64,000 bases of DNA, taken from assembly GCA_043719155.1 (NCBI GenBank), contig JAYSUJ010000022.1:10448-74447 (forward strand). The letters run 5' to 3'. Both the position numbers and the translations under genes were made by a program. How positions within the stretch are numbered: position 1 is the stretch's first letter; each line of letters opens with the position of its first letter. Source of the DNA: a bacterium (GTDB lineage Bacteria > Patescibacteriota > Minisyncoccia > Phycocordibacterales > UBA5272). Positions 1 through 64,000 of the stretch are shown here, in pieces. The notes under the pieces are model-generated. The model had not been told where the DNA came from and made no database searches. It worked only from the letters and a program-made list of their open reading frames with translations.

Positions 1-543
1 TGACGACACCTTTCCCAGAACACTTTTTACACTCGTGTTTTTTTGTACCTGGTTTAGCTCCGTCTCCGCTACAGGTCTCACATTTAACATGCCTATTGTA
101 AGTAACCTTTTTGTTAACTCCAAGAAAACTTTCCGCAATTGTAACTTGAATAAGGATTTGTAAATCTTCACCACGTCTCGACCTCTGCCTTCCTCCTCCT
201 CTGTTGCCACCAAACATGTCAAACATGTCCCCCATGTCAAACTCAAATCCGCTATTTTGCCCACCAAAACCAGAAAAATCAAAGCCCTCAAATCCACCAA
301 AGCCACCTTGACTAGCACCATGAGCTCCCCCATGTTGCCCTGCAGACCCAAATTGGTCATACTGGGCTCTTTTTTTATCATCATTTAGAGTTTGATAAGC
401 CTCGTTCACTTCTTTAAATTTAGTGTCATTTCCGGCGTTCTTGTCTGGATGATGAAGATGTGCCAATTTGTAAAAAGCTTTTTTAATCTCGTCTTTATTG
501 GCTTTTTTATCAACTCCCAAAGTTTTGTAATAGTCTTTACTCA
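1..543 (-). CDS. dnaJ: Molecular chaperone DnaJ, partial (N-terminal J domain, G/F-rich linker and start of CxxCxGxG zinc-finger region); C-terminus beyond window start
   Basis: Reverse translation from ATG at 541-543 gives MSKDYYKTLGVDKKANKDEIKKAFYKLAHLHHPDKN (J domain with HPD), then G/F-rich region and CETCSGDGAKPG..CKKCSGKG zinc-finger repeats; not in ORF track because it runs off the window edge. Confidence 0.85.
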
Positions 544-650
544 TAATTTGTATAAATCTTTCTTGTCAGACTATATCAAAATACAAAGTAAAGTCAAGTA
601 AAAACTGGGTAACTTTCATTGCCCAGTTTACCTTTTCAGGATTTTATTTG

Positions 651-791
651 TCATCTTTTCTTCTTGTGCCTTTTTCTTGCACGCTTTAGAACATCACACG
701 GGTTCTTATCGGCCCATACAAAGTACGCAGCAGTGCAGATTGGCGGCAACAAGACAAAGGCTCCTATTAGAAATTTGAGCACCGTGTCCAT
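651..791 (-). CDS. Small hypothetical membrane peptide (46 aa, hydrophobic core, basic KRARKRHKKKR tail), GC-elevated
   Basis: ATG 789-791 preceded by GGAGA; translation MDTVLKFLIGAFVLLPPICTAAYFVWADKNPCDVLKRARKRHKKKR; stem-loop+T-run downstream on minus strand (~605-640). Confidence 0.3.
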   Translation of the reverse strand: MDTVLKFLIGAFVLLPPICTAAYFVWADKNPCDVLKRARKRHKKKR

Positions 792-1081
792 CCTAGTCTC
801 CTTTAGATTGAACAGTTTTAAATTCTACTCTTGTCACAAAATTATGCAAATTTTTTTGTGAGCTTGGTCGGTGCATAACCTGTAAATCTCTTGTTAAGTA
901 TGGTTTTTCTAAATTTTTGTTGGAAAAGTATATATTCTATAAACTCTTTAATTTTTTTAGTCTGAAAAACCTATATTTTATACATGTTTTTTACTTTTCC
1001 ACATAGGCCATTCTTTCAATCCATTTGTAAGTTCTATATACTTTTTATAACTCAAGAAAGTAAAGTTGAGTTTTAAAAAAT

Positions 1082-1363
1082 ATGCCATTTAGAGAACAAG
1101 ATAGAGAACAGAAACCAGTGAAGACAGTCACAACAGTTACAAGTGGGGACCGCTTTACAACACTTGCATATGTTAAGGTACTGCTAAGTGGTGAGAATGT
1201 AAATGCGGCAAAAGCAAAAATTGCATCCTATAACAGAAGTAGACCAAAAGGGATTGAACCAATCAGTTTAGATGACGTATACAAAAATGATCCAATGGAC
1301 TTTTTAAAAGTAAAGAATCGTGTTCCCCCAGATCCTAAAAGACAAACGTTTAGAAATGTTTAA
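1082..1363 (+). CDS. Hypothetical hydrophilic small protein (93 aa), GC-elevated, convergent with dnaK
   Basis: ORF-track ORF; weak RBS; followed by hairpin agctggg-tcaa-cccagct + T-run. Confidence 0.3.
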   Translation: MPFREQDREQKPVKTVTTVTSGDRFTTLAYVKVLLSGENVNAAKAKIASYNRSRPKGIEPISLDDVYKNDPMDFLKVKNRVPPDPKRQTFRNV

Positions 1364-1365
1364 AC

Positions 1366-1396
1366 AAAAAGCTGGGTCAACCCCAGCTTTTTTTGT
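1366..1396. terminator. Bidirectional intrinsic terminator between convergent 1082..1363 ORF and dnaK
   Basis: aaaaagctgggtcaaccccagcttttttt: GC stem flanked by A-run and T-run. Confidence 0.5.
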
Positions 1397-1413
1397 TAAG
1401 AGAATTTTAATAC

Positions 1414-3276
1414 TTAGTTCCCCTCTGGTTTTACTTCTTCAGGGCCAGCTTGAGTATTCTGTTCTCCCGTTTGACCTGCCTTACTCATCTCCTCGCCAAT
1501 TTTTTGCATGACTGTAGACAGATTATCTATTTCTTTTTTAATCTCTGTGCCGTCGTCTTTGGCTTTCACTTCATTTAATTTGCTGATAGCATCCTCCACC
1601 GTTTTTTTAGTATCTGAAGAAATTTTATCTCCAGCATCCTTTAAAGCCTTTTCCGCGATGTGTACAGTTTGTTCAGCTTGGTTTTTAATATCTACCAAAT
1701 CTTTTTTCTTAGCATCACTTTCGGCATTAACCTCTGCATCTTTTTTCATCTTTTCAATTTCTTCTTTTGAAAGTCCTGAAGAGGCTTCTATTCGTATTGT
1801 CGACTCTTTTCCAGAGGTTTTGTCTTTAGCTGTAACATTTAAAATACCGTTAGCATCGATGTCGAGTTTGATCTCAACTTGTGGCACTCCTCGTGGTGCT
1901 GGTGGTATGCCGTCAAGGTTAAAGATACCAAGCGACTTGTTGTCTGTTGCCATTGGTCTCTCACCTTGTAAAACATTTACTTGTACCGAGGTTTGGTTGT
2001 CCGATGCTGTAGAAAATATTTGTGACGCCTGAGTTGGTATGGTTGTATTTTTCTCTATTAACTTTGTCATCACTCCACCCATAGTTTCTATGCCAAAAGA
2101 CAAAGGAATGACGTCCAGTAGTAAAATATCTTTCACATCACCTTGTAGCACACCAGCTTGAACTGCTGCACCGAGGGCAACTACTTCGTCAGGATTGATA
2201 GATCTGTTCGGCTCTTTTCCAAAAAAATCTTTTACCGCTTCTACTATCATTGGCATACGAGTTTGACCTCCGACCATAATAACTTCTTGAATTTCAGATT
2301 TTGTAAACCCAGATGCATCTAAACATCTTTTAGCAATTTCCATGCTTCGATCAACAAATTTCTGAGCCAGTTTTTCTAACTGAGTTTTAGAAATTTTTAA
2401 CAACAAGTGTTCTGGACCATTTGCGCCACTTGTTATAAAAGGAATATTTATTTCAGCTTCCGGAACAGTAGAAAGCTCATGTTTTGCTTTTTCAGCCGCC
2501 TCGTCGATTCGTTGTAAAGCCAGAGGATCCTTAGAGACATCTATTCCAGAAGTTTTCTTGAACTCAGTGATAATGTAGGACACAATCTCTCTATCTATGT
2601 CGCGACCCCCAAGATGCGAGTCACCATCTGTACTTTTAACCTCAACAACATCTGCTGAAACTTCTAAAATTGAAATATCAAATGTCCCTCCGCCAAAGTC
2701 ATAGACAGCAATTTTTTGATTCTGTTTTTTATCAAATCCGTACGCCAAGGCAGCAGCTGTAGGTTCGTTTATAATACGTAAAACTTTAAGTCCTGCGATT
2801 TCACCTGCATTTTTAGTGGCTTCTCGTTGCTCGTTGTTAAAGTAGGCTGGCACAGTGATTACAGCTTCGGTTATCTTTTCACCTAGCTTGGCCTCTACAT
2901 CAGTTTTAATTTTTTGTAAAATCATAGCTGAAACTTCTTCTGGCCTATAATTTTTATCTCCAAGTTTAACCATGGTTCCTCCGTTGGCATCTTTGTCGAT
3001 TTTGAATGCAACACGCCCTATGTCTGCCGAAACCTCTTTGTCTGAAAATGCATGTCCCATATACCTTTTAACACCATATATTGTGTTTTGGGGATTGGTA
3101 ACAGATTGTCTTTTGGCTAATTGCCCTACAAGCCTATCCCCGTTTTTAGCAATCGCTACAACGGAAGGTGTTGTTCTGTTTCCCTCAATATTTTCGATTA
3201 TTTTAGGTGCTCCAGCTTCAATTATTGCTACTGCAGAGTTGGTTGTTCCAAGGTCTATTCCTATTATTTTTGCCAT
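1414..3276 (-). CDS. dnaK: Molecular chaperone DnaK (Hsp70), 620 aa
   Basis: [18 protein letters not shown]..., DLGGGTFD, full ATPase and substrate-binding domains. Confidence 0.97.
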
Positions 3277-3360
3277 ATGTTTTTTTGTATTAAATTTTCT
3301 ATTTAATTATTTTTTTGATAATGTACAATCTATAATCTATTTTCAATTTCTTGTCAAGCT

Positions 3361-3921
3361 TTATTTAAAAATGTAAATTTTTACTTTTGCTTCTCGCAAT
3401 TGTTTACCATTCAGATCATAACCACTTTGGATAATTTCAGAAACAGTATGGTCTTTTGTCTCATCGTCTGCCTGCACCTCTTCAACTGCATGCATGGTGT
3501 TTACGTCAAATTTGTCACCTACTTTTGGTTCTATTTTTTTTAATCCTGCATTCTCACAAGTTGTTGTCAATTGCTGAAAAATGTATTCCACACCCATTCT
3601 CCAGTTTGCCTCCACCTTTTCCCAAGTAGTTACGTTCTTTCTTGCCATGCCGTAACTATCTAAAACAGGTATTAAGTCCTCCAAAAGATTAGCTGCTGCG
3701 CCTCTGTAAATCTCCAGTTTTTCAACCTGCATTTGCTTGTCCTTATTTACCAACTCTGCTCTAGCTCTTTGCCATCCGTCCAAGTTTATTTTAGATTCTT
3801 CTGCCTTTTCTTTTAGTTGCATTCTCAAATCTTTTACTTTTTCTTGTAAAGTTTTCTCATCCCCAGCTTCAGTTGTTTCCTCAAACTCCAAAACCTCATC
3901 TGTGTTTTCTTCTTTTTTCAT
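3361..3921 (-). CDS. grpE: Nucleotide exchange factor GrpE
   Basis: Acidic N-term, coiled-coil, conserved GrpE core (..ELVNKDKQMQVEKLEIYRGAAANLLEDLIPVLDS..); upstream of dnaK on same strand. Confidence 0.9.
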   Translation of the reverse strand: MKKEENTDEVLEFEETTEAGDEKTLQEKVKDLRMQLKEKAEESKINLDGWQRARAELVNKDKQMQVEKLEIYRGAAANLLEDLIPVLDSYGMARKNVTTWEKVEANWRMGVEYIFQQLTTTCENAGLKKIEPKVGDKFDVNTMHAVEEVQADDETKDHTVSEIIQSGYDLNGKQLREAKVKIYIFK

Positions 3922-4034
3922 AGTTGTATATGTGCTGATTATAGTTAAAAAAAACTATTTGTCAACAATTTACAACTTGGGAATCTATTGCCTTTAAAAT
4001 CAATTAATATATACTTTAAAAGAACAACAAACAT

Positions 4035-4574
4035 ATGCAAGAAAAACTTTCTTTGAAAAATATCTTAATAACAATTGTTCTAATGACAATTCTTTTTTCT
4101 GTCTCACTTTTCACTTATAATAAATACAGTAGTTCCGAGTCGTCCATAGCCTACACTGGTTTAGGTCAAAGTTCTGATCAAAACGAGTATGTGGTAAAGA
4201 GAGACATAGTTGTTACCTCTGCAATTTTAAACTCAGATAAAATAGAATTTGTTCAAAGGAAAATAACAGGAGGTGGTGTTAACCCTGGTTGGGTAATCTC
4301 TCTTTTGGAAACTCAGCCTAATGTATTCACTGGTAGAGTAATTGTTGATGACGGAGTCTACCAGCACCCTGTTACAGTCAAAGAAGAAGTGACTAACATA
4401 TTTGTCGGCGAGATGAAAAGTAAAGATGGAAAAAAGGAAACATTTTCAATGAAAAAAAGCCTGCAGAACTGTAAAGATGAGGAAAAAAATCTTTTTGAGT
4501 ACTCTTTGACCGGTACTTATGGGGCTACACAGTTCTTGGGTTGTGGAGGCAATATTTTATCGGAAGGGATTTAG
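4035..4574 (+). CDS. Hypothetical membrane-anchored/secreted protein (N-terminal TM/signal, 179 aa)
   Basis: Hydrophobic N-terminus ILITIVLMTILFSVSLF; no recognisable domain; divergent from grpE. Confidence 0.45.
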   Translation: MQEKLSLKNILITIVLMTILFSVSLFTYNKYSSSESSIAYTGLGQSSDQNEYVVKRDIVVTSAILNSDKIEFVQRKITGGGVNPGWVISLLETQPNVFTGRVIVDDGVYQHPVTVKEEVTNIFVGEMKSKDGKKETFSMKKSLQNCKDEEKNLFEYSLTGTYGATQFLGCGGNILSEGI

Positions 4575-4589
4575 TTTGTCTATTTACTT

Positions 4590-6059
4590 TTACAGCTTGA
4601 ATAAAAATCTCAACATCTTTGACTTAAGTGGCGTGAGTTTCTCAGACATGTATTGAAAAGTTCCACGAGGGTTCAGTTCTGATAGAGTTGGGTAGGCGTG
4701 GACAGTTTCAAAAATACTTTCCACTGGCAAATTGTTTTCCATGGCAAGTACCCACTCGGTTATGAGTTCACCTGCATGAGGAGCAACAATTGTAACCCCT
4801 AGAATTTTTCCACCTCGCTTGTACCACTTATTTTTACCAACCAAAACTTGTATAAATCCTTCTGCCTCTGTTCCACCTGCCTTTGCTCTGTCTACATGTT
4901 CTAGTCTTGTAGTAAAAGATTTAAAATCTATCTTCATATCAACCAGGTCTTTTTGACTTGAACCCACATGGGCCACTTCAGGAAAAGTGTATGTAACCCA
5001 AGGAAATGCATTAGGCTGTGCTTTTTTCTTTAACCAAGGCATGAGAAAAGAAATAAATTTTGGAACAAATAAATTATTCAAAACGGCCCTTGCTTGATAA
5101 CCTGCTGCATGAGTAAACATGAGCTTTCCATTGCAATCACCAATAGCGTAAACTCTTTTATTTGTTGTTTGAAGATAGTCATTTATCTCTATTCCTCTTT
5201 CTGTAAATTTAATATTTGCTTTGTCTAAAGCTAGGTCTAGATTTAGGTCACGACCTACAGCTACTAAAAGTTCTTCGGATTTTAAAATAATCCCATTTTC
5301 AAGTTCGACACATTTTTCGCCGTCTAGTTCGAATACTTTTTTTATTTCTGCGTTTGGAAATATCTCAATTCCAAGTTTCTTTAATTTCTCTGTCATAAAC
5401 TGCCTAGTCTCCAGTTCTTCTCTTGCCATAACTAAGTCCTCTTTCAAAATCATTTTCACTCTAGTCCCAAAACAAGAAATGGCAGTTGCCATTTCCATGC
5501 CTATACTCCCTCCGCCTACTACAGTCATGGTTTTTGGTAGTTTTGGTAAGTCAAAAAATTGCTCGTTTGTAACAAATTTAACACTGTTAAAAATTTCTGG
5601 TATTCTAGGCTTGGATCCAGTCGCAACAATACACTTTTTAAATTTAAAATAAACCTCTTTATTGTTTGTCTTTTCTAAAACGATAATTTTATTTTCTGAG
5701 TAAAATTTAGCTTCACCAATTATTACATCGCAACCTAAATTTTGAAACCTATCTACACTGTCTGTCTTAGCTATCTCCTCTTCCACCATTTTAATTCTCT
5801 TTTTTGCTTCCTCAAAATGTTTAGAAAAATCTACATCTACCTTTTCATCGACAAATTTTTCTTCTCTAATTATCAACATTTTTTCTGCCTCGTGGATAAG
5901 TGTTTTAGATGGGATGCAGCCATTCCAAAGACAGTCTCCACCAAGTTTATTTTTCTCTAGTAATAAAACTTTTAATCCAAGTTTTGCAGCTCCTGCGGCG
6001 GCCGACAAGCCACCGCTCCCCGCCCCGATAATAACTAAGTCATATTTTTTCATATACAA
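4590..6059 (-). CDS. FAD-dependent pyridine nucleotide-disulfide oxidoreductase, dihydrolipoamide dehydrogenase/glutathione reductase family
   Basis: Rossmann GxGxxG (VIIGAGSGG), redox-active GGDCLWNGCIPSK, second NAD GGGSIG, C-terminal dimerisation HAYPTLSE. Confidence 0.85.
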   Translation of the reverse strand: MYMKKYDLVIIGAGSGGLSAAAGAAKLGLKVLLLEKNKLGGDCLWNGCIPSKTLIHEAEKMLIIREEKFVDEKVDVDFSKHFEEAKKRIKMVEEEIAKTDSVDRFQNLGCDVIIGEAKFYSENKIIVLEKTNNKEVYFKFKKCIVATGSKPRIPEIFNSVKFVTNEQFFDLPKLPKTMTVVGGGSIGMEMATAISCFGTRVKMILKEDLVMAREELETRQFMTEKLKKLGIEIFPNAEIKKVFELDGEKCVELENGIILKSEELLVAVGRDLNLDLALDKANIKFTERGIEINDYLQTTNKRVYAIGDCNGKLMFTHAAGYQARAVLNNLFVPKFISFLMPWLKKKAQPNAFPWVTYTFPEVAHVGSSQKDLVDMKIDFKSFTTRLEHVDRAKAGGTEAEGFIQVLVGKNKWYKRGGKILGVTIVAPHAGELITEWVLAMENNLPVESIFETVHAYPTLSELNPRGTFQYMSEKLTPLKSKMLRFLFKL

Positions 6060-6080
6060 ACTAGTTTAACATCTTTTACT

Positions 6081-7328
6081 TTATTTGCTATTTTTGTAAA
6101 ACTTTTCACAAAATTCCTTTTTAAAATTAAAAAAATTATCTTCTAATATTGATTGCCTTATTTTCTCTACGAGAGAGATTAAGAAATATAAATTATGTTC
6201 CGAAACTAAAATAGCCCCCAGCATCTCGTCACTTCTAAATAAATGGGCGATGTAAGCATGTGAGTACGGGTAGAGTGGCGAATTTATATCTGTAGTTATT
6301 TTACTAAAGTCTGTTTTATATTTCGAGTTTTCAATATTTATTTTTCCATTTTCTGTGAAAATCTGACCATGTCTAGCGATTCTAGTTGGGATAACGCAAT
6401 CAAAAGTATCTACGCCGTACTCAACCCCTAAGAAAAAATCTATAGGTTCACCTATACCTAAAAGATGTCTGGGTTTATTTTCAGGCAAAACTTCCGTGAC
6501 ACTTTTCACTGTTTTATCCATGTCTTCTTTTGTAAAACTACCACCGATACCAAAACCATCAAAATCCATTTTTGATAGAATTTCTGCTGATTCTTTTCTT
6601 AAATCTTCGTACCCTCCACCTTGGACTACTGCAAACAAAGCTTGTTGCTCACCTGTTGCACTACTTACACCCAACTTTTTATGTTCATCGACACATCTTT
6701 TTGCCCAACGATGTGTTCTGTCCATTGCAGCAATTTGGTATTCACGAGTTGCAAGTGGTGAGGTGCATTCGTCAAAGGCAAAAAAAATATCTGCACCAAG
6801 CTTATGTTGTATCTGCATTGATACTTCTGGGGTGAATCTGTGTGTTGAGCCATCAATAAAACTCTTAAAAGTGACACCTTCCTCATCAACTTTTGCCATT
6901 TGTTCTTTTGTCGACTTAACAACCTTGTCCAGCATGCTTTGCTTTTCCTCAGCTATTTTTTTACTAGTCGCAATTTTAGTAACTCCAGAGTTAAAAGCCG
7001 CACCCAAACTTAGTACTTGAAACCCGCCAGAGTCCGTCCATGTTGGGCCAAAATAATTCATAAATTTTCCGAAACCACCGGCTTGCTCAACAATCTCCAT
7101 ACCAGGTTGTAAATAGAGGTGATAAGTATTTGCTAAAATACTTCGGCTACCAATTTTTTCTAATGAGGAGACCTGTACACCTTTAACTGTGGCTTTGGTC
7201 CCTACTGGTACAAAACAAGGTGTTAAAATATCTCCGTGTGGAGTAATTATTCTACCTGCTCTAGCTAAAGCTGCTTCAAAGCTTTTTTTTTGTATCTTAA
7301 ATGAGAATTCTTTATTTTTATTTTGCAT
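6081..7328 (-). CDS. tgt: Queuine tRNA-ribosyltransferase (tRNA-guanine transglycosylase)
   Basis: TDSGGFQV catalytic Asp, GIGEPID, FDCVIPTR, ..SEHN; 415 aa with ~25-aa internal insertion; zinc Cys triad absent (see findings). Confidence 0.88.
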   Translation of the reverse strand: MQNKNKEFSFKIQKKSFEAALARAGRIITPHGDILTPCFVPVGTKATVKGVQVSSLEKIGSRSILANTYHLYLQPGMEIVEQAGGFGKFMNYFGPTWTDSGGFQVLSLGAAFNSGVTKIATSKKIAEEKQSMLDKVVKSTKEQMAKVDEEGVTFKSFIDGSTHRFTPEVSMQIQHKLGADIFFAFDECTSPLATREYQIAAMDRTHRWAKRCVDEHKKLGVSSATGEQQALFAVVQGGGYEDLRKESAEILSKMDFDGFGIGGSFTKEDMDKTVKSVTEVLPENKPRHLLGIGEPIDFFLGVEYGVDTFDCVIPTRIARHGQIFTENGKINIENSKYKTDFSKITTDINSPLYPYSHAYIAHLFRSDEMLGAILVSEHNLYFLISLVEKIRQSILEDNFFNFKKEFCEKFYKNSK

Positions 7329-7354
7329 TTAGAAAAGATTATATCACACTAGGG

Positions 7355-7597
7355 TTACCTTAAATATTTCTCTAATTTACTTTTTAATCTTAAATAAATC
7401 TTTAAAATTTCTGGATATCGCTTTAGGAAAGTTTCGATTTTTTCTTCTACCCAAGGTACCTCAAAAGAAATGAGGATTAGAGCCACCGCAAAGAAGACAG
7501 CTTGGGGTACAAGGGGTAAGGCCAAGCCAATAAAACCTAAAGCTAGAAAAATAATAATTAAAATATAAATAAAACTTTTCTTAATGTAAATTTTCAT
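7355..7597 (-). CDS. Small inner-membrane protein, DUF454/YbaN-like
   Basis: LGFIGLALPLVPQAVFFAVALILI pattern typical of YbaN family; 80 aa two-TM. Confidence 0.55.
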   Translation of the reverse strand: MKIYIKKSFIYILIIIFLALGFIGLALPLVPQAVFFAVALILISFEVPWVEEKIETFLKRYPEILKIYLRLKSKLEKYLR

Positions 7598-8826
7598 TAG
7601 ATTTTATAAGTTAAGACAGTTTTTGCAACTATTTTGTGAACTTTTATATCCAATGTAGAAGGCAAAATACATTCAGCCGTTGGTTTTACTATCTTAGCTA
7701 TAGCCTCAGCGCATTTTATAAAAAGTTTATTATCAAATTTGTTTGCATTTACAATGTTCTTGCTTTGTCGGTCGAGCATTCCTCTCCAAAAACCTGGAAA
7801 GAATATCGAGTTATTGATTTGGTTTGGAAAGTCACTACGACCAGTTCCGACAACTTTTGCTCCTCCTTTTTTCGCTTCATCAGGCATAATTTCCGGACTA
7901 GGGTTTGCTAAAGCGAAGATAATGGGGTCACGCTTCATCTTTGCTACATCATGCGAGTCAAACTGATTTGGCTTTGAAAGACCAATTACAACATCAAAAT
8001 TATGCATATTATCCTTAAGTGAACCAGAGACATTTAAAGTGTTTTGTCTTAACAAATCTTTTTTTTGTGTATTCAAGTCAGTTCTTTTGCTGTCAATTGC
8101 CCCTTTGGTATCGAAAACAGTTAAATTTTTTACTCCAAATATTTCTAAAAGTTTTGCTGTGGCAATTCCAGCAGCACCGGCACCAACAAGAGCGACGGAG
8201 ACTTCGGAACTTCTTTTTTTAACAACTTTTAATGCGTTAATAAGAGCTGCAATAGTTACTGTTGCAGCTCCCCACTGATCATCATGCATTACAGGAATTG
8301 AAAGCTCTGATCTCAATCTTTCCTCTATCTCAAAACACCTTGGGGCAGAGATGTCCTCCAGGTTTATTCCACCAAAAGTAGATTGTATGTTTTTAACAAT
8401 TTTTATAATCTCCTCTGTGTCCTGGCTTTCGATGCAAATTGGAAAGGCATCCACATTTGCAAATTGCTTCATTAAAACACTTTTACCTTCCATTACAGGT
8501 ATCGCCCCACTAGCGCCAATATTCCCCAGTCCCAAAACTGCTGAACCGTCTGAAACGACGGCTACTGTGTTTTTCTTTAATGTATATTTTTTTGCACTTT
8601 CAATGTTCTTGTTTTTATCATTAAAAATCTGCATGCAAACAGCTGCAACCCCTGGTGTGTAAGCCACGGATAAATCATCATTATTTTTTAGCTTAAACTT
8701 AGAAGTTAGTTCCAGTTTCCCGCCAAATTTTAAATGGGCTTGCAGGGAAAGTTCTGAATAATCTTTTTTGTTTATGGACTGGCTACTCTTTATGTTTTTT
8801 TTCATATATAAATATAGTATATCCAA
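7597..8826 (-). CDS. NAD(P)-dependent malic enzyme (short bacterial/archaeal type)
   Basis: LSVAYTPGVAAVC, VVSDGSAVLGLGNIG, NLEDISAP, VGAGAAGIA NAD-binding motif. Confidence 0.85.
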   Translation of the reverse strand: MDILYLYMKKNIKSSQSINKKDYSELSLQAHLKFGGKLELTSKFKLKNNDDLSVAYTPGVAAVCMQIFNDKNKNIESAKKYTLKKNTVAVVSDGSAVLGLGNIGASGAIPVMEGKSVLMKQFANVDAFPICIESQDTEEIIKIVKNIQSTFGGINLEDISAPRCFEIEERLRSELSIPVMHDDQWGAATVTIAALINALKVVKKRSSEVSVALVGAGAAGIATAKLLEIFGVKNLTVFDTKGAIDSKRTDLNTQKKDLLRQNTLNVSGSLKDNMHNFDVVIGLSKPNQFDSHDVAKMKRDPIIFALANPSPEIMPDEAKKGGAKVVGTGRSDFPNQINNSIFFPGFWRGMLDRQSKNIVNANKFDNKLFIKCAEAIAKIVKPTAECILPSTLDIKVHKIVAKTVLTYKI

Positions 8827-8857
8827 ATTTAAAAATTAAGAAAACTTTACAAATTCA

Positions 8858-9280
8858 CTAATAGTTGTAGCCTCCGTAATAATCATTTTTCCTAAAAAAC
8901 CTGGAGGTAAAGAACATGTAGAGTAAGAAAATCATAAAAGGGTAAAAAGTTATCACATAACTACACAGAAATCTAAACAAAAGAACTATGTAATCTGTGA
9001 TGGTCCACAAAACTGAAGCTGCTCCATTGGTTCTCTGCAACTTTAAAACCAGTAAGTCATCTTGCCTTTCAAAAAAATTATAGCCACCAATTCGCACATT
9101 TTCTAAAGAATCCAGAAAAGTACTTGGCGCAGTTTCGGTCACTTGACTGCCCTCTTCAGTAACAATGTTTACTAGCGACAACAGACTTTTTCTAGCTTGT
9201 CTCTCAAGCCCCGTGTCGCTTATGGTTAAAATAACTGAAATTAATAGAAAAACAAATGTAAGTCTTTTGTAATTAAACAT
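8858..9280 (-). CDS. Hypothetical protein with N-terminal signal/TM and C-terminal TM (140 aa)
   Basis: ORF-track ORF, hydrophobic termini, no recognisable domain. Confidence 0.4.
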   Translation of the reverse strand: MFNYKRLTFVFLLISVILTISDTGLERQARKSLLSLVNIVTEEGSQVTETAPSTFLDSLENVRIGGYNFFERQDDLLVLKLQRTNGAASVLWTITDYIVLLFRFLCSYVITFYPFMIFLLYMFFTSRFFRKNDYYGGYNY

Positions 9281-9347
9281 ATGGAAATTATATCAGTTTT
9301 CTTTTAAAAAGCGTTGAAAATTAATAATTTTTGGGGAAAAATAACCA

Positions 9348-9376
9348 TTGACATTTTTGTAATATAGTGTTATATT
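9348..9376 (+). promoter_or_regulatory. Sigma70-like promoter for 9383 gene
   Basis: TTGACA (9348-9353) - 17 nt - TATATT (9371-9376). Confidence 0.5.
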
Positions 9377-9382
9377 GTTGAA

Positions 9383-10306
9383 ATGAGTAAGTATGTAACA
9401 GATGGAAAAAATAAGGAGATAGTTGGACTTTGTTTAATAATAATTTTTTGTATTGCTGCCAGAGTTCTACCTTTCGGTCTGATTGGCATAATTGTTCCAC
9501 TCCTAATGCTTGCGTTAGTGGCTTTTTATTTTTTTAAATATGTAGACAACGAGTTTGCATCTACCAATTTAATTAAGACAAAACCTGTTGTAGAATTTTC
9601 ATGGGGATACGTAAAGTCTGATGTACCAAAGCTAAATACTCTGGTATTGCTAGATTTTTTGAAAGCTAAAGACTTTTCTTTCTATAAGAATTTCCTAAGT
9701 TTGAACTTAATAAATCTTGTTTTTATTCTTTTTGTGTTCGGAGACTTTATTTTGGTATTTAAAAATTTAAGTTTTGAAGAGTCCGGAATTTATTTTATGT
9801 TCTCAATTTTTACAAAATTTGTTTTCGTTGGTTATTTCTTGTTGAGAAAAAACATGCAAGTAATTGAAGGAGAGTCTACCGTTGATGATAAGGAATTGAA
9901 AGTTCTGGATATTTTCTATAAACACGTAAATGGTATGATCTCGCTTTTCCTTGTGCTCTTCTTCTCTTTTTTTGTTTTAGCAAAATACATTATAGAGATT
10001 TTCTTTGGCAATCCATACGCACTTTACCAATCTTCTTTACCTTTTGTATTGGCTGCCAACTCCGCTTTAGTTATAGCTTTTTGTGTATATTTAACTGCAA
10101 ACATGATAAATAAAGAAGTGACCGCAAAAGTCATGAAGGTATTTGCTACATTTCTGACAATCTTTTTTGTGTTTATGCCTATAAATTACATTGACACTGT
10201 GACTTATTTTATAACAGGTTCGTCTTTAATCTTATCGATATTTTTGTACAACCTTGTAATTAAGAAACCTTCTTACATTGAGCACACCTACAACCTGACT
10301 TTTTAA
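9383..10306 (+). CDS. Hypothetical polytopic membrane protein (307 aa, ~8 TM)
   Basis: Multiple hydrophobic segments; no recognisable motif; 3-prime end overlaps SET gene convergently. Confidence 0.5.
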   Translation: MSKYVTDGKNKEIVGLCLIIIFCIAARVLPFGLIGIIVPLLMLALVAFYFFKYVDNEFASTNLIKTKPVVEFSWGYVKSDVPKLNTLVLLDFLKAKDFSFYKNFLSLNLINLVFILFVFGDFILVFKNLSFEESGIYFMFSIFTKFVFVGYFLLRKNMQVIEGESTVDDKELKVLDIFYKHVNGMISLFLVLFFSFFVLAKYIIEIFFGNPYALYQSSLPFVLAANSALVIAFCVYLTANMINKEVTAKVMKVFATFLTIFFVFMPINYIDTVTYFITGSSLILSIFLYNLVIKKPSYIEHTYNLTF

Positions 10307-10682
10307 TATAGTCGTTTATATACTCTTGCCCATAGTCAAAAGTAATTTCCTCTCCGGTGGTTATTTTTCTCTTAGCGGATATAAATATTCTTTCTTCACC
10401 TTCCATTATACTTTCTGCATTTGGGGCGCAGCTATGATTAAAATATCTAGCCACGTTGTATTGAGGAGAACCGTCCAGTGACCACTTCTCATCTATTTCA
10501 AATATATATCTATTTGGATTTTCATTGGCTTCTTCGTTGGTAATTTTCTTTCCGATATACTGCATTATCTTTGCACCTCTTTTAATTGTTTCTAATGCAA
10601 ATATCCCCCTACCAGAAAAGCTTGTCTTTACTATGGTTTTTGGGTATTTTTTAATTTTGTCTGTTTCTATAGCTTTTTTCAT
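10260..10682 (-). CDS. SET-domain protein-lysine methyltransferase with post-SET cysteine cluster
   Basis: GRGIFA, NHSCAPN, EEITFDYG and post-SET CRCAQC motifs. Confidence 0.8.
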   Translation of the reverse strand: MKKAIETDKIKKYPKTIVKTSFSGRGIFALETIKRGAKIMQYIGKKITNEEANENPNRYIFEIDEKWSLDGSPQYNVARYFNHSCAPNAESIMEGEERIFISAKRKITTGEEITFDYGQEYINDYIKKSGCRCAQCKKVS

Positions 10683-10773
10683 AAATATGTGGTATTATAA
10701 CACATAAGCGTATATATTGTGTTTTTAGAAAACAAAGTGTGACGCCGTTAACAAAAGTAATAAAAGTATTTAA

Positions 10774-11199
10774 ATGAAAACAAACAAAGTATTCGTTGCA
10801 GGTATCGCTTATCGCGACCTTGACGGAAATCCATTAACAGGAAGACATGGTGACCAAAAACTTGCAGACCTTTTTGGAAGAGCTGGTAAAATAGCTATGA
10901 AGAAATTGGCAAGAAGAGATGGTACTGAAGTTGAGGTTGTAGCAGCAAACATTGCTGTAGACCGAGACACAAAATTATCTCGTGGGTTCGGATTCGTAGA
11001 ATTTGAAACAGTTGAGGCTGCTGAAAAGGCAATCGAAATGTTCAACGGCTTCGAATTTGAAGGCCGTGTTATAACTGTACGTTTCTCAGAACCTCGTCCA
11101 GAAGGAGATGCAAGACCTGCACGTTCTTCAGGAGGTTACGATAGAGATGGCGGAAATGGTGGTGGTAACGGTGGTTACTCTCGTGACCGAAGAAATTAA
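10774..11199 (+). CDS. RNA-binding protein with RRM (RNP-1 RGFGFVEF) and Gly/Arg-rich C-terminal tail
   Basis: KVFVAG RNP-2, RGFGFVEF RNP-1, GGYDRDGGNGGGNGGYSRDRR tail; GC-elevated; own terminator. Confidence 0.8.
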   Translation: MKTNKVFVAGIAYRDLDGNPLTGRHGDQKLADLFGRAGKIAMKKLARRDGTEVEVVAANIAVDRDTKLSRGFGFVEFETVEAAEKAIEMFNGFEFEGRVITVRFSEPRPEGDARPARSSGGYDRDGGNGGGNGGYSRDRRN

Positions 11200-11212
11200 T
11201 TTCTAAAGTAAA

Positions 11213-11249
11213 AAGCACTTAAGTCGAAAGACTTAGGTGCTTTTTATTT
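11213..11249. terminator. Intrinsic terminator after RRM gene (convergent with atpC)
   Basis: agcacttaagtc-gaaa-gacttaggtgct + TTTTTAT. Confidence 0.6.
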
Positions 11250-11272
11250 GCTGTAATTTCTCTTTGATTATT

Positions 11273-11692
11273 TTACTTCTTTCTTAAATTTTTAAAATAG
11301 GCACCTCTTTCTGTCTCACTTTCAAAAGTTTCTAGGTCAAATTCGCTATTGTTTTCTTTATTAGCTAATTTTGCCCTCTCTAAACTTTCTTCAAAAGTTT
11401 TTAAATCTGCGTTTTCAGTAACAAGTACCTGATCTGCTAAGATCACTACCTCTAAAATTTCCTCTTTTGAGCTTTGTTTTACGTCTATCACCCCACCTTG
11501 CACCAAAAACCTTTCTTCACTTTTGTTCTCTTTTCTGACAACAATCTCACCAATGGAGACCACTGTTACAAGCGGTGCATGGTTTCTGAGTACAGTAATT
11601 TCTCCTGCTTGAGTCGGTACTGTAAAAGAGGCAACTTCACCACTAAAAAGCTTTGTGTCAGGGGTTAAAATTTTGAGTTTAAATGTGTGCAT
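11273..11692 (-). CDS. atpC: F1 ATP synthase epsilon subunit
   Basis: MHTFKLKILTPDTKLFSGEVASFTVPTQAGEITVL.. epsilon beta-sandwich + C-terminal helices; follows atpD. Confidence 0.9.
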   Translation of the reverse strand: MHTFKLKILTPDTKLFSGEVASFTVPTQAGEITVLRNHAPLVTVVSIGEIVVRKENKSEERFLVQGGVIDVKQSSKEEILEVVILADQVLVTENADLKTFEESLERAKLANKENNSEFDLETFESETERGAYFKNLRKK

Positions 11693-11693
11693 T

Positions 11694-13103
<1,410 letters not shown>

Positions 13104-13207
13104 TTAATTATAGCATTTTTTTATTTTATTCTAAAGTTTTTTATATAGACAGAGTTATTTATTTGTGTTATTATATATTTAGTGTCAACAGTGGAAAGGA
13201 TGATTTT

Positions 13208-13423
13208 ATGCTGAGTATTACCATGACACGGAAGGCAAAGTTCCTTCGCAATATGCTTATTGTTATCTTGATAACCACCTTAGGTCTAGCGGAGCTGCAA
13301 GGCAACGCAGGACTTAGCTCTATCCAGTGGATAGGGGTTGTAGTTGGAAAGTGGGCGGGTTACCTGCTCACTATCTACACAGGTTGGAAACTCTTGCTGG
13401 CAATGTTTGCGAAGGGAAAGTGA
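13208..13423 (+). CDS. Small hypothetical membrane protein (71 aa; ORF-track ORF starts 13163) antisense within ATP synthase operon, GC-elevated
   Basis: RBS GGAAAGGA 7 nt before ATG 13208; MLSITMTRKAKFLRNMLIVILITTLGLAE... two hydrophobic helices; followed by terminator. Confidence 0.35.
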   Translation: MLSITMTRKAKFLRNMLIVILITTLGLAELQGNAGLSSIQWIGVVVGKWAGYLLTIYTGWKLLLAMFAKGK

Positions 13424-13442
13424 GCTGTTAAATTGGCTTGCG

Positions 13443-13474
13443 CCGCTGGTTTCCCAAGATCAGCGGTTTTTTTA
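13443..13474 (+). terminator. Plus-strand intrinsic terminator inside atpG-atpD gap
   Basis: ccgctgg-tttcccaagat-cagcgg + TTTTTTT; on minus strand the T-run precedes the stem so it is not a minus-strand terminator. Confidence 0.55.
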
Positions 13475-14362
13475 TGCATTTGCACCCGCTGAGATTTCGG
13501 CAATTTCTTGAGTAATGCCATCTTGGCGAACTTTGTTGTATTTAATCTTCAAAGCATGCAACATTTCCCCTGCACTTTCATTTGCTCTTTTCATAGCAAA
13601 GCTGCGACTTGAGTTTTCGGAGGCTCTACTTTCTAAAATAAAAGAATACATAATCATTTTGATAATTTTAGGAATTGTTTTATCTATTAAGGTTTCCAAG
13701 TTTGGCTCAAAAGTGTAAATTTGATTTGAATTTGTAGCTACACTTTGCAGACTATCACCCAAAGTGTCAGTATAAATATTTAAATTTGAATTGACTGGGT
13801 AGAGAGTAACCGCACGTGGTTCGAAAACACCCATCTTTACAAAGTTTGTATAAACAGCATGAATCTTAGACACTTCATTAGACAAAAAGAAATTTCTAAC
13901 AAAGTTCTCAACTTTGGAAACCTGAGTTGGCTGTAAAAGCTTTTCTATCTCAAGGTAAGACAGCTTGATTTCTAAATCCAGTTTTCTTGCAATTTTTTCT
14001 GCGAATTTACCAAAGCAAACAGCATATTTTAAGTTTGGATTTTCATCTTTCAATCGCTTTGTTTTTTTATAAATGTTTGTGTTGAAAGAACCACACAAAC
14101 CTTTATTTGAAGCAAATAAAATTACTAGTTCAGGAGAGCTATTTCCACCTTTTTGACCATCAAAGAAAATATGACTTTCTTTACTTTCTTTTTTTATTTT
14201 ACTTACAACAAACTTAATTTCCTTAATGTACTCAGATATGTCTGTCACCCCACTCACAGATTTTTTCATTTTAGAAACCGCCACCATTTCCATGGTTTTA
14301 GTTATCTTCTTGATAGAAGTTGTTGCTTTTATTTTTTGTTTTATTATTTTTGTATTTGCCAT
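13472..14362 (-). CDS. atpG: F1 ATP synthase gamma subunit
   Basis: MANTKIIKQKIKATTSIKKITKTMEMVAVSKMKK.. and conserved C-terminal helix. Confidence 0.9.
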   Translation of the reverse strand: MANTKIIKQKIKATTSIKKITKTMEMVAVSKMKKSVSGVTDISEYIKEIKFVVSKIKKESKESHIFFDGQKGGNSSPELVILFASNKGLCGSFNTNIYKKTKRLKDENPNLKYAVCFGKFAEKIARKLDLEIKLSYLEIEKLLQPTQVSKVENFVRNFFLSNEVSKIHAVYTNFVKMGVFEPRAVTLYPVNSNLNIYTDTLGDSLQSVATNSNQIYTFEPNLETLIDKTIPKIIKMIMYSFILESRASENSSRSFAMKRANESAGEMLHALKIKYNKVRQDGITQEIAEISAGANA

Positions 14363-14388
14363 ATATTTAGTTCACAAAAACAATTGAA

Positions 14389-15897
14389 TTACAGAACAAT
14401 ATTGTTTAGCTCAGCAAAGCTTTTTAAAACCTCTTTCATCTTTGATATCTCGTCGTCTTTCCACTTTCCTGAATCTAGATCTTTTCCTAAATCTTTATAA
14501 TTTAAGTCAAAGTATTTATGCAGTTTATTTTCAACTTCTTTTACATTTTTAACATCTACATTTTTGAAAAATCCTTCGTTTAGCGCAAAGAAAGAAAGAA
14601 CTTGTAAAGCTACCGAAAGTGGCTCGCCATTGTTTTGCTTTAGTAATTCCACACTTCTTTTTCCATGCTCAATAGTTTTTTTAGTTTCGGGGTCTAGGTC
14701 AGAGTCAAATTGAGAGAAAGACTCTAACTCTCTATATTGAGCAAGTGAAAGTTTTATCTTTCCTGCATTTTTCTTCATCGGACTTGTTTGAGCCGAGCCA
14801 CCTACACGAGAAACTGAAAGACCAACGTCAATTGCTGGTCTTATACCTTTGTAAAACAAGTTTGAGTCCAAGAATATTTGTCCATCTGTAATAGAAATTA
14901 CGTTAGTTGGAATATAAGCAGAAACATCTCCTGCTTGTGTTTCTATAATAGGAAGTGCTGTTATAGACCCACCTCCTGCCTCTGTATTTCGACGACATGC
15001 CCTTTCTAAAAGTCTTGAATGAATATAAAAGACGTCACCAGGGTACGCTTCACGACCGGGTGGACGTTTCAAAAGTAGTGAAAGCTCACGGTACGCCACA
15101 GCATGCTTAGATAAATCATCGTAAACAATTAGTACATCCTTCCCTTGATCCATAAAATATTCACCGATTGCTACACCTGTGTATGGAGATAAATATGAAT
15201 AAGCTGGGCCTTGAGAGATCCCCGCTAAAACCACAACTGTGTAAGACATTGCCTCAGCTGCTTTTAGGTTTTCAACAACTTGGGCAATTTTAGATTCCTT
15301 TTGACCAATAGCAACATAAATACAAATTACATCTTTACCTTTTTGGTTTATGATCGTATCTATTGCAACTGTAGTTTTACCAGTTTGACGGTCACCAATG
15401 ATAAGCTCTCGCTGTCCACGACCTACTGGGATCATGCCGTCAATTGCTTTTACCCCAGTTTGCAGTGGTTGGGTTACTGGCTCACGCTTCATCACTCCTG
15501 GGGCAATTTTTTCGACAGGGTACATCTTGTCTTTTTTAATTTCCCCTAGCCCATCAATTTGCTCACCAATTGCGTTTACTACACGCCCTAAAATTTTGTC
15601 TGATACAGGTACCGAAAGCAATTCTTTGGTGCGTACAACCTCATCACCTTCAGAAATTTTAGCGAATGTGTCAAAAACTACTACCCCTGCGAAATCTTCT
15701 TCCAAGTTTAGTACTAAGCCTTTAACTTTATTTTTCCCGATTACAACAGTTTCCGAAGACATGACACCTTTCATGCCTGAAACTTTTAAAATACCGTCTT
15801 GTATAGATTCGACAGTTCCAATTTCACTTTCGACTGGTGAAAATTTAATTTCTCCAATTTTTATTTCTAAATCTTGTATTATTCTTTGTATTGACAT
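14389..15897 (-). CDS. atpA: F1 ATP synthase alpha subunit
   Basis: GDRQTGKT Walker A, 502 aa. Confidence 0.97.
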
Positions 15898-15907
15898 AGG
15901 TTTTTTT

Positions 15908-16300
15908 CTAATTTGCTAATAATTCCTCTAAACCTTTTTGTAACATAGTCTCTAGACTTGCGTCTATCATTCTGTCACGAGTTTTTATCTTTGCACCGGC
16001 CGACATATCTCTATCAATAATTATTTTAGCACTGCTCAAGTCTAAATTTACAGCACTTGAAACTTTTTTTAAAGCCTCTTCAGACAACTCCGTTTGCACA
16101 AATATTTTTGTCAATTTGTAGTCAGTTTCTTTAAGACTTTTTCTTTTTAGAATTTCTAGAATCTTTGGCAAAAGATTTGTCACTTCGTTTCTTTTAAATA
16201 TACCTAAAACTAAATCATGCTTACCATTTTCAAGCAAGTTTTCAATTAGATTTGCAATATTTTTAGAATTAAAGAGTTTTCTATTTGCCATATTTTTCAC
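15908..16300 (-). CDS. atpH: ATP synthase delta (OSCP) subunit, short form
   Basis: Position between atpF and atpA; C-terminal ..[25 protein letters not shown].. resembles delta C-domain; N-domain reduced. Confidence 0.65.
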
Positions 16301-16793
16301 TAAATACAGTGCTTACAAATTCACTATTGTTATCTCCATTTATTTTGGAGTTAAAAGATTTTAAAGATATTTGGGTAAGTATTTTAGAAATATCTTTACT
16401 CAAAATATTTTCTGCATCTTTTAGTCCAGCAGCTTTTGACAAATCTTTTTGCAAATTAGCTGCTTGCATTATCTCACTAGCCTTTTGTGAAGACTCCGTT
16501 AGAATATTTTTCGCATTCATTTCAGTTTTAGTAATCAATTCGCTTGCCTTTTGATTGGCTGCTTTGTTAATTTCTTTTCCTTCTAAATTAGCCAGCTCAA
16601 CTATTTTGTCTGCTTCGTTTCGCATTCTTAAACCTTCTTGAATTTTAGCTGTTCTTTCTGAGATGGTTTTCTTGATTGAAGGTAAAGCAAATTTTACTAG
16701 CAACACAAAAATAAGCAATAGGTTTATAAAGTGTGTTAGTGCCAAACGCCAATCAAAGCCAATTTTCGTGGCTATATCTGTTAATATTTCCAT
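16281..16793 (-). CDS. atpF: ATP synthase Fo subunit b
   Basis: Single N-terminal TM then long charged helix; operon position. Confidence 0.8.
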   Translation of the reverse strand: MEILTDIATKIGFDWRLALTHFINLLLIFVLLVKFALPSIKKTISERTAKIQEGLRMRNEADKIVELANLEGKEINKAANQKASELITKTEMNAKNILTESSQKASEIMQAANLQKDLSKAAGLKDAENILSKDISKILTQISLKSFNSKINGDNNSEFVSTVFSEKYGK

Positions 16794-16802
16794 GTAGGAA
16801 AA

Positions 16803-17018
16803 TTACATTATAAAGTAACCAACGAATGCCAAGATCGCAATAGACTCGATAAGTGCAGCCCCGATAAGCATTTTAGTAAAAATGTCACCTGATGCCTCTG
16901 GGTTTCTACCCATTGCTTCTAACGCTTTTGCCATCATAATTCCTTGCCCGATACCAACTCCCAATAGTGGTAACAACGCTATACCTTTTGCCAACATTTT
17001 TGCCGCTTCTATTTCCAT
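16803..17018 (-). CDS. atpE: ATP synthase Fo subunit c
   Basis: 71-aa hairpin proteolipid, GIGQG and conserved carboxylate (ALIESIAI). Confidence 0.9.
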   Translation of the reverse strand: MEIEAAKMLAKGIALLPLLGVGIGQGIMMAKALEAMGRNPEASGDIFTKMLIGAALIESIAILAFVGYFIM

Positions 17019-17046
17019 ATATTATTTATATTATTTTGTAATTTAG

Positions 17047-17082
17047 CACTAATTATTGATAAATTGATATTAAAACAATTTA
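17047..17082. promoter_or_regulatory. Perfect 10-bp inverted repeat (ttgataaatt-N12-aatttatcaa) in atpE upstream gap; candidate operator
   Basis: Seen directly; sits in AT-rich 136-bp gap between HExxH gene and atpE with TTGCAA/TAAATAT-like promoter elements on minus strand. Confidence 0.3.
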
Positions 17083-17154
17083 TCAATCTATTTTAACATT
17101 TTTTACTAGAAAAGTTTATATTTACAAGTTGCAAATTTACTGTTGAAATTGTGA

Positions 17155-18027
17155 CTAAACACCACAACTGTTCGTAACCTCTAGAAACTTTTCAATATCC
17201 CCGTCTTTTATTCCTCTAAAAAAATCCGTCATGTTGTTGTCAAAACCAATGTCATTTACATAGTGTAACTCCGCAAAGACTATATGCTCCTTTGTTAGTG
17301 CTTCGTCGCCGGAAAAACCAAAGTAGTTTTTAATCTGAGAAATTCTCTCCATTATTTCATTTGGCCTTTGCATGTATTCTCTGTCTTCTAAATTTTCAAT
17401 GAACATAAAGTTCAAGCCTTGATTAAAATATAAGCCTGCTAGACTGAAATCCAATTTTCTTAGCATGTGACCTTTTTCATGTGCAACTGCAACATTCATT
17501 GCTTTTAGAGGATATACCTTAGCATTTAATTTTTTCCCCCAATTTGGAACAACTCCTTTTTCCATTGTAGATTCCAGAACACTTTTTTTTGAAAGGTCAA
17601 CTTTTGTGTATGTATTGGATATCTCAATTTGTAGATCCAAGATTCTACTTAGCAGCTCTTTACTGTATGGAGTTTTATTGTAAAATGCAGCAGAAGACTC
17701 ATTGATAGCCTCATTCACCATGTCTCTCAATTCTTTGGGTATACTTACATCTACAGGGTTTTGCACATCCTGAAGAAAAGTATGGAAAAACGGTGTTCTG
17801 ATTAAGGTATACATGCCATCTGCAAATTCTCCGGGATTGTTCATTTGCGAATTTAAAAGCAGGTTCAAAAACTTTTCTCTCACTTTCAAATTTCGCAAAC
17901 GTGAATACATAAGTTCGCAGTCATTACATTCTAAATTTGGCTTTAGAGTTTCCGAATATTCACCACCTAAAGGTGATTTAAGTTTTTTAACTACTTTGTG
18001 TTCTGACTTTTGACTCGGAAATAACAT
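17155..18027 (-). CDS. Hypothetical soluble protein with HExxH (HEKGH) putative zinc-metallopeptidase motif, inserted between atpB and atpE
   Basis: AVAHEKGHML at residues 183-187 (nt 17467-17481); no signal peptide; 290 aa. Confidence 0.55.
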   Translation of the reverse strand: MLFPSQKSEHKVVKKLKSPLGGEYSETLKPNLECNDCELMYSRLRNLKVREKFLNLLLNSQMNNPGEFADGMYTLIRTPFFHTFLQDVQNPVDVSIPKELRDMVNEAINESSAAFYNKTPYSKELLSRILDLQIEISNTYTKVDLSKKSVLESTMEKGVVPNWGKKLNAKVYPLKAMNVAVAHEKGHMLRKLDFSLAGLYFNQGLNFMFIENLEDREYMQRPNEIMERISQIKNYFGFSGDEALTKEHIVFAELHYVNDIGFDNNMTDFFRGIKDGDIEKFLEVTNSCGV

Positions 18028-18033
18028 TTCATT

Positions 18034-18888
18034 TTAATGTCCCTCTTGTCCCACTTCTTTGACAACTAAAACATAGTATACAGCTGTCAGACAACCTATA
18101 ACTACCGTTTGTATTATTGCCACCATAAAGTCAAAACCTAGCCAAACAGCAGGAAGAGCTATAGCAAAAATACCAGTTAAAATAGCTAGTAAAATTTCCC
18201 CGGCAAACATGTTACCGAAAAGACGCAGTGAAAGCGAGATTATCTTTACAAATTCTGAGATAAGTTCTAGTAAGCCAACAAATAACTCTATCAAACCCAT
18301 AAAAAAACCACCTACTCCCTGCTTAGCACCATTCCAAACCAAATGTAGTGGCACAAACCTTTTAAAATACCCAAAGAAACCCCAGTTTTTAACCCCGAAA
18401 AACTGCATGGATAAAACAATGGTTAAAGCAAGAGGAAAAGTTACATTTATGTCACTAGTAGCCTTTCTAAAAAAAGGAACAATCTGCCCACCTTCTAACC
18501 AGGTGAACTGAGAAATTATAGGGAAAGACCCGATTATGTTTATGCTGCCTACTATTAGGAAAATTGCAGCTATTGGGAAAAGGAGTTGAACATTTCTGTG
18601 GGCTTTGCCCCCAGTTAATGAGTCAACAAGTGATTCAATACTAGTCAAGATCATTTCAACTAAACTTTGAAAGAAAGATGGTACCTCTTTAAATTTTTTT
18701 ACAGTTAAATAAAAAAGTATAAACAGTACTGTGATAAAAAAAAGAAAAGTGGTCGAATTTGAAATCGGCCAACTTCCAACATGTCCAAGAGTATCTGCCT
18801 TTACCCCTGGCATATGTGGGTGAGGAAAGAGTAGCTTTTGGGTTTCTGTCTGCTCAAGCTCAGGTTTTGCAACTTGTGTGTGTTCCAT
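18034..18888 (-). CDS. atpB: ATP synthase Fo subunit a
   Basis: LSLRLFGNMFAGE with conserved Arg, 5-6 TM. Confidence 0.9.
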   Translation of the reverse strand: MEHTQVAKPELEQTETQKLLFPHPHMPGVKADTLGHVGSWPISNSTTFLFFITVLFILFYLTVKKFKEVPSFFQSLVEMILTSIESLVDSLTGGKAHRNVQLLFPIAAIFLIVGSINIIGSFPIISQFTWLEGGQIVPFFRKATSDINVTFPLALTIVLSMQFFGVKNWGFFGYFKRFVPLHLVWNGAKQGVGGFFMGLIELFVGLLELISEFVKIISLSLRLFGNMFAGEILLAILTGIFAIALPAVWLGFDFMVAIIQTVVIGCLTAVYYVLVVKEVGQEGH

Positions 18889-18954
18889 AATTAATTTAAT
18901 TATACCATTTATTTTACAAAAATATACCTTGAAAAGTAGTGAGTTTATGTTGTC

Positions 18955-19638
18955 TTATTTTATCCCCAACTCTTTAAAGACTTCTTCGTAATTTGAAAGA
19001 GCAGCCTCTGCCTCAGCTTGTGTTAAGTCATATTTTACGCCAACGCGGACAATTCTTGTGCGAAGCTTATGTGCCTCCAAAGCTTCACGAACTTTTGTAA
19101 AACCCTTTTCGTAGGCGTCTGACAACATCTCTACAATTCCAGCACCTGTATAATTGTTTTCAATTAATAAGTTTTTTAAAACTGTGTCGAGTTCTATGAT
19201 ACCGATCTTCCATTCCTCCGGGAATCTGGAAGCTATATGGGCTTTACTTTTTTCAAATTTAAAAACATTGTGGGATATTTTAGCCAACTCGTCCTCCTTT
19301 GAGGGTACATACATTTTAGAAAATCTGTGATGTATATCGTGTACATGGTGGTCAAACTTATGTTTAAAATTAAAAAATTTGTAGATTAAAAATATAGCAT
19401 AAAGTACAAAGAATATTTCGAGTGCATTTAGAAAATAAATAAAGTTGATTGCAGTTTCACGATTTAAAAAAACGAGGAAAAAAGAAAGTATTAGTGTACC
19501 ACCTACAGTTATAATTGCCTTTAGAGCATCGACAAAAGGTTTAAATATACTTGGATGTCCATGGTCATCTTTTTTGACTTCTTTTGGAGCCTCTTTTTTT
19601 GCGTCTGCTGGTCCAGCTGGTTTTGGTGCGTCTGCCAT
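18955..19638 (-). CDS. Hypothetical membrane protein (N-terminal Lys/Ala-rich, 2 TM, His-rich loop, soluble C-domain) heading the ATP synthase operon
   Basis: MADAPKPAGPADAKKEAPKEVKKDDHGH..; position where atpI would be expected but 227 aa with extra C-domain. Confidence 0.45.
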   Translation of the reverse strand: MADAPKPAGPADAKKEAPKEVKKDDHGHPSIFKPFVDALKAIITVGGTLILSFFLVFLNRETAINFIYFLNALEIFFVLYAIFLIYKFFNFKHKFDHHVHDIHHRFSKMYVPSKEDELAKISHNVFKFEKSKAHIASRFPEEWKIGIIELDTVLKNLLIENNYTGAGIVEMLSDAYEKGFTKVREALEAHKLRTRIVRVGVKYDLTQAEAEAALSNYEEVFKELGIK

Positions 19639-19740
19639 GCAAAAAAGTATAGCAAACTAATTTTTTTAATTAATATTGACCCAACTTTAATTGTGTGTTA
19701 ATCTATGGATAAGTAGTAAACTCTGTACGGAGAAAAACCC

Positions 19741-19890
19741 ATGGATGCACTTCTACTTGCACTAACTCTGGCCTTTGCTGGTGCCACAGGATTTTTTTTC
19801 CTTGAGCATAGCAGCGAATGGAAGATGCTTGTTAGTGGCACCATGATGCTGGTCTCACTCCATCTATTCCTCAAGAGGACAAAGGTGTGA
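19741..19890 (+). CDS. Small hypothetical two-helix membrane peptide (49 aa), GC-elevated
   Basis: GGAG 8 nt before ATG; MDALLLALTLAFAGATGFFFLEHSSEWKMLVSGTMMLVSLHLFLKRTKV; terminator follows. Confidence 0.3.
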   Translation: MDALLLALTLAFAGATGFFFLEHSSEWKMLVSGTMMLVSLHLFLKRTKV

Positions 19891-19922
19891 GAGACTCAGC
19901 AAAAATGGGCTTGAAGCAAAAG

Positions 19923-19953
19923 AGCCTGTTAAAACGCAGGCTCTTTTTATATT
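19923..19953 (+). terminator. Intrinsic terminator after 19741 peptide gene
   Basis: aagagcctg-ttaaaacg-caggctctt + TTTAT. Confidence 0.5.
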
Positions 19954-21403
19954 ATTTCTTTTCAAACTCCTTTATAAAAGTAAATAAATTTTCTTCACAA
20001 CATTTGTTAGTAACTATCTGCAAAGACATTGGTAGTTTCTGAGAATCTAAAGCCGTAGGAATTGAAATAGCCGGTAAACCTGCTAAGTTTGCAGGAACCG
20101 TAAAAATGTCTTCTAAATATAAAGTAAGTGGGTCTTTAATCTCACCTGATTTAAATGCAGTAGTTGGTGCTGTTGGCATTAGGAATACACTTGCTTTTGT
20201 AAAAACTTTATCAAACTCTTCTTTCATGGCTATTCTGATAGCTAAAGATTTCCCATAAAAAGCATCATAATAGCCATGCGACAAAACATATGAACCTATC
20301 ATAATCCTTCTTTTAACTTCGGGACCAAAAAATTGACCTCTGTTTTTTGAAAATAAGTCTCCGTAATTTTTCACATCCCCCACTTGACCTCCACCAAACC
20401 TCAAACCATCCATGCGACTCAAATTACTAGATACTTCAGCAGTGTTTATTATGTAATAAATTGATAGAGCATATTCTAAAGTTTGAAGCTCCTCTTTTTC
20501 TATTGGCAAAACTTCATAACCAAGAGACTTTATTTTTTCAATAGATTTATAAAAGTCAGTTTTTACTTCTGCATTCAAACCCTCGCTTTCTAAATAGGCT
20601 TTTGGATAGGCAACTGTTTTTTTATAGAGATTATTTGTTTCTAACTTTGACATCACCTCTTTTGGAATCGTAGTGTTGTCTAACACGTCTTCACCTTTTA
20701 CCAAATTCATAACCAGCTCTACATCACTTGCAGTATTTGCAAAGATACCTATAGTATCGAGTGAAGATGCGGCCGCAATAAGGCCACTTCTGGAAAAGCC
20801 CCCATACGAAGGTTTAAAACCATATAGTCCACAAAATGAAGCAGGTTGTCGTACAGAGCCTCCTGTATCTGAACCCAAGGCAACCAAACACATGCCCGAA
20901 GCCAATGCTGCTGCAGAGCCTGAAGAAGACCCGCCAGGCACTCGTGAGGTATCTATTGGGTTTAAAGTTTTGCCATAGGATGAGTTTTCACCGCTGCCAC
21001 CCAGGGCAAACTCGTCCATATTTGTACGACCTAAAATGATTCCACCGGCATTTTTGATTTTCTCAATCACAGTTGCGTCATAGGTTGCAATGTAGTCTTT
21101 CAACATTTGGGAGCCAGCAGAAGCAACTCTGCCCTTTACTAAAATACAGTCTTTAACTAAAAAAGGAATGCCTTCTAACTCTCTGGCTGTTCTATTTAAA
21201 TAGTTTTGTGTTGCAACTTTTGCTTGTTCTAAAACATCTGGTCCTCCGGCTGCGTCTTTATCTGTAAATACCTCTAAAACTGCATTCAGTTCAGGGTTTC
21301 TATCAGAAATTATTTTTAAATAATGTTCGACAAGCTGAGTTGGTGTTAACTCTTTTTTCTTAAACATTTCTTTGGCCTCTAAAATACTTTTAGGGATTTG
21401 CAT
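19952..21403 (-). CDS. gatA: Glutamyl-tRNA(Gln) amidotransferase subunit A
   Basis: Amidase signature GGSSSGSAAALASGMCLVALGSDTGGSVRQPA; 483 aa; preceded by gatC. Confidence 0.93.
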   Translation of the reverse strand: MQIPKSILEAKEMFKKKELTPTQLVEHYLKIISDRNPELNAVLEVFTDKDAAGGPDVLEQAKVATQNYLNRTARELEGIPFLVKDCILVKGRVASAGSQMLKDYIATYDATVIEKIKNAGGIILGRTNMDEFALGGSGENSSYGKTLNPIDTSRVPGGSSSGSAAALASGMCLVALGSDTGGSVRQPASFCGLYGFKPSYGGFSRSGLIAAASSLDTIGIFANTASDVELVMNLVKGEDVLDNTTIPKEVMSKLETNNLYKKTVAYPKAYLESEGLNAEVKTDFYKSIEKIKSLGYEVLPIEKEELQTLEYALSIYYIINTAEVSSNLSRMDGLRFGGGQVGDVKNYGDLFSKNRGQFFGPEVKRRIMIGSYVLSHGYYDAFYGKSLAIRIAMKEEFDKVFTKASVFLMPTAPTTAFKSGEIKDPLTLYLEDIFTVPANLAGLPAISIPTALDSQKLPMSLQIVTNKCCEENLFTFIKEFEKK

Positions 21404-21407
21404 AAAA

Positions 21408-21722
21408 TTATTTAGATTTATTTATAACTTTTGCAACTTTGACATAGTTGTCTGTAGACTTGTTGGGTATATTTTTTAAAATTAATTCCTTTTTAAAATC
21501 TCGTGACTCTCCATCTTTTCTGGTGTTATTGTAAAACAGTAAATCTGAACTACGTGCCACATCTGAAGCAGATGAAAAATTATTGACCATAGACAAATGT
21601 CCTAAAATATTGTTTATATCTTTTAAATACTGTTCATTTTCGGCAATAGTTATTTCTATTTTAGCTAAATCTGCAAGCTTTTTAACGTCCTCTTCTTTTA
21701 ACTGGGCTTTTTGTGTAGTCAT
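21408..21722 (-). CDS. gatC: Glutamyl-tRNA(Gln) amidotransferase subunit C
   Basis: Start taken at internal ATG (21720-21722, MTTQKAQLKEEDVKKLADLAKIEIT..) giving ~104 aa typical GatC; ORF-track N-terminal extension likely spurious. Confidence 0.75.
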   Translation of the reverse strand: MTTQKAQLKEEDVKKLADLAKIEITIAENEQYLKDINNILGHLSMVNNFSSASDVARSSDLLFYNNTRKDGESRDFKKELILKNIPNKSTDNYVKVAKVINKSK

Positions 21723-21859
21723 ACTTTTATTATACCAAAAAAAACCACATTCAGCCCTAATTATACTTTTGACATTATTTATTAAATGTGTTAATATGTG
21801 TATACCAAAGTGCGCCGCGACTTTGAAGTCAACTGAAAACAGTGGTAAAGGAAACACTA

Positions 21860-22132
21860 ATGTGGGAAATCACGGAATGCCTAGTGCAAAGTGACATGCT
21901 TCTCAAAGGACTACTCGCGAAAGGATGGGAGCCTTTCTCAGTTCTTTCCAGAAAGGCTTTCCAAAATGGAGCTAACTTCGGCCCAGTCTGCTTTCTTCGT
22001 CGAAAGATTGAAGAAGAACTGGAGGTCAAAGCTCTTTTTACTCAAGATCAAGTCAAGGCACATCTTGCTGAAGGCTGGTCCTGGGTAGGATCCCAAGAAA
22101 GCATTGTTTACCTTTCGCGACCGAAACAATAA
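21860..22132 (+). CDS. Small hypothetical protein (90 aa; ORF-track GTG start 21842), GC-elevated island antisense between ligA and gatC
   Basis: RBS AAAGGAAA 5 nt before ATG 21860; overlapping ORFs on both strands reflect high GC; could alternatively be structured RNA. Confidence 0.3.
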   Translation: MWEITECLVQSDMLLKGLLAKGWEPFSVLSRKAFQNGANFGPVCFLRRKIEEELEVKALFTQDQVKAHLAEGWSWVGSQESIVYLSRPKQ

Positions 22133-22154
22133 ACTCGTTCCCGTTCTACCACTA

Positions 22155-22187
22155 GGGGAGTTCAGCACAGCTGAACTCCCCTTTTTA
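22155..22187 (+). terminator. Intrinsic terminator
   Basis: ggggagttcagc-acag-gctgaactcccc + TTTTTATTT. Confidence 0.6.
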
Positions 22188-22204
22188 TTTCAACTTTTTT
22201 TGCT

Positions 22205-24193
<1,989 letters not shown>

Positions 24194-24221
24194 TTATCAA
24201 ATAAATTATAACATTAAAAAA

Positions 24222-24707
24222 TTAATAGAAAAACTCTACAAGTCTAGCAACAACTCTCTTGCCGGACTCATCTTCACAGACTCTGTTTTGACCTGAAATT
24301 ACCATTTTATTTGAAATCTCAACATTATCTGGTTGACGGGTAGAGCTTACAACAGCACAAAAATCTCCCTGGTCTGTTGTAATTTTCATTTTCAAAACCG
24401 AGTCTTTTGCACCTGCATTATTGGTTGGTCCACTGACAAATTCCAAATCTGGTGAGGCAGTATTTCCAGCACAGTTTCCAGCATTCCCGTTGAATAAAAC
24501 GCTACTAGCACTTGTCGTGGCATTTTGTTCCTTGAATAATAGACATTCAAAAGCTGAGTCAGCAGTATAAAGTGCTTGAAAAGAACTAGAGTCAATGTTC
24601 ATTATCTCTATTTGCTTAATCAAAAGTAAGTACATTGAGGTTAAAATTGATACAACAATTGCCGAAAAGAAAATTGCAAACATGGACACAAAAGCTTTTT
24701 TTTTCAT
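24222..24707 (-). CDS. Pilin-like/minor pilin-associated protein (N-terminal hydrophobic anchor, no Glu+5)
   Basis: MKKKAFVSMFAIFFSAIVVSILTS..; last gene of pilin cluster; lacks canonical E5. Confidence 0.45.
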   Translation of the reverse strand: MKKKAFVSMFAIFFSAIVVSILTSMYLLLIKQIEIMNIDSSSFQALYTADSAFECLLFKEQNATTSASSVLFNGNAGNCAGNTASPDLEFVSGPTNNAGAKDSVLKMKITTDQGDFCAVVSSTRQPDNVEISNKMVISGQNRVCEDESGKRVVARLVEFFY

Positions 24708-24711
24708 ATTC

Positions 24712-25233
24712 TTATTTTATGTTTATGTTAAAAAGTAATTTTTTTAAATTGACCTGAACTTTCACACCATTAACATCTGACCAAACAAGACTTTCCACAA
24801 TAAAGCCAGTCCTATCGGGGTTTTCAGTAAATTTAATTTTTCTAAAAAAATCTGTTGGCTCACCCCCAACTTTAAATAAGGTATCATCGTCTCTTCCTAA
24901 TCTGCAACTGTCATCAGAGAGGCTTGAAATTTGCGAAGTACAAGCCGCAACTCTCGGAAGCGGAGAGAAACCGTCCCAGTCTATACTACAGCCGTCGGCA
25001 CAAGTCAGATTAACTTCAGCTTTGAAAGCCTCAACATCAGCATTTCTAAGAGAGGTAGACAGCTCTAAACCTTCTTGAGATAGTCCTGTTGCTACTATTC
25101 TTGCTCTTATAAGTTGAGAGTAGCTGTAACTTCTGTACATAAAAGTAAGTGGTGCAGTGATCATGATTGTTATTGCCAAAAGTGTTACCAAGGTTTCAAC
25201 TATTGTAAAGGCAGATTTATTTGTATTTTTCAT
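24712..25233 (-). CDS. Type IV pilin/pseudopilin with prepilin-type N-terminal methylation motif
   Basis: NKSAFTIVETLVTLLAI (class III signal, Glu at +5). Confidence 0.7.
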   Translation of the reverse strand: MKNTNKSAFTIVETLVTLLAITIMITAPLTFMYRSYSYSQLIRARIVATGLSQEGLELSTSLRNADVEAFKAEVNLTCADGCSIDWDGFSPLPRVAACTSQISSLSDDSCRLGRDDDTLFKVGGEPTDFFRKIKFTENPDRTGFIVESLVWSDVNGVKVQVNLKKLLFNINIK

Positions 25234-25236
25234 ATT

Positions 25237-25974
25237 CTAAAAATAAGTGATTAGACGTTGTGCAATACTTGTTTGGATTTCTACACTCCCTGCTTCTGTA
25301 TGCTTCAATTTCATTTTCACTCTGACCATAGGGTTTTTTGGATTTTCTGAACCAGTAGTTTCGTCAACAAAAACATCGAATGAAAGCTTTTCAATTATTA
25401 TATCTTCTGGCAACATAGATGCGCCCAGGTCGCAGCGCTTCTCAAAAATTAAACCCCCTGTGAGAATTTGAAAATCAGAAACCTTATAAAGCTTTCCTCC
25501 TGTTATACAAAAAGCATTCTGATCTACCAGAGTATTTGGATTTCCATTTTGAGATTCAAAAACAATGTAAGGAGAGTTTTTAGCTCGAGTCAATAGCTGA
25601 CTGTTGTCATTTGTTTCTGTACAAACCGTTCCCGTATAGCCTGCTCCTAAATTTCTTCGAGCGTCGATACAGTCCTGGGTAAAATTTTCACTCCTAATTG
25701 CAGTAGATCTTATACGGATTATTGTAGAATCTGCAGAAGTCAAAACCCCAGAATAGTTATAGCCGTATCGCAATTGTCTTGACATGTTTTCAAGGGTAAT
25801 TTGCGCAGTTTGAGTTAGGAAAAGTTGAGCTTGTATTCTTTTCTGGGCCCCTATCATTGATATTGTAATAGTTATAACAGTTGTTATTATAAATGAAAAA
25901 ATAGCCAGAGAAACTATTATCTCAATGAGAGAAAAAGCACTTTTTCTACTTTTGTTTTTACCAGTCTGATACAT
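25237..25974 (-). CDS. Type IV pilin/pseudopilin (start taken at internal Met MYQTGKNKSRKSAFSLIEIIVSLAIF)
   Basis: KSAFSLIEIIV prepilin motif; ORF-track upstream extension overlaps previous gene. Confidence 0.65.
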   Translation of the reverse strand: MYQTGKNKSRKSAFSLIEIIVSLAIFSFIITTVITITISMIGAQKRIQAQLFLTQTAQITLENMSRQLRYGYNYSGVLTSADSTIIRIRSTAIRSENFTQDCIDARRNLGAGYTGTVCTETNDNSQLLTRAKNSPYIVFESQNGNPNTLVDQNAFCITGGKLYKVSDFQILTGGLIFEKRCDLGASMLPEDIIIEKLSFDVFVDETTGSENPKNPMVRVKMKLKHTEAGSVEIQTSIAQRLITYF

Positions 25975-26560
25975 ACATTTGTCCCGTAGAAAGTATAACA
26001 ACCTTTTTCTTAAAAACATTATTCTTTTTGCTACTGAGAGTAACCTCCAATTTATCGAAGCTCAAACTGTCAGATGGTACTAAATTTGTTGATCCCTCAA
26101 GTCCGAAAAGCTTTGCCTCTGGGTTTGGTCTTTTAAAGACACCATAGGCAGTAACAAGCTCAGTTGAAACATTTTGTCTGAAACCCACAATACTAGAAAT
26201 GGTAAACTGGTCTTTTAAAACAGCTGGGGAAGCTTCTGGGTCATTTTCTAAACAGCTTTGATACTTGATATTTGTAAACTCGCCGTTAAAACAATTTTCA
26301 ACCTCCCTACGCAACCTCTTTATTTCATTGCTACTTTTTGAAAACACGAAACCATTGGCAAACTTTTTTCCTGGTACAGATAGAGAAGAGATACCAAAAG
26401 TTTGTGTCTCCCGAAAAAAAGCCAACATTTTATAGGTATCGGTAGAAAGGGAGATCTGTTCTGCGAATTTAGGATATGAGGAAACACTCAAAACAGCCAT
26501 AATAGCTATAATTGACATAGATACCAAGAGCTCAATAAGTGTAAAGGCTGAATATTTCAT
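25958..26560 (-). CDS. Type IV pilin/pseudopilin
   Basis: MKYSAFTLIELLVSMSIIAIMA prepilin motif. Confidence 0.7.
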   Translation of the reverse strand: MKYSAFTLIELLVSMSIIAIMAVLSVSSYPKFAEQISLSTDTYKMLAFFRETQTFGISSLSVPGKKFANGFVFSKSSNEIKRLRREVENCFNGEFTNIKYQSCLENDPEASPAVLKDQFTISSIVGFRQNVSTELVTAYGVFKRPNPEAKLFGLEGSTNLVPSDSLSFDKLEVTLSSKKNNVFKKKVVILSTGQMYVSDW

Positions 26561-27311
26561 TTAGAGAAAGTATATCTTGGATTTTTATTATATGGTAATT
26601 AGTTATCAAGATAAAAAGTGATGCAACAAAAATAATTGGTAAAAAAGGCATTCTTACATTTCTTTCAAACTCCTTCTTAATTATAAGTAGATAACAAATA
26701 CCATATATTGCTCCAAACCAAACTGAATAGAGAAATATAGAAATCGAAAATTGAGTTCCAAAAAAAAGTGAGAGAGCTGTATAGACATAGGGATCAGCTT
26801 CACCGATGGCATTTTTATTTATAAAATAAATTAGCCAAAAAGGTAAAATCACCAAAAGTGCAACCATTTCAAAACCCAAAAACAAAGATTTCAAGAGTCC
26901 TAAAATCATAAGTGCATATACAAATTTAGAGCTAACTTGCATGTCCGCAAGATCTTCCAACACCAATGCCAAGAAAATACCGCCAAATATCAAGGCAAAA
27001 ACAATATGTAGAAAACCCAAACTTCCAAAGTATACAGAGGAAAACAAAAACCATAGCCCAAGTAGAATTTCACCTACAAATAAAGAAAGCGGGATTTTAG
27101 TTTTACAAAAAAAACACTTCCCTTGCAAAAAAATGAAGGAAACAACTGGTATCAAGTGATAAAATTTAAGTTGGGTTTTGCAGGATTTACACGCCGACCT
27201 AGTGTTAAGTAGGAAAAAACTTTTAGCACCATCCTGGAAAACACAAATAGCAGAAGCGACAGAAGCTCCGAGAAAAAAAATTATTGAATATACAAAAAAA
27301 AGGTTTGTCAT
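26532..27311 (-). CDS. Prepilin peptidase (A24 family)
   Basis: N-terminal CxxC..CxxC (CKSCKTQL..CFFCKTKI) zinc-finger typical of PilD, followed by polytopic membrane domain. Confidence 0.8.
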   Translation of the reverse strand: MTNLFFVYSIIFFLGASVASAICVFQDGAKSFFLLNTRSACKSCKTQLKFYHLIPVVSFIFLQGKCFFCKTKIPLSLFVGEILLGLWFLFSSVYFGSLGFLHIVFALIFGGIFLALVLEDLADMQVSSKFVYALMILGLLKSLFLGFEMVALLVILPFWLIYFINKNAIGEADPYVYTALSLFFGTQFSISIFLYSVWFGAIYGICYLLIIKKEFERNVRMPFLPIIFVASLFILITNYHIIKIQDILSLNEIFSLYTY

Positions 27312-29041
27312 ATAAAAGATAAATCTTTTTTTAGACTAGTTGAAATCTTTGTTAGGTCTTGCATCCGTTTTAAATTCTCTTCTAGGCTTTGTCCCTCTCG
27401 TATTTCATTTTTACAATCCTCTATTAACTTAGCTAAAAGTTTTTTCATAAACTCATAAATAACTTCTTGTACATGCTGGACAAGCTTGAATTCGTTATCA
27501 TTTTTTGATACTTTTTCAGCCTTTTTTCTTTCAATATTTATTACTTCTCTATTTAAAATTTCGTCCGGTATTCCTTCAAGTGTAAACTCTGCATTTTCTG
27601 GCTTCTGTAAACCTAAATAGTACTTTAGCTTTGTACTTAAAAAATCCTTGAATTCCAAATCTTCTAGTAGAGAGAGAGAAGCGGCACATTCTGCCAGCAT
27701 AGTCATAATTTCTATTTGCGGAATCTTTTTTTTCTCCTTTTTTATTTGAAGTACAACTTCGCTTTGCACATTTTCTGTTTCTTGTTTAATTATGGAGACA
27801 TCAATATCTAATGCTGATGCGATTTCTTTCGTGTAAGTTTCTTTTAAAAGTGGACTTTTTACTACCCTCAAAAGGGGGAACAGATCTTTTCGCAAAAGCT
27901 GTATTTGTCTCGGCTTAATTTTTTCTTTTTCTAAAATTATTTCTGTGATGAGTGTCAAAATGGGTTTTGGCTCACCTACAGCTTTCTTCCAATTTTCTGT
28001 TTTGTCTTTTTGGTCATGCAGAATCATATCGGCTGGGTCTTTATCAATTAGTTTTATACCCTCTACTTCCATGTCACTTTCTAATGCCAATGCTGCGCTC
28101 TTAAGCATAGCAGCGTAACCTGCTTTGTCGGTGTCCAATGCTAAAACAACAGTTTCTGAAAAACGCTTTAAAATAGAAATATGTTCTGGTGTGAAAGCAG
28201 TACCGGAAATGGCAACTGTATTTGTATTGCCAGCTTGATGCGACATTACCACATCCATCTGCCCTTCCACTACCAACACTTTTTTGAGTTTTGCAATTTC
28301 ACTTTTTGCCTTGTCATAACCAAACAGAATTGCACTCTTGTGATACATGGGTGTTTCTGGACTGTTTACATACTTTGCTACTCCGTCTCGACCCTCGTCT
28401 GAGCCAATTATTCTGCCACTATAGGCCACTACCTTACCAGATGCATTCATAACGGGAAACATAACTCTACTTCTAAATCTGTCATATAAACCTTTTTCAT
28501 GTTTTATACAAACTCCACTAGTTACAATTTCTTCATCTGTATAACCCGCTTTATTTAACTTGGTATAAAGCTGTCTCCAGTCATTTGGGGCAAAGCCTAT
28601 TCTAAATTTTTGCACTGTTTCATTGTTTACCCCCCTTCTTTTTAAATATTCTTTGGCTTCTGTGTTTTGGGATAAATTATGTTCAAAAAAAAGAGTTGAG
28701 TTTTCCAAAATGTCTATAAGTGAAGATGTTTCTTCTTTTTTAAAGTTTGCTAAACTGACCCCGGCTTTGTCCGCAAGCATTCGAAGTGCATCTTTAAAAT
28801 TTATACCTTCAATTTTCATTGTAAATCCAAAAATGTCACCATGTTCGCTACAGCCAAAACAATGATAAAAACCTTTGGCAGGGTTTATATAAAAACTTGG
28901 TGACTTTTCATTATGAAATGGGCATCTGGCCCTAAATTGTGACCCAGCTTTCTCTAGCTTTACATATGTTGAAACTACATCTAAAATATTTAGCCTATCT
29001 CGTATTAAATCCAAATTTGCGTTATTTTTACCCTGCAACAT
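27308..29041 (-). CDS. dnaG: DNA primase
   Basis: Zinc-binding CPFHNEKSPSF..YHCFGC, TOPRIM (VVEGQMDV), 577 aa. Confidence 0.93.
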   Translation of the reverse strand: MLQGKNNANLDLIRDRLNILDVVSTYVKLEKAGSQFRARCPFHNEKSPSFYINPAKGFYHCFGCSEHGDIFGFTMKIEGINFKDALRMLADKAGVSLANFKKEETSSLIDILENSTLFFEHNLSQNTEAKEYLKRRGVNNETVQKFRIGFAPNDWRQLYTKLNKAGYTDEEIVTSGVCIKHEKGLYDRFRSRVMFPVMNASGKVVAYSGRIIGSDEGRDGVAKYVNSPETPMYHKSAILFGYDKAKSEIAKLKKVLVVEGQMDVVMSHQAGNTNTVAISGTAFTPEHISILKRFSETVVLALDTDKAGYAAMLKSAALALESDMEVEGIKLIDKDPADMILHDQKDKTENWKKAVGEPKPILTLITEIILEKEKIKPRQIQLLRKDLFPLLRVVKSPLLKETYTKEIASALDIDVSIIKQETENVQSEVVLQIKKEKKKIPQIEIMTMLAECAASLSLLEDLEFKDFLSTKLKYYLGLQKPENAEFTLEGIPDEILNREVINIERKKAEKVSKNDNEFKLVQHVQEVIYEFMKKLLAKLIEDCKNEIREGQSLEENLKRMQDLTKISTSLKKDLSFI

Positions 29042-29065
29042 GTAGACAGTATAACATTTTTGTCA

Positions 29066-29932
29066 TTAGTTTTTCCCTGTCTTGTAAGACCCTAAAACTT
29101 TGACTTCTTTTGCAATTTCTCTTAAATTACTTAATGCATTAGCTATATTTGTGTCACTTTCTTTTCCTTCAAAATCTAAATAAAAGTAATATTTCCATGG
29201 TGACTTTGGAACTGGTCTACTTTCAATTTTGGTTAAATTTATATCTCTTAAAGAAAAACAAGCTAGAGCTTTAAAGAGAAAACCTGTAATATTGCCACCA
29301 GTAAAAATAATAGAAGTTTTATACTTATCATTTTGCACTATTCCCCTCCTGCCTGAGGAGGGGTTAGAGGTGGTGGGAGATTCTTTTGAAATTACCAAAA
29401 ATCTTGTATAATTATTTTTGTCATCTTGAAAGTCCTTTTTTAGAACTTTTAGATTATGCATGTTTCCAGCTTTAACAGATGCTATACAGGCTTTACTTTT
29501 GTCATTGGTTTTTTTTACAAATTCAGCCGAGCCGGCTGTATCAAAATATTCCACAATTTTTGCGTTAGGTAAATATTCTTTTAAATTATGCTCACATTGA
29601 GCCAGTGCCTGCCAGTGACTATATACCTCTTTTATGTCCTCATTCTTTGTTTCCGGTAAAACTAAAAGCTGATGGTTCACATGCACATACGCTTCACCAA
29701 CTACTTTTAAATCGTGTTTACCGAGTAAATCAAAATTTTTATGTATAGATCCCGCAAGAGAATTTTCAACGGGGATTACCCCAAAATCTAAACCCCCACT
29801 TTCTACACCTTCAAAAATAGATTCGAAATCTTTGCAGCCAACAAGATCTACATTTTTTGATAACTCTTTAGAAAAACTCTCTGCAGCCATTTCGCTATAA
29901 GCACCCGAGACACCCTGATAGCCTATTTTCAT
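29066..29932 (-). CDS. pheA: Prephenate dehydratase with ACT domain
   Basis: MKIGYQGVSGAYSEMAA.., conserved TRF and ESRP motifs. Confidence 0.85.
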   Translation of the reverse strand: MKIGYQGVSGAYSEMAAESFSKELSKNVDLVGCKDFESIFEGVESGGLDFGVIPVENSLAGSIHKNFDLLGKHDLKVVGEAYVHVNHQLLVLPETKNEDIKEVYSHWQALAQCEHNLKEYLPNAKIVEYFDTAGSAEFVKKTNDKSKACIASVKAGNMHNLKVLKKDFQDDKNNYTRFLVISKESPTTSNPSSGRRGIVQNDKYKTSIIFTGGNITGFLFKALACFSLRDINLTKIESRPVPKSPWKYYFYLDFEGKESDTNIANALSNLREIAKEVKVLGSYKTGKN

Positions 29933-30207
29933 ATTTCCTGTTCTTGTTCCACAATCTCCTCTATTCTATTTACAATTAAATCGTCAAGAGTTTTTTCTGT
30001 TTCTGTGTTCAAATCTGCCTCAGCTTTTACAAATTCTGCAGTGGTTTTCAATACGTCTCGCAGGTTTAAATCTAATTTGCTGTCTATCTCTGATAGCTCT
30101 ATTAATAGAGCATCCATTTCCTGATCCAACTTCAAACTTTCTTGCTCCATTTCGGCTTCTAATTTAGCAATATCTTCCTCGGTCATAATTTCTTCATTTT
30201 CTTGCAT
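29929..30207 (-). CDS. Hypothetical acidic coiled-coil protein (92 aa)
   Basis: Glu/Asp-rich heptad-like sequence; translationally coupled to neighbours. Confidence 0.4.
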   Translation of the reverse strand: MQENEEIMTEEDIAKLEAEMEQESLKLDQEMDALLIELSEIDSKLDLNLRDVLKTTAEFVKAEADLNTETEKTLDDLIVNRIEEIVEQEQEI

Positions 30208-30211
30208 ATTC

Positions 30212-31366
30212 TTATTTAATTGTATTTACAAAATCTATAACTTTCTTTACTAATTCAGGATTGTCTGTATTACCGTTTAACTGAGTTAGAAAAACATTTC
30301 TTAGCTGGTCTTTAGTGACATTATTTTTATCTGGCACGAGTGGCTGTGCATCAAAATTTTGGTCTATTTTTTTTAATTTCCCATCAGTAATTTCAGTACT
30401 AAATTCTTGATTCCACTCTGTTAAAAACCCTAATATTTCTGGGTCTTTCAAAACTTTTTCTGTTCCAATTACAGCTGCAGGTTGCACAGTATATGTTTCT
30501 GTCTGCTTGGTAGCATTTACTGGGTTCTTGAGCTCACTTTTCATTTTTTTAATTTCCCCCTCAAGTAGGTCTACTTTACTTTTTACTTCATTATATTTTT
30601 TTTCTAGCTCCCCACTTATTTTGCTGTGCCTTTTTATAACTTCCGCGTATTTTAATCTGCCAACCACATTAAACTTGCTCAAAGAATTTAACTTTGACAC
30701 AAAACTATTCGACCTTAAAATGCTTGCAACTATCGACTTCCTTGCAAGATCCAACCTTTCTTTTGCGGCTGCCAATTCCTTTTCTTTTTTGACTATCTCC
30801 TCATTTTTTTTAGCCTCTATTGCCTCTTTTTTTTTCTCATAATTTTCATTAATAGCATTGACATTGGAAGTATACCCGTCTCTCTTTTTCTGGCTGTGAG
30901 TCTTTTTATCCTCTTGAACTTGTTTTTCAATTATAAATTTCTTCATTTGCGGGTTGGAATCAATCATTTCTTTTAGTTTAACTGGGTCAGAACTATATTC
31001 TGAATACTGTCTAGTTAAAGTCCGTGTTAATTTTTCTATTTCGCTATTTCTAAGATTAATTTTTTTGTCCAAACTCTTTATTTTATCGGAGTTGCGCGAC
31101 AACAGAGTTTCATTCATTACGAGTTTAAATTTCCTAGAAATAGCCGACTCATTTTGTCCACTAGACTCGGTACTTTTTGCAATAACTCTACTCCATATCT
31201 CTTTCCCTTTTTTTGACAACCTCTCTGTAACCTCAGGCAAACTCTGAACAGTCTCTTTTGCTTTACTCAAAAAACTTTTAACTTTTTCTCTTACATTTAA
31301 ACCTGTATAAGTTTTTTTCTCTGATTGTTTTGGTACAGATGATGATGCTGACTTTTCTGGTGACAT
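30212..31366 (-). CDS. Hypothetical Lys/Glu-rich coiled-coil protein (384 aa) immediately downstream of rpoC
   Basis: Long charged helical sequence; no catalytic motif recognised. Confidence 0.5.
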   Translation of the reverse strand: MSPEKSASSSVPKQSEKKTYTGLNVREKVKSFLSKAKETVQSLPEVTERLSKKGKEIWSRVIAKSTESSGQNESAISRKFKLVMNETLLSRNSDKIKSLDKKINLRNSEIEKLTRTLTRQYSEYSSDPVKLKEMIDSNPQMKKFIIEKQVQEDKKTHSQKKRDGYTSNVNAINENYEKKKEAIEAKKNEEIVKKEKELAAAKERLDLARKSIVASILRSNSFVSKLNSLSKFNVVGRLKYAEVIKRHSKISGELEKKYNEVKSKVDLLEGEIKKMKSELKNPVNATKQTETYTVQPAAVIGTEKVLKDPEILGFLTEWNQEFSTEITDGKLKKIDQNFDAQPLVPDKNNVTKDQLRNVFLTQLNGNTDNPELVKKVIDFVNTIK

Positions 31367-31468
31367 ATTATTTATTTCTTTAACAAAAGTATAATTTTAT
31401 TTCTACTTTTTTGCAAACAAAAAACACGATAAATTTCTCTACAGTGTTTTTTGTTTATAAAGCTCTAA

Positions 31469-34400
31469 TTAGCGTCCATCAAAATCAGAGTCTTTCTCGG
31501 CTGCTCTTACTGCAGCTTCGTCCGCTCTTTCTTGTTTCGTTCTAAAGCCCGTTCCTACTGGCACCAGTCTTCCTGCCATTACATTTTCCTTCAAACCTAC
31601 CAACTCATCTGTTTGACCACGAGTTGCAGCCTTGATTAGGATTTTTGTAGTGTTTTGGAAGGACGCTGCCGACAACCAAGACTCCGTTGTAAGAGAAGCC
31701 TGGGTAATACCTTGTACAATAGCCTCGAAAGTGGCTGGCTTGCCACCTTTTTCGACTATTTTCTTGTTCTCTTTCGCTACGGTATAGTCTGGAATAATGT
31801 CTCCAGCAGAGTATCTTGTATCTCCACCTTCCAACACCTCCACACGACTAAACATTTGCTTGATGATGATGTCCAAATGCTTTCTAGAAATACTTGCACC
31901 TTGTAACTCATAAACTTTTGTCACTTCAAAAGCGATATAGTCTTGAGCAGCTTCGGCACCAGCGATCTCAAACAACTCTTCGATGTCTGCCGATCCGTCT
32001 GTCAACAAGTCTCCTCTTTTCACTTTGTCACCAACTTTTACTACCAGTACACGTTTCGAATTTACCTCAATTTGTACAGACTTCTTCTTATCTTTAGTGC
32101 TTTCATTTTCGTCTAGAATTAAGGTTAAGATTTTATCATTACCATTGTTTTGTATCTCTAACACTTCTCCATTAAAGGGAGCAAGTGAGGCAGGAATTTG
32201 AGTTTTTGGCATTCTTTTTTCGAACAACTCAGTAACACGAGGAAGACCTTGAGTAATGTCGATTTCTGCTACACCTCCCGAGTGGAAAGTACGCATTGTC
32301 AGCTGTGTTCCTGGCTCACCGATGGCCTGCGCTGCAACGATACCCACAGCTTCTCCCATTCTAACCAATGTCCCACGACCCATATCTAGTCCATAACATT
32401 TCTGACAAAGTCCACGCACTGCATGACAAGTAAGAGGTGTACGAATAGCTACACTTGTAACTCCGGAGCTTTCAATTTCTTTTGCTTCAAATTGTTTTAG
32501 CAAGTCTCCTTTTTTTGCAACGATTTTTCCATTTGCGTCTATTACATCTGCTGCCAAAATTCTTCCCCAAATAGATTTCCAAAGTGGGATCTCGATTCCA
32601 GAAATGTTTTGTGCTGTTGCCATTTTTATCTCTTCAGTATTACAGTCTTCCTCAGAGATCATGGTGTCTTGAGCCACGTCTACCAACTTACGAGTAAAGT
32701 ATCCAGCTTGAGCTGTTTTAAGAGCCGTATCTGAACCACCTTTACGAGCTCCGTAAGAAGTTACGAAATACTCAATCGGTGTCAAACCTTCTTTGTAAGA
32801 GTTGATAATTGGAAAGTCTAAAGTACGTCCAGTGTTGTTTTGAATAAGACCTTTCATACCTGCCAACTGTACCAGCTGTCCATATGTTCCACGGGCTCCA
32901 CTGATAACCATGTCGCGAATCGGGTTTCCAGTTTTGAAAGCTCCATTTAAAGATTTTTCGATTCTAGATTTTGCCGAAGTCCAGATGGCAATGATTTTTT
33001 TATATCTTTCCTCAGTACTTAGGAAACCATCGTTAAAATTACTTTCAACTTCCAACACTAGTTTATTTGACTCTTCGATAATTGCTTTTTTCTCTACAGG
33101 AATTTCAACATCAAACAAACCGAATGTTACACCTGACTTAGTCGCATAACCGAAAGCAAAGTTCTTAACTTTGTCAAAAATTACCCAAGAATTCTCCAAA
33201 CCGTAACGATCGATAACATCTTCTAAAAGTTTGGAAATGAGTTTTTTGTCCAATGCTTCGTTTACATATTCATAGTCATTTGGTAAAACTGAGTTGAACA
33301 AAAGTCGTCCAACTGTTGTCTCAAAAATCTTGCCGCCAAATTTTGCGTACCTAGGTGAAGAAGTCGGAAGTACAATAATTTTTGATCTGAAAGAAACCAC
33401 ACCGTTTTCATGAGCTAATATCGCTTCGTTTGGTGAAGAGAAATATTGTTTTTTATCTGTCTCAATAATTGTTGTCATCCAGTACACACCGAGAACAATA
33501 TCTAAAAGCTTTCCAAAGAAAGAAGGGACACCGTCACCTGGTTTCAAAATGTTTTTTTGGGCCGCCATGATCTCTCTTGACTCCATTTGCGCTTCCTCTG
33601 AAAGTGGTAAGTGAACAGCCATTTGGTCTCCATCGAAGTCGGCATTGAAAGCTGGACAAACTAATGGATGGAGTTGTATAGCGTTTCCTTCAATAAGCTT
33701 TACCAAGAAGGCTTGCATACCTAAACGGTGCAAAGTAGGAGCACGGTTTAGCAAAACATATTTTCCTTGTATGACTTCTTCTAAAATTGCCCAAACTTCT
33801 GGTTGACCTTCTTCTATCATTTTGTTTGCACCTTTAATGTTGAAAGTAAATTGTCTTTCCAAAAGTTTTGAAATAATAAACGGTTTGAACAACTCTAGTG
33901 CCATGTGCTTTGGTAAACCACACTCATTCAAGTTCAGTCTTGGTCCAACCACAATCACCGAGCGGGCTGAATAGTCTACACGCTTTCCAAGTAAGTTTTG
34001 ACGGAGCATACCTTGCTTGCCTTGCAAGTTGTCAGCCAGAGATTTAAGCTGACGACGTTGTGTCGCGTTCATGGCCATCTCTTTAGCTCCTCGTGCCGAG
34101 TTGTCCATAAGTGAGTCCACAGCTTCTTGCAAAATACGCTTTTCGTTTCGCAAAATAACGTCTGGTGCCCCAATGTCTTTTAATTTCTTGAGACGATTGT
34201 TACGATTTATCACTCTTCGGTACAAGTCGTTCACGTCGGACGTAGCGTGACGTCCACCTTCCAAAGCTACCATTGGACGTAATCCAGGAGGGATAACTGG
34301 CAATGTTTTGATAAACATCCACTCAGGCCTTTGATTTGACTCTTTTAAGGCTCTTACAATTGAAAGTCTCTTTTGCAATTTCTCCTCTCCAGCTTTACCT

Positions 34401-35158
34401 GAGTTTTCCAAAGCTTCCGCAATTTCTTTTTCAAATTTTTCCAAGTCTAGTCCCTTTAAAATTTCATACACAGCCTCGGCACCAATACCCGCTTCAAATA
34501 CATTCGAGTATTTAGCAACATACTTATTATACTTTGCTTCATCCAAAACTTGCCACAAATCTATACTTTTTATCTCTTCTTTTGCAATTACCAAAAGTTC
34601 TCGCAATCTTTCTTTTGTGGCCTCGTCATTTGCATTTCCAAGCTTATCTTTGAACTCATTTTCCAAATCTTTTAACAAATTTACCTTAGCTTGCTCATTT
34701 ACACTTGTAACAATGTAACCTGCAAAGTAAATAACTTTTTCAAGTTGAGATTGTTGCACACCCAATATCAAAGATAATGGAGCAGGAATTGTTCCTTTCA
34801 AGTACCAGATATGAGATACAGGAGAAGCAAGCTCAATATGCCCCATTCTCTCACGTCGAACAATTGAGTCTGTAACCTGAACTCCACATTTTTCACAAAT
34901 TATATCTTTATAGCGGATTCTTTTATATTTTCCACAGTAACATTCAAAAGATTTAGTAGGTCCGAAAACACGCTCATCAAAAAGACCTCCACGTTCAGAC
35001 TTTCCTGTACGATAGTTGATAGTTTCTGGCTTCATCACTTCACCATATGACCACTCTTTGATTTTGGCAGGAGAAGCGATTTTAAGTTGTATTTCCTTAA
35101 AATTGTTTCGAATTATTTTTTTATTGTTGTGCATAAATGCGTATAGATTTGTTAACAA
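31469..35158 (-). CDS. rpoC: DNA-directed RNA polymerase beta-prime subunit
   Basis: Zn-binding CYCGKYKRIRYKDIICEKCGV, NADFDGD catalytic motif, 1229 aa. Confidence 0.98.
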   Translation of the reverse strand: MLTNLYAFMHNNKKIIRNNFKEIQLKIASPAKIKEWSYGEVMKPETINYRTGKSERGGLFDERVFGPTKSFECYCGKYKRIRYKDIICEKCGVQVTDSIVRRERMGHIELASPVSHIWYLKGTIPAPLSLILGVQQSQLEKVIYFAGYIVTSVNEQAKVNLLKDLENEFKDKLGNANDEATKERLRELLVIAKEEIKSIDLWQVLDEAKYNKYVAKYSNVFEAGIGAEAVYEILKGLDLEKFEKEIAEALENSGKAGEEKLQKRLSIVRALKESNQRPEWMFIKTLPVIPPGLRPMVALEGGRHATSDVNDLYRRVINRNNRLKKLKDIGAPDVILRNEKRILQEAVDSLMDNSARGAKEMAMNATQRRQLKSLADNLQGKQGMLRQNLLGKRVDYSARSVIVVGPRLNLNECGLPKHMALELFKPFIISKLLERQFTFNIKGANKMIEEGQPEVWAILEEVIQGKYVLLNRAPTLHRLGMQAFLVKLIEGNAIQLHPLVCPAFNADFDGDQMAVHLPLSEEAQMESREIMAAQKNILKPGDGVPSFFGKLLDIVLGVYWMTTIIETDKKQYFSSPNEAILAHENGVVSFRSKIIVLPTSSPRYAKFGGKIFETTVGRLLFNSVLPNDYEYVNEALDKKLISKLLEDVIDRYGLENSWVIFDKVKNFAFGYATKSGVTFGLFDVEIPVEKKAIIEESNKLVLEVESNFNDGFLSTEERYKKIIAIWTSAKSRIEKSLNGAFKTGNPIRDMVISGARGTYGQLVQLAGMKGLIQNNTGRTLDFPIINSYKEGLTPIEYFVTSYGARKGGSDTALKTAQAGYFTRKLVDVAQDTMISEEDCNTEEIKMATAQNISGIEIPLWKSIWGRILAADVIDANGKIVAKKGDLLKQFEAKEIESSGVTSVAIRTPLTCHAVRGLCQKCYGLDMGRGTLVRMGEAVGIVAAQAIGEPGTQLTMRTFHSGGVAEIDITQGLPRVTELFEKRMPKTQIPASLAPFNGEVLEIQNNGNDKILTLILDENESTKDKKKSVQIEVNSKRVLVVKVGDKVKRGDLLTDGSADIEELFEIAGAEAAQDYIAFEVTKVYELQGASISRKHLDIIIKQMFSRVEVLEGGDTRYSAGDIIPDYTVAKENKKIVEKGGKPATFEAIVQGITQASLTTESWLSAASFQNTTKILIKAATRGQTDELVGLKENVMAGRLVPVGTGFRTKQERADEAAVRAAEKDSDFDGR

Positions 35159-35257
35159 GTTTTGGTAATCAGCTCTATTTTAGGCTGCGGTTTTTTTTTA
35201 TTCGCCCTACACGAATTTTACATAACTTTTTTATTTAGTTTTTGTTGGAAACTTCAA

Positions 35258-38200
35258 CTAACCCTTGAAGTCTTCTTCTTCCACCTCATGCAGATCTGCC
35301 GCATCTTCCTCATCGATACCAAATTGCTCGTCTATGTCCACACCTCTATTTTTAAGATACTCAGCCTTTTGCCACTCGTCAGTTCCTTCTTTATCTCCAC
35401 CCAAGATACCGATATCTAGTGCCAAACCTCTGAGTGTATTTTTAAGTACATTAAATGATGCTGGGATACCCGGCTCAGGAGTTTCCTCACCTTTGATAAT
35501 CGCATCGAATGTACGAGTACGACCAACAATATCGTCAGACTTTACAGTCAACATTTCTCGAAGTGTATAAGCTGCACCATAACCTTCCAAAGCCCACACT
35601 TCCATTTCTCCAAGTCTCTGTCCACCACCTTGTGCACGACCTCCTAGTGGCTGTTGAGTAATTAGAGAGTAAGGTCCAGTTGAACGCATGTGTATCTTAT
35701 CTTCTACCATGTGGTGAAGCTTAAGCATGTACATGTAACCGATAGCAATATTTTGTTCAAATTTTTCACCTGTTTGTCCGTCAAACAAAGCGACTTTTCC
35801 ATTTGCATTGAAACCTGCTTTTACAAGTTCAGCTGAAATTTCGTCAGGAGTTGCACCTTGGAATGGTGGTACTACCGCTTGGTAACCAAGCGTGTTAGCT
35901 GCAAGACCTAAGTGAATTTCCAAAATTTGTCCTAGGTTCATACGAGATGGTACGCCTAGCGGAGTTAGTACAATGTCTACTGGAGTTCCGTCTGCCATGT
36001 ATGGCATTTCCTCCTCTGGTAAAATAACCGAGATAACACCCTTGTTACCGTGGCGACCTGCCAACTTGTCACCAACTTGTACATTTCTAAGCTGTGCAAC
36101 TTCGATATGGATTCTTTTCAAAATACCAGTTTCGAGAGAGTCACCTTTTGTTCGGTCAAAGATTTTAATACCAATAACACGTCCGCGTTTACCATTTTCT
36201 ACTCGCATTGAAGTATCTTTTACTTCACGAGATTTTTCACCGAAAATACTTCTTAAAAGTCTTTCTTCTGGGGAAAGTTCTGTTTCTCCTTTTGGTGTGA
36301 TTTTACCCACCAAAATATCTCCTGGCTCAACTTCTGCACCCAAACGAATAACACCATTAACGTCCAAATCTTTTAATCTATTTTCACCCACGTTTGGTAT
36401 GTCACAAGTAGTGCTTTCAGGTCCAAGTTTAGTCTCTCGTACCATACAAACAAACTCTTCTATGTGAATAGAAGTAAATTTACTTTTACGAACAAGTTTT
36501 TCAGATAAAATTATAGCATCTTCATAGTTATTACCATTCCAAGTCATAAAAGCAATTAAAGCATTTTGACCTAGAGCGATTTGTCCAGAGTGAGACGTAG
36601 AAGCGTCAACCAAGACAGTTCCCTTTTTAACCTTTTCACCAAGACGCACAGAAGGACGCTGATGAAAGTTTGTAAATTGGTTAGTTCTTTGGAAAGTTGC
36701 AAGATTGTAGGTGATTTCTTTTTTAGAACCATTCACTTCTGTGTCAGGTTTGAAAACAACTTTTGTCGCATCTACAAAAGTAATTTCACCAGCAGCTGGT
36801 GCATAAACCAAACGACCGGTATATTTTGCAAACTCAGACTCATAACCTGAGGCAACAAGAGAAAGCTCTGGAACTATACAAGGTGTAGCTTGCTTTTGCA
36901 TGTTCGCACCCATCGAAGTACGGTTGGCATCGTCATTTTCCAAAAACGGAATCATGGCTGCAGCAACTGAAAATTGTTGGAAAGTTGAAACTTCAACAAG
37001 CTCCACTTCTTCCTTTGGAATAATACCAGGTATTGTTCGCACACGAGCCTGCACTACTTCGTCAGTAATATTTCCTTTTGAGTCATAACTAAGACCTTGG
37101 TGGGCAATAACGTAAGCCTCTTCTTCAAGAGCGTTTAGGTACACAATTTTTGCTGTAATCTTTCCTTCTTTGACTACAGCGTAAGGTGTCTCAATAATAC
37201 CAAAAGTGTTGACTCTGGCATATGTGGACATACGCAAAATCAGACCGATAGTATGACCTTCGGGAGTGTGAATAGGACAAACACGACCATAATGCGAAGT
37301 ATGCACGTCACGAACCTCAAACGAAGCTCGCTCTGAGTTTAAACCACCTGGACCCATGGCTGACAAAGTTCTTAAATGCTCGATTTCTCCAAGCAGGTTA
37401 TCTTGGTTCATGAATTGTGAAAGCTGATTAGTAGCAAAAAACTCTTTGATTCTAGCCTGTAGTGGTCTTTGGTTTACAATGGCTGTTGGCTGATTTGTAT
37501 CTGCCTCAACAACTGACATACGGTCTTGGATATTTCTCTTAACCTGGATCATACCAGTACGAATTCTACCTTCGATAATTTCACCCACAAAACGAACACG
37601 ACGCGAACCCAAGTGGTCAATATCGTCTGGGATAGACTCAATATTTTCATTTGAGTCAATAATAGCTTGCACAACACGTACTAAATCTTCTTTAGTAAAA
37701 GTTCTTCTTTCAACTTCTTTACCCTCTAGTGGCAAGTTGAATCTTTTGTTAAAACGGTGACGACCTACAAGTGAAAAGTCATATCTCTCTTTTGAGAAAA
37801 TTGAAGCGAAATATTCTTTTGCATTGTCAGCAGAAGCCAAGTCTCCGTCACGCACTTTTTTATAAATTTCAACATAAGCGTCGGCTTGGTTTTTAATCTC
37901 GTCTGTTTCAGCAAGTTTTTTTATGTAAGCACGGCTTTTGTCAGACGTAAATGATGAAATTATTTCTTCATTTGTCTTGAAACCAAAAGCTCGAAGCAAA
38001 GAAATAACTCCAAATTTTCTTTTTTTATCAATTCTTACTACAATCTCGTTATCATTTGTAGTTTGCAGCTCTATCCACACACCACGAGCTGGGATAATTT
38101 TAGCACCATAGTACTCCTTTCCTTTCACTTCTTCAGCACTTATAAAAACTCCATAAGACCGGATAAGCTGAGCAACAATAACTCTTTCGATACCGTTTAT

Positions 38201-38563
38201 TATAAACGAACCATGGGAAGTCATCAAAGGTATATCAGCCAAGAAAAGCTCCTGCACTTTCTCTTCGCCACTTGTTTTATTCTTTAATTTAAATTTAGCA
38301 CGAATGGGAGCATCAAAAGTTTGCTTTTTAATTTTTGCATCCATTTCTGTCATTTTCGGGGCACCAATTTCAAAAGAAACAATTTCAAGGTCAAACTTTT
38401 TACCAGAATAATCTGAAATAGGTGTAAACTCACGTAACACATTTCCGAAACCTTCTTTAAGAAAAAGGTTGTAGGAATTTATTTGGTTTTCTACTAGGTT
38501 TGGAACTTCAACCAGAGCTTCGCGATACTTAGAAAAATGCTTTTGAATAACAGGAGTTGTCAT
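35258..38563 (-). CDS. rpoB: DNA-directed RNA polymerase beta subunit
   Basis: Conserved beta regions incl. GRHGNKGV, 1101 aa. Confidence 0.98.
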   Translation of the reverse strand: MTTPVIQKHFSKYREALVEVPNLVENQINSYNLFLKEGFGNVLREFTPISDYSGKKFDLEIVSFEIGAPKMTEMDAKIKKQTFDAPIRAKFKLKNKTSGEEKVQELFLADIPLMTSHGSFIINGIERVIVAQLIRSYGVFISAEEVKGKEYYGAKIIPARGVWIELQTTNDNEIVVRIDKKRKFGVISLLRAFGFKTNEEIISSFTSDKSRAYIKKLAETDEIKNQADAYVEIYKKVRDGDLASADNAKEYFASIFSKERYDFSLVGRHRFNKRFNLPLEGKEVERRTFTKEDLVRVVQAIIDSNENIESIPDDIDHLGSRRVRFVGEIIEGRIRTGMIQVKRNIQDRMSVVEADTNQPTAIVNQRPLQARIKEFFATNQLSQFMNQDNLLGEIEHLRTLSAMGPGGLNSERASFEVRDVHTSHYGRVCPIHTPEGHTIGLILRMSTYARVNTFGIIETPYAVVKEGKITAKIVYLNALEEEAYVIAHQGLSYDSKGNITDEVVQARVRTIPGIIPKEEVELVEVSTFQQFSVAAAMIPFLENDDANRTSMGANMQKQATPCIVPELSLVASGYESEFAKYTGRLVYAPAAGEITFVDATKVVFKPDTEVNGSKKEITYNLATFQRTNQFTNFHQRPSVRLGEKVKKGTVLVDASTSHSGQIALGQNALIAFMTWNGNNYEDAIILSEKLVRKSKFTSIHIEEFVCMVRETKLGPESTTCDIPNVGENRLKDLDVNGVIRLGAEVEPGDILVGKITPKGETELSPEERLLRSIFGEKSREVKDTSMRVENGKRGRVIGIKIFDRTKGDSLETGILKRIHIEVAQLRNVQVGDKLAGRHGNKGVISVILPEEEMPYMADGTPVDIVLTPLGVPSRMNLGQILEIHLGLAANTLGYQAVVPPFQGATPDEISAELVKAGFNANGKVALFDGQTGEKFEQNIAIGYMYMLKLHHMVEDKIHMRSTGPYSLITQQPLGGRAQGGGQRLGEMEVWALEGYGAAYTLREMLTVKSDDIVGRTRTFDAIIKGEETPEPGIPASFNVLKNTLRGLALDIGILGGDKEGTDEWQKAEYLKNRGVDIDEQFGIDEEDAADLHEVEEEDFKG

Positions 38564-38678
38564 ATTTTTTTATGAATTATTAAAAACTTATAATATTAAT
38601 AAAGCTAAAAGTCCAGTCGTTACTCAATCAGTTGGTCGGATTATAGCATGAAAAGCTATTTTAAACAAGTAAAAACAG

Positions 38679-39599
38679 CTACTTATCCAGGTAATTACTA
38701 GGGAAAAGCATTTTAGGCATGTTCGAGAAAATATAGCTTGAGTAAAAGTCAATTGGTACTACAGTTTCGGCACTTATCCCTGAAAGTTCACTATTTTCAT
38801 TTTTAAATACCACAAAGCCAGATTTTGCACTTTTGCTCATGAAAGATAAAACAACTCTAAAATTTACATAGCCATTTGGATTTACATCCCCATTTACAAA
38901 TGCTTTGGAGCTACCTATAACAAGACCCTTTTCATTCAAGACCAAAACAGGAAAACTTCTATTGGAAAAAACTTTAAAAAAAGCATACCCATGCACGACT
39001 TGACTGTTTCGAACTCGAGTATTAACTTGTAAATATGGAGTTACGTAAGTTGCTTTAAGCTTATCCTGTTTAAGTTTATCAGGAGACATTGCCACTTCTT
39101 CACTAAAGTTACTTACATCATTCATGTAAATATTTCTTTCTGGGTCTTGGTCTAGGGATGTTTGAGTGTTTACGTTACCCTGGTTTCTCCCTGACCCACT
39201 CCATCTAGTGTCAAATTCTCCGACTGGAGCCCAATCTGTTGGATGAGTTGTAGAAATCTTAGACTTAGATTCTTCATAGACTTGTTGCTGGGTTTTTAAG
39301 CCGTTCATTTGCCCAGTTCCAAAAAAAGATGAATGCGAGTTTGCTGCATCTGTACCAACATATACTGGGGAAAATTGAAAAGGATGAAAGTCGTTTAGCC
39401 ACTTTGTTAGTGAAAAAGCAGTAAACGTAGATAGAGCAGCAGCTGTAGTTGTGCCAATATTTTTTGTTTTCTCGCTACTTACAACAGTCTGAGCTGTATT
39501 TATTGAGGAATAGAAGACTGTTCGTATCATTATAAAAAGGACATAAATCAAAATTAGTCCTCCTATGATTGAAAAAAAATATTTAAAAATACTCATCAT
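38679..39599 (-). CDS. Hypothetical membrane-anchored extracytoplasmic protein (306 aa)
   Basis: N-terminal TM; Thr/Ser/Asn-rich; no recognised domain. Confidence 0.45.
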   Translation of the reverse strand: MMSIFKYFFSIIGGLILIYVLFIMIRTVFYSSINTAQTVVSSEKTKNIGTTTAAALSTFTAFSLTKWLNDFHPFQFSPVYVGTDAANSHSSFFGTGQMNGLKTQQQVYEESKSKISTTHPTDWAPVGEFDTRWSGSGRNQGNVNTQTSLDQDPERNIYMNDVSNFSEEVAMSPDKLKQDKLKATYVTPYLQVNTRVRNSQVVHGYAFFKVFSNRSFPVLVLNEKGLVIGSSKAFVNGDVNPNGYVNFRVVLSFMSKSAKSGFVVFKNENSELSGISAETVVPIDFYSSYIFSNMPKMLFPSNYLDK

Positions 39600-39617
39600 A
39601 GATAATGCTATACAAAA

Positions 39618-39800
39618 TTATATTTCGTATTCTTTGATTGTTTGTGAATTAAACTTGTCCTGAGGCAAAGTTTCTACTTTTATTTTGAAAGTAATAAAAA
39701 TTAAAACAAGTACTAACAAAGTAATAAGAGAGATAAACCGCCACTTGTATTTTTTAAAAAAAGACTTGATGTCCAGACTATTTATTTCATTTTCTTTCAT
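39618..39800 (-). CDS. Small single-TM protein (60 aa)
   Basis: ORF-track ORF with hydrophobic core FISLITLLVLVLIFITF. Confidence 0.3.
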   Translation of the reverse strand: MKENEINSLDIKSFFKKYKWRFISLITLLVLVLIFITFKIKVETLPQDKFNSQTIKEYEI

Positions 39801-39864
39801 AAAGTTAGTATAGCAGTAAAAGAAAAAAAAGTTTTACACAATGCAGTTTAGTTTTTTCTTCTTG

Positions 39865-39939
39865 AGGTGCCGGTGGGATTCGAACCCACGAAATGGCGGT
39901 TTTGCAAACCGCAGTGTTAAGCCGCTTCACCACGACACC
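39865..39939 (-). tRNA. tRNA-Cys (anticodon GCA)
   Basis: Reverse complement GGTGTCGTGGTGAAGCGGCTTAACACTGCGGTTTGCAAAACCGCCATTTCGTGGGTTCGAATCCCACCGGCACCT: 7-bp acceptor, anticodon loop TTGCAAA, T-loop GTTCGAATC. Confidence 0.85.
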
Positions 39940-40206
39940 ATTTTTGAACAAAATAATTATAACATAGAAAAACAAATATCCCCAGCCAAAACTCTAAAAT
40001 GGACTATACAAAGAAATTTATTAAATAGTCTTTTAGTAAATATAAAACTAAAGCAAAAATAGCAAAATACAATATAATTTTTACAAAAAATTTTACACTT
40101 TTGTACAAAAAGTAAATACCGACCAAGACTCCAATATACGGCACAGATTCTAATTTTAAATAAGACAGAAGTGTCTCGATCATATTAATTTAGTTTACAC
40201 TATTTT

Positions 40207-40234
40207 TTGTAAAACATTTTTTTTATGTTAGAAT
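40207..40234 (+). promoter_or_regulatory. Sigma70-like promoter for tRNA-Leu
   Basis: TTGTAA-16 nt-TAGAAT ending ~9 nt before tRNA 5-prime end. Confidence 0.5.
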
Positions 40235-40243
40235 ACTTCTATT

Positions 40244-40326
40244 GCTCGAGTGGTGGAATGGTAGACACGAAGGACTTAAAATCCTTTGCCTTTTAAAGCG
40301 TGTGGGTTCGAGTCCCACCTCGAGCA
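40244..40326 (+). tRNA. tRNA-Leu (anticodon TAA), type II with long variable arm
   Basis: GCTCGAG...CTCGAGC acceptor, anticodon loop CTTAAAA, T-loop GGTTCGAGTCC; followed by terminator. Confidence 0.85.
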
Positions 40327-40335
40327 CAAAAATTT

Positions 40336-40358
40336 TAAACCCTTTACAGGGTTTTTTA
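40336..40358 (+). terminator. Intrinsic terminator after tRNA-Leu
   Basis: aaaccct-ttac-agggttt + TTTTATTTT. Confidence 0.55.
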
Positions 40359-40403
40359 TTTTAGGTATGATTAAAATTGTGTTTAACTGAGAAAGGAAAT
40401 CCG

Positions 40404-40655
40404 ATGCCCAAAATGCCCTCAAAAGCAAGAAAGCACGCAAAACCTTGGAACACTTCTGAGGTTTACTTTTACTGCTTTAACCCAGGAACTGGACACGGCA
40501 AACTCTTTTGCCGGACCAATCAACAACAGTTCTGCTTTACCCGGCAACAATGGAAAGATGCCGGTTTTCCTCGGCTTCTTTGCGAACAAAGCTTGCTAAT
40601 TAATTGGGTGACAGAACCAAATGGTGAGCTGAAAGTCCTAAGTATGGGCAAGTAA
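40404..40655 (+). CDS. Small Cys-containing hypothetical protein (83 aa), GC-elevated, downstream of tRNA-Leu
   Basis: RBS GAAAGGAAA 4 nt before ATG 40404 (ORF track uses TTG 40377); MPKMPSKARKHAKPWNTSEVYFYCFNPGTGHGKLFCRTNQQQFCFTRQQW..; terminator follows. Confidence 0.35.
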   Translation: MPKMPSKARKHAKPWNTSEVYFYCFNPGTGHGKLFCRTNQQQFCFTRQQWKDAGFPRLLCEQSLLINWVTEPNGELKVLSMGK

Positions 40656-40677
40656 ACGCACATTTACTAGCGCTCGC

Positions 40678-40706
40678 GGTCAGGAAACTGACCGCTTTTT
40701 TTTATA
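40678..40706. terminator. Intrinsic terminator (convergent with mnmA)
   Basis: gcggtcag-gaaa-ctgaccgc + TTTTTTTTT. Confidence 0.6.
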
Positions 40707-41838
40707 TCAACTCACCACCACCCAGACAAATTTCACCATCATAAAAAACCGCAAATTGTCCAGGCGCAAAAACTAACGGTTCCTCATTTTTCAATCTATA
40801 TTCTAAAGTTAAAACATTACTTTTATCATCATAATTTACGATATCTACTTTATGTTTTTCACCTCTGTAGCGGACCCTGATTGATAGCACATCTGCCATG
40901 TCTAGACTTGCAAAACCATAAGTAAAAGAAAGATTTTTTACATCAACAATCTGATAGTTAGAGTTATTTCTAATTTCAATTTTTATTTCTTTTTGGGTTT
41001 TTGCATTAATGTCTCCTACAACTATTACATTTTTTTCTAAATCTTTAGAAACAACATACATATTTTTTATACCAGCACTTGTAGTCTTAACTCTAAAACC
41101 ATGTCTTTCCCCGATAGTATATAAAATAGCTCCGTCATGTTCACCAACGATCTCACCATTTAAATTTAAAACTTTACCTATTCGAGGTTTTAATTCACGT
41201 TTCAAAAAATCCTTCATTTCCAAATCACCCACAAAACAAATACCCTGAGAGTCTTTACGTGTTGCTACTGGCAATTTATTTTCTAAAGCAATTTTACGCA
41301 CTTCACTTTTTTGCAAATGACCAATGGGAAACAAAGTTTTACTTAATTCTTTTTGGGTGAGCTGAGATAAAAAATAGCTTTGGTCTTTTTCTTTGTCGGC
41401 AGATTCTAGCATCTTAAAATCCCCCTGATCCCCTTTAGGCAAAGGGGGAATCACAGCATAGTGACCTGTGGCTACAAAGTCGGCCCCATTTTTCAAACAC
41501 CAATTTAAAAAGCTACCAAATTTTATTTCCCTATTACACAACATGTCTGGATTGGGAGTATTACCTTTACTATATTCATCCAATAAATATTTTACAACCT
41601 TATCTTTATATTGCTGTTCTAAATCTAAAGTTATAAATGGTATTTCTAAATAGGCAGCAGTACGCATAGCTGATACCCTGTCTATTTTCCAAGTACATGG
41701 GATCCAGTCTGGTTGCCATCCTTTTATAAATACCCCTAGCACTTCATATCCTTGTTCTTTTAAAAGTAAGGCGGAGACACTAGAGTCAACACCGCCTGAC
41801 AAGCCTACATAAACTTTTTGTTTTTTTACAATTAGCAT
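40702..41838 (-). CDS. mnmA: tRNA-specific 2-thiouridylase
   Basis: PP-loop VYVGLSGGVDSS, catalytic Cys, 378 aa. Confidence 0.9.
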   Translation of the reverse strand: MLIVKKQKVYVGLSGGVDSSVSALLLKEQGYEVLGVFIKGWQPDWIPCTWKIDRVSAMRTAAYLEIPFITLDLEQQYKDKVVKYLLDEYSKGNTPNPDMLCNREIKFGSFLNWCLKNGADFVATGHYAVIPPLPKGDQGDFKMLESADKEKDQSYFLSQLTQKELSKTLFPIGHLQKSEVRKIALENKLPVATRKDSQGICFVGDLEMKDFLKRELKPRIGKVLNLNGEIVGEHDGAILYTIGERHGFRVKTTSAGIKNMYVVSKDLEKNVIVVGDINAKTQKEIKIEIRNNSNYQIVDVKNLSFTYGFASLDMADVLSIRVRYRGEKHKVDIVNYDDKSNVLTLEYRLKNEEPLVFAPGQFAVFYDGEICLGGGELI

Positions 41839-41841
41839 TTT

Positions 41842-43032
41842 CTATATTTTAGCATAAACTCGAAACTTTACCTGATCCTTACCGGTTGCACCCAAAACTT
41901 TTGCAGTACAAGCAGTAAAGTCTATGGCATTACCTGTCCACTCAGCTGGACCCAAATCACCAAGTTTAAACACTCCGTTTTTTCCATTTTTAAACATAAA
42001 CACCTCTATTTTCCTATTTTTAATACTTTCTTTTATTTCTATAACGCATTTTGAATTCCTAGTTTTTACACAATAGTCCAAAGTAGTACCGAAAAACTTA
42101 TCCACTGTTTTATACGGTAGAGAAACCAAGCAGGCGTCGCTTCGGTACGGGTTTAGCCCAAAGGCTGTGCGGGAAAACATTTTAAAACCTGACTCGCTCT
42201 TTCCGCCATTTATTGCAAATAGAGTCCCCCAACCCACTACCCAACCACTGTAGTTTAAGCTTTTAAAAGCCAAACTTGAGTTCGTATCTCTATTTGAAAG
42301 TGCGTTAATTTCGGGCTCAACAAATAGCCTTTCATTTTCTTGTTCAAGCTTACTTAAAATACTTCTCGAAGTGTTTATTGCTCCAGAATTTAACAAACCT
42401 TTATTTTCTAGGCTGGTTTGACTCGTAAAAGACTTTTCACTTAATTTTATTATTCCGAGCTTCGTCTCAACACTGTCTTTTTCAAGAAAAGAGTTATCGG
42501 TCTGAGATTTTTTTGCTAAGACATATTTTTGCAAATCACCAATTTCAAAATTGTTGCATTCTGGGGCCATTTCCGTACTTAAGTAAAACGAGTCTCCACA
42601 GCCAATAAATAAATCCTGTCTACACATCTCTTTTTGTAAATTGGTTCCTGAGTTACAAACAGTATCTATACTACTGTTAACATTAGTATCAATTAAAAGT
42701 TTTTTAAATTTCTTCTCAAAGATGTTTATATTTTCAAACCTTAAGTCTTCTTCATTATAAATTACGTCTTCCTCCTTTTTTACTGTTTGGTTACCAAGAG
42801 TCGTCGTTGTTGAAGGTGGAGGTAGAGTTGAAAAAAAAACTGGTGTGTTTATCAAAACCTTTTGTTCAAAAAGATTTGAACTCAAATCGCTATCCCGAGC
42901 TTTAATTGGTGAGTTACCTGAAATGTTTAAATAATTAAAAAAAGAAAAACAAACATAAAGTATACTTAAGAACAAGAATAAAGCTGCCGGTAAAAGTATA
43001 TAGACTTTATTTAAACTTAATCTACTCTTCAT
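41842..43032 (-). CDS. Hypothetical secreted/membrane-anchored protein (396 aa)
   Basis: N-terminal TM/signal; Cys-containing extracellular region; no known motif. Confidence 0.45.
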   Translation of the reverse strand: MKSRLSLNKVYILLPAALFLFLSILYVCFSFFNYLNISGNSPIKARDSDLSSNLFEQKVLINTPVFFSTLPPPSTTTTLGNQTVKKEEDVIYNEEDLRFENINIFEKKFKKLLIDTNVNSSIDTVCNSGTNLQKEMCRQDLFIGCGDSFYLSTEMAPECNNFEIGDLQKYVLAKKSQTDNSFLEKDSVETKLGIIKLSEKSFTSQTSLENKGLLNSGAINTSRSILSKLEQENERLFVEPEINALSNRDTNSSLAFKSLNYSGWVVGWGTLFAINGGKSESGFKMFSRTAFGLNPYRSDACLVSLPYKTVDKFFGTTLDYCVKTRNSKCVIEIKESIKNRKIEVFMFKNGKNGVFKLGDLGPAEWTGNAIDFTACTAKVLGATGKDQVKFRVYAKI

Positions 43033-43037
43033 GTTAA

Positions 43038-43589
43038 TTAGGCATTCATCATTTTTTTATAAACTTCGTAAAGGGCTTTTGCATCAGCCAATGCCGTATG
43101 AGCATTTTCATTTTTAATTTGGAAAAGCTCACACAAATAGCGGAGTGAATATTTTACATCTGATCTATTGTAAAGTCTAGCAAAAGCGATAGAAATAGTG
43201 TCCAGCTTATATCTTGCCATCGGGTTCTCTAGCCCGGCTCTTTCAAAGCTTTTTTCCATAAAAGCTGCATCGAAAGTTAAATTGTGGGAAACTTGTATTG
43301 TACCCGCGAGCTTGGTTGCTAAAAACTCCATTGCATTTTTAAGATCTGGGGCAAACATCCAGTCAGCTTCATTGTAACCGTTGATACGCAATGCCTCTTC
43401 CTCAGCATCCTCTATCCTACTGGGTTTTATCTTCAGGTCAATCTCTTCTATCTTCTCCAATTTTGGACCTAGTCCTCCGTCCCTTTGTATTTGTCTTGCT
43501 AGTACCACACCAACTTGTATAACCTCATGTTTTTCTGCACTCAAACCGGTAGTTTCAACATCCAAAAAAGCCAAAATTGATTCTTTCAT
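43038..43589 (-). CDS. DEDDh 3-prime-5-prime exonuclease (DNA polymerase III epsilon-like)
   Basis: Exo I LAFLDVETTGL, Exo II/III with H-x4-D (HTALADAKA). Confidence 0.8.
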   Translation of the reverse strand: MKESILAFLDVETTGLSAEKHEVIQVGVVLARQIQRDGGLGPKLEKIEEIDLKIKPSRIEDAEEEALRINGYNEADWMFAPDLKNAMEFLATKLAGTIQVSHNLTFDAAFMEKSFERAGLENPMARYKLDTISIAFARLYNRSDVKYSLRYLCELFQIKNENAHTALADAKALYEVYKKMMNA

Positions 43590-43626
43590 ATTTTCTTACT
43601 TATTTCTAAAGTTTAACATGAAAACG

Positions 43627-44562
43627 CTAATCTAAATATTTTCTTTTATATTTACTGTGTTCTTCAAAAGTATTGGAATAATACATTTTTCCATCACGAC
43701 CTGTTAAGTAAAATAGAAAGTCATTCTTCTTTGGTTTTATCGCAGCAGTCAGAGCCTCTATGCCCGGGTTAGAAATAGGCCCTATAGGCAACCCGGTGTT
43801 CAAGTAAGTGTTGTAATTACTCTTTTTTTTCAAATCACTATAAAGAGTTTTTTCTTTCCACAGACCATTACCATAAAGAACTGTTGCATCAACTTGCAAT
43901 GGCATATCTATTTGAAGTCTATTTTGATAAATACCAGAAATTATCTGCATCTCGTCTAAAGTTCTAGCCTCTCGCTCTAACATAGAAGCGATAATGACTT
44001 GTTCTTTGGTTGGCATTTTACCAAAAACTTTAAACATTTTTTCATTGAACTTGTCATTAAACTCTTTTAAAACTTCTTCAGTAGTCGCAAAGCTATAAAA
44101 GTAGTAAGTGTCTGGAAATAGATACCCTTCCTCGGCTTTGTCTAGAAAAACTTTTTTATCAAACTTTTTTACATACTTAGCGACTCTTTCGGCGATTTGT
44201 TTTTTCGTAAAACCTTCAGGAATAAGAACCGCCAAAGAAATAGGTTTCTTAAAAATCTCATAAATTATTTGATATGTAGACACAGCTTTTTCAAACCTAT
44301 ATTCACCAGGGTAAAACTTTGTTTTTCCAAAAATTTTTATCGTTACCTTACCCCAAAAAGCTGATCGAATAAAGCCTTTATCTTCCAAACCACTTAATAT
44401 TTCTGTTCCTGTGTCATTCTTTTCTATGGTAAAAACTTGGTCAACTGGTATATCTTTTTTAACAGAAAAAATTTGGAATAATACAAAAACTGTTGATACT
44501 ACAAAAAGCCAAAGACAGAAATAGAATACTTTAAACTTAGTGAGTCTTTCTTGTTCCCACAT
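43627..44562 (-). CDS. mltG: Endolytic murein transglycosylase MltG (YceG family)
   Basis: N-terminal TM, conserved YceG core incl. catalytic Glu region (ASMLEREA). Confidence 0.75.
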   Translation of the reverse strand: MWEQERLTKFKVFYFCLWLFVVSTVFVLFQIFSVKKDIPVDQVFTIEKNDTGTEILSGLEDKGFIRSAFWGKVTIKIFGKTKFYPGEYRFEKAVSTYQIIYEIFKKPISLAVLIPEGFTKKQIAERVAKYVKKFDKKVFLDKAEEGYLFPDTYYFYSFATTEEVLKEFNDKFNEKMFKVFGKMPTKEQVIIASMLEREARTLDEMQIISGIYQNRLQIDMPLQVDATVLYGNGLWKEKTLYSDLKKKSNYNTYLNTGLPIGPISNPGIEALTAAIKPKKNDFLFYLTGRDGKMYYSNTFEEHSKYKRKYLD

Positions 44563-44566
44563 ATAT

Positions 44567-46159
44567 TTAAATAGGTAAGTTCTTTGGTGGATCGGCTTTT
44601 ACAGACTGGACACGACTTTGTGAGTTTCCAAAAGCTTTGCCAGGAAAATGCCAAAGGGTCACAAGTTCTTCCATGTTTAAAATAACAAAGTTCTCTTTCC
44701 TAATAGGTAGATGCCCTACACCTGTAAAATACTCTTTAACTTCTCCCCACTGAACCATAGCCCAATCCCAACTTTTACCTTTTCTCCATCTAGTCCAAAT
44801 AGTTTTTATTCCGTCCCAATTTCCAGCCTCCATACCTTCAAAGTCATACAGGCCTGCACGAAGTTTAAAAAGCATCCATGTCCAAGATCTTGTTCCCTCT
44901 GATCTAGCTCCAGTTGGATCTAGAAAAGGTGTATCTGTATCGATTGTAACTGTTTCAAACTTAAATTCATTGTAACCAGGTTTACCAAAACTCTTCATTG
45001 CACTAACCACAGAGAAAACACCTTTGTTCAAATTAAAATCTTTTTTTTCTTTTACATGGTAAAACATTCTTAGTACACAATCAAAAGCAGGTTTCTCAAT
45101 ATTTCTTTGCAACATTTCTAGTTCAAGTTTGTCAGAAGGTGTAACCTGCATAGCGTTTCGACTTTGCTCTTTAATGTCTCCCACTTTCACTTTTTTACCC
45201 TCCTTTTCTGCTGCCTCAACCTCTGCGTTTGTAAATCTTTTTATTCCTAAAATCTGGTCTATCCTGTTGCTTGTTCTTTTTTTCCATCCTACAATTCCAT
45301 GTCCCTGTGGGCTCTCTGAATCGCTAAGGGGTTCGTCAAGAGTTGGCATAATCAAAATCTGAAAGAAAAAACTCTCACCTTTACCGGCACTAGCCATCGC
45401 CTCCAAGAGAGGTGTAAGTGGGTCTATTTTATATTCCTCTTTAGGATCTCGATCTAGACCATAATCAACATAGGTTTTGATTGGCAAAATATTGTCTTTG
45501 TCCATATTCCATCTACCAACATAAAGATTACCCCCCTTTTTTTGATAATCATATTTTAAGCTATAATCAGGCTTTTCAGTTATCTCTATACCTGGATACT
45601 GCGAAAAAGCATAAGCTTTAAAAATTTCAGCATTTTTAGGCTGCGTCATCACCCAAAAAGTGATATCACCTTCCTGAGAGACAATCTCTAAAGAAGAAGA
45701 CATACGCAAGCTTCCACTGACATACTTCAAAAAAAACTCCTCCCTCATCTTATTTACCCATTTGTAAATAGGGCCGTCATTTTTCATTTGTTTGTGGCCA
45801 TGATTGTCAACTTCCTTGGTTGGCCTAGGAACCAAAATTTTTTTTGGTTTATGTCCTAACCCTTGGTTTAAAGCATTTAAAACAATCTCCATAGCCGCAG
45901 GGTTTTTATTAATTTCTTGGGGAAGTTTAATTTCTAAAAAAACCTTGCTATTATAAAATTTATTTACGAGAGTTTTTACCCTATTCACATGTAGCCACCA
46001 GGACATGACATAATTTGTACCTTTAAAAGTAAAAGCAAAGAGCAGGGCAACGGCAAAAAGATTAAAGGTTAGTGTGTAAAAAAGAACTGTGTCCATAGTT
46101 AAAAACAGTATAGCAGGCAGTTTAAAAAAAACAAACAAAAAAACTTGAAAATCTTTCAA
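44567..46159 (-). CDS. Hypothetical membrane-anchored protein (530 aa, 2 N-terminal TM)
   Basis: No recognisable motif; Trp-rich C-terminal region. Confidence 0.45.
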   Translation of the reverse strand: MKDFQVFLFVFFKLPAILFLTMDTVLFYTLTFNLFAVALLFAFTFKGTNYVMSWWLHVNRVKTLVNKFYNSKVFLEIKLPQEINKNPAAMEIVLNALNQGLGHKPKKILVPRPTKEVDNHGHKQMKNDGPIYKWVNKMREEFFLKYVSGSLRMSSSLEIVSQEGDITFWVMTQPKNAEIFKAYAFSQYPGIEITEKPDYSLKYDYQKKGGNLYVGRWNMDKDNILPIKTYVDYGLDRDPKEEYKIDPLTPLLEAMASAGKGESFFFQILIMPTLDEPLSDSESPQGHGIVGWKKRTSNRIDQILGIKRFTNAEVEAAEKEGKKVKVGDIKEQSRNAMQVTPSDKLELEMLQRNIEKPAFDCVLRMFYHVKEKKDFNLNKGVFSVVSAMKSFGKPGYNEFKFETVTIDTDTPFLDPTGARSEGTRSWTWMLFKLRAGLYDFEGMEAGNWDGIKTIWTRWRKGKSWDWAMVQWGEVKEYFTGVGHLPIRKENFVILNMEELVTLWHFPGKAFGNSQSRVQSVKADPPKNLPI

Positions 46160-46191
46160 GTTTTTTTTGTTTGTTTTTTAATCTTTAACCT

Positions 46192-47283
46192 TTAAACTTT
46201 CTTTACTGAATATTTCCCATCAGTACTTTTATCAAAAAACTTTGGATTTTGTAGGTTCACAACTACGGTATTGTCTTTTACAACTCTCTCTTTTTTAACT
46301 AAATCTATAATATCATTTTTGGAAAGAGGAGTATTGGCACGATTCATCACTTCGGTGATAACATCTCGGACAATACCACCACTATGGCCCCATTCTCTTA
46401 GACCATAAATGCCACGACCAACTAAAACAAAGCGAGTGTCACGGATAAGCTCATTATGACAAGTTGCAACATGGGCTTTTCGCTTGAATTCAACAAAAAT
46501 CTCTTTCGCTACATCTCTAAAGTGCATTGGACGCCCAGACTTTCTTACCACTAAGTATGCGAAATCCTTTATACCACGAGTCTTGATGTTCGGAGAAGTT
46601 TTCTTGCCCCACTCGCCCATTTGGTTTTTACCTAAAGTTTTAGAAAGCGAGAGGTATTTGAAAAGCATCTCTTTAGACTTGTAAACCTCATGCAACTCTT
46701 CTATTTGCTTTGAAAATCTGTCAAGCAACACATCCTCAGCTATCATTTCTTCTTCAGTTATATTTTGATGCAAATTTGAAAGTCCACCATGTACTGTGTC
46801 TTTGATTTTTGAGTCAATTGACCAATGTTTGTTAAAAGTCTCGTCTTCTTTAGTAGATTTAAAATCATCATGAAGTACTAAATAAAAATGTATATGATTT
46901 TGAGTAAGCTTATCTTTTGCAATTTCATCTAAAAAAGTTTCTTCATGCACAACTCCACCAGCATCTTGCATTATTTTTTTAATTTCATCGAAAGATGTAG
47001 ACTCAGCTAAAAAGTTGTCACTTTTCTTGATCATTTTCAAAGCAAAATTCTCTATCTGTCTTACTCGCTCACGAGTGATGCCATATTTCTTACCAATACT
47101 TTCCAATGTTTTTCGGTCACCAAGCTCACTTAGTCCAAAACGCCCGACAACAACTTCTCTTGCTCTTGTGTTAAGTGGAGACAGCAAGTTTTTAGTAGTT
47201 TTTTTCGGAGAAAATGTGATTTTGCTTTTCATATTTTTTATTTTTCTTATAAACATTATATCACAATTTGACAAAGTTAGCAA
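46192..47283 (-). CDS. Sigma-70 region-4-like HTH protein with C-terminal HARE-HTH-like winged helix
   Basis: N-terminal LSPLNTRAREVVVGRFGL..TLESIGKKYGITRERVRQIENFALKMI; C-terminal ..YLVVRKSGRPMHFRDVAKEI..RFVLVGRGIYGLREWG resembling RNAP delta N-domain. Confidence 0.6.
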   Translation of the reverse strand: MLTLSNCDIMFIRKIKNMKSKITFSPKKTTKNLLSPLNTRAREVVVGRFGLSELGDRKTLESIGKKYGITRERVRQIENFALKMIKKSDNFLAESTSFDEIKKIMQDAGGVVHEETFLDEIAKDKLTQNHIHFYLVLHDDFKSTKEDETFNKHWSIDSKIKDTVHGGLSNLHQNITEEEMIAEDVLLDRFSKQIEELHEVYKSKEMLFKYLSLSKTLGKNQMGEWGKKTSPNIKTRGIKDFAYLVVRKSGRPMHFRDVAKEIFVEFKRKAHVATCHNELIRDTRFVLVGRGIYGLREWGHSGGIVRDVITEVMNRANTPLSKNDIIDLVKKERVVKDNTVVVNLQNPKFFDKSTDGKYSVKKV

Positions 47284-47322
47284 CAGTGTTGTAAAAAGTT
47301 ATACACATTTTGAACCCTAAAT

Positions 47323-50244
47323 CTAGAGTACTATATTTACAATCTTGTTTTTAACTACAATAATTTTTTTAGGAGCAACTTCACCTACCCATTTTTTGTA
47401 ATTTTCCAGATCTTTCGCCAGCTTTATCACTTCATCATCGCTTAAATTTACAGCACAAGCAAAAGAGTCTCGCAACTTTCCATTAACTTGAAATGCAATG
47501 TTGGTAGTATTGGCAACTATTTTAGTTGCGTCAAACTTTGGCCAAGAAGTTTTGTGTATAGAATAGTTTGTATTAGATAGACTTTCCCAAATCTCTTCAG
47601 TAAAAAATGGACAGATAGGTGTTAAAAGTTTGAGAAGAGTCTTGTAATCTTCTAAATTAATTTTCTGACTTTTGGTTTTGTCTACGGCATTTGTAAAAAT
47701 CATCAGTTGAGCTATGGCAGTGTTAAACTGCAACTTTTCATAATCCTCTTCACACTTTTTAATAGTTTGATTCAACACTGTTTCTATGTTTTCGTCTTTT
47801 ATATCTACTTCATTTATTTTGTATTGCAAATCCCAAACTCTCTCTATAAATCTTCTTGGACCTACTATAGCCTTTGAGTTCCAATTTGAAGAGTCGTGGT
47901 ATGGGCCTGTAAAGGCCAAATAAAGCCTTAAAGTATCAGCCCCAAATTGTCTTGCTACGTCGTCTGGGTTGATGACATTTCCATATCGTTTAGACATCTT
48001 TCGCCCATCTTCTCCCATAATTAAGCCTACAGCTTCTAGTCTCTTAAATGGCTCTTTTGTGGTCAGTACATTTTTGTCAAATAAAAACAGGTTCCAAAAA
48101 CGACCATATATCAAATGTCTTGTGGCATGCTCTAAGCCTCCTAAATAAATATCTACATCACCCCAATATTTTTCCTCAACACTGCCAACCAAAAAGTTTT
48201 CATTGTTTGGGTCCATGTAGCGCAACCAATACCAACTACTTCCTGCCCATTGCGGCATAGTGTTTGTTTCTCTTTTAAATAATTCCCCCTTTAGGTCACT
48301 TACAAATTCCCCACTTTCATTTATAAAACCATAAACGTCTGTGAATTCTTTAATATTTGCAAGCGGTGACTCGCCGTCACCTGTTGGCTCATAGCTTTCT
48401 ACTTCAGGTAAAAATACAGGCAATTCAGTATCTGCAACAAGATAATTTTTCTTTACTTCGTTTCCAATACTGTCTTTCTCAATTCTAGAAACAATCGGAA
48501 AAGGTTCACCCCAATATCTTTGTCTGGCAAAAACCCAATCTCGTAATTTGTACTTTGTTACCATTTTTCCACCTACAAAATCAACAATTTTTCTGCCAGC
48601 CTCTTCACTTTTTTGTCCATCAAATTTTCCAGAATTAACTAAAATGCCATTTTCCGTAAATAGTTTACCATTTAAATATTCGTCGAAATAAAATTTATGA
48701 TGTTTGGTAAATTTTAATGAAGTTAAAATTTCTTCTTTGGTTTTCCAGTCACCAATTTTAGTTCTCTCATCTACAATTTCTCCACGCTCATCATTTTCTA
48801 AAATAACTTCAAAAATCGCATCGTGACAAAGCTCTTCAACAACTTTTCTTGGTTTGTACCCTCTACTAAAAGCATTTTCAAAAATAGTTTTAACGGACTT
48901 AATATTTTTGTATCCTGTTTCTTCTGTAACCTCTCTTCTTACAGCATCGTCAGCACTTTCTCCTGTCTCTAGGCTGCCACCCGCCATTCCCTCTTCCGCC
49001 CCAAAGTCTATTACATAATACTTTTCCTCTGACCAGTGTTTTACTATAGCTGTGGCAGCTTTAAATTCACGAATGTTTTCTTCACTTTTTGGCGTACTTG
49101 GTCCATCCATAAGTGTAAAAGGTGCTACTACTTGTTTTTTTTCAATCCCAAACATATTTGCGAACTCGGCGTCTCTTTCGTCATGTGCTGGCACAGCCAT
49201 TATTGCCCCTGCACCGTAACTTGCCAAAACATAGTCGGCAATATAAACTGGAACTTGTTTTTGGTTGGTTGGGTTTATAGCAACTACACCTTCTAATTTC
49301 ACCCCAGTTTTTTCACGGCCTTCTGCACCTCTTTCAATTTCAGTTTTATCCTTAGCTCCTAAAATATACTTTTCAACCTCAATGCTATTTGAAATTAAAT
49401 TTTTTTCCAAGTATTCTTTTACAAGTTTATGTTCTGGTGCAAATACACAGTAAGTACAGCCAAATAATGTGTCAGGACGTGTGGTAAAAATTGTAAATTT
49501 GTTTTTTACTTCTCCACAAACTAAGTCAAAAACTATTTCCGCCCCCTCACTTTTTCCTATCCAGTTTCGCTGCATCTCTTTAATACTTTCTTTCCACTCC
49601 AAATTGTCCACCCCACTTAAAAGCTGCTCTGCATAGTCGGTGATGCGTATCACCCATTGTCTAATAGGTTTTTTTTCAACTACACTACTGCAACGCTCAC
49701 ACTTACCATCTTCTAAGTCCTCATTTGCTAGACCAGTTTTACAGCTTGGACACCAATTTATCGGCTCAAAGCTCTCATAACAAAGTCCTGCTTTGAAAAG
49801 CTGTTTAAAAATCCATTGCGTCCATTTATAAAATTTAGGATCTGTAGTATTAACAGTTCTGTCCCAGTCGTAAGAGAGTCCCAACATTTTCATTTGTTTC
49901 TCGAAATTGTCAGTATTTTTTTTAGTAGAGATTTTTGGATTTATTTTATTTTTAATAGCAAATTGTTCTGCAGGTAAACCAAAAGCATCCCAACCTGTAG
50001 CATGCAAAACGTTATACCCTTGCATTCTTTTTAGACGCGAATAAATATCTGAAGCTGAGAAAATTTTAGCGTGCCCAGCATGCAAACCCTCGCCACTTGG
50101 ATAAGGAAACATGTCTAAAACATGCATCTTTTTTTTACTTAAATCTAACTCAGTTTTGTACAACTTAGCTTCTTCCCATTTTTGGGCCCATTTAGCTTCA
50201 ATATCTTTAGGACTATAGAGTTTTTTAAGATTGTTTTGTGACAT
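47323..50244 (-). CDS. leuS: Leucyl-tRNA synthetase with inserted Nudix hydrolase domain
   Basis: HAGH (PYPSGEGLHAGH), editing CP1 TTRPDT, KMSKR; 973 aa; residues ~378-527 form Nudix fold with canonical Nudix box. Confidence 0.95.
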   Translation of the reverse strand: MSQNNLKKLYSPKDIEAKWAQKWEEAKLYKTELDLSKKKMHVLDMFPYPSGEGLHAGHAKIFSASDIYSRLKRMQGYNVLHATGWDAFGLPAEQFAIKNKINPKISTKKNTDNFEKQMKMLGLSYDWDRTVNTTDPKFYKWTQWIFKQLFKAGLCYESFEPINWCPSCKTGLANEDLEDGKCERCSSVVEKKPIRQWVIRITDYAEQLLSGVDNLEWKESIKEMQRNWIGKSEGAEIVFDLVCGEVKNKFTIFTTRPDTLFGCTYCVFAPEHKLVKEYLEKNLISNSIEVEKYILGAKDKTEIERGAEGREKTGVKLEGVVAINPTNQKQVPVYIADYVLASYGAGAIMAVPAHDERDAEFANMFGIEKKQVVAPFTLMDGPSTPKSEENIREFKAATAIVKHWSEEKYYVIDFGAEEGMAGGSLETGESADDAVRREVTEETGYKNIKSVKTIFENAFSRGYKPRKVVEELCHDAIFEVILENDERGEIVDERTKIGDWKTKEEILTSLKFTKHHKFYFDEYLNGKLFTENGILVNSGKFDGQKSEEAGRKIVDFVGGKMVTKYKLRDWVFARQRYWGEPFPIVSRIEKDSIGNEVKKNYLVADTELPVFLPEVESYEPTGDGESPLANIKEFTDVYGFINESGEFVSDLKGELFKRETNTMPQWAGSSWYWLRYMDPNNENFLVGSVEEKYWGDVDIYLGGLEHATRHLIYGRFWNLFLFDKNVLTTKEPFKRLEAVGLIMGEDGRKMSKRYGNVINPDDVARQFGADTLRLYLAFTGPYHDSSNWNSKAIVGPRRFIERVWDLQYKINEVDIKDENIETVLNQTIKKCEEDYEKLQFNTAIAQLMIFTNAVDKTKSQKINLEDYKTLLKLLTPICPFFTEEIWESLSNTNYSIHKTSWPKFDATKIVANTTNIAFQVNGKLRDSFACAVNLSDDEVIKLAKDLENYKKWVGEVAPKKIIVVKNKIVNIVL

Positions 50245-50292
50245 ATTTTTTGTAAAATTATTCTAATTACATGATACACTATTTCACAACTT

Positions 50293-50880
50293 ATGGTCAA
50301 ATTAAAATCACCTCAAAATTTTGATGAAAAAATCACAAGTGCCATGGGGTCTGTGCCCTCTATCATAATCCACACACTTTTATTTATCACTTTTCTTTTA
50401 TCCCCGTTTTTTGGATTTGACCTAGAGAAATCACTTTTGGTTTTAACCACAGTAGTTTCTTTAGAAGCTATATACTTGGCTTTATTTATTCAGATATCCT
50501 TAAATAGGCAGAGTAAAACAATAGCCGAGGTTTCCGAAGACATTGAAGAAATCCAAGAGGACGTAGAAGATATTCAGGAAAATGTTGAAGAAATCCAAGA
50601 GGACGTAGAGGAAGTCTCAAAGGATGTAGAAGAAATTAACGAAAGTGTAGAGGAGATAGAGAAAGATGTAGACGAACTAAGTGAGGACGTAGAAGAGTTG
50701 CAAGAAGACCTCGAGGAGTCCGAAAAAGAAGATGAAAATGAAGAAAGAACTGAAAAAGAACAAGAAAGAATCGAGAATCAAAAAGAAAAGATACGGCAAG
50801 CTGACCAAAAAAAGCGTCTTGAAAAAATGGAGAATCTTTTAGAAAGTCTTTTAGGAGAAATTTCTAATTTAAAAAAATAA
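50293..50880 (+). CDS. Membrane-anchored protein with highly acidic heptad-repeat coiled-coil tail
   Basis: 2 N-terminal TM, then repeats EDIEEIQEDVEDIQENVEEIQEDVEEVSKDVEEINESVEEIEKDVDELSEDVEELQEDLEE. Confidence 0.55.
   Translation: MVKLKSPQNFDEKITSAMGSVPSIIIHTLLFITFLLSPFFGFDLEKSLLVLTTVVSLEAIYLALFIQISLNRQSKTIAEVSEDIEEIQEDVEDIQENVEEIQEDVEEVSKDVEEINESVEEIEKDVDELSEDVEELQEDLEESEKEDENEERTEKEQERIENQKEKIRQADQKKRLEKMENLLESLLGEISNLKK
50533..50720 (+). repeat. ~9 tandem 21-nt (7-codon) repeats encoding (E/D)(D/I)VEEIQ units
   Basis: Direct inspection: gaagaNatNcaagaggacgtagaa periodicity. Confidence 0.6.
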
Positions 50881-50989
50881 TTTTGTTTTTTAAATGATTT
50901 AGTGTAAAATGTCAATACTTGTGGTAAATCTATCACAAAGTGATTTACGCTTTGTCGGTAACCCAGATAAAACGCTAAAGGAGACATCC

Positions 50990-51370
50990 GTGTCAAACTA
51001 TGCTTTCTATTTACTGGTTCTGCTTGGTTTGTGCCACTGGCTTGGTGACTTTTCACATCTGACTACAAAATGGATGCAGGAAGCCAAGCGTTACGGACAT
51101 CCGTTCGAACCCATCCTTGCACACGCATGTGCGCACGGAGGCTTGATGTGTCTCGCACTGCAACTAAGCAGTGCAAGTCAAACCAGGATACTATGGACTT
51201 GTTTGTTTCAAGTGTTGATGCACTTTTGCATCGACATGACAAAAGGCGCGCTAAATGGGCTGTACCCCAGCTTGGAAAACCAAAGAGAGAAACCATATTG
51301 GTATATCTTTGGCTTCGACCAGTTTTTGCACTTCTTTACTATCTTGGTCATGGTTAAAGCCCTAACCTGA
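50990..51370 (+). CDS. Hypothetical polytopic membrane protein with conserved His/Cys residues (126 aa; ORF-track ATG start 50909)
   Basis: RBS AAGGAGA 5 nt before GTG 50990; MSNYAFYLLVLLGLCHWLGDFSHL..HACAHGG..HFCID; GC-elevated. Confidence 0.45.
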   Translation: MSNYAFYLLVLLGLCHWLGDFSHLTTKWMQEAKRYGHPFEPILAHACAHGGLMCLALQLSSASQTRILWTCLFQVLMHFCIDMTKGALNGLYPSLENQREKPYWYIFGFDQFLHFFTILVMVKALT

Positions 51371-51387
51371 TTTGAAGAAGGGGTGTA

Positions 51388-51420
51388 AGTGGTCGGCAAC
51401 GCAAGTTGCCGACCTTTTTA
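51388..51420 (+). terminator. Intrinsic terminator, copy 1 of duplicated hairpin
   Basis: gtggtcggcaac-gcaa-gttgccgacc + TTTTTA. Confidence 0.65.
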
Positions 51421-51432
51421 TATTTCTTTTTT

Positions 51433-51461
51433 TTGCATTTTCAAATCATTTCAGTTAAAAT
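51433..51461 (+). promoter_or_regulatory. Near-consensus sigma70 promoter for Cys-rich peptide gene
   Basis: TTGCAT (51433-51438) - 17 nt - TAAAAT (51456-51461). Confidence 0.55.
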
Positions 51462-51510
51462 GTAAAAGCAGGAAAAAACTGCAAAACAGAAATGCATTAG
51501 GAGAGTAAAA

Positions 51511-51687
51511 GTGGACACCACCAGTACACCCTCAACCAAATTCTGCATCGGAGACCCAGGCGACGAATGCGACTCAAAGAGTTGTTCCTGCTGCAAAAAG
51601 AGCAGCAAGAAAAGCCAAACGAAGGAACTTCAAAGCCAGGGCGACAACCTAACCAAATTTGTCGTTCTATCTTTTGCAAAAAGATAA
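51511..51687 (+). CDS. Cys-rich small peptide (58 aa, GTG start), not in ORF track
   Basis: RBS AGGAGAG 5 nt before GTG; VDTTSTPSTKFCIGDPGDECDSKSCSCCKKSSKKSQTKELQSQGDNLTKFVVLSFAKR; own promoter and terminator. Confidence 0.4.
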   Translation: MDTTSTPSTKFCIGDPGDECDSKSCSCCKKSSKKSQTKELQSQGDNLTKFVVLSFAKR

Positions 51688-51706
51688 ACGCAGAACATTG
51701 AATAGT

Positions 51707-51747
51707 GAGTGTGTAAGTCGACCACAAGTCGCTTTCACACTTTTTTT
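51707..51747 (+). terminator. Intrinsic terminator after Cys-rich peptide gene
   Basis: Imperfect GC stem gtgtgtaagtcgac..gtcgctttcacac followed by TTTTTTT. Confidence 0.5.
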
Positions 51748-51761
51748 ATTTAAATCTAAAT

Positions 51762-51789
51762 TTGACTTTTTATAAATTTATAGTAAAAT
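51762..51789 (+). promoter_or_regulatory. Near-consensus sigma70 promoter for 51845 gene
   Basis: TTGACT-16 nt-TAAAAT. Confidence 0.55.
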
Positions 51790-51844
51790 ACTAGGACTCA
51801 TACGGCATCCGCTGTAGTGAGAATCCTAGAGAAGGAAACTGCCT

Positions 51845-52162
51845 ATGGCAGACCAAGACAAAGAGCTCGACGAAATCCTGGCAAAACTCAAGAGCGCCGG
51901 AATCGGAGTCTCCGTCATGCAAGGATGGGACGTCGCCAAGTTGTTGTCCGAAGTAACTCGCGAGGACAACAACCAGTTCCCTCCGGAACTGACGGCAAAA
52001 GCTGCTGGTATGCGCGACGCCTTCTTCCAAGAATACGAAGTTGTCGTAAAGGCCCTAGCGGTCAAACACGGCATTGATCTCCTTGATGGAAATCTCGAGA
52101 TCGCCATCGATATGGTTGAGCTCGCCAAGGCCGGCAAGTCGCAAGGTGAGCCGGCAGCCTGA
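51845..52162 (+). CDS. Hypothetical acidic soluble protein (105 aa), GC-elevated
   Basis: RBS GAAGGAAA before ATG; MADQDKELDEILAKLKSAGIGVSVMQGWDVAKLLSEV..; terminator copy 2 follows. Confidence 0.45.
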   Translation: MADQDKELDEILAKLKSAGIGVSVMQGWDVAKLLSEVTREDNNQFPPELTAKAAGMRDAFFQEYEVVVKALAVKHGIDLLDGNLEIAIDMVELAKAGKSQGEPAA

Positions 52163-52184
52163 TAGCTCTCAGGCAACTCTAGAA

Positions 52185-52216
52185 AAAGTAGGTCGGCAAC
52201 GCAAGTTGCCGACCTT
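52185..52216 (+). terminator. Intrinsic terminator, copy 2 of duplicated hairpin
   Basis: gtaggtcggcaac-gcaa-gttgccgacc + TTTTAT; 27/28 nt identical to 51388-51415. Confidence 0.65.
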
Positions 52217-52268
52217 TTATCTTTTTCTTTATCTTTCTTTAAATATTTCAAAATATATTTATTTAAAA

Positions 52269-52895
52269 TTACTTAATTTCTGTAAATAAGTCATCTTCAG
52301 GAAATCTTGCTTTAGGATAAATTTTATCGCTCTCATCTCTATATCCAATTGCCAAAATTACTGATGGTTTAAAGATGCTTCCTAATTTCAAAACTTTTGC
52401 ATACTTTTGAGCATTAAAACCTTCCATCGGGCAAGAGTCTACTTTTAATTCCGCACAAGCTGCCAAAGCGAATCCAAGAGGGACATATGTTTGGTTTCTC
52501 GCCCAAGAAGTTTTAGTTAAAAACTTTCCCATTTTAAAAATAGAAATTACGGAAAGAAAGTGTTGAAATCCAAATGCTGCTTGAGCTAAAAAAGAATTTC
52601 CCAATCCTTTTAATTTTTCTATTCCTAGGAATCTTTTTTGCAAGTCAGTTCTTGCACAAAAAACCAAAAGGTGCGAACAAGTTTCAAGCTTACTCTCATT
52701 GTTTGGAGATACTTTTTTTAATAGTTCCAAAATGTCCTTATTTGAAATAATCTCTACATGAAAAGGCTGTGTACCAAAAGAAGTAGGGGCCATCTTTATT
52801 GCGTCCTTTATTTTTTGTAGATTTTCTTCACTTACTTTTTGATTGTTAAATTTTTTAGTCGCGTATCGCCAAGTTAGATTTTCCAAAAATGTCAT
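52269..52895 (-). CDS. Nitroreductase-family flavoprotein
   Basis: N-terminal RYATKKF..(nitroreductase signature R-x-S/A-x-R/K-x-F), 208 aa. Confidence 0.75.
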   Translation of the reverse strand: MTFLENLTWRYATKKFNNQKVSEENLQKIKDAIKMAPTSFGTQPFHVEIISNKDILELLKKVSPNNESKLETCSHLLVFCARTDLQKRFLGIEKLKGLGNSFLAQAAFGFQHFLSVISIFKMGKFLTKTSWARNQTYVPLGFALAACAELKVDSCPMEGFNAQKYAKVLKLGSIFKPSVILAIGYRDESDKIYPKARFPEDDLFTEIK

Positions 52896-52901
52896 ATTGA
52901 T

Positions 52902-54014
52902 TTAGTTAACCATAAACTCTAGCACATCACCATCTTTTACAATGTATTCTTTACCTTCTGTACGCAGTTTTCCATTTGCTTTTGCGTTAGCAAAACTACC
53001 AGACTCAAGTAACTCTGACCAAAATATAACTTGAGCCTTTATGAATCTTTCTCTAAAATCAGTATGTATAGCTTGTCCAGCCACTGGTGCTGTTGAACTT
53101 TTAGCCACAGTCCAAGCTCTAGTTTCTTGTACGCCAGTAGTAAAATAAGTTTCCAGCTCTAAAAGTTTGTAAGCCGACTTTATTAGATTATCAACACCGT
53201 TATCATCTTTGTTTCCACCCAATTCTTCCCTGAATATACTTTTTTCCTCACCTTCAAAATCTTTCAAATCATCTTCTATTTTTGCATCAACCATCACAAA
53301 TTCACTATGTGTTTCCTGTATGTATTTTGCCAACTCTAAAAATTTTACATCTGTTTCCTCTATGTTTTTCTTGCCTGTACTCTTATTTAAGATATACAAA
53401 ATTGGCTTCGAGGAAAGCAATGTTAATTTTTTGAGAACAACTATTTCTTCCTCTACTAAATTTGGCAAAAGACTAGAGACCAGTTTGCCATCATTTACAA
53501 CAACTAAACATTTTTGTAGAACTTCTTTTTCTTTTATAGCATCTTTATCACCTTTTCTCACATCTTTCTCTAAATTTTGTAATCTTTTTTCTATAGTTTC
53601 TAAGTCAGCTAAAGCAAGTTCAGCGTTTATAATTTGAACGTCACGCAGTGGATGTACCGAACCCTCGACATGCTGTATATCTCCAAGTTCAAAAAGTCTT
53701 ACCACATGCCCAATAGAGTCACATTCACGAATATTTGAGAGAAACTTGTTTCCTAGTCCCTCACCTTTACTCGCCCCTTTTACCAGACCGGCAATATCTA
53801 CAAACTCTATGACAGCAGGTACAGTTTTATTAGTTTTAGAAAACTCCGACAGCTTCCAAAGCCTGTCATCTGGCACAGCTACAATTCCCACACTTGGGTC
53901 AATAGTGCAAAAGGGATAATTCTCTGCAGGCACACCTTTTTTAGTTAATGCATTAAACAAGGTAGACTTTCCTACGTTTGGTAGTCCCACTATTCCGATA
54001 CTTAGTTTTGCCAT
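52902..54014 (-). CDS. ychF: Ribosome-binding ATPase YchF (Obg family)
   Basis: GIVGLPNVGKSTLFNALT G1, FCTIDP, C-terminal TGS domain. Confidence 0.92.
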   Translation of the reverse strand: MAKLSIGIVGLPNVGKSTLFNALTKKGVPAENYPFCTIDPSVGIVAVPDDRLWKLSEFSKTNKTVPAVIEFVDIAGLVKGASKGEGLGNKFLSNIRECDSIGHVVRLFELGDIQHVEGSVHPLRDVQIINAELALADLETIEKRLQNLEKDVRKGDKDAIKEKEVLQKCLVVVNDGKLVSSLLPNLVEEEIVVLKKLTLLSSKPILYILNKSTGKKNIEETDVKFLELAKYIQETHSEFVMVDAKIEDDLKDFEGEEKSIFREELGGNKDDNGVDNLIKSAYKLLELETYFTTGVQETRAWTVAKSSTAPVAGQAIHTDFRERFIKAQVIFWSELLESGSFANAKANGKLRTEGKEYIVKDGDVLEFMVN

Positions 54015-54019
54015 AGAGA

Positions 54020-54358
54020 TTATTTACCCATCATTGCTTCACGCAATTCTTTCTGATATTTCATCATTACACTTTGACTGGCTGACATTTGATTTTTTCC
54101 TGCCGTTACAAGTTCTTGAGTTTCCTTTGCTATCTTCATTAAAAGCTCTGGCTTGTTTTCCATTATTTTCTTAAACATAACTTTTGCCTGTGGTGGCATT
54201 GGCAACTTTTCTAGCTCTTCCATCATTTTATTCATTCCCCATTCTGTCTCCATCACTTTACCAGCCACAGCCGTAGCTGCTTTTGTAGCAGTACCCTTTA
54301 CCGCACTTGTTACAGCATCTGTCGCACCACTAACAGCTTTTTTAAGAGAATCTAACAT
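54020..54358 (-). CDS. Hypothetical Met/Lys-rich small protein (112 aa)
   Basis: ORF-track ORF tightly following ychF; no motif. Confidence 0.4.
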   Translation of the reverse strand: MLDSLKKAVSGATDAVTSAVKGTATKAATAVAGKVMETEWGMNKMMEELEKLPMPPQAKVMFKKIMENKPELLMKIAKETQELVTAGKNQMSASQSVMMKYQKELREAMMGK

Positions 54359-54418
54359 AGTATTTTAATTTATTTTTATTGCTACATTATAACATTCTAA
54401 ACCCAAGTAAACAATTTT

Positions 54419-55012
54419 CTATATTTTTAGTAAGCCCAGCTTTTTTTGGAAAATTTGATTTAAATCGCTCTCAAAAACTTCCATGTTTTCACCGTTGTTT
54501 ACATAGTGATAATCCGCCAAAGAGATGACGGTACCTTTTCCTAGATTTTTGGCCTCAGAAATTTGCCTAGAATTTAATTCATCAAGATTTAGTTTTCTGT
54601 CAGCCCTACTTCCAATTCTTTTTAGCCTCACATCAAAATCAGAGTGTATAGCCAGAACTTTAAAATTCTCAGGATATGCGTTTTTTATAATTTCATATTC
54701 CCAAATGTTGTACATACTTTCTAAAATAATTTTTGTGTGCCCTTCCAAAATGGCTTTTTCTATTTTGGGAATCATAAATTTAGAATAAATTCCCATATCT
54801 CCACCCTTTCGCATATCTTCACGTACAAATCTTTCGTTTACCTCATTAACTTCCAAGCCCCTTCTCTTTACTTCATCAAGCGTAATGCCGCCATAATACA
54901 AATGAAAAAAACCATAGTCTTTAACTAAAGTTTTTAACACCTCACTTTTCCCTGTTGCTGGCATACCTACTACAGCAAGTATAAATACTTTGTTATCTAA
55001 TTTATTATCCAT
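54419..55012 (-). CDS. P-loop nucleotide kinase-like protein (AAA_18/dephospho-CoA-kinase-like fold)
   Basis: Walker A VVGMPATGKS near N-terminus, 197 aa. Confidence 0.5.
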   Translation of the reverse strand: MDNKLDNKVFILAVVGMPATGKSEVLKTLVKDYGFFHLYYGGITLDEVKRRGLEVNEVNERFVREDMRKGGDMGIYSKFMIPKIEKAILEGHTKIILESMYNIWEYEIIKNAYPENFKVLAIHSDFDVRLKRIGSRADRKLNLDELNSRQISEAKNLGKGTVISLADYHYVNNGENMEVFESDLNQIFQKKLGLLKI

Positions 55013-55015
55013 ACT

Positions 55016-55035
55016 AATTTAGTATACTAAATTAA
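55016..55035. promoter_or_regulatory. Perfect 20-bp palindrome taatttagtatactaaatta at divergent promoter region
   Basis: Seen directly immediately upstream of kinase-like gene start. Confidence 0.3.
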
Positions 55036-55130
55036 GTATAATATTATTACTGTACAAATTGCTCTAATATTGTATAATTAAATTCTTGCCGTCTTTTCCC
55101 CATCTTAAAACAAATATGGAGTAACCTCAA

Positions 55131-55286
55131 ATGAACTTCAATCCAGAGCTAACAGTATGGTTTATGTTAGGCTTCATTGCCTACGTTTCCTACAAGGCAT
55201 ACAAGGATGGAGATTTCTTTATTTCTTGTATCTTTAGTGGATTTACTTACTCACTGCTTATATTTACATGTTCTAGATACATTTGA
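55131..55286 (+). CDS. Small hypothetical membrane peptide (51 aa), not in ORF track
   Basis: GGAGTAA before ATG 55131; MNFNPELTVWFMLGFIAYVSYKAYKDGDFFISCIFSGFTYSLLIFTCSRYI. Confidence 0.25.
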   Translation: MNFNPELTVWFMLGFIAYVSYKAYKDGDFFISCIFSGFTYSLLIFTCSRYI

Positions 55287-55314
55287 ATTCATTCTTTGTT
55301 GTTAGAACAATACA

Positions 55315-55351
55315 AAACCCGTGAAATTTTTTCAAAAAATTTCACGGGTTT
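55315..55351. terminator. Bidirectional terminator (long perfect inverted repeat) between convergent genes
   Basis: aaacccgtgaaatttttt-c-aaaaaatttcacgggttt. Confidence 0.6.
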
Positions 55352-55376
55352 CATTTTTAAACATAAGAACATCTTA

Positions 55377-55868
55377 TTACGCCTCCCTACCCTGCACCTT
55401 AACCCTTTCGACCAAATCATTAATAATAACAAGAAGTGAATTATTAATACTTGTTAGAAAATCTTTTTTTTGTTTTGAGTTCCACATACTTTGAAAATTA
55501 ACAACATTATCTGCCAAGCTTATTTCCAACTCTGCACACTTTTTTTCTATTTCTTGAACTAATTCTGGGTAATTATGCTTTGTTGTAGTGTTAATCTCCG
55601 TAATCAGGGATTGCAGTTTTTCAACACTCTCTACAAGTTCCTCTGTTTCTTTTTTTTCTTCTTCGTCCGTTTGTTCTTGCTGTACTTTAGCCAGTTTTTC
55701 TTTTAAAAGTTTTAAATTTTCATTTATTGAGACAAAGTTTACAGTTTCTTTATTGCTGCCAGGCATACCAGCTATAGCCACAGCAGCGGCAACTACTCCT
55801 GCATCTTTTAATAGCCCTCTTCGGGTTACAGGTCTGTTTAAATAATCTGCAAATGCCATATTTTTCAT
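55377..55868 (-). CDS. Hypothetical protein with twin-arginine (Tat) signal peptide, coiled-coil, co-transcribed after nrdB
   Basis: MKNMAFADYLNRPVTRRGLLKDAGVVAAAVAIAGMPGS: T-R-R-x-L-L-K + h-region + AxA-like; starts 1 nt after nrdB stop. Confidence 0.5.
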   Translation of the reverse strand: MKNMAFADYLNRPVTRRGLLKDAGVVAAAVAIAGMPGSNKETVNFVSINENLKLLKEKLAKVQQEQTDEEEKKETEELVESVEKLQSLITEINTTTKHNYPELVQEIEKKCAELEISLADNVVNFQSMWNSKQKKDFLTSINNSLLVIINDLVERVKVQGREA

Positions 55869-55869
55869 T

Positions 55870-56880
55870 TTACCAACTCAAAGCACCACCTTGTTGATAC
55901 TCGGTAACCCTAGTTTCAAAGAAGTTTTTTTCTTTTTTAAGGTCCATAATTTCACTCATCCAAGGAAAAGGGTTAGCAGTGTTATATTGAACTGGCAGAC
56001 CAATTCTTTCCAGTCTCCTGTCGGCTACATATTCCAAGTATTGCCTAACAATCTCTTTATTCATCCCGAGTATTCCCCTTGGGAGGGCGTCTGCAGCGTA
56101 TGCGGCTTCTAAATCTACAGCCTGTCGTATTTTATCTACCAAGTCAGCTCTAAAACTTGGAGTCCAGATTTCTGGGTTTTCCGAAACTATTGTATTTATG
56201 AGATCTGCTCCAAAAGCCAAATGTACCGACTCATCTCTTAAGGTGTACTGAAATTGTTCACCCATTCCAACCATTTTTTGATGTCGCATTAAGTTTAGCA
56301 TCATAGCAAAACCTGCGTAGAAGAATAGTCCCTCCATTATTACATAATAACCAACTAGGTCATGCACAAAACGTTGTACATTTTCTACGGTATCTGTTTT
56401 GAAATTTGGATCCATGATAGAAGAAGTAATACTTATGACAAAGTCATCCTTAGCTTTTATACTTGGTATAGTTTCGTACATTTTGTAAACCTCATCTGGG
56501 TTCAAGCCAAGTGAATCACAGGCGTAAATAAACATATCAGTATGTATAGCTTCTTCAAAAGCTTGTCTCAGCATGTATTGCCTACATTCAGCGTTCGTCA
56601 CGTGTTTGTAAACTGTTAAAACAATATTGTTTGCGGTTAAACTTTCTGCAGTAGAGAAAAAGCCCAAGTTCCATAGGATCATCCTTCTCTCATCATCAGA
56701 CAAACCACCTAGATGAATTGGCTTTTTCCAAAGCTCAATGTCGTTCATCATAGGCACCTCCTCTGCTGTCCAGTTATTATTTACACCTTTTTTATAATGC
56801 TCTCTTGCCCATTTATATTTCATTGGCAAAATTTTGTTTGGGTCAGTTGTATTATTGTTCAATATACCTGCTCTGTTCAT
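55870..56880 (-). CDS. nrdB: Ribonucleotide reductase class I small subunit
   Basis: Ferritin-like di-iron ligands (E..H pairs), radical Tyr region, C-terminal tail; 336 aa. Confidence 0.9.
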   Translation of the reverse strand: MNRAGILNNNTTDPNKILPMKYKWAREHYKKGVNNNWTAEEVPMMNDIELWKKPIHLGGLSDDERRMILWNLGFFSTAESLTANNIVLTVYKHVTNAECRQYMLRQAFEEAIHTDMFIYACDSLGLNPDEVYKMYETIPSIKAKDDFVISITSSIMDPNFKTDTVENVQRFVHDLVGYYVIMEGLFFYAGFAMMLNLMRHQKMVGMGEQFQYTLRDESVHLAFGADLINTIVSENPEIWTPSFRADLVDKIRQAVDLEAAYAADALPRGILGMNKEIVRQYLEYVADRRLERIGLPVQYNTANPFPWMSEIMDLKKEKNFFETRVTEYQQGGALSW

Positions 56881-57059
56881 ATTTTTATTTTAATTTAATT
56901 GAGAATTTTAAATTTCGATTTTTTAGACAAGAAAAAATCTGGAAAAACTTTATTTATAATTAGCGTTGGGTATGGTTACACTTGCTGAAAAGTATAGCTG
57001 TTTTTTGAAACTTACTATCAAAAAATGTGGATAATTTTTTACTAAAGTTTTCAAGAATT

Positions 57060-60000
57060 TTACTGACAAGCTTCACAGTCTGGGTCTAGGATGCGACAGA
57101 TTTTCACATCTGCCCCATTTACTTTTATGGTAGCTGTACCGGCTCCACTACCCACCGATTTATTTACATAGGCTTCGACTTTATGAGCTTCTTCTCTGGT
57201 CTTTTCCTTAATGGCGTTCAAGGCATGGTTAACCTCGCTGTAAGTAGCAGTAGCCGCAGCAACTACAAAAACAGGTACATTGGTAGGAATATTGGCTTCT
57301 TTTGTGGGTGTAGGATAGGCGGCAGGAGTTGGAGCTATAGAAGCCGTCACAGTTGTATTAGCATGTGCATGACCAGTGTGAGAGTTGCTGTCAGATTTTG
57401 TAGTAGCTGTATTTGTTGTACTAGTAGTTGCGTCAGCCGTTTTAATAGTAGTTGTGGCTTTTTCAACACCAGAAGCCGCCAAAGTCCTAAGGTAATAAGT
57501 GGTTTTCAAGCCCATATCCCATGCGTACATATACATTTCTCCAATTTCTCTTCCAGAAGTACCTTTGTAATAGAGGTTTAAAGACTGAGATTGATCTATC
57601 CACTTTCCACGATAAGCTGCCAAGTTGATAAATACTTTTGGATCTATTTCGAAAGTTTCTTTATATTTTGTTTTGATCACGTCTGGTATACGAGATATGT
57701 TCTGTACTGAACCCTCAGCCTGTTTTATTTCCGAAAGCATTTCATCGTTCCAAAGTCCTAGAGACTTAAGATCTTTAACCAAGTAGTCGTTTATCATCGT
57801 AAACTCGCCACTCATATTTGACTTTACGAAAATATTTTTATAATAAGCTTCGATACATGGTGATGAGCCAGCGATGTTGGAAATAGTGGCGGTAGGAGCA
57901 ATGGCCATAGTGTTGGAGTTTCTCATACCAAAAGTCCTTATAGCTGCTCTTACCACTTCCCAATCCATTTTTCCGGTTTTAGTAATTGGAAGCTTGGTTC
58001 CTCGTGCTTCTTCAAGAAGAGAAAGTGTATCCACAGGCATGATTCCCCTATCCCATTTCGAACCTTTGAAGGTTGAATATGCACCACGCTCTTTTGCCAG
58101 CTCTGTTGAGCCTAAAATAGCATAGTAGGAAATAAACTCTTGATTTTCATCTGCAAATTTTAAAGCCTCAGCTGAGTCAAAATTGATGCCCAGCTCATAG
58201 AGCGCATCGTGAAAACCCATAACGCCTAACCCTACAGGACGGTGCCTAAAGTTGGAAACTTTACCTTCATTAGTCGGATAATAGTTTATGTCAATAACGT
58301 TATCCAACATTCTCATAGCGAGCTTAATAGTGTCTTTCAACATTTCCAAATCAATTTTTCCATTGAAAAAGTGTCGAGGCAAGTTTATGGAAGACAGGTT
58401 ACAGACAGCAGTTTCTTCGAAACTATTGTTCAGAGTTATTTCAGTACACAAGTTTGAATTGTGAATTACGCCAACATGGTCTTGGGGTGAGCGAATATTA
58501 CAAACATCTTTAAAAGTAAACCAAGGGTGCCCAGTTTCAAAAATCATAGTCACCATTTTCTTGAACAAATCTTTAGCTTTCATTACTTTAAAAATCCTCA
58601 CCTTACCATCTCTAGCCATTTGCTCGTATTTTTCATATTTTTCTTGAAAAACTTTTCCATAGGTGTCATGCAAGTCTTTTGTTTCGTCTGGTGAAAAGAG
58701 TGTCCAGTCTGCGTCTTGCTTTACTCTTTGCATAAACAAATCCGGAATCCAGTTGGCAGTGTTCATGTCGTGGGTACGACGTCTTTCATCACCTGTATTT
58801 TTTCTTAAATCTAGAAAATCTTCAATGTCTACATGCCAAGTTTCCAAGTAGGCACACACAGCCCCACGTCGACGACCAGATCTGTTAATGGCTACAGTTA
58901 CATCATTTGAAACTTTCATGAATGGAATGATTCCGTTACTTTCTATTTGAGTGCGCTTAACTATAGACCCCATCCCTCGCACGTAGGACCAGTCAGTCGC
59001 AATACCTCCAGAGAATTTACTCATTTGAGCGTTGTCAGCATAAGTTACTTTAGCCAAAGATTCCAAAGTATCATCAATAGTGTTCAGATAGCAAGATGAA
59101 AGCTGTGGATAAGTTGTCCCTGACTGAAACAAGGTAGGAGTGGACGGTATAAGTCGCAAAGACGACATTAGATTATAAAACTCAATAGCTTTGTCGGTTT
59201 TGTTTTGCTCTAACAATGAAAGCCCCATAGCTACACGCATCCAAAAAGTTTGTGGCAACTCTAAAAGTTTGTTTTTCTTTTGGATATTTCTAGTTAAATA
59301 TCTTTCTTGCACCACTTGCATCCCAAGATACTGGAAAAGCTCATCTCTTTCTGGGTTAATAGCCTCAGCTAGTTTTTGTAAATCAAAATCTAACATTCTG
59401 TTATCATAGATTTTGTCAACAACACCTTCGTTGGTGGATTTTATGAAAAATTCTTTGTAAATTCTTTTTATATTGTCTGTAGTGTAATTTTCATGATTGA
59501 TTTCTACTCCAGCTTCTTTAAAAATATTGTATCTAACCAGTCTTGCTGCTACATAAGAGTAAGCTGGGTCATTTTCTACCATTGATCTAGCTGCCAATAC
59601 TAAAGCTTTTTGAAATTCTTCTGAGGAAATGCCATCGTAAATTTCCATTTTTACTCGCCCAACTATGGCTTCTACGGAAACTTGGCTTTCATAACCTTTT
59701 ATCATTTTACCAACAAACGCCCGTAGTTTAGCCTCGCTAAACTTTTCCTGCACCCCATTTCTATTTATAACAATCGCATTACCCTCTTCAATTTTTTGCA
59801 ACTCTTGTTGACGCAACATCGCACGCTCTTGGATTTTTTCATGTCTATACAAAATATAATGCTTGCCAACTTCATAGTAACCTGCTTCCATGATAGATTG
59901 CTCTACCAAATCTTGTATCTGTTCTACATAAGGGATAGAAACCTCATTGTCTCTGTAAACTTCTTCTAATTTCTTCATGGTCACGTCTCGTATTTCTGTG

Positions 60001-60125
60001 GCTACAGGAATATTTGAGTCGCCAGTCATAGTCAAAAAGGCTTTGCCCACGGCTTCAATAATTTTAGACGAGTCGAAAGGCACTATCTTTCCATTTCTTT
60101 TGCGAATAACAGTAAGGTTCATCAT
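57060..60125 (-). CDS. nrdA: Ribonucleotide reductase class I large subunit with two N-terminal ATP-cones and Thr-rich C-terminal insertion
   Basis: Two VI(K/N)RNGxxxxF ATP-cone starts, catalytic core, C-terminal CRILDPDCEAC Cys pair; 1021 aa. Confidence 0.95.
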   Translation of the reverse strand: MMNLTVIRKRNGKIVPFDSSKIIEAVGKAFLTMTGDSNIPVATEIRDVTMKKLEEVYRDNEVSIPYVEQIQDLVEQSIMEAGYYEVGKHYILYRHEKIQERAMLRQQELQKIEEGNAIVINRNGVQEKFSEAKLRAFVGKMIKGYESQVSVEAIVGRVKMEIYDGISSEEFQKALVLAARSMVENDPAYSYVAARLVRYNIFKEAGVEINHENYTTDNIKRIYKEFFIKSTNEGVVDKIYDNRMLDFDLQKLAEAINPERDELFQYLGMQVVQERYLTRNIQKKNKLLELPQTFWMRVAMGLSLLEQNKTDKAIEFYNLMSSLRLIPSTPTLFQSGTTYPQLSSCYLNTIDDTLESLAKVTYADNAQMSKFSGGIATDWSYVRGMGSIVKRTQIESNGIIPFMKVSNDVTVAINRSGRRRGAVCAYLETWHVDIEDFLDLRKNTGDERRRTHDMNTANWIPDLFMQRVKQDADWTLFSPDETKDLHDTYGKVFQEKYEKYEQMARDGKVRIFKVMKAKDLFKKMVTMIFETGHPWFTFKDVCNIRSPQDHVGVIHNSNLCTEITLNNSFEETAVCNLSSINLPRHFFNGKIDLEMLKDTIKLAMRMLDNVIDINYYPTNEGKVSNFRHRPVGLGVMGFHDALYELGINFDSAEALKFADENQEFISYYAILGSTELAKERGAYSTFKGSKWDRGIMPVDTLSLLEEARGTKLPITKTGKMDWEVVRAAIRTFGMRNSNTMAIAPTATISNIAGSSPCIEAYYKNIFVKSNMSGEFTMINDYLVKDLKSLGLWNDEMLSEIKQAEGSVQNISRIPDVIKTKYKETFEIDPKVFINLAAYRGKWIDQSQSLNLYYKGTSGREIGEMYMYAWDMGLKTTYYLRTLAASGVEKATTTIKTADATTSTTNTATTKSDSNSHTGHAHANTTVTASIAPTPAAYPTPTKEANIPTNVPVFVVAAATATYSEVNHALNAIKEKTREEAHKVEAYVNKSVGSGAGTATIKVNGADVKICRILDPDCEACQ

Positions 60126-60428
60126 ATTTTGTAGATTTATAGGTAATAAGGTAAATTAATTGAAATTTTGAGACACCAAAAGAATTACTCTCTTTGTGTT
60201 GGGTATGAGTATATAAATTTTTCAATTAAAAACAATATTTACAGCTCAGAAAATGTGTTGAAATTTTTTAAAAATCTCTATATTTTTGTTTGGAGCAATT
60301 TCCAATCATTTTTGAAGATGTAAAGGGTAAAAAGTTATCCACCAAACAACAAAAAAAATAGAATTTGCTTGAAATTTGCTTTTCAGGTAGTATTTAATAG
60401 TTCTAACTCCAGCAGGAAAGTGAAGTTC

Positions 60429-60689
60429 ATGACAAAAAATGTCAGCATGAGAGATCTGGATGAGGCCGAAGAGCTAGCACTGGAACAACTTGTGAAAGCT
60501 CGTAAAGAGAGGCAGCAACGCATCGGTCCATTGGCCCAAGCTCTGCAGCTTGAAATTAAAATTGCAGAAAAAAAGCTGAAAAATCTACAGGAAAAATGTG
60601 CCGCAGCTAGCCACAGGCCAGGTGCTGGTTCACATATAGATGTGCATATTTGGGTTTGCAGTATCTGCGGCGCTAACTGTAAACCATAA
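60429..60689 (+). CDS. Small hypothetical protein (86 aa; ORF-track start 60369) with coiled-coil and C-terminal CxxCxxxC, GC-elevated
   Basis: RBS AGGAAAG before ATG 60429; ..HIDVHIWVCSICGANCKP; terminator follows. Confidence 0.35.
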   Translation: MTKNVSMRDLDEAEELALEQLVKARKERQQRIGPLAQALQLEIKIAEKKLKNLQEKCAAASHRPGAGSHIDVHIWVCSICGANCKP

Positions 60690-60699
60690 GATCGGCAAT

Positions 60700-60735
60700 G
60701 GGGCTTGGCAAGATTGCCAAGCCCCATCTTCTTTT
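60700..60735 (+). terminator. Intrinsic terminator
   Basis: ggggcttggcaa-gat-ttgccaagcccc + ATCTTCTTTTT. Confidence 0.6.
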
Positions 60736-60745
60736 TATAATAAAA

Positions 60746-62050
60746 CTATTTCAAAAAATTCTTTTTACGCAAATTTTTATGATAAGCCAATGAAAATCTA
60801 TGGACTTCTGCATTTGCTAAAATTATTTCTTGCTTAAATTTTTCCACAATTTCCCTGTCCCCCAAAATACTTTTAGCTTTATGATTTTTGTCTTTAGTTA
60901 CGGCAACAACTTTTATAGCACTTTTTTCCTCTCCTATTTTAGGAGAGGTTAGGTGAGGTAACTCACTTAATATTTTCTCTACTACATCTACATGTCTCTG
61001 GTCACCATCTACCACTACCACGTCCGGTATACCCCAGTCCAAGTGCTTCATTCGCCTTTCAAAAAGCTCTCTCAACCCTTCTAAATCATCATTTTTGTCG
61101 GTAGAGATTTTAAATTTTTTATACTCTTGTTTTGCCACCACTCCACCCAAAACAACAGCCATGGCCCCCACCCTGTCCTGTCCAGAAAGGTGGGCAATGT
61201 CATAGGCTTCTATACGAATATGTTTATCCTCTTCTTTTATATCTTTAGAAATAAGATGGGCGTCCCGAATATGCTCAAGGGCGAAAAGCATTTCCTTAAC
61301 CTTTTGAGCCTCTTCAAATTTTAACTCTTTTGAGAGAGTTAACATATCATTTTGTAAATCTTGCCTAACCTTTTCCCCATTACCTTCTAAAAAAGTAATC
61401 ATTCTTTCTATAATTCTTTTATATTTTTTTGCATCACACACTCCGGCACAAGTACCAGGACATAAGCCGATCTGATACGAAAAACATGGTTTTTTCTGCC
61501 AAGACTTTTTAGAGTCAAAAACTTCACACTTGTCTCTAAAAGGAAATATTTTTCTGATTAATTTCAAACTCTCTCTGGCATATTGGCCATTTGGGTAAGG
61601 CCCGAAAGTTTTTTTAACTTTAATAATTTCACTTTTAAAGTTTCCTAAAAATTTACTCTTTAAAAGCAAATTATTTTCTTTATCTATATCTCTTAGTCTA
61701 GCCAAAACCACTCTTGGAAACTTTTCTTCTGTCACCACAAGTACAAAATAGCTCTTGTCGTCTTTGGAAATAGTATTGTACTTTGGTAAATGTTTTTTAA
61801 TTAGCTCAGTTTCTAAAATTAGCGCCTCCAAAACGCTTCTGGTGGTTTGGAACTTTACAGAATCTGCCAAGGTTACCATGTTGGCAATATGTAAACCTCT
61901 CTTGTGTAAAATATCATCATCAAAATAACTGCGTACCCTACTTTTTAAACTTGTGGCTTTGCCAATATATAAAATTTCTTCATCAAGCATAAAGAAATAC
62001 ACACCAGACTCATCTGGAAGATTTAAGTTTTGTAGGTCAGGCAATTTCAT
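60746..62050 (-). CDS. uvrC: Excinuclease ABC subunit C, short form lacking C-terminal (HhH)2
   Basis: GIY-YIG (GVYFFMLDEEILYIGKA..R), 4-Cys cluster, UVR motif, RNase H-like endonuclease (AYDIAHLSGQD); 434 aa. Confidence 0.8.
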   Translation of the reverse strand: MKLPDLQNLNLPDESGVYFFMLDEEILYIGKATSLKSRVRSYFDDDILHKRGLHIANMVTLADSVKFQTTRSVLEALILETELIKKHLPKYNTISKDDKSYFVLVVTEEKFPRVVLARLRDIDKENNLLLKSKFLGNFKSEIIKVKKTFGPYPNGQYARESLKLIRKIFPFRDKCEVFDSKKSWQKKPCFSYQIGLCPGTCAGVCDAKKYKRIIERMITFLEGNGEKVRQDLQNDMLTLSKELKFEEAQKVKEMLFALEHIRDAHLISKDIKEEDKHIRIEAYDIAHLSGQDRVGAMAVVLGGVVAKQEYKKFKISTDKNDDLEGLRELFERRMKHLDWGIPDVVVVDGDQRHVDVVEKILSELPHLTSPKIGEEKSAIKVVAVTKDKNHKAKSILGDREIVEKFKQEIILANAEVHRFSLAYHKNLRKKNFLK

Positions 62051-62070
62051 AGTTGAAATATAACATAAGT

Positions 62071-62098
62071 TTGCAAATACTCTAAGTTGTGCTATTAT
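62071..62098 (+). promoter_or_regulatory. Near-consensus sigma70 promoter
   Basis: TTGCAA-16 nt-TATTAT. Confidence 0.5.
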
Positions 62099-62146
62099 CT
62101 AAAAACTGTGTCTTTGAACACAGAAATAACTGGGAAGGAAAACTGC

Positions 62147-62311
62147 ATGCCACCACGCAAGTCCAATGGCAAACCACTGACTGAAAACAAAAAAACTCCA
62201 AACAAACGGGGCGCCTCAAAACGCTCACGTCACATGCGGCGACGTGAAGAGCAGACAACAAACCTGCGAAACCTCTCGCGCAAGCAGGACGACAGCCAGT
62301 CCGCAAATTAA
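62147..62311 (+). CDS. Small highly basic hypothetical protein (54 aa; ORF-track TTG start 62087), GC-elevated
   Basis: RBS GGAAGGAAAA 4 nt before ATG 62147; MPPRKSNGKPLTENKKTPNKRGASKRSRHMRRREEQTTNLRNLSRKQDDSQSAN; terminator follows. Confidence 0.35.
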   Translation: MPPRKSNGKPLTENKKTPNKRGASKRSRHMRRREEQTTNLRNLSRKQDDSQSAN

Positions 62312-62331
62312 CTTTCCAAACAAATTTTTTT

Positions 62332-62360
62332 GGCGGCGGACCGAAGGTCCGCCGCTTTTT
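62332..62360 (+). terminator. Intrinsic terminator
   Basis: gcggcggacc-gaa-ggtccgccgc + TTTTT; second weaker hairpin cgact-caaa-agtcg with T-runs on both sides at 62386-62412. Confidence 0.6.
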
Positions 62361-62672
62361 CCTTTTAAAACTTTTAAAAAGAAAAAACGACTCAAAAGTC
62401 GTGTTTTTTAATCGTCATTTTTTCTTTAGGGCTATCTGCCGTAAACCTTAGAACGAGTCCAAGGTGGGAACCGCAAGATAAACTAATATTTGTGCGAGTA
62501 AACGCGCAGCAAGTTGACCTAATATGAAGCTCCCTTAAAATATTTTGTAAAGTTTTATAAACAAATAGCCCTGTAAATTATTTTATGCTTATTTTTATTT
62601 TTTTGCAATATTGACGCTAGGTACAATGTGTAAAACTATAAAAGTAAAGTTGACTTTTATTTTAAAATAAAA

Positions 62673-64000
62673 TTAACTTAAAACAAGTTCCCCTTTTTTG
62701 ACTGACAAATTTACTACCTTTTCCTTTTTAGACATGTTGGACACTATTTGTAATGCAATTGGGTTTAGAATTTGCTTTTGTATAACTCTTTTTATAGGTC
62801 TGGCACCGTAGTGAGGGTCATAGCCAAGTTCAGCGATTTTTGCAACCACGTCTGACGTATATTTTAGATTAACATTTTTAGCTTTTAGTCTTTCTGACAA
62901 TTCCTTTATCTGTATTTCTACAATACTTTTTATAATTTCCTTACTTAATACATCAAAAACAATAATGTCATCAAGTCTATTTAAAAACTCTGGCCTGAAA
63001 AAGTCTTTCAAAGAATCAAGAACCTTGTCTTTCATCCCAGTGTAGTCACTCTCTGGTTTCGAGTTAAAACCAAAAGTTTCCATTTTATTTATAAACTGCG
63101 ACCCAATGTTGGAAGTTAAGACTATTATACAATTTTTAAAGTTTACATATCTACCTTTACTATCTTTTAAACGCCCTTCGTCTAAAACTTGCAACAATAA
63201 GTTAAAAACTTCTGGGTGAGCTTTTTCCACTTCGTCAAAAAGAATAACCGAGTATGGCCTATGTCGTACCGCTTCAGTTAGTTGCCCCGCCTCGTCAAAA
63301 CCAACATAACCAGGTGGTGCACCAACCAGTTTAGAGACAGAATGTTTTTCCATATATTCACTCATGTCAACTCGTATCAGAGATTTTTCATCGTTAAACA
63401 TAAACTCAGCCAAAGCCTTGGTGAGCTCTGTCTTACCAACACCTGTTGGACCTAAAAAGATGAAGGAACCGATAGGCTTGTTGGGGTCTCCGATGCCCAC
63501 ACGACTACGGCGTATAGCGTCCGAAACTTTTTTTACAGCTTCATCTTGCCCAACCACTCTTTCGTGTAGATATGACTCCATTCTTTTAAGCTTATCCGCT
63601 TCATCTTCCAACATTCTTACTACTGGTATGCCAGTCCAACTCGCTACCACTTTTGCAATGTCCTCTCCTGAAACATCTTCTTTTAAAACACGCCCAATAT
63701 TTTTTTGCACTTTTTTAAGTTTAGCCATTTTTATCTCTAATTGCTTTTTAGCTTCAGGAATTTTACCATATCTTATTTCAGCAATTTTTGACAAGTCCGA
63801 AACCGCTTCAGCTTGTTCACTTTCTTTTCTAAAATTATCCAAGTCGGTTTTTATTTGACGAATGGCATCCAAAATATCTTTTTCACTCTTCCACTGCGTT
63901 TCCGTTGGCTCTATTTCAGTTTTTACTTTCTGGATTTCGCTTTCGATTTCCATAACTTTTTGAGTTAAAGCTTTTATATTTTTATTTTTAGTTTCTTTCA
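62673..64000 (-). CDS. clpB: Chaperone ClpB, partial (M-domain coiled-coil and NBD2; N-terminus beyond window end)
   Basis: Reading frame stays open to nt 64000; GPTGVGKTE Walker A of NBD2, sensor-2 region, C-terminal small domain. Confidence 0.9.
   Translation of the reverse strand, partial: KETKNKNIKALTQKVMEIESEIQKVKTEIEPTETQWKSEKDILDAIRQIKTDLDNFRKESEQAEAVSDLSKIAEIRYGKIPEAKKQLEIKMAKLKKVQKNIGRVLKEDVSGEDIAKVVASWTGIPVVRMLEDEADKLKRMESYLHERVVGQDEAVKKVSDAIRRSRVGIGDPNKPIGSFIFLGPTGVGKTELTKALAEFMFNDEKSLIRVDMSEYMEKHSVSKLVGAPPGYVGFDEAGQLTEAVRHRPYSVILFDEVEKAHPEVFNLLLQVLDEGRLKDSKGRYVNFKNCIIVLTSNIGSQFINKMETFGFNSKPESDYTGMKDKVLDSLKDFFRPEFLNRLDDIIVFDVLSKEIIKSIVEIQIKELSERLKAKNVNLKYTSDVVAKIAELGYDPHYGARPIKRVIQKQILNPIALQIVSNMSKKEKVVNLSVKKGELVLS

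Follow-up and report, generated by a model that had tools for sequence, protein, structure and literature searches.

Three units in a convergent spacer

Within the window, as we call the 64-kb stretch of one patescibacterial genome that this analysis covers, an islet of 1388 bp (50881-52268) fills the spacer between the stop codons of a coiled-coil/DUF1003-like gene on its left (50293-50880, plus strand) and a convergent nitroreductase gene on its right (52269-52895, minus strand). It holds three plus-strand units, each of them an open reading frame (ORF) with a sigma-70-like promoter and a strong ribosome-binding site ahead of it and an intrinsic terminator behind. All of these elements, previously reported in a first-pass annotation, are indeed present, and the independent punctuation that it had described stands as a prediction, with a promoter-like site, a Shine-Dalgarno (SD) sequence and a terminator for every unit. 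Promoter-like sites number 11, against 5.3 +/- 2.4 in shuffled sequence, and terminator-like sites 5, against 2.0 +/- 1.3.

The GC content of the islet is 43% (0.432) versus 35.9% (0.359) in the window, where the highest values over 300 nt, 0.52-0.54, are found at 51801-52200. That this is a compact and compositionally foreign three-gene islet is borne out by third-position GC (GC3), which amounts to 0.53, 0.54 and 0.63 for units 1, 2 and 3, compared to a mean of 0.289 (sd 0.030, maximum 0.36) among 49 host genes. The sharp change in composition claimed earlier holds for the GC3 of all units; around unit 1, raw GC (0.45-0.47) stays within the range of some conserved host genes. Codon usage points in the same direction: RSCU of the islet correlates with the host pool at -0.08, versus 0.75 for host genes, and TTA accounts for just one of 35 leucine codons, compared to 30% of leucine codons in the host. 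The intergenic parts of the islet are AT-rich, as in the host.

The islet carries no integrase, transposase, direct-repeat scar or any other mobility signature, and its antisense and alternative-frame ORFs belong to no Pfam family. When the islet was compared by blastn with phages and plasmids, no match was returned, and the same is true of tblastn of all three products against 50,697 phage records and of scans of IMG/VR with these products. PADLOC gave a single sub-threshold match (PglX, E 0.02) that we disregarded. As for structured RNAs, Rfam at gathering scores recognised two tRNAs only in the whole window, and at E <= 1 the region 50000-53000 yielded one chance-level match, inside the coiled-coil gene; the islet thus matches no known structured RNA, a check proposed with the first-pass annotation.

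Unit 1 starts with a weak promoter-like site read from the sequence, TTGTTT-16-TAAAAT (50883-50910, plus strand), that scores 8/12 and lies below the threshold of our scan. Its promoter region is similar to that of unit 3 over 38 nt (71%) and to that of unit 2 over 29 nt (76%), and the annotated ATG at 50909 falls within its -10 box. An SD sequence, AAGGAGA (50978-50984, plus strand), is located 5 nt upstream of a GTG start, and the resulting CDS (50990-51370, plus strand) encodes a four-helix membrane protein of 126 aa. Judged by its profile matches, this is a genuine DUF3307 protein (PF11750, phrog_2470), and as such a real protein: it matches PF11750 at E 3.5e-13 with 50.1 bits (cut-off 23) over profile positions 1-107 of 127, and phrog_2470 at E 8.9e-15. 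Its size and helix count fit the family norm of about 120-140 aa and four membrane helices, with four hydropathy peaks and four helices in a single-sequence AF2 model of low confidence (pLDDT 57). Furthermore, it keeps the signature HxxxDF, AHAxxHG, HxxxD and FGxDQxxH and every residue that is invariant in the aligned plasmid homologues. Residues H16, D20, F21, H45, H49, G50, H78 and D82, and likewise F107, G108, D110, Q111 and H114, are shared by unit 1 and the three plasmid DUF3307 proteins. Since the conserved His and Asp lie in or near the helices, they suggest a metal-binding membrane enzyme or an ion-binding role. We know of no function, and of no immunity role, for DUF3307.

Within its family, however, unit 1 is highly divergent. 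The plasmid copies nearest to it are 32-36% identical, tblastn against phage records gave no match, and among 5.8e9 clusters it found only itself and no relative that shares words with it. The plasmid matches are weak DUF3307 ones on proteobacterial megaplasmids, and DUF3307 genes elsewhere sit in unrelated contexts, beside AGE epimerase and GNAT genes and without a Cys-rich partner. DUF3307 is found repeatedly in phages: its PHROGs category is "moron, auxiliary metabolic gene and host takeover", and the jumbo phage RsoM2USA carries a gene of this family (PMC8504454). Foldseek searches of the unit 1 and unit 3 models against BFVD gave nothing at E <= 0.001.

The promoter-like site of unit 2, TTGCAT-17-TAAAAT (51433-51461, plus strand), starts 15 nt past the end of the terminator of unit 1. 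It had been called perfect, but matches the -35 consensus at 3/6 and the -10 consensus at 5/6 positions; our promoter scan lists it as TTTGCA-18-TAAAAT (9/12). The SD sequence AGGAGAG (51499-51505, plus strand) precedes a GTG start by 5 nt, and the ORF (51511-51687, plus strand; GC3 0.54-0.55) is followed by an imperfect hairpin with a T7 run (51707-51749, plus strand; MFE -15.8 kcal/mol, z -2.8). The source record does not call this ORF as a gene. Its coding status is probable but only moderately supported, by the SD sequence, by an ORF that fills the interval between promoter and terminator and by a modest GC3. The product would be a 58-aa basic peptide (pI 8.7) with Cys at positions 12, 20, 25, 27 and 28, that is five within 17 residues, CSCC included, and not six within 16 as first counted. 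It is hydrophilic (GRAVY -0.79, top 15-residue hydropathy window 0.42), lacks any leader-like or hydrophobic segment, and matches no family in Pfam, PHROGs, NCBIfam or PADLOC. The product is probably a small, Cys-rich, hydrophilic peptide that possibly binds zinc.

Unit 3 has the highest-scoring promoter-like site of the region (TTGACT-16-TAAAAT, 51762-51789, plus strand, 10/12), an SD sequence GAAGGAAA (51831-51838, plus strand) and a CDS (51845-52162, plus strand) with a GC1/2/3 of 0.67/0.34/0.63, the periodicity typical of coding sequence. Its product of 105 aa is predicted to be an acidic (pI 4.5), all-helical cytoplasmic ORFan; a single-sequence AlphaFold model of low confidence (pLDDT 57) has four helices. 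Both the 5.8e9 clusters and an exhaustive HMMER search of 1.84e9 representatives returned only the protein itself, and a sequence search of the PDB returned nothing. The sole other match, P0003, turned out to be a junk ORF made of a sixfold tandem repeat.

A copied terminator and similar units elsewhere

The terminators of units 1 and 3 are copies of one 28-nt module, a 10-bp GC-rich stem with a GCAA loop followed by a T-run. Copy 1 (51391-51418, plus strand) has an MFE of -24.2 kcal/mol (z -5.8) and copy 2 (52190-52218) one of -21.6 kcal/mol (z -5.5). The duplication noticed in the first-pass annotation is real, though identity is 28/28 instead of the 27/28 given there, and the copies lie exactly 800 nt apart. 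Because of an A-run upstream, copy 2 is terminator-like on both strands, and could therefore also end the convergent nitroreductase transcript. The hairpin GGTCGGCAACGCAAGTTGCCGACC occurs exactly twice in the 64 kb, also with up to 3 mismatches tolerated, and 0 copies are expected from shuffles; as far as these 64 kb go, it is not a common repeat of the kind that a REP element would be. Among 185,579 species-representative genomes (the source genome is not one of them) and in IMG/VR, no copy with a GCAA loop was found. In the former, 38 loci did match the hairpin, all with other loops, most of them a nested-palindrome repeat (Promicromonospora, Rhodococcus) or isolated terminators that are unrelated to the islet. 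Two identical terminators are most simply explained as a copied module, and they may serve as a recombination substrate through which units 2 and 3 would be added or deleted.

At least five other small units of the same class are present in the window, at about 13208-13423, 19741-19890, 40404-40655 and 62147-62311, and at 651-791 on the minus strand. They have a GC3 of 0.46-0.56, avoid TTA, possess a promoter-like site, an SD sequence and a terminator, and sit singly in intergenic gaps; their hairpins are unrelated to the 28-nt module. Folding z over all GC-rich small ORFs ranges from -1.1 to -3.4, compared to -0.29 +/- 0.92 for pieces of host genes. Scans of IMG/VR with three of these other small proteins and with the hairpin gave nothing. 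Among the called genes of the relatives L050-L053, no such GC3 outliers exist.

Given that the same type of unit occurs at these other sites, and that there is no sign of a functional link among the three genes of the islet, whose predicted products are mutually unrelated, the suggestion that an undescribed small system is best sought here, of all places in the window, loses force.

Origin of the islet

Synteny was obtained through the LeuRS homologues of related Paceibacteria genomes. Relatives with a LeuRS 59-66% identical keep the order YchF > nitroreductase > < coiled-coil gene, LeuRS >, and by this synteny the neighbours of the islet are LeuRS, the coiled-coil membrane protein, nitroreductase, YchF and RNR. 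The two genes that flank the islet, both intact here, are only 34, 31 and 3 bp apart in L050, L052 and L053/L054, respectively, versus 1388 bp in the present genome, so that the islet must be regarded as an insertion. An empty site in related genomes, the check proposed for a cassette-like origin, was thus found, and such an origin fits. The junction is not occupied in the same way throughout: L055 and L061 have different 79-aa, Cys-containing small genes there, and in L060 serine-recombinase genes lie beside a shortened YchF. For units 1 and 3, no homologue was found in any related genome sampled, and a search of JGI metagenomes by the nitroreductase retrieved only relatives of <= 36% identity.

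The islet is a real and fairly ordinary gene acquisition, and nothing indicates an unusual mechanism. In our reading, which we hold to be probable, it consists of lineage-specific, horizontally acquired expression cassettes of a "moron"-like kind, possibly of phage origin, that came to lie between convergent housekeeping genes of a Paceibacteria-like chromosome. The layout, P1-ORF1-T / P2-ORF2-T / P3-ORF3-T, would make each unit self-contained, and from the signals predicted each most likely gives rise to its own short monocistronic mRNA, running from a sigma-70-type promoter to an intrinsic terminator. Because they bring along their own transcription signals, such units could be expressed wherever they are inserted, leaving the neighbours undisturbed; they would behave as plug-in genes, like phage morons or the ORFan cassettes of T4-type phages. 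A phage of this lineage is our leading guess for the donor. It speaks against this reading that no donor DNA or protein was matched in 50,697 phage records, IMG/VR and plasmids, save for the weak DUF3307 matches, that the islet bears no mobility signature, and that the setting is a chromosome instead of a prophage.

So could these genes be native instead? A high GC content and folding of unusual stability might also stem from selection on short transcripts, and it is conceivable, though we think it unlikely, that the units belong to a genome-wide class of fast-evolving, short monocistronic genes, kept GC-richer and more structured by selection (for instance on mRNA stability) and gained or lost locally. 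Recurrence of the same GC3 range, own signals and negative folding z at no fewer than five other sites of the window would agree with this, as would the mutual similarity of the three promoter regions, and the fact that promoters and SDs in the rest of the window are broadly of this type too. The native class does not, however, account well for a site that is empty in relatives, nor for units 1 and 3 being without homologues in the related genomes sampled, nor for a unit 1 family that is widespread yet offers no close relative within this lineage. Transfer predicts both the avoidance of TTA and a codon usage uncorrelated with the host, and the called genes of L050-L053 are without comparable outliers. 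GC-rich islands in AT-rich genomes are also the classic signature of structured RNA, and units 2 and/or 3 might be such RNAs, non-coding and with a promoter and a terminator each, in which the ORFs are incidental. The whole predicted transcripts fold at z -4.0 (unit 2) and -5.2 (unit 3), for unit 2 there is neither a protein homologue nor a gene call, and unit 3 is an ORFan. Over the ORFs alone, however, folding weakens to z -1.8 and -3.4, and antisense unit 3 folds about as well as sense (-2.5), a test in which unit 2 differs (-0.3). With both units showing a strong, correctly spaced SD sequence and an ORF over most of the interval from promoter to terminator, with textbook codon periodicity in unit 3 and no Rfam match to the islet even at E <= 1, we give this possibility only a slim chance.

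A joint function of the gene products appears less likely still. The five Cys of unit 2, together with the five invariant His and three invariant Asp in or near the helices of DUF3307, might be taken to mean that peptide and membrane protein bind or transport a metal together. Such a dedicated metal-peptide system, as once suggested for the islet, is improbable: the peptide matches no family, metallothioneins, metallochaperones and transporters included, DUF3307 genes elsewhere do without a Cys-rich partner, and the units are separately punctuated, unit 2 being unique to this genome. Even less can be said for the idea that unit 2 is the precursor of a bacteriocin or RiPP and unit 1 the membrane protein that confers immunity, another suggestion that we drop as very improbable. 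All that favours it is the broad picture of a small peptide with Cys beside a small polytopic membrane protein. This hydrophilic peptide has no family match, it lacks a leader and a double-glycine motif, and its core is neither hydrophobic nor amphipathic. Neither the islet nor its syntenic neighbours hold a modification enzyme, peptidase or ABC exporter, DUF3307 is not known as an immunity family, and gene order and separate promoters are unlike those of known loci. Finally, we find it hardly credible that 1.4 kb of another organism was mis-joined here as an assembly chimera or contamination. The compositional contrast is sharp and the source is probably a metagenome-assembled contig, its genes having been returned as a single copy on one contig, but the segment is internal to one 76-kb contig with intact syntenic host genes on either side, between its genes it shares the AT-richness of the host, and similar units occupy several other intergenic sites of the same contig.

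Known cassette systems and gene gain in Patescibacteria

The acquired, moron-like cassettes that we favour can be compared with the criteria for morons that follow from the concept of Hendrix and Juhala (PMC2920897). The islet genes are inserted where relatives have two genes side by side (3-34 bp in L050, L052 and L053/54), differ from their neighbours in base composition and codon usage, and each have, by sequence prediction only, their own promoter and terminator, the promoter of unit 1 being weak (8/12). Moreover, the junction is a "hotspot" with different inserts in different genomes, and the family of unit 1 falls under the moron category of PHROGs. The difference is that the islet lies in a bacterial chromosome between housekeeping genes (LeuRS and YchF side), with no phage genes nearby. 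Likewise, the promoter-early stem-loop (PeSL) cassettes of T4-type phages (PMC2839356, PMC4122927) share with the islet a terminator stem-loop plus sigma-70 promoter between small ORFs, here at 51391-51461 and 51707-51789, and a cargo of ORFans of unknown function. An identical stem-loop repeat flanks units 2 and 3 (800 nt), which might recombine out as a circle. In contrast to PeSLs, the islet has one repeated motif of 28 nt, in only two copies within the 64 kb, and no T4-like genome around it; as the hairpins of the other units are unrelated to it, the window gives no sign of a PeSL consensus conserved throughout the genome.

The compact ORF-plus-palindrome units, in tandem and in one orientation, also bring integron cassettes to mind. 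In the islet, however, the palindrome consists of a perfect 10-bp stem and a loop of 4 nt, a 24-nt hairpin that with its T-run is an intrinsic terminator, whereas attC sites are imperfect palindromes of 57-141 nt with RYYYAAC/GTTRRRY cores, of which the islet matches only AAC/GTT. Each unit has its own promoter-like site, an integrase and attI are lacking and the flanks are housekeeping genes. An attC reading was rejected on the grounds of palindrome type, own promoters and the lack of integrase and attI. Short, lineage-restricted ORFans of atypical composition and without homologues, plausibly phage-derived, were reportedly described by Daubin and Ochman in 2004; unlike those, the islet genes are GC-richer and not AT-richer than their host, and that host has a strongly reduced Patescibacteria genome. 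A literature search brought up no paper that ties moron-like cassettes to the Candidate Phyla Radiation, its matches to "moron" being author names.

The genomes of Patescibacteria (Candidate Phyla Radiation) are very small and streamlined, and how these bacteria gain genes is little understood. This locus offers a clean, datable gain, with an empty site in relatives and intact flanks: small foreign genes that brought signals for their own transcription with them, at a junction where other members of the clade have different small genes. One may speculate, at some distance from what we consider likely, that the genome is colonised by a whole population of self-contained mini-cassettes (promoter, SD, small ORF, hairpin terminator) with non-host codon usage, mostly facing against core genes, which enter intergenic spacers and are reshuffled at terminator/promoter modules, as a chromosomal counterpart of moron and PeSL traffic and a main route by which such minimal genomes gain new small proteins. 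If the pattern seen across the window holds genome-wide, it would mean that small genes come and go in a bacterial chromosome much as morons do in phages.

Insertion at a variable junction

The islet fills a spacer of 1388 bp (50881-52268) between a 195-aa gene for a protein with a TM segment and an acidic coiled coil (50293-50880, plus strand; weak DUF1003/DUF948 matches) and a nitroreductase gene (52269-52895, minus strand; PF00881). Its existence and position, as given in the first-pass annotation, proved real and correct. It carries three small plus-strand genes: unit 1 (50990-51370; 126 aa, GTG start behind AAGGAGA), unit 2 (51511-51687; 58 aa) and unit 3 (51845-52162; 105 aa). The adjoining LeuRS gene (47323-50244, minus strand) has an inserted NUDIX domain (PF00293), common to most of its best 120 homologues, among which the few named sources are Paceibacterota, Parcubacteria or Patescibacteria.

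Through LeuRS we compared eight contigs of relatives (LeuRS 59-66% identical), measuring the spacer from the nitroreductase stop to the stop of the coiled-coil gene. Against the 1388 bp and three units of the window, this spacer is 34 bp in L050 and 31 bp in L052, both AT-rich and without a hairpin, and an empty 3 bp in L053/L054. In L055 it is 351 bp long (4929-5279) and holds an unrelated 79-aa Cys-containing ORF, oriented as in the window, with its own TATAAT box, GGGAGA as ribosome-binding site and a GC-rich terminator, while the 260 bp of L061 (4137-4396) hold another unrelated 79-aa ORF, basic and with a CxxC motif, on the nitroreductase strand; these two 79-aa genes are different and unrelated to each other. 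The nitroreductase is absent from L051 and L060. In the latter (1292-4384), YchF is shortened to 328 aa, consisting of the C-terminal domain only, and immediately upstream of it come two serine-recombinase genes, for a small resolvase and for a large serine recombinase of 557 aa, which looks like an integrated element that broke up the corresponding neighbourhood. At the islet itself, no recombinase, transposase or target duplication was found.

Since spacers are empty in relatives, and both flanking genes in the window retain their conserved C-termini intact, the 1.4 kb was gained in this lineage. The islet is an insertion relative to its kin, and the junction that holds it is a variable spot across the clade. 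The empty sites in L050, L052 and L053/L054 thereby support the cassette-like origin suggested in the first-pass annotation. Elsewhere in the window, a 163-aa gene with host-like GC3 of 0.26 (55377-55868, minus strand) stands between the RNR small-subunit gene and an AAA_18 kinase-like gene, a place that is gene-free in L051 and L052, with spacers measuring 19 and 114 bp.

Foreign codon usage and predicted transcription signals

The window has a GC content of 35.9%, peaking in 300-nt windows at 51801-52200 (0.52-0.54), and third-position GC is a sharper signal for the islet than raw GC: units 1, 2 and 3 reach 0.53, 0.54 and 0.63, against 0.289 ± 0.030 (maximum 0.36) in 49 host genes. The synonymous codon usage of the islet is uncorrelated with the host pool (r = -0.08), where single host genes average r = 0.75, and TTA, the host's favourite Leu codon (30%), accounts for just 1 of the 35 Leu codons. 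As such, the codon usage of the islet is foreign. Furthermore, unit 3 displays textbook coding periodicity, with GC1/2/3 of 0.67/0.34/0.63.

The islet's terminator is duplicated, in that units 1 and 3 end in terminator modules that agree at all 28 nt (GGTCGGCAACGCAAGTTGCCGACCTTTT; previously read as 27 of 28) and are spaced exactly 800 nt apart. In a consensus scan, the promoter-like site of unit 3 (TTGACT-16-TAAAAT) scores 10/12 and that of unit 2 (TTTGCA-18-TAAAAT, equivalently TTGCAT-17), described earlier as perfect, only 9/12; a weak TTGTTT-16-TAAAAT ahead of unit 1 was found by reading the sequence. The three promoter regions are 71-76% alike over 29-38 nt, and terminator-then-promoter modules make up the junctions at 51391-51461 and 51707-51789. 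Over the whole scan, promoter-like sites number 11, where shuffles give 5.3 ± 2.4, and terminator-like sites 5, where shuffles give 2.0 ± 1.3; the three terminators in the islet have energies of -24.2, -21.6 and -15.8 kcal/mol (z -5.8, -5.5 and -2.8). In the source record, unit 1 is a 153-aa version whose ATG, at 50909, lacks a ribosome-binding site and falls within the -10 box of the unit itself; the match to Pfam starts at residue 8 of the 126-aa form.

Each unit would thus be transcribed alone, from a sigma-70-type promoter, and be stopped at its own hairpin. Unit 1 may also receive read-through from the coiled-coil gene, because the latter has no terminator of its own, and the last hairpin, with an A-run upstream, could end the convergent nitroreductase transcript as well. 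Moreover, the identical hairpins would permit gain or loss of an 800-nt block bearing units 2 and 3.

Products of the islet and alternative readings

Unit 1 encodes a bona fide, divergent DUF3307 protein with four hydrophobic helices. It matches PF11750 with 50.1 bits (cut-off 23) and phrog_2470, a 'membrane protein' in the PHROG category 'moron, auxiliary metabolic gene and host takeover', with an E-value of 8.9e-15. It is 32-36% identical to annotated DUF3307 proteins of Shinella, Roseateles and Sinorhizobium megaplasmids, and retains all residues invariant in these (HxxxDF, AHAxxHG, HxxxD, FGxDQxxH). A DUF3307 member has also been annotated in the jumbo phage RsoM2USA (PMC8504454).

Unit 2, without annotation in the source record, is probably coding, as suggested by AGGAGAG 5 nt before its GTG, an ORF that spans most of the promoter-to-terminator interval, and a GC3 of 0.54. 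The peptide contains five Cys (12, 20, 25, 27 and 28), where six had been counted, and is basic and, at a GRAVY of -0.79, hydrophilic; it has no family match, nor relatives in phage records, IMG/VR or the relatives' loci. The product of unit 3 has a pI of 4.5 and four helices in its predicted structure (pLDDT 57); neither a search of 5.8e9 clusters nor an exhaustive one of 1.84e9 representatives with HMMER turned up relatives. The sole non-self match in the exhaustive search, a 526-aa protein (P0003; E 2.5e-06), is not homology: in this protein a segment of about 76 aa is repeated six times in tandem, nearly unchanged, and the repetitiveness inflates the match.

Could the islet be something other than a group of protein genes? 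Among known structured RNAs, Rfam has no match in it at E <= 1; for the window as a whole it returns two tRNAs and nothing else. The folds of the predicted transcripts of units 2 and 3 are more stable than those of their shuffles, with z of -4.0 and -5.2, as would be so for new structured RNAs, but the effect is smaller over the ORFs alone, and the antisense strand of units 1 and 3 folds about as well as the sense strand. Compared with dinucleotide shuffles, all the GC-rich small ORFs, those of the islet included, have the more stable folds, z running from -1.1 to -3.4 where host gene pieces average -0.29 ± 0.92, and we do not claim evidence for an RNA gene. As to a REP-like repeat, the stem of the hairpin occurs twice in the 64 kb, with no further copies even at 3 mismatches, and turns up with other loops in unrelated high-GC genomes. 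These outside matches comprise a nested palindrome of Promicromonospora and Rhodococcus plus scattered terminators, and in all of them the GCAA loop and the islet flanks are absent. Among the genome loci matching the stem (L001-L038; e.g. L005 at 2454, L033 at 3411), GGTCGGCAAC/GTTGCCGACC is the core of this longer palindrome, ggtcggcag..gtcaggtGGTCGGCAACCCGGGTTGCCGACCacctgac..ctgccgacc, of which Promicromonospora genomes carry many copies and Rhodococcus a related version; it is a REP-like element unrelated to the window.

An integron cassette is rejected, since the palindrome is an ordinary intrinsic terminator, all three units come with a promoter, and an integrase is lacking. The bacteriocin/immunity or metal-binding system proposed in the first-pass annotation is unsupported. 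For a bacteriocin, we find no leader, hydrophobic core, processing or export genes, or family support, and a metal module of units 1 and 2 has the Cys and His content as its sole basis; DUF3307 genes elsewhere have other neighbours. That the islet is an assembly chimera is implausible, the segment being internal and its syntenic flanks intact.

Recurring small units and likeness to phage morons

The host genes of the window lie nearly all on the minus strand, and its intergenic gaps hold further islet-like units of 46-83 aa, most of which run against the core genes, on the plus strand. These encode a 71-aa two-helix membrane protein (13208-13423, plus), a 49-aa membrane peptide (19741-19890, plus), an 83-aa protein with 4 Cys (40404-40655, plus), a 54-aa basic protein behind TTGCAA-16-TATTAT (62147-62311, plus) and a 46-aa ORF (651-791, minus), with a possible sixth at 21896-22132 (plus). 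All of them combine a promoter-like site and a strong SD with a GC-rich hairpin and its T-run, and compared with shuffles their folding is slightly more stable, z ranging from -1.1 to -2.8. Their GC3 is 0.46-0.56 in the five clear cases and 0.38 in the possible sixth (host 0.29), TTA makes up 1 of 49 pooled Leu codons, and their codon usage correlates with that of the islet at r = 0.31 versus r = 0.07 with the host. None has a family match or viral relative. Because like units recur, singly, in at least five other gaps, the islet's three are better seen as neighbouring members of a plug-in class of small genes, rather than as the one three-gene system first envisaged. Downstream of the unit at 62147-62311, the stretch 62385-62672 holds a second, bidirectional terminator (aaaaaacgactcaaaagtcgtgtttttt), followed by about 100 nt of GC-richer sequence (about 62430-62520) without ORF or Rfam match, a possible 3' UTR or small RNA.

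Phage morons are recognised by carrying a promoter and a terminator of their own, by a GC content that deviates, by being inserted between genes otherwise adjacent, and by hotspots (PMC2920897), and the architecture of the islet agrees on each of these, with signals predicted from sequence, whereas it is set in a chromosome and not in a phage. Similarly, the PeSL terminator/promoter cassettes of T4-type phages flank ORFans and shuffle them by recombination (PMC2839356, PMC4122927); the junctions at 51391-51461 and 51707-51789 have exactly this terminator-then-promoter order, but the 64 kb show no sign of a genome-wide conserved motif. Because setting and motif differ, we would say, as a likeness, that the islet works like such cassettes, not that it is one. 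A phage donor is our leading yet tentative guess, which we draw from unit 1's PHROG category and from the other units being ORFans; the searches found no donor sequence.

The islet, then, is best read as a small horizontally acquired group of moron-like genes, including a divergent DUF3307. Nothing in it points to a new mechanism, and the kind of element is already known. It has some bearing on how Patescibacteria gain genes, because the insertion site is clean, the junction varies across the clade, and like units recur in the window.
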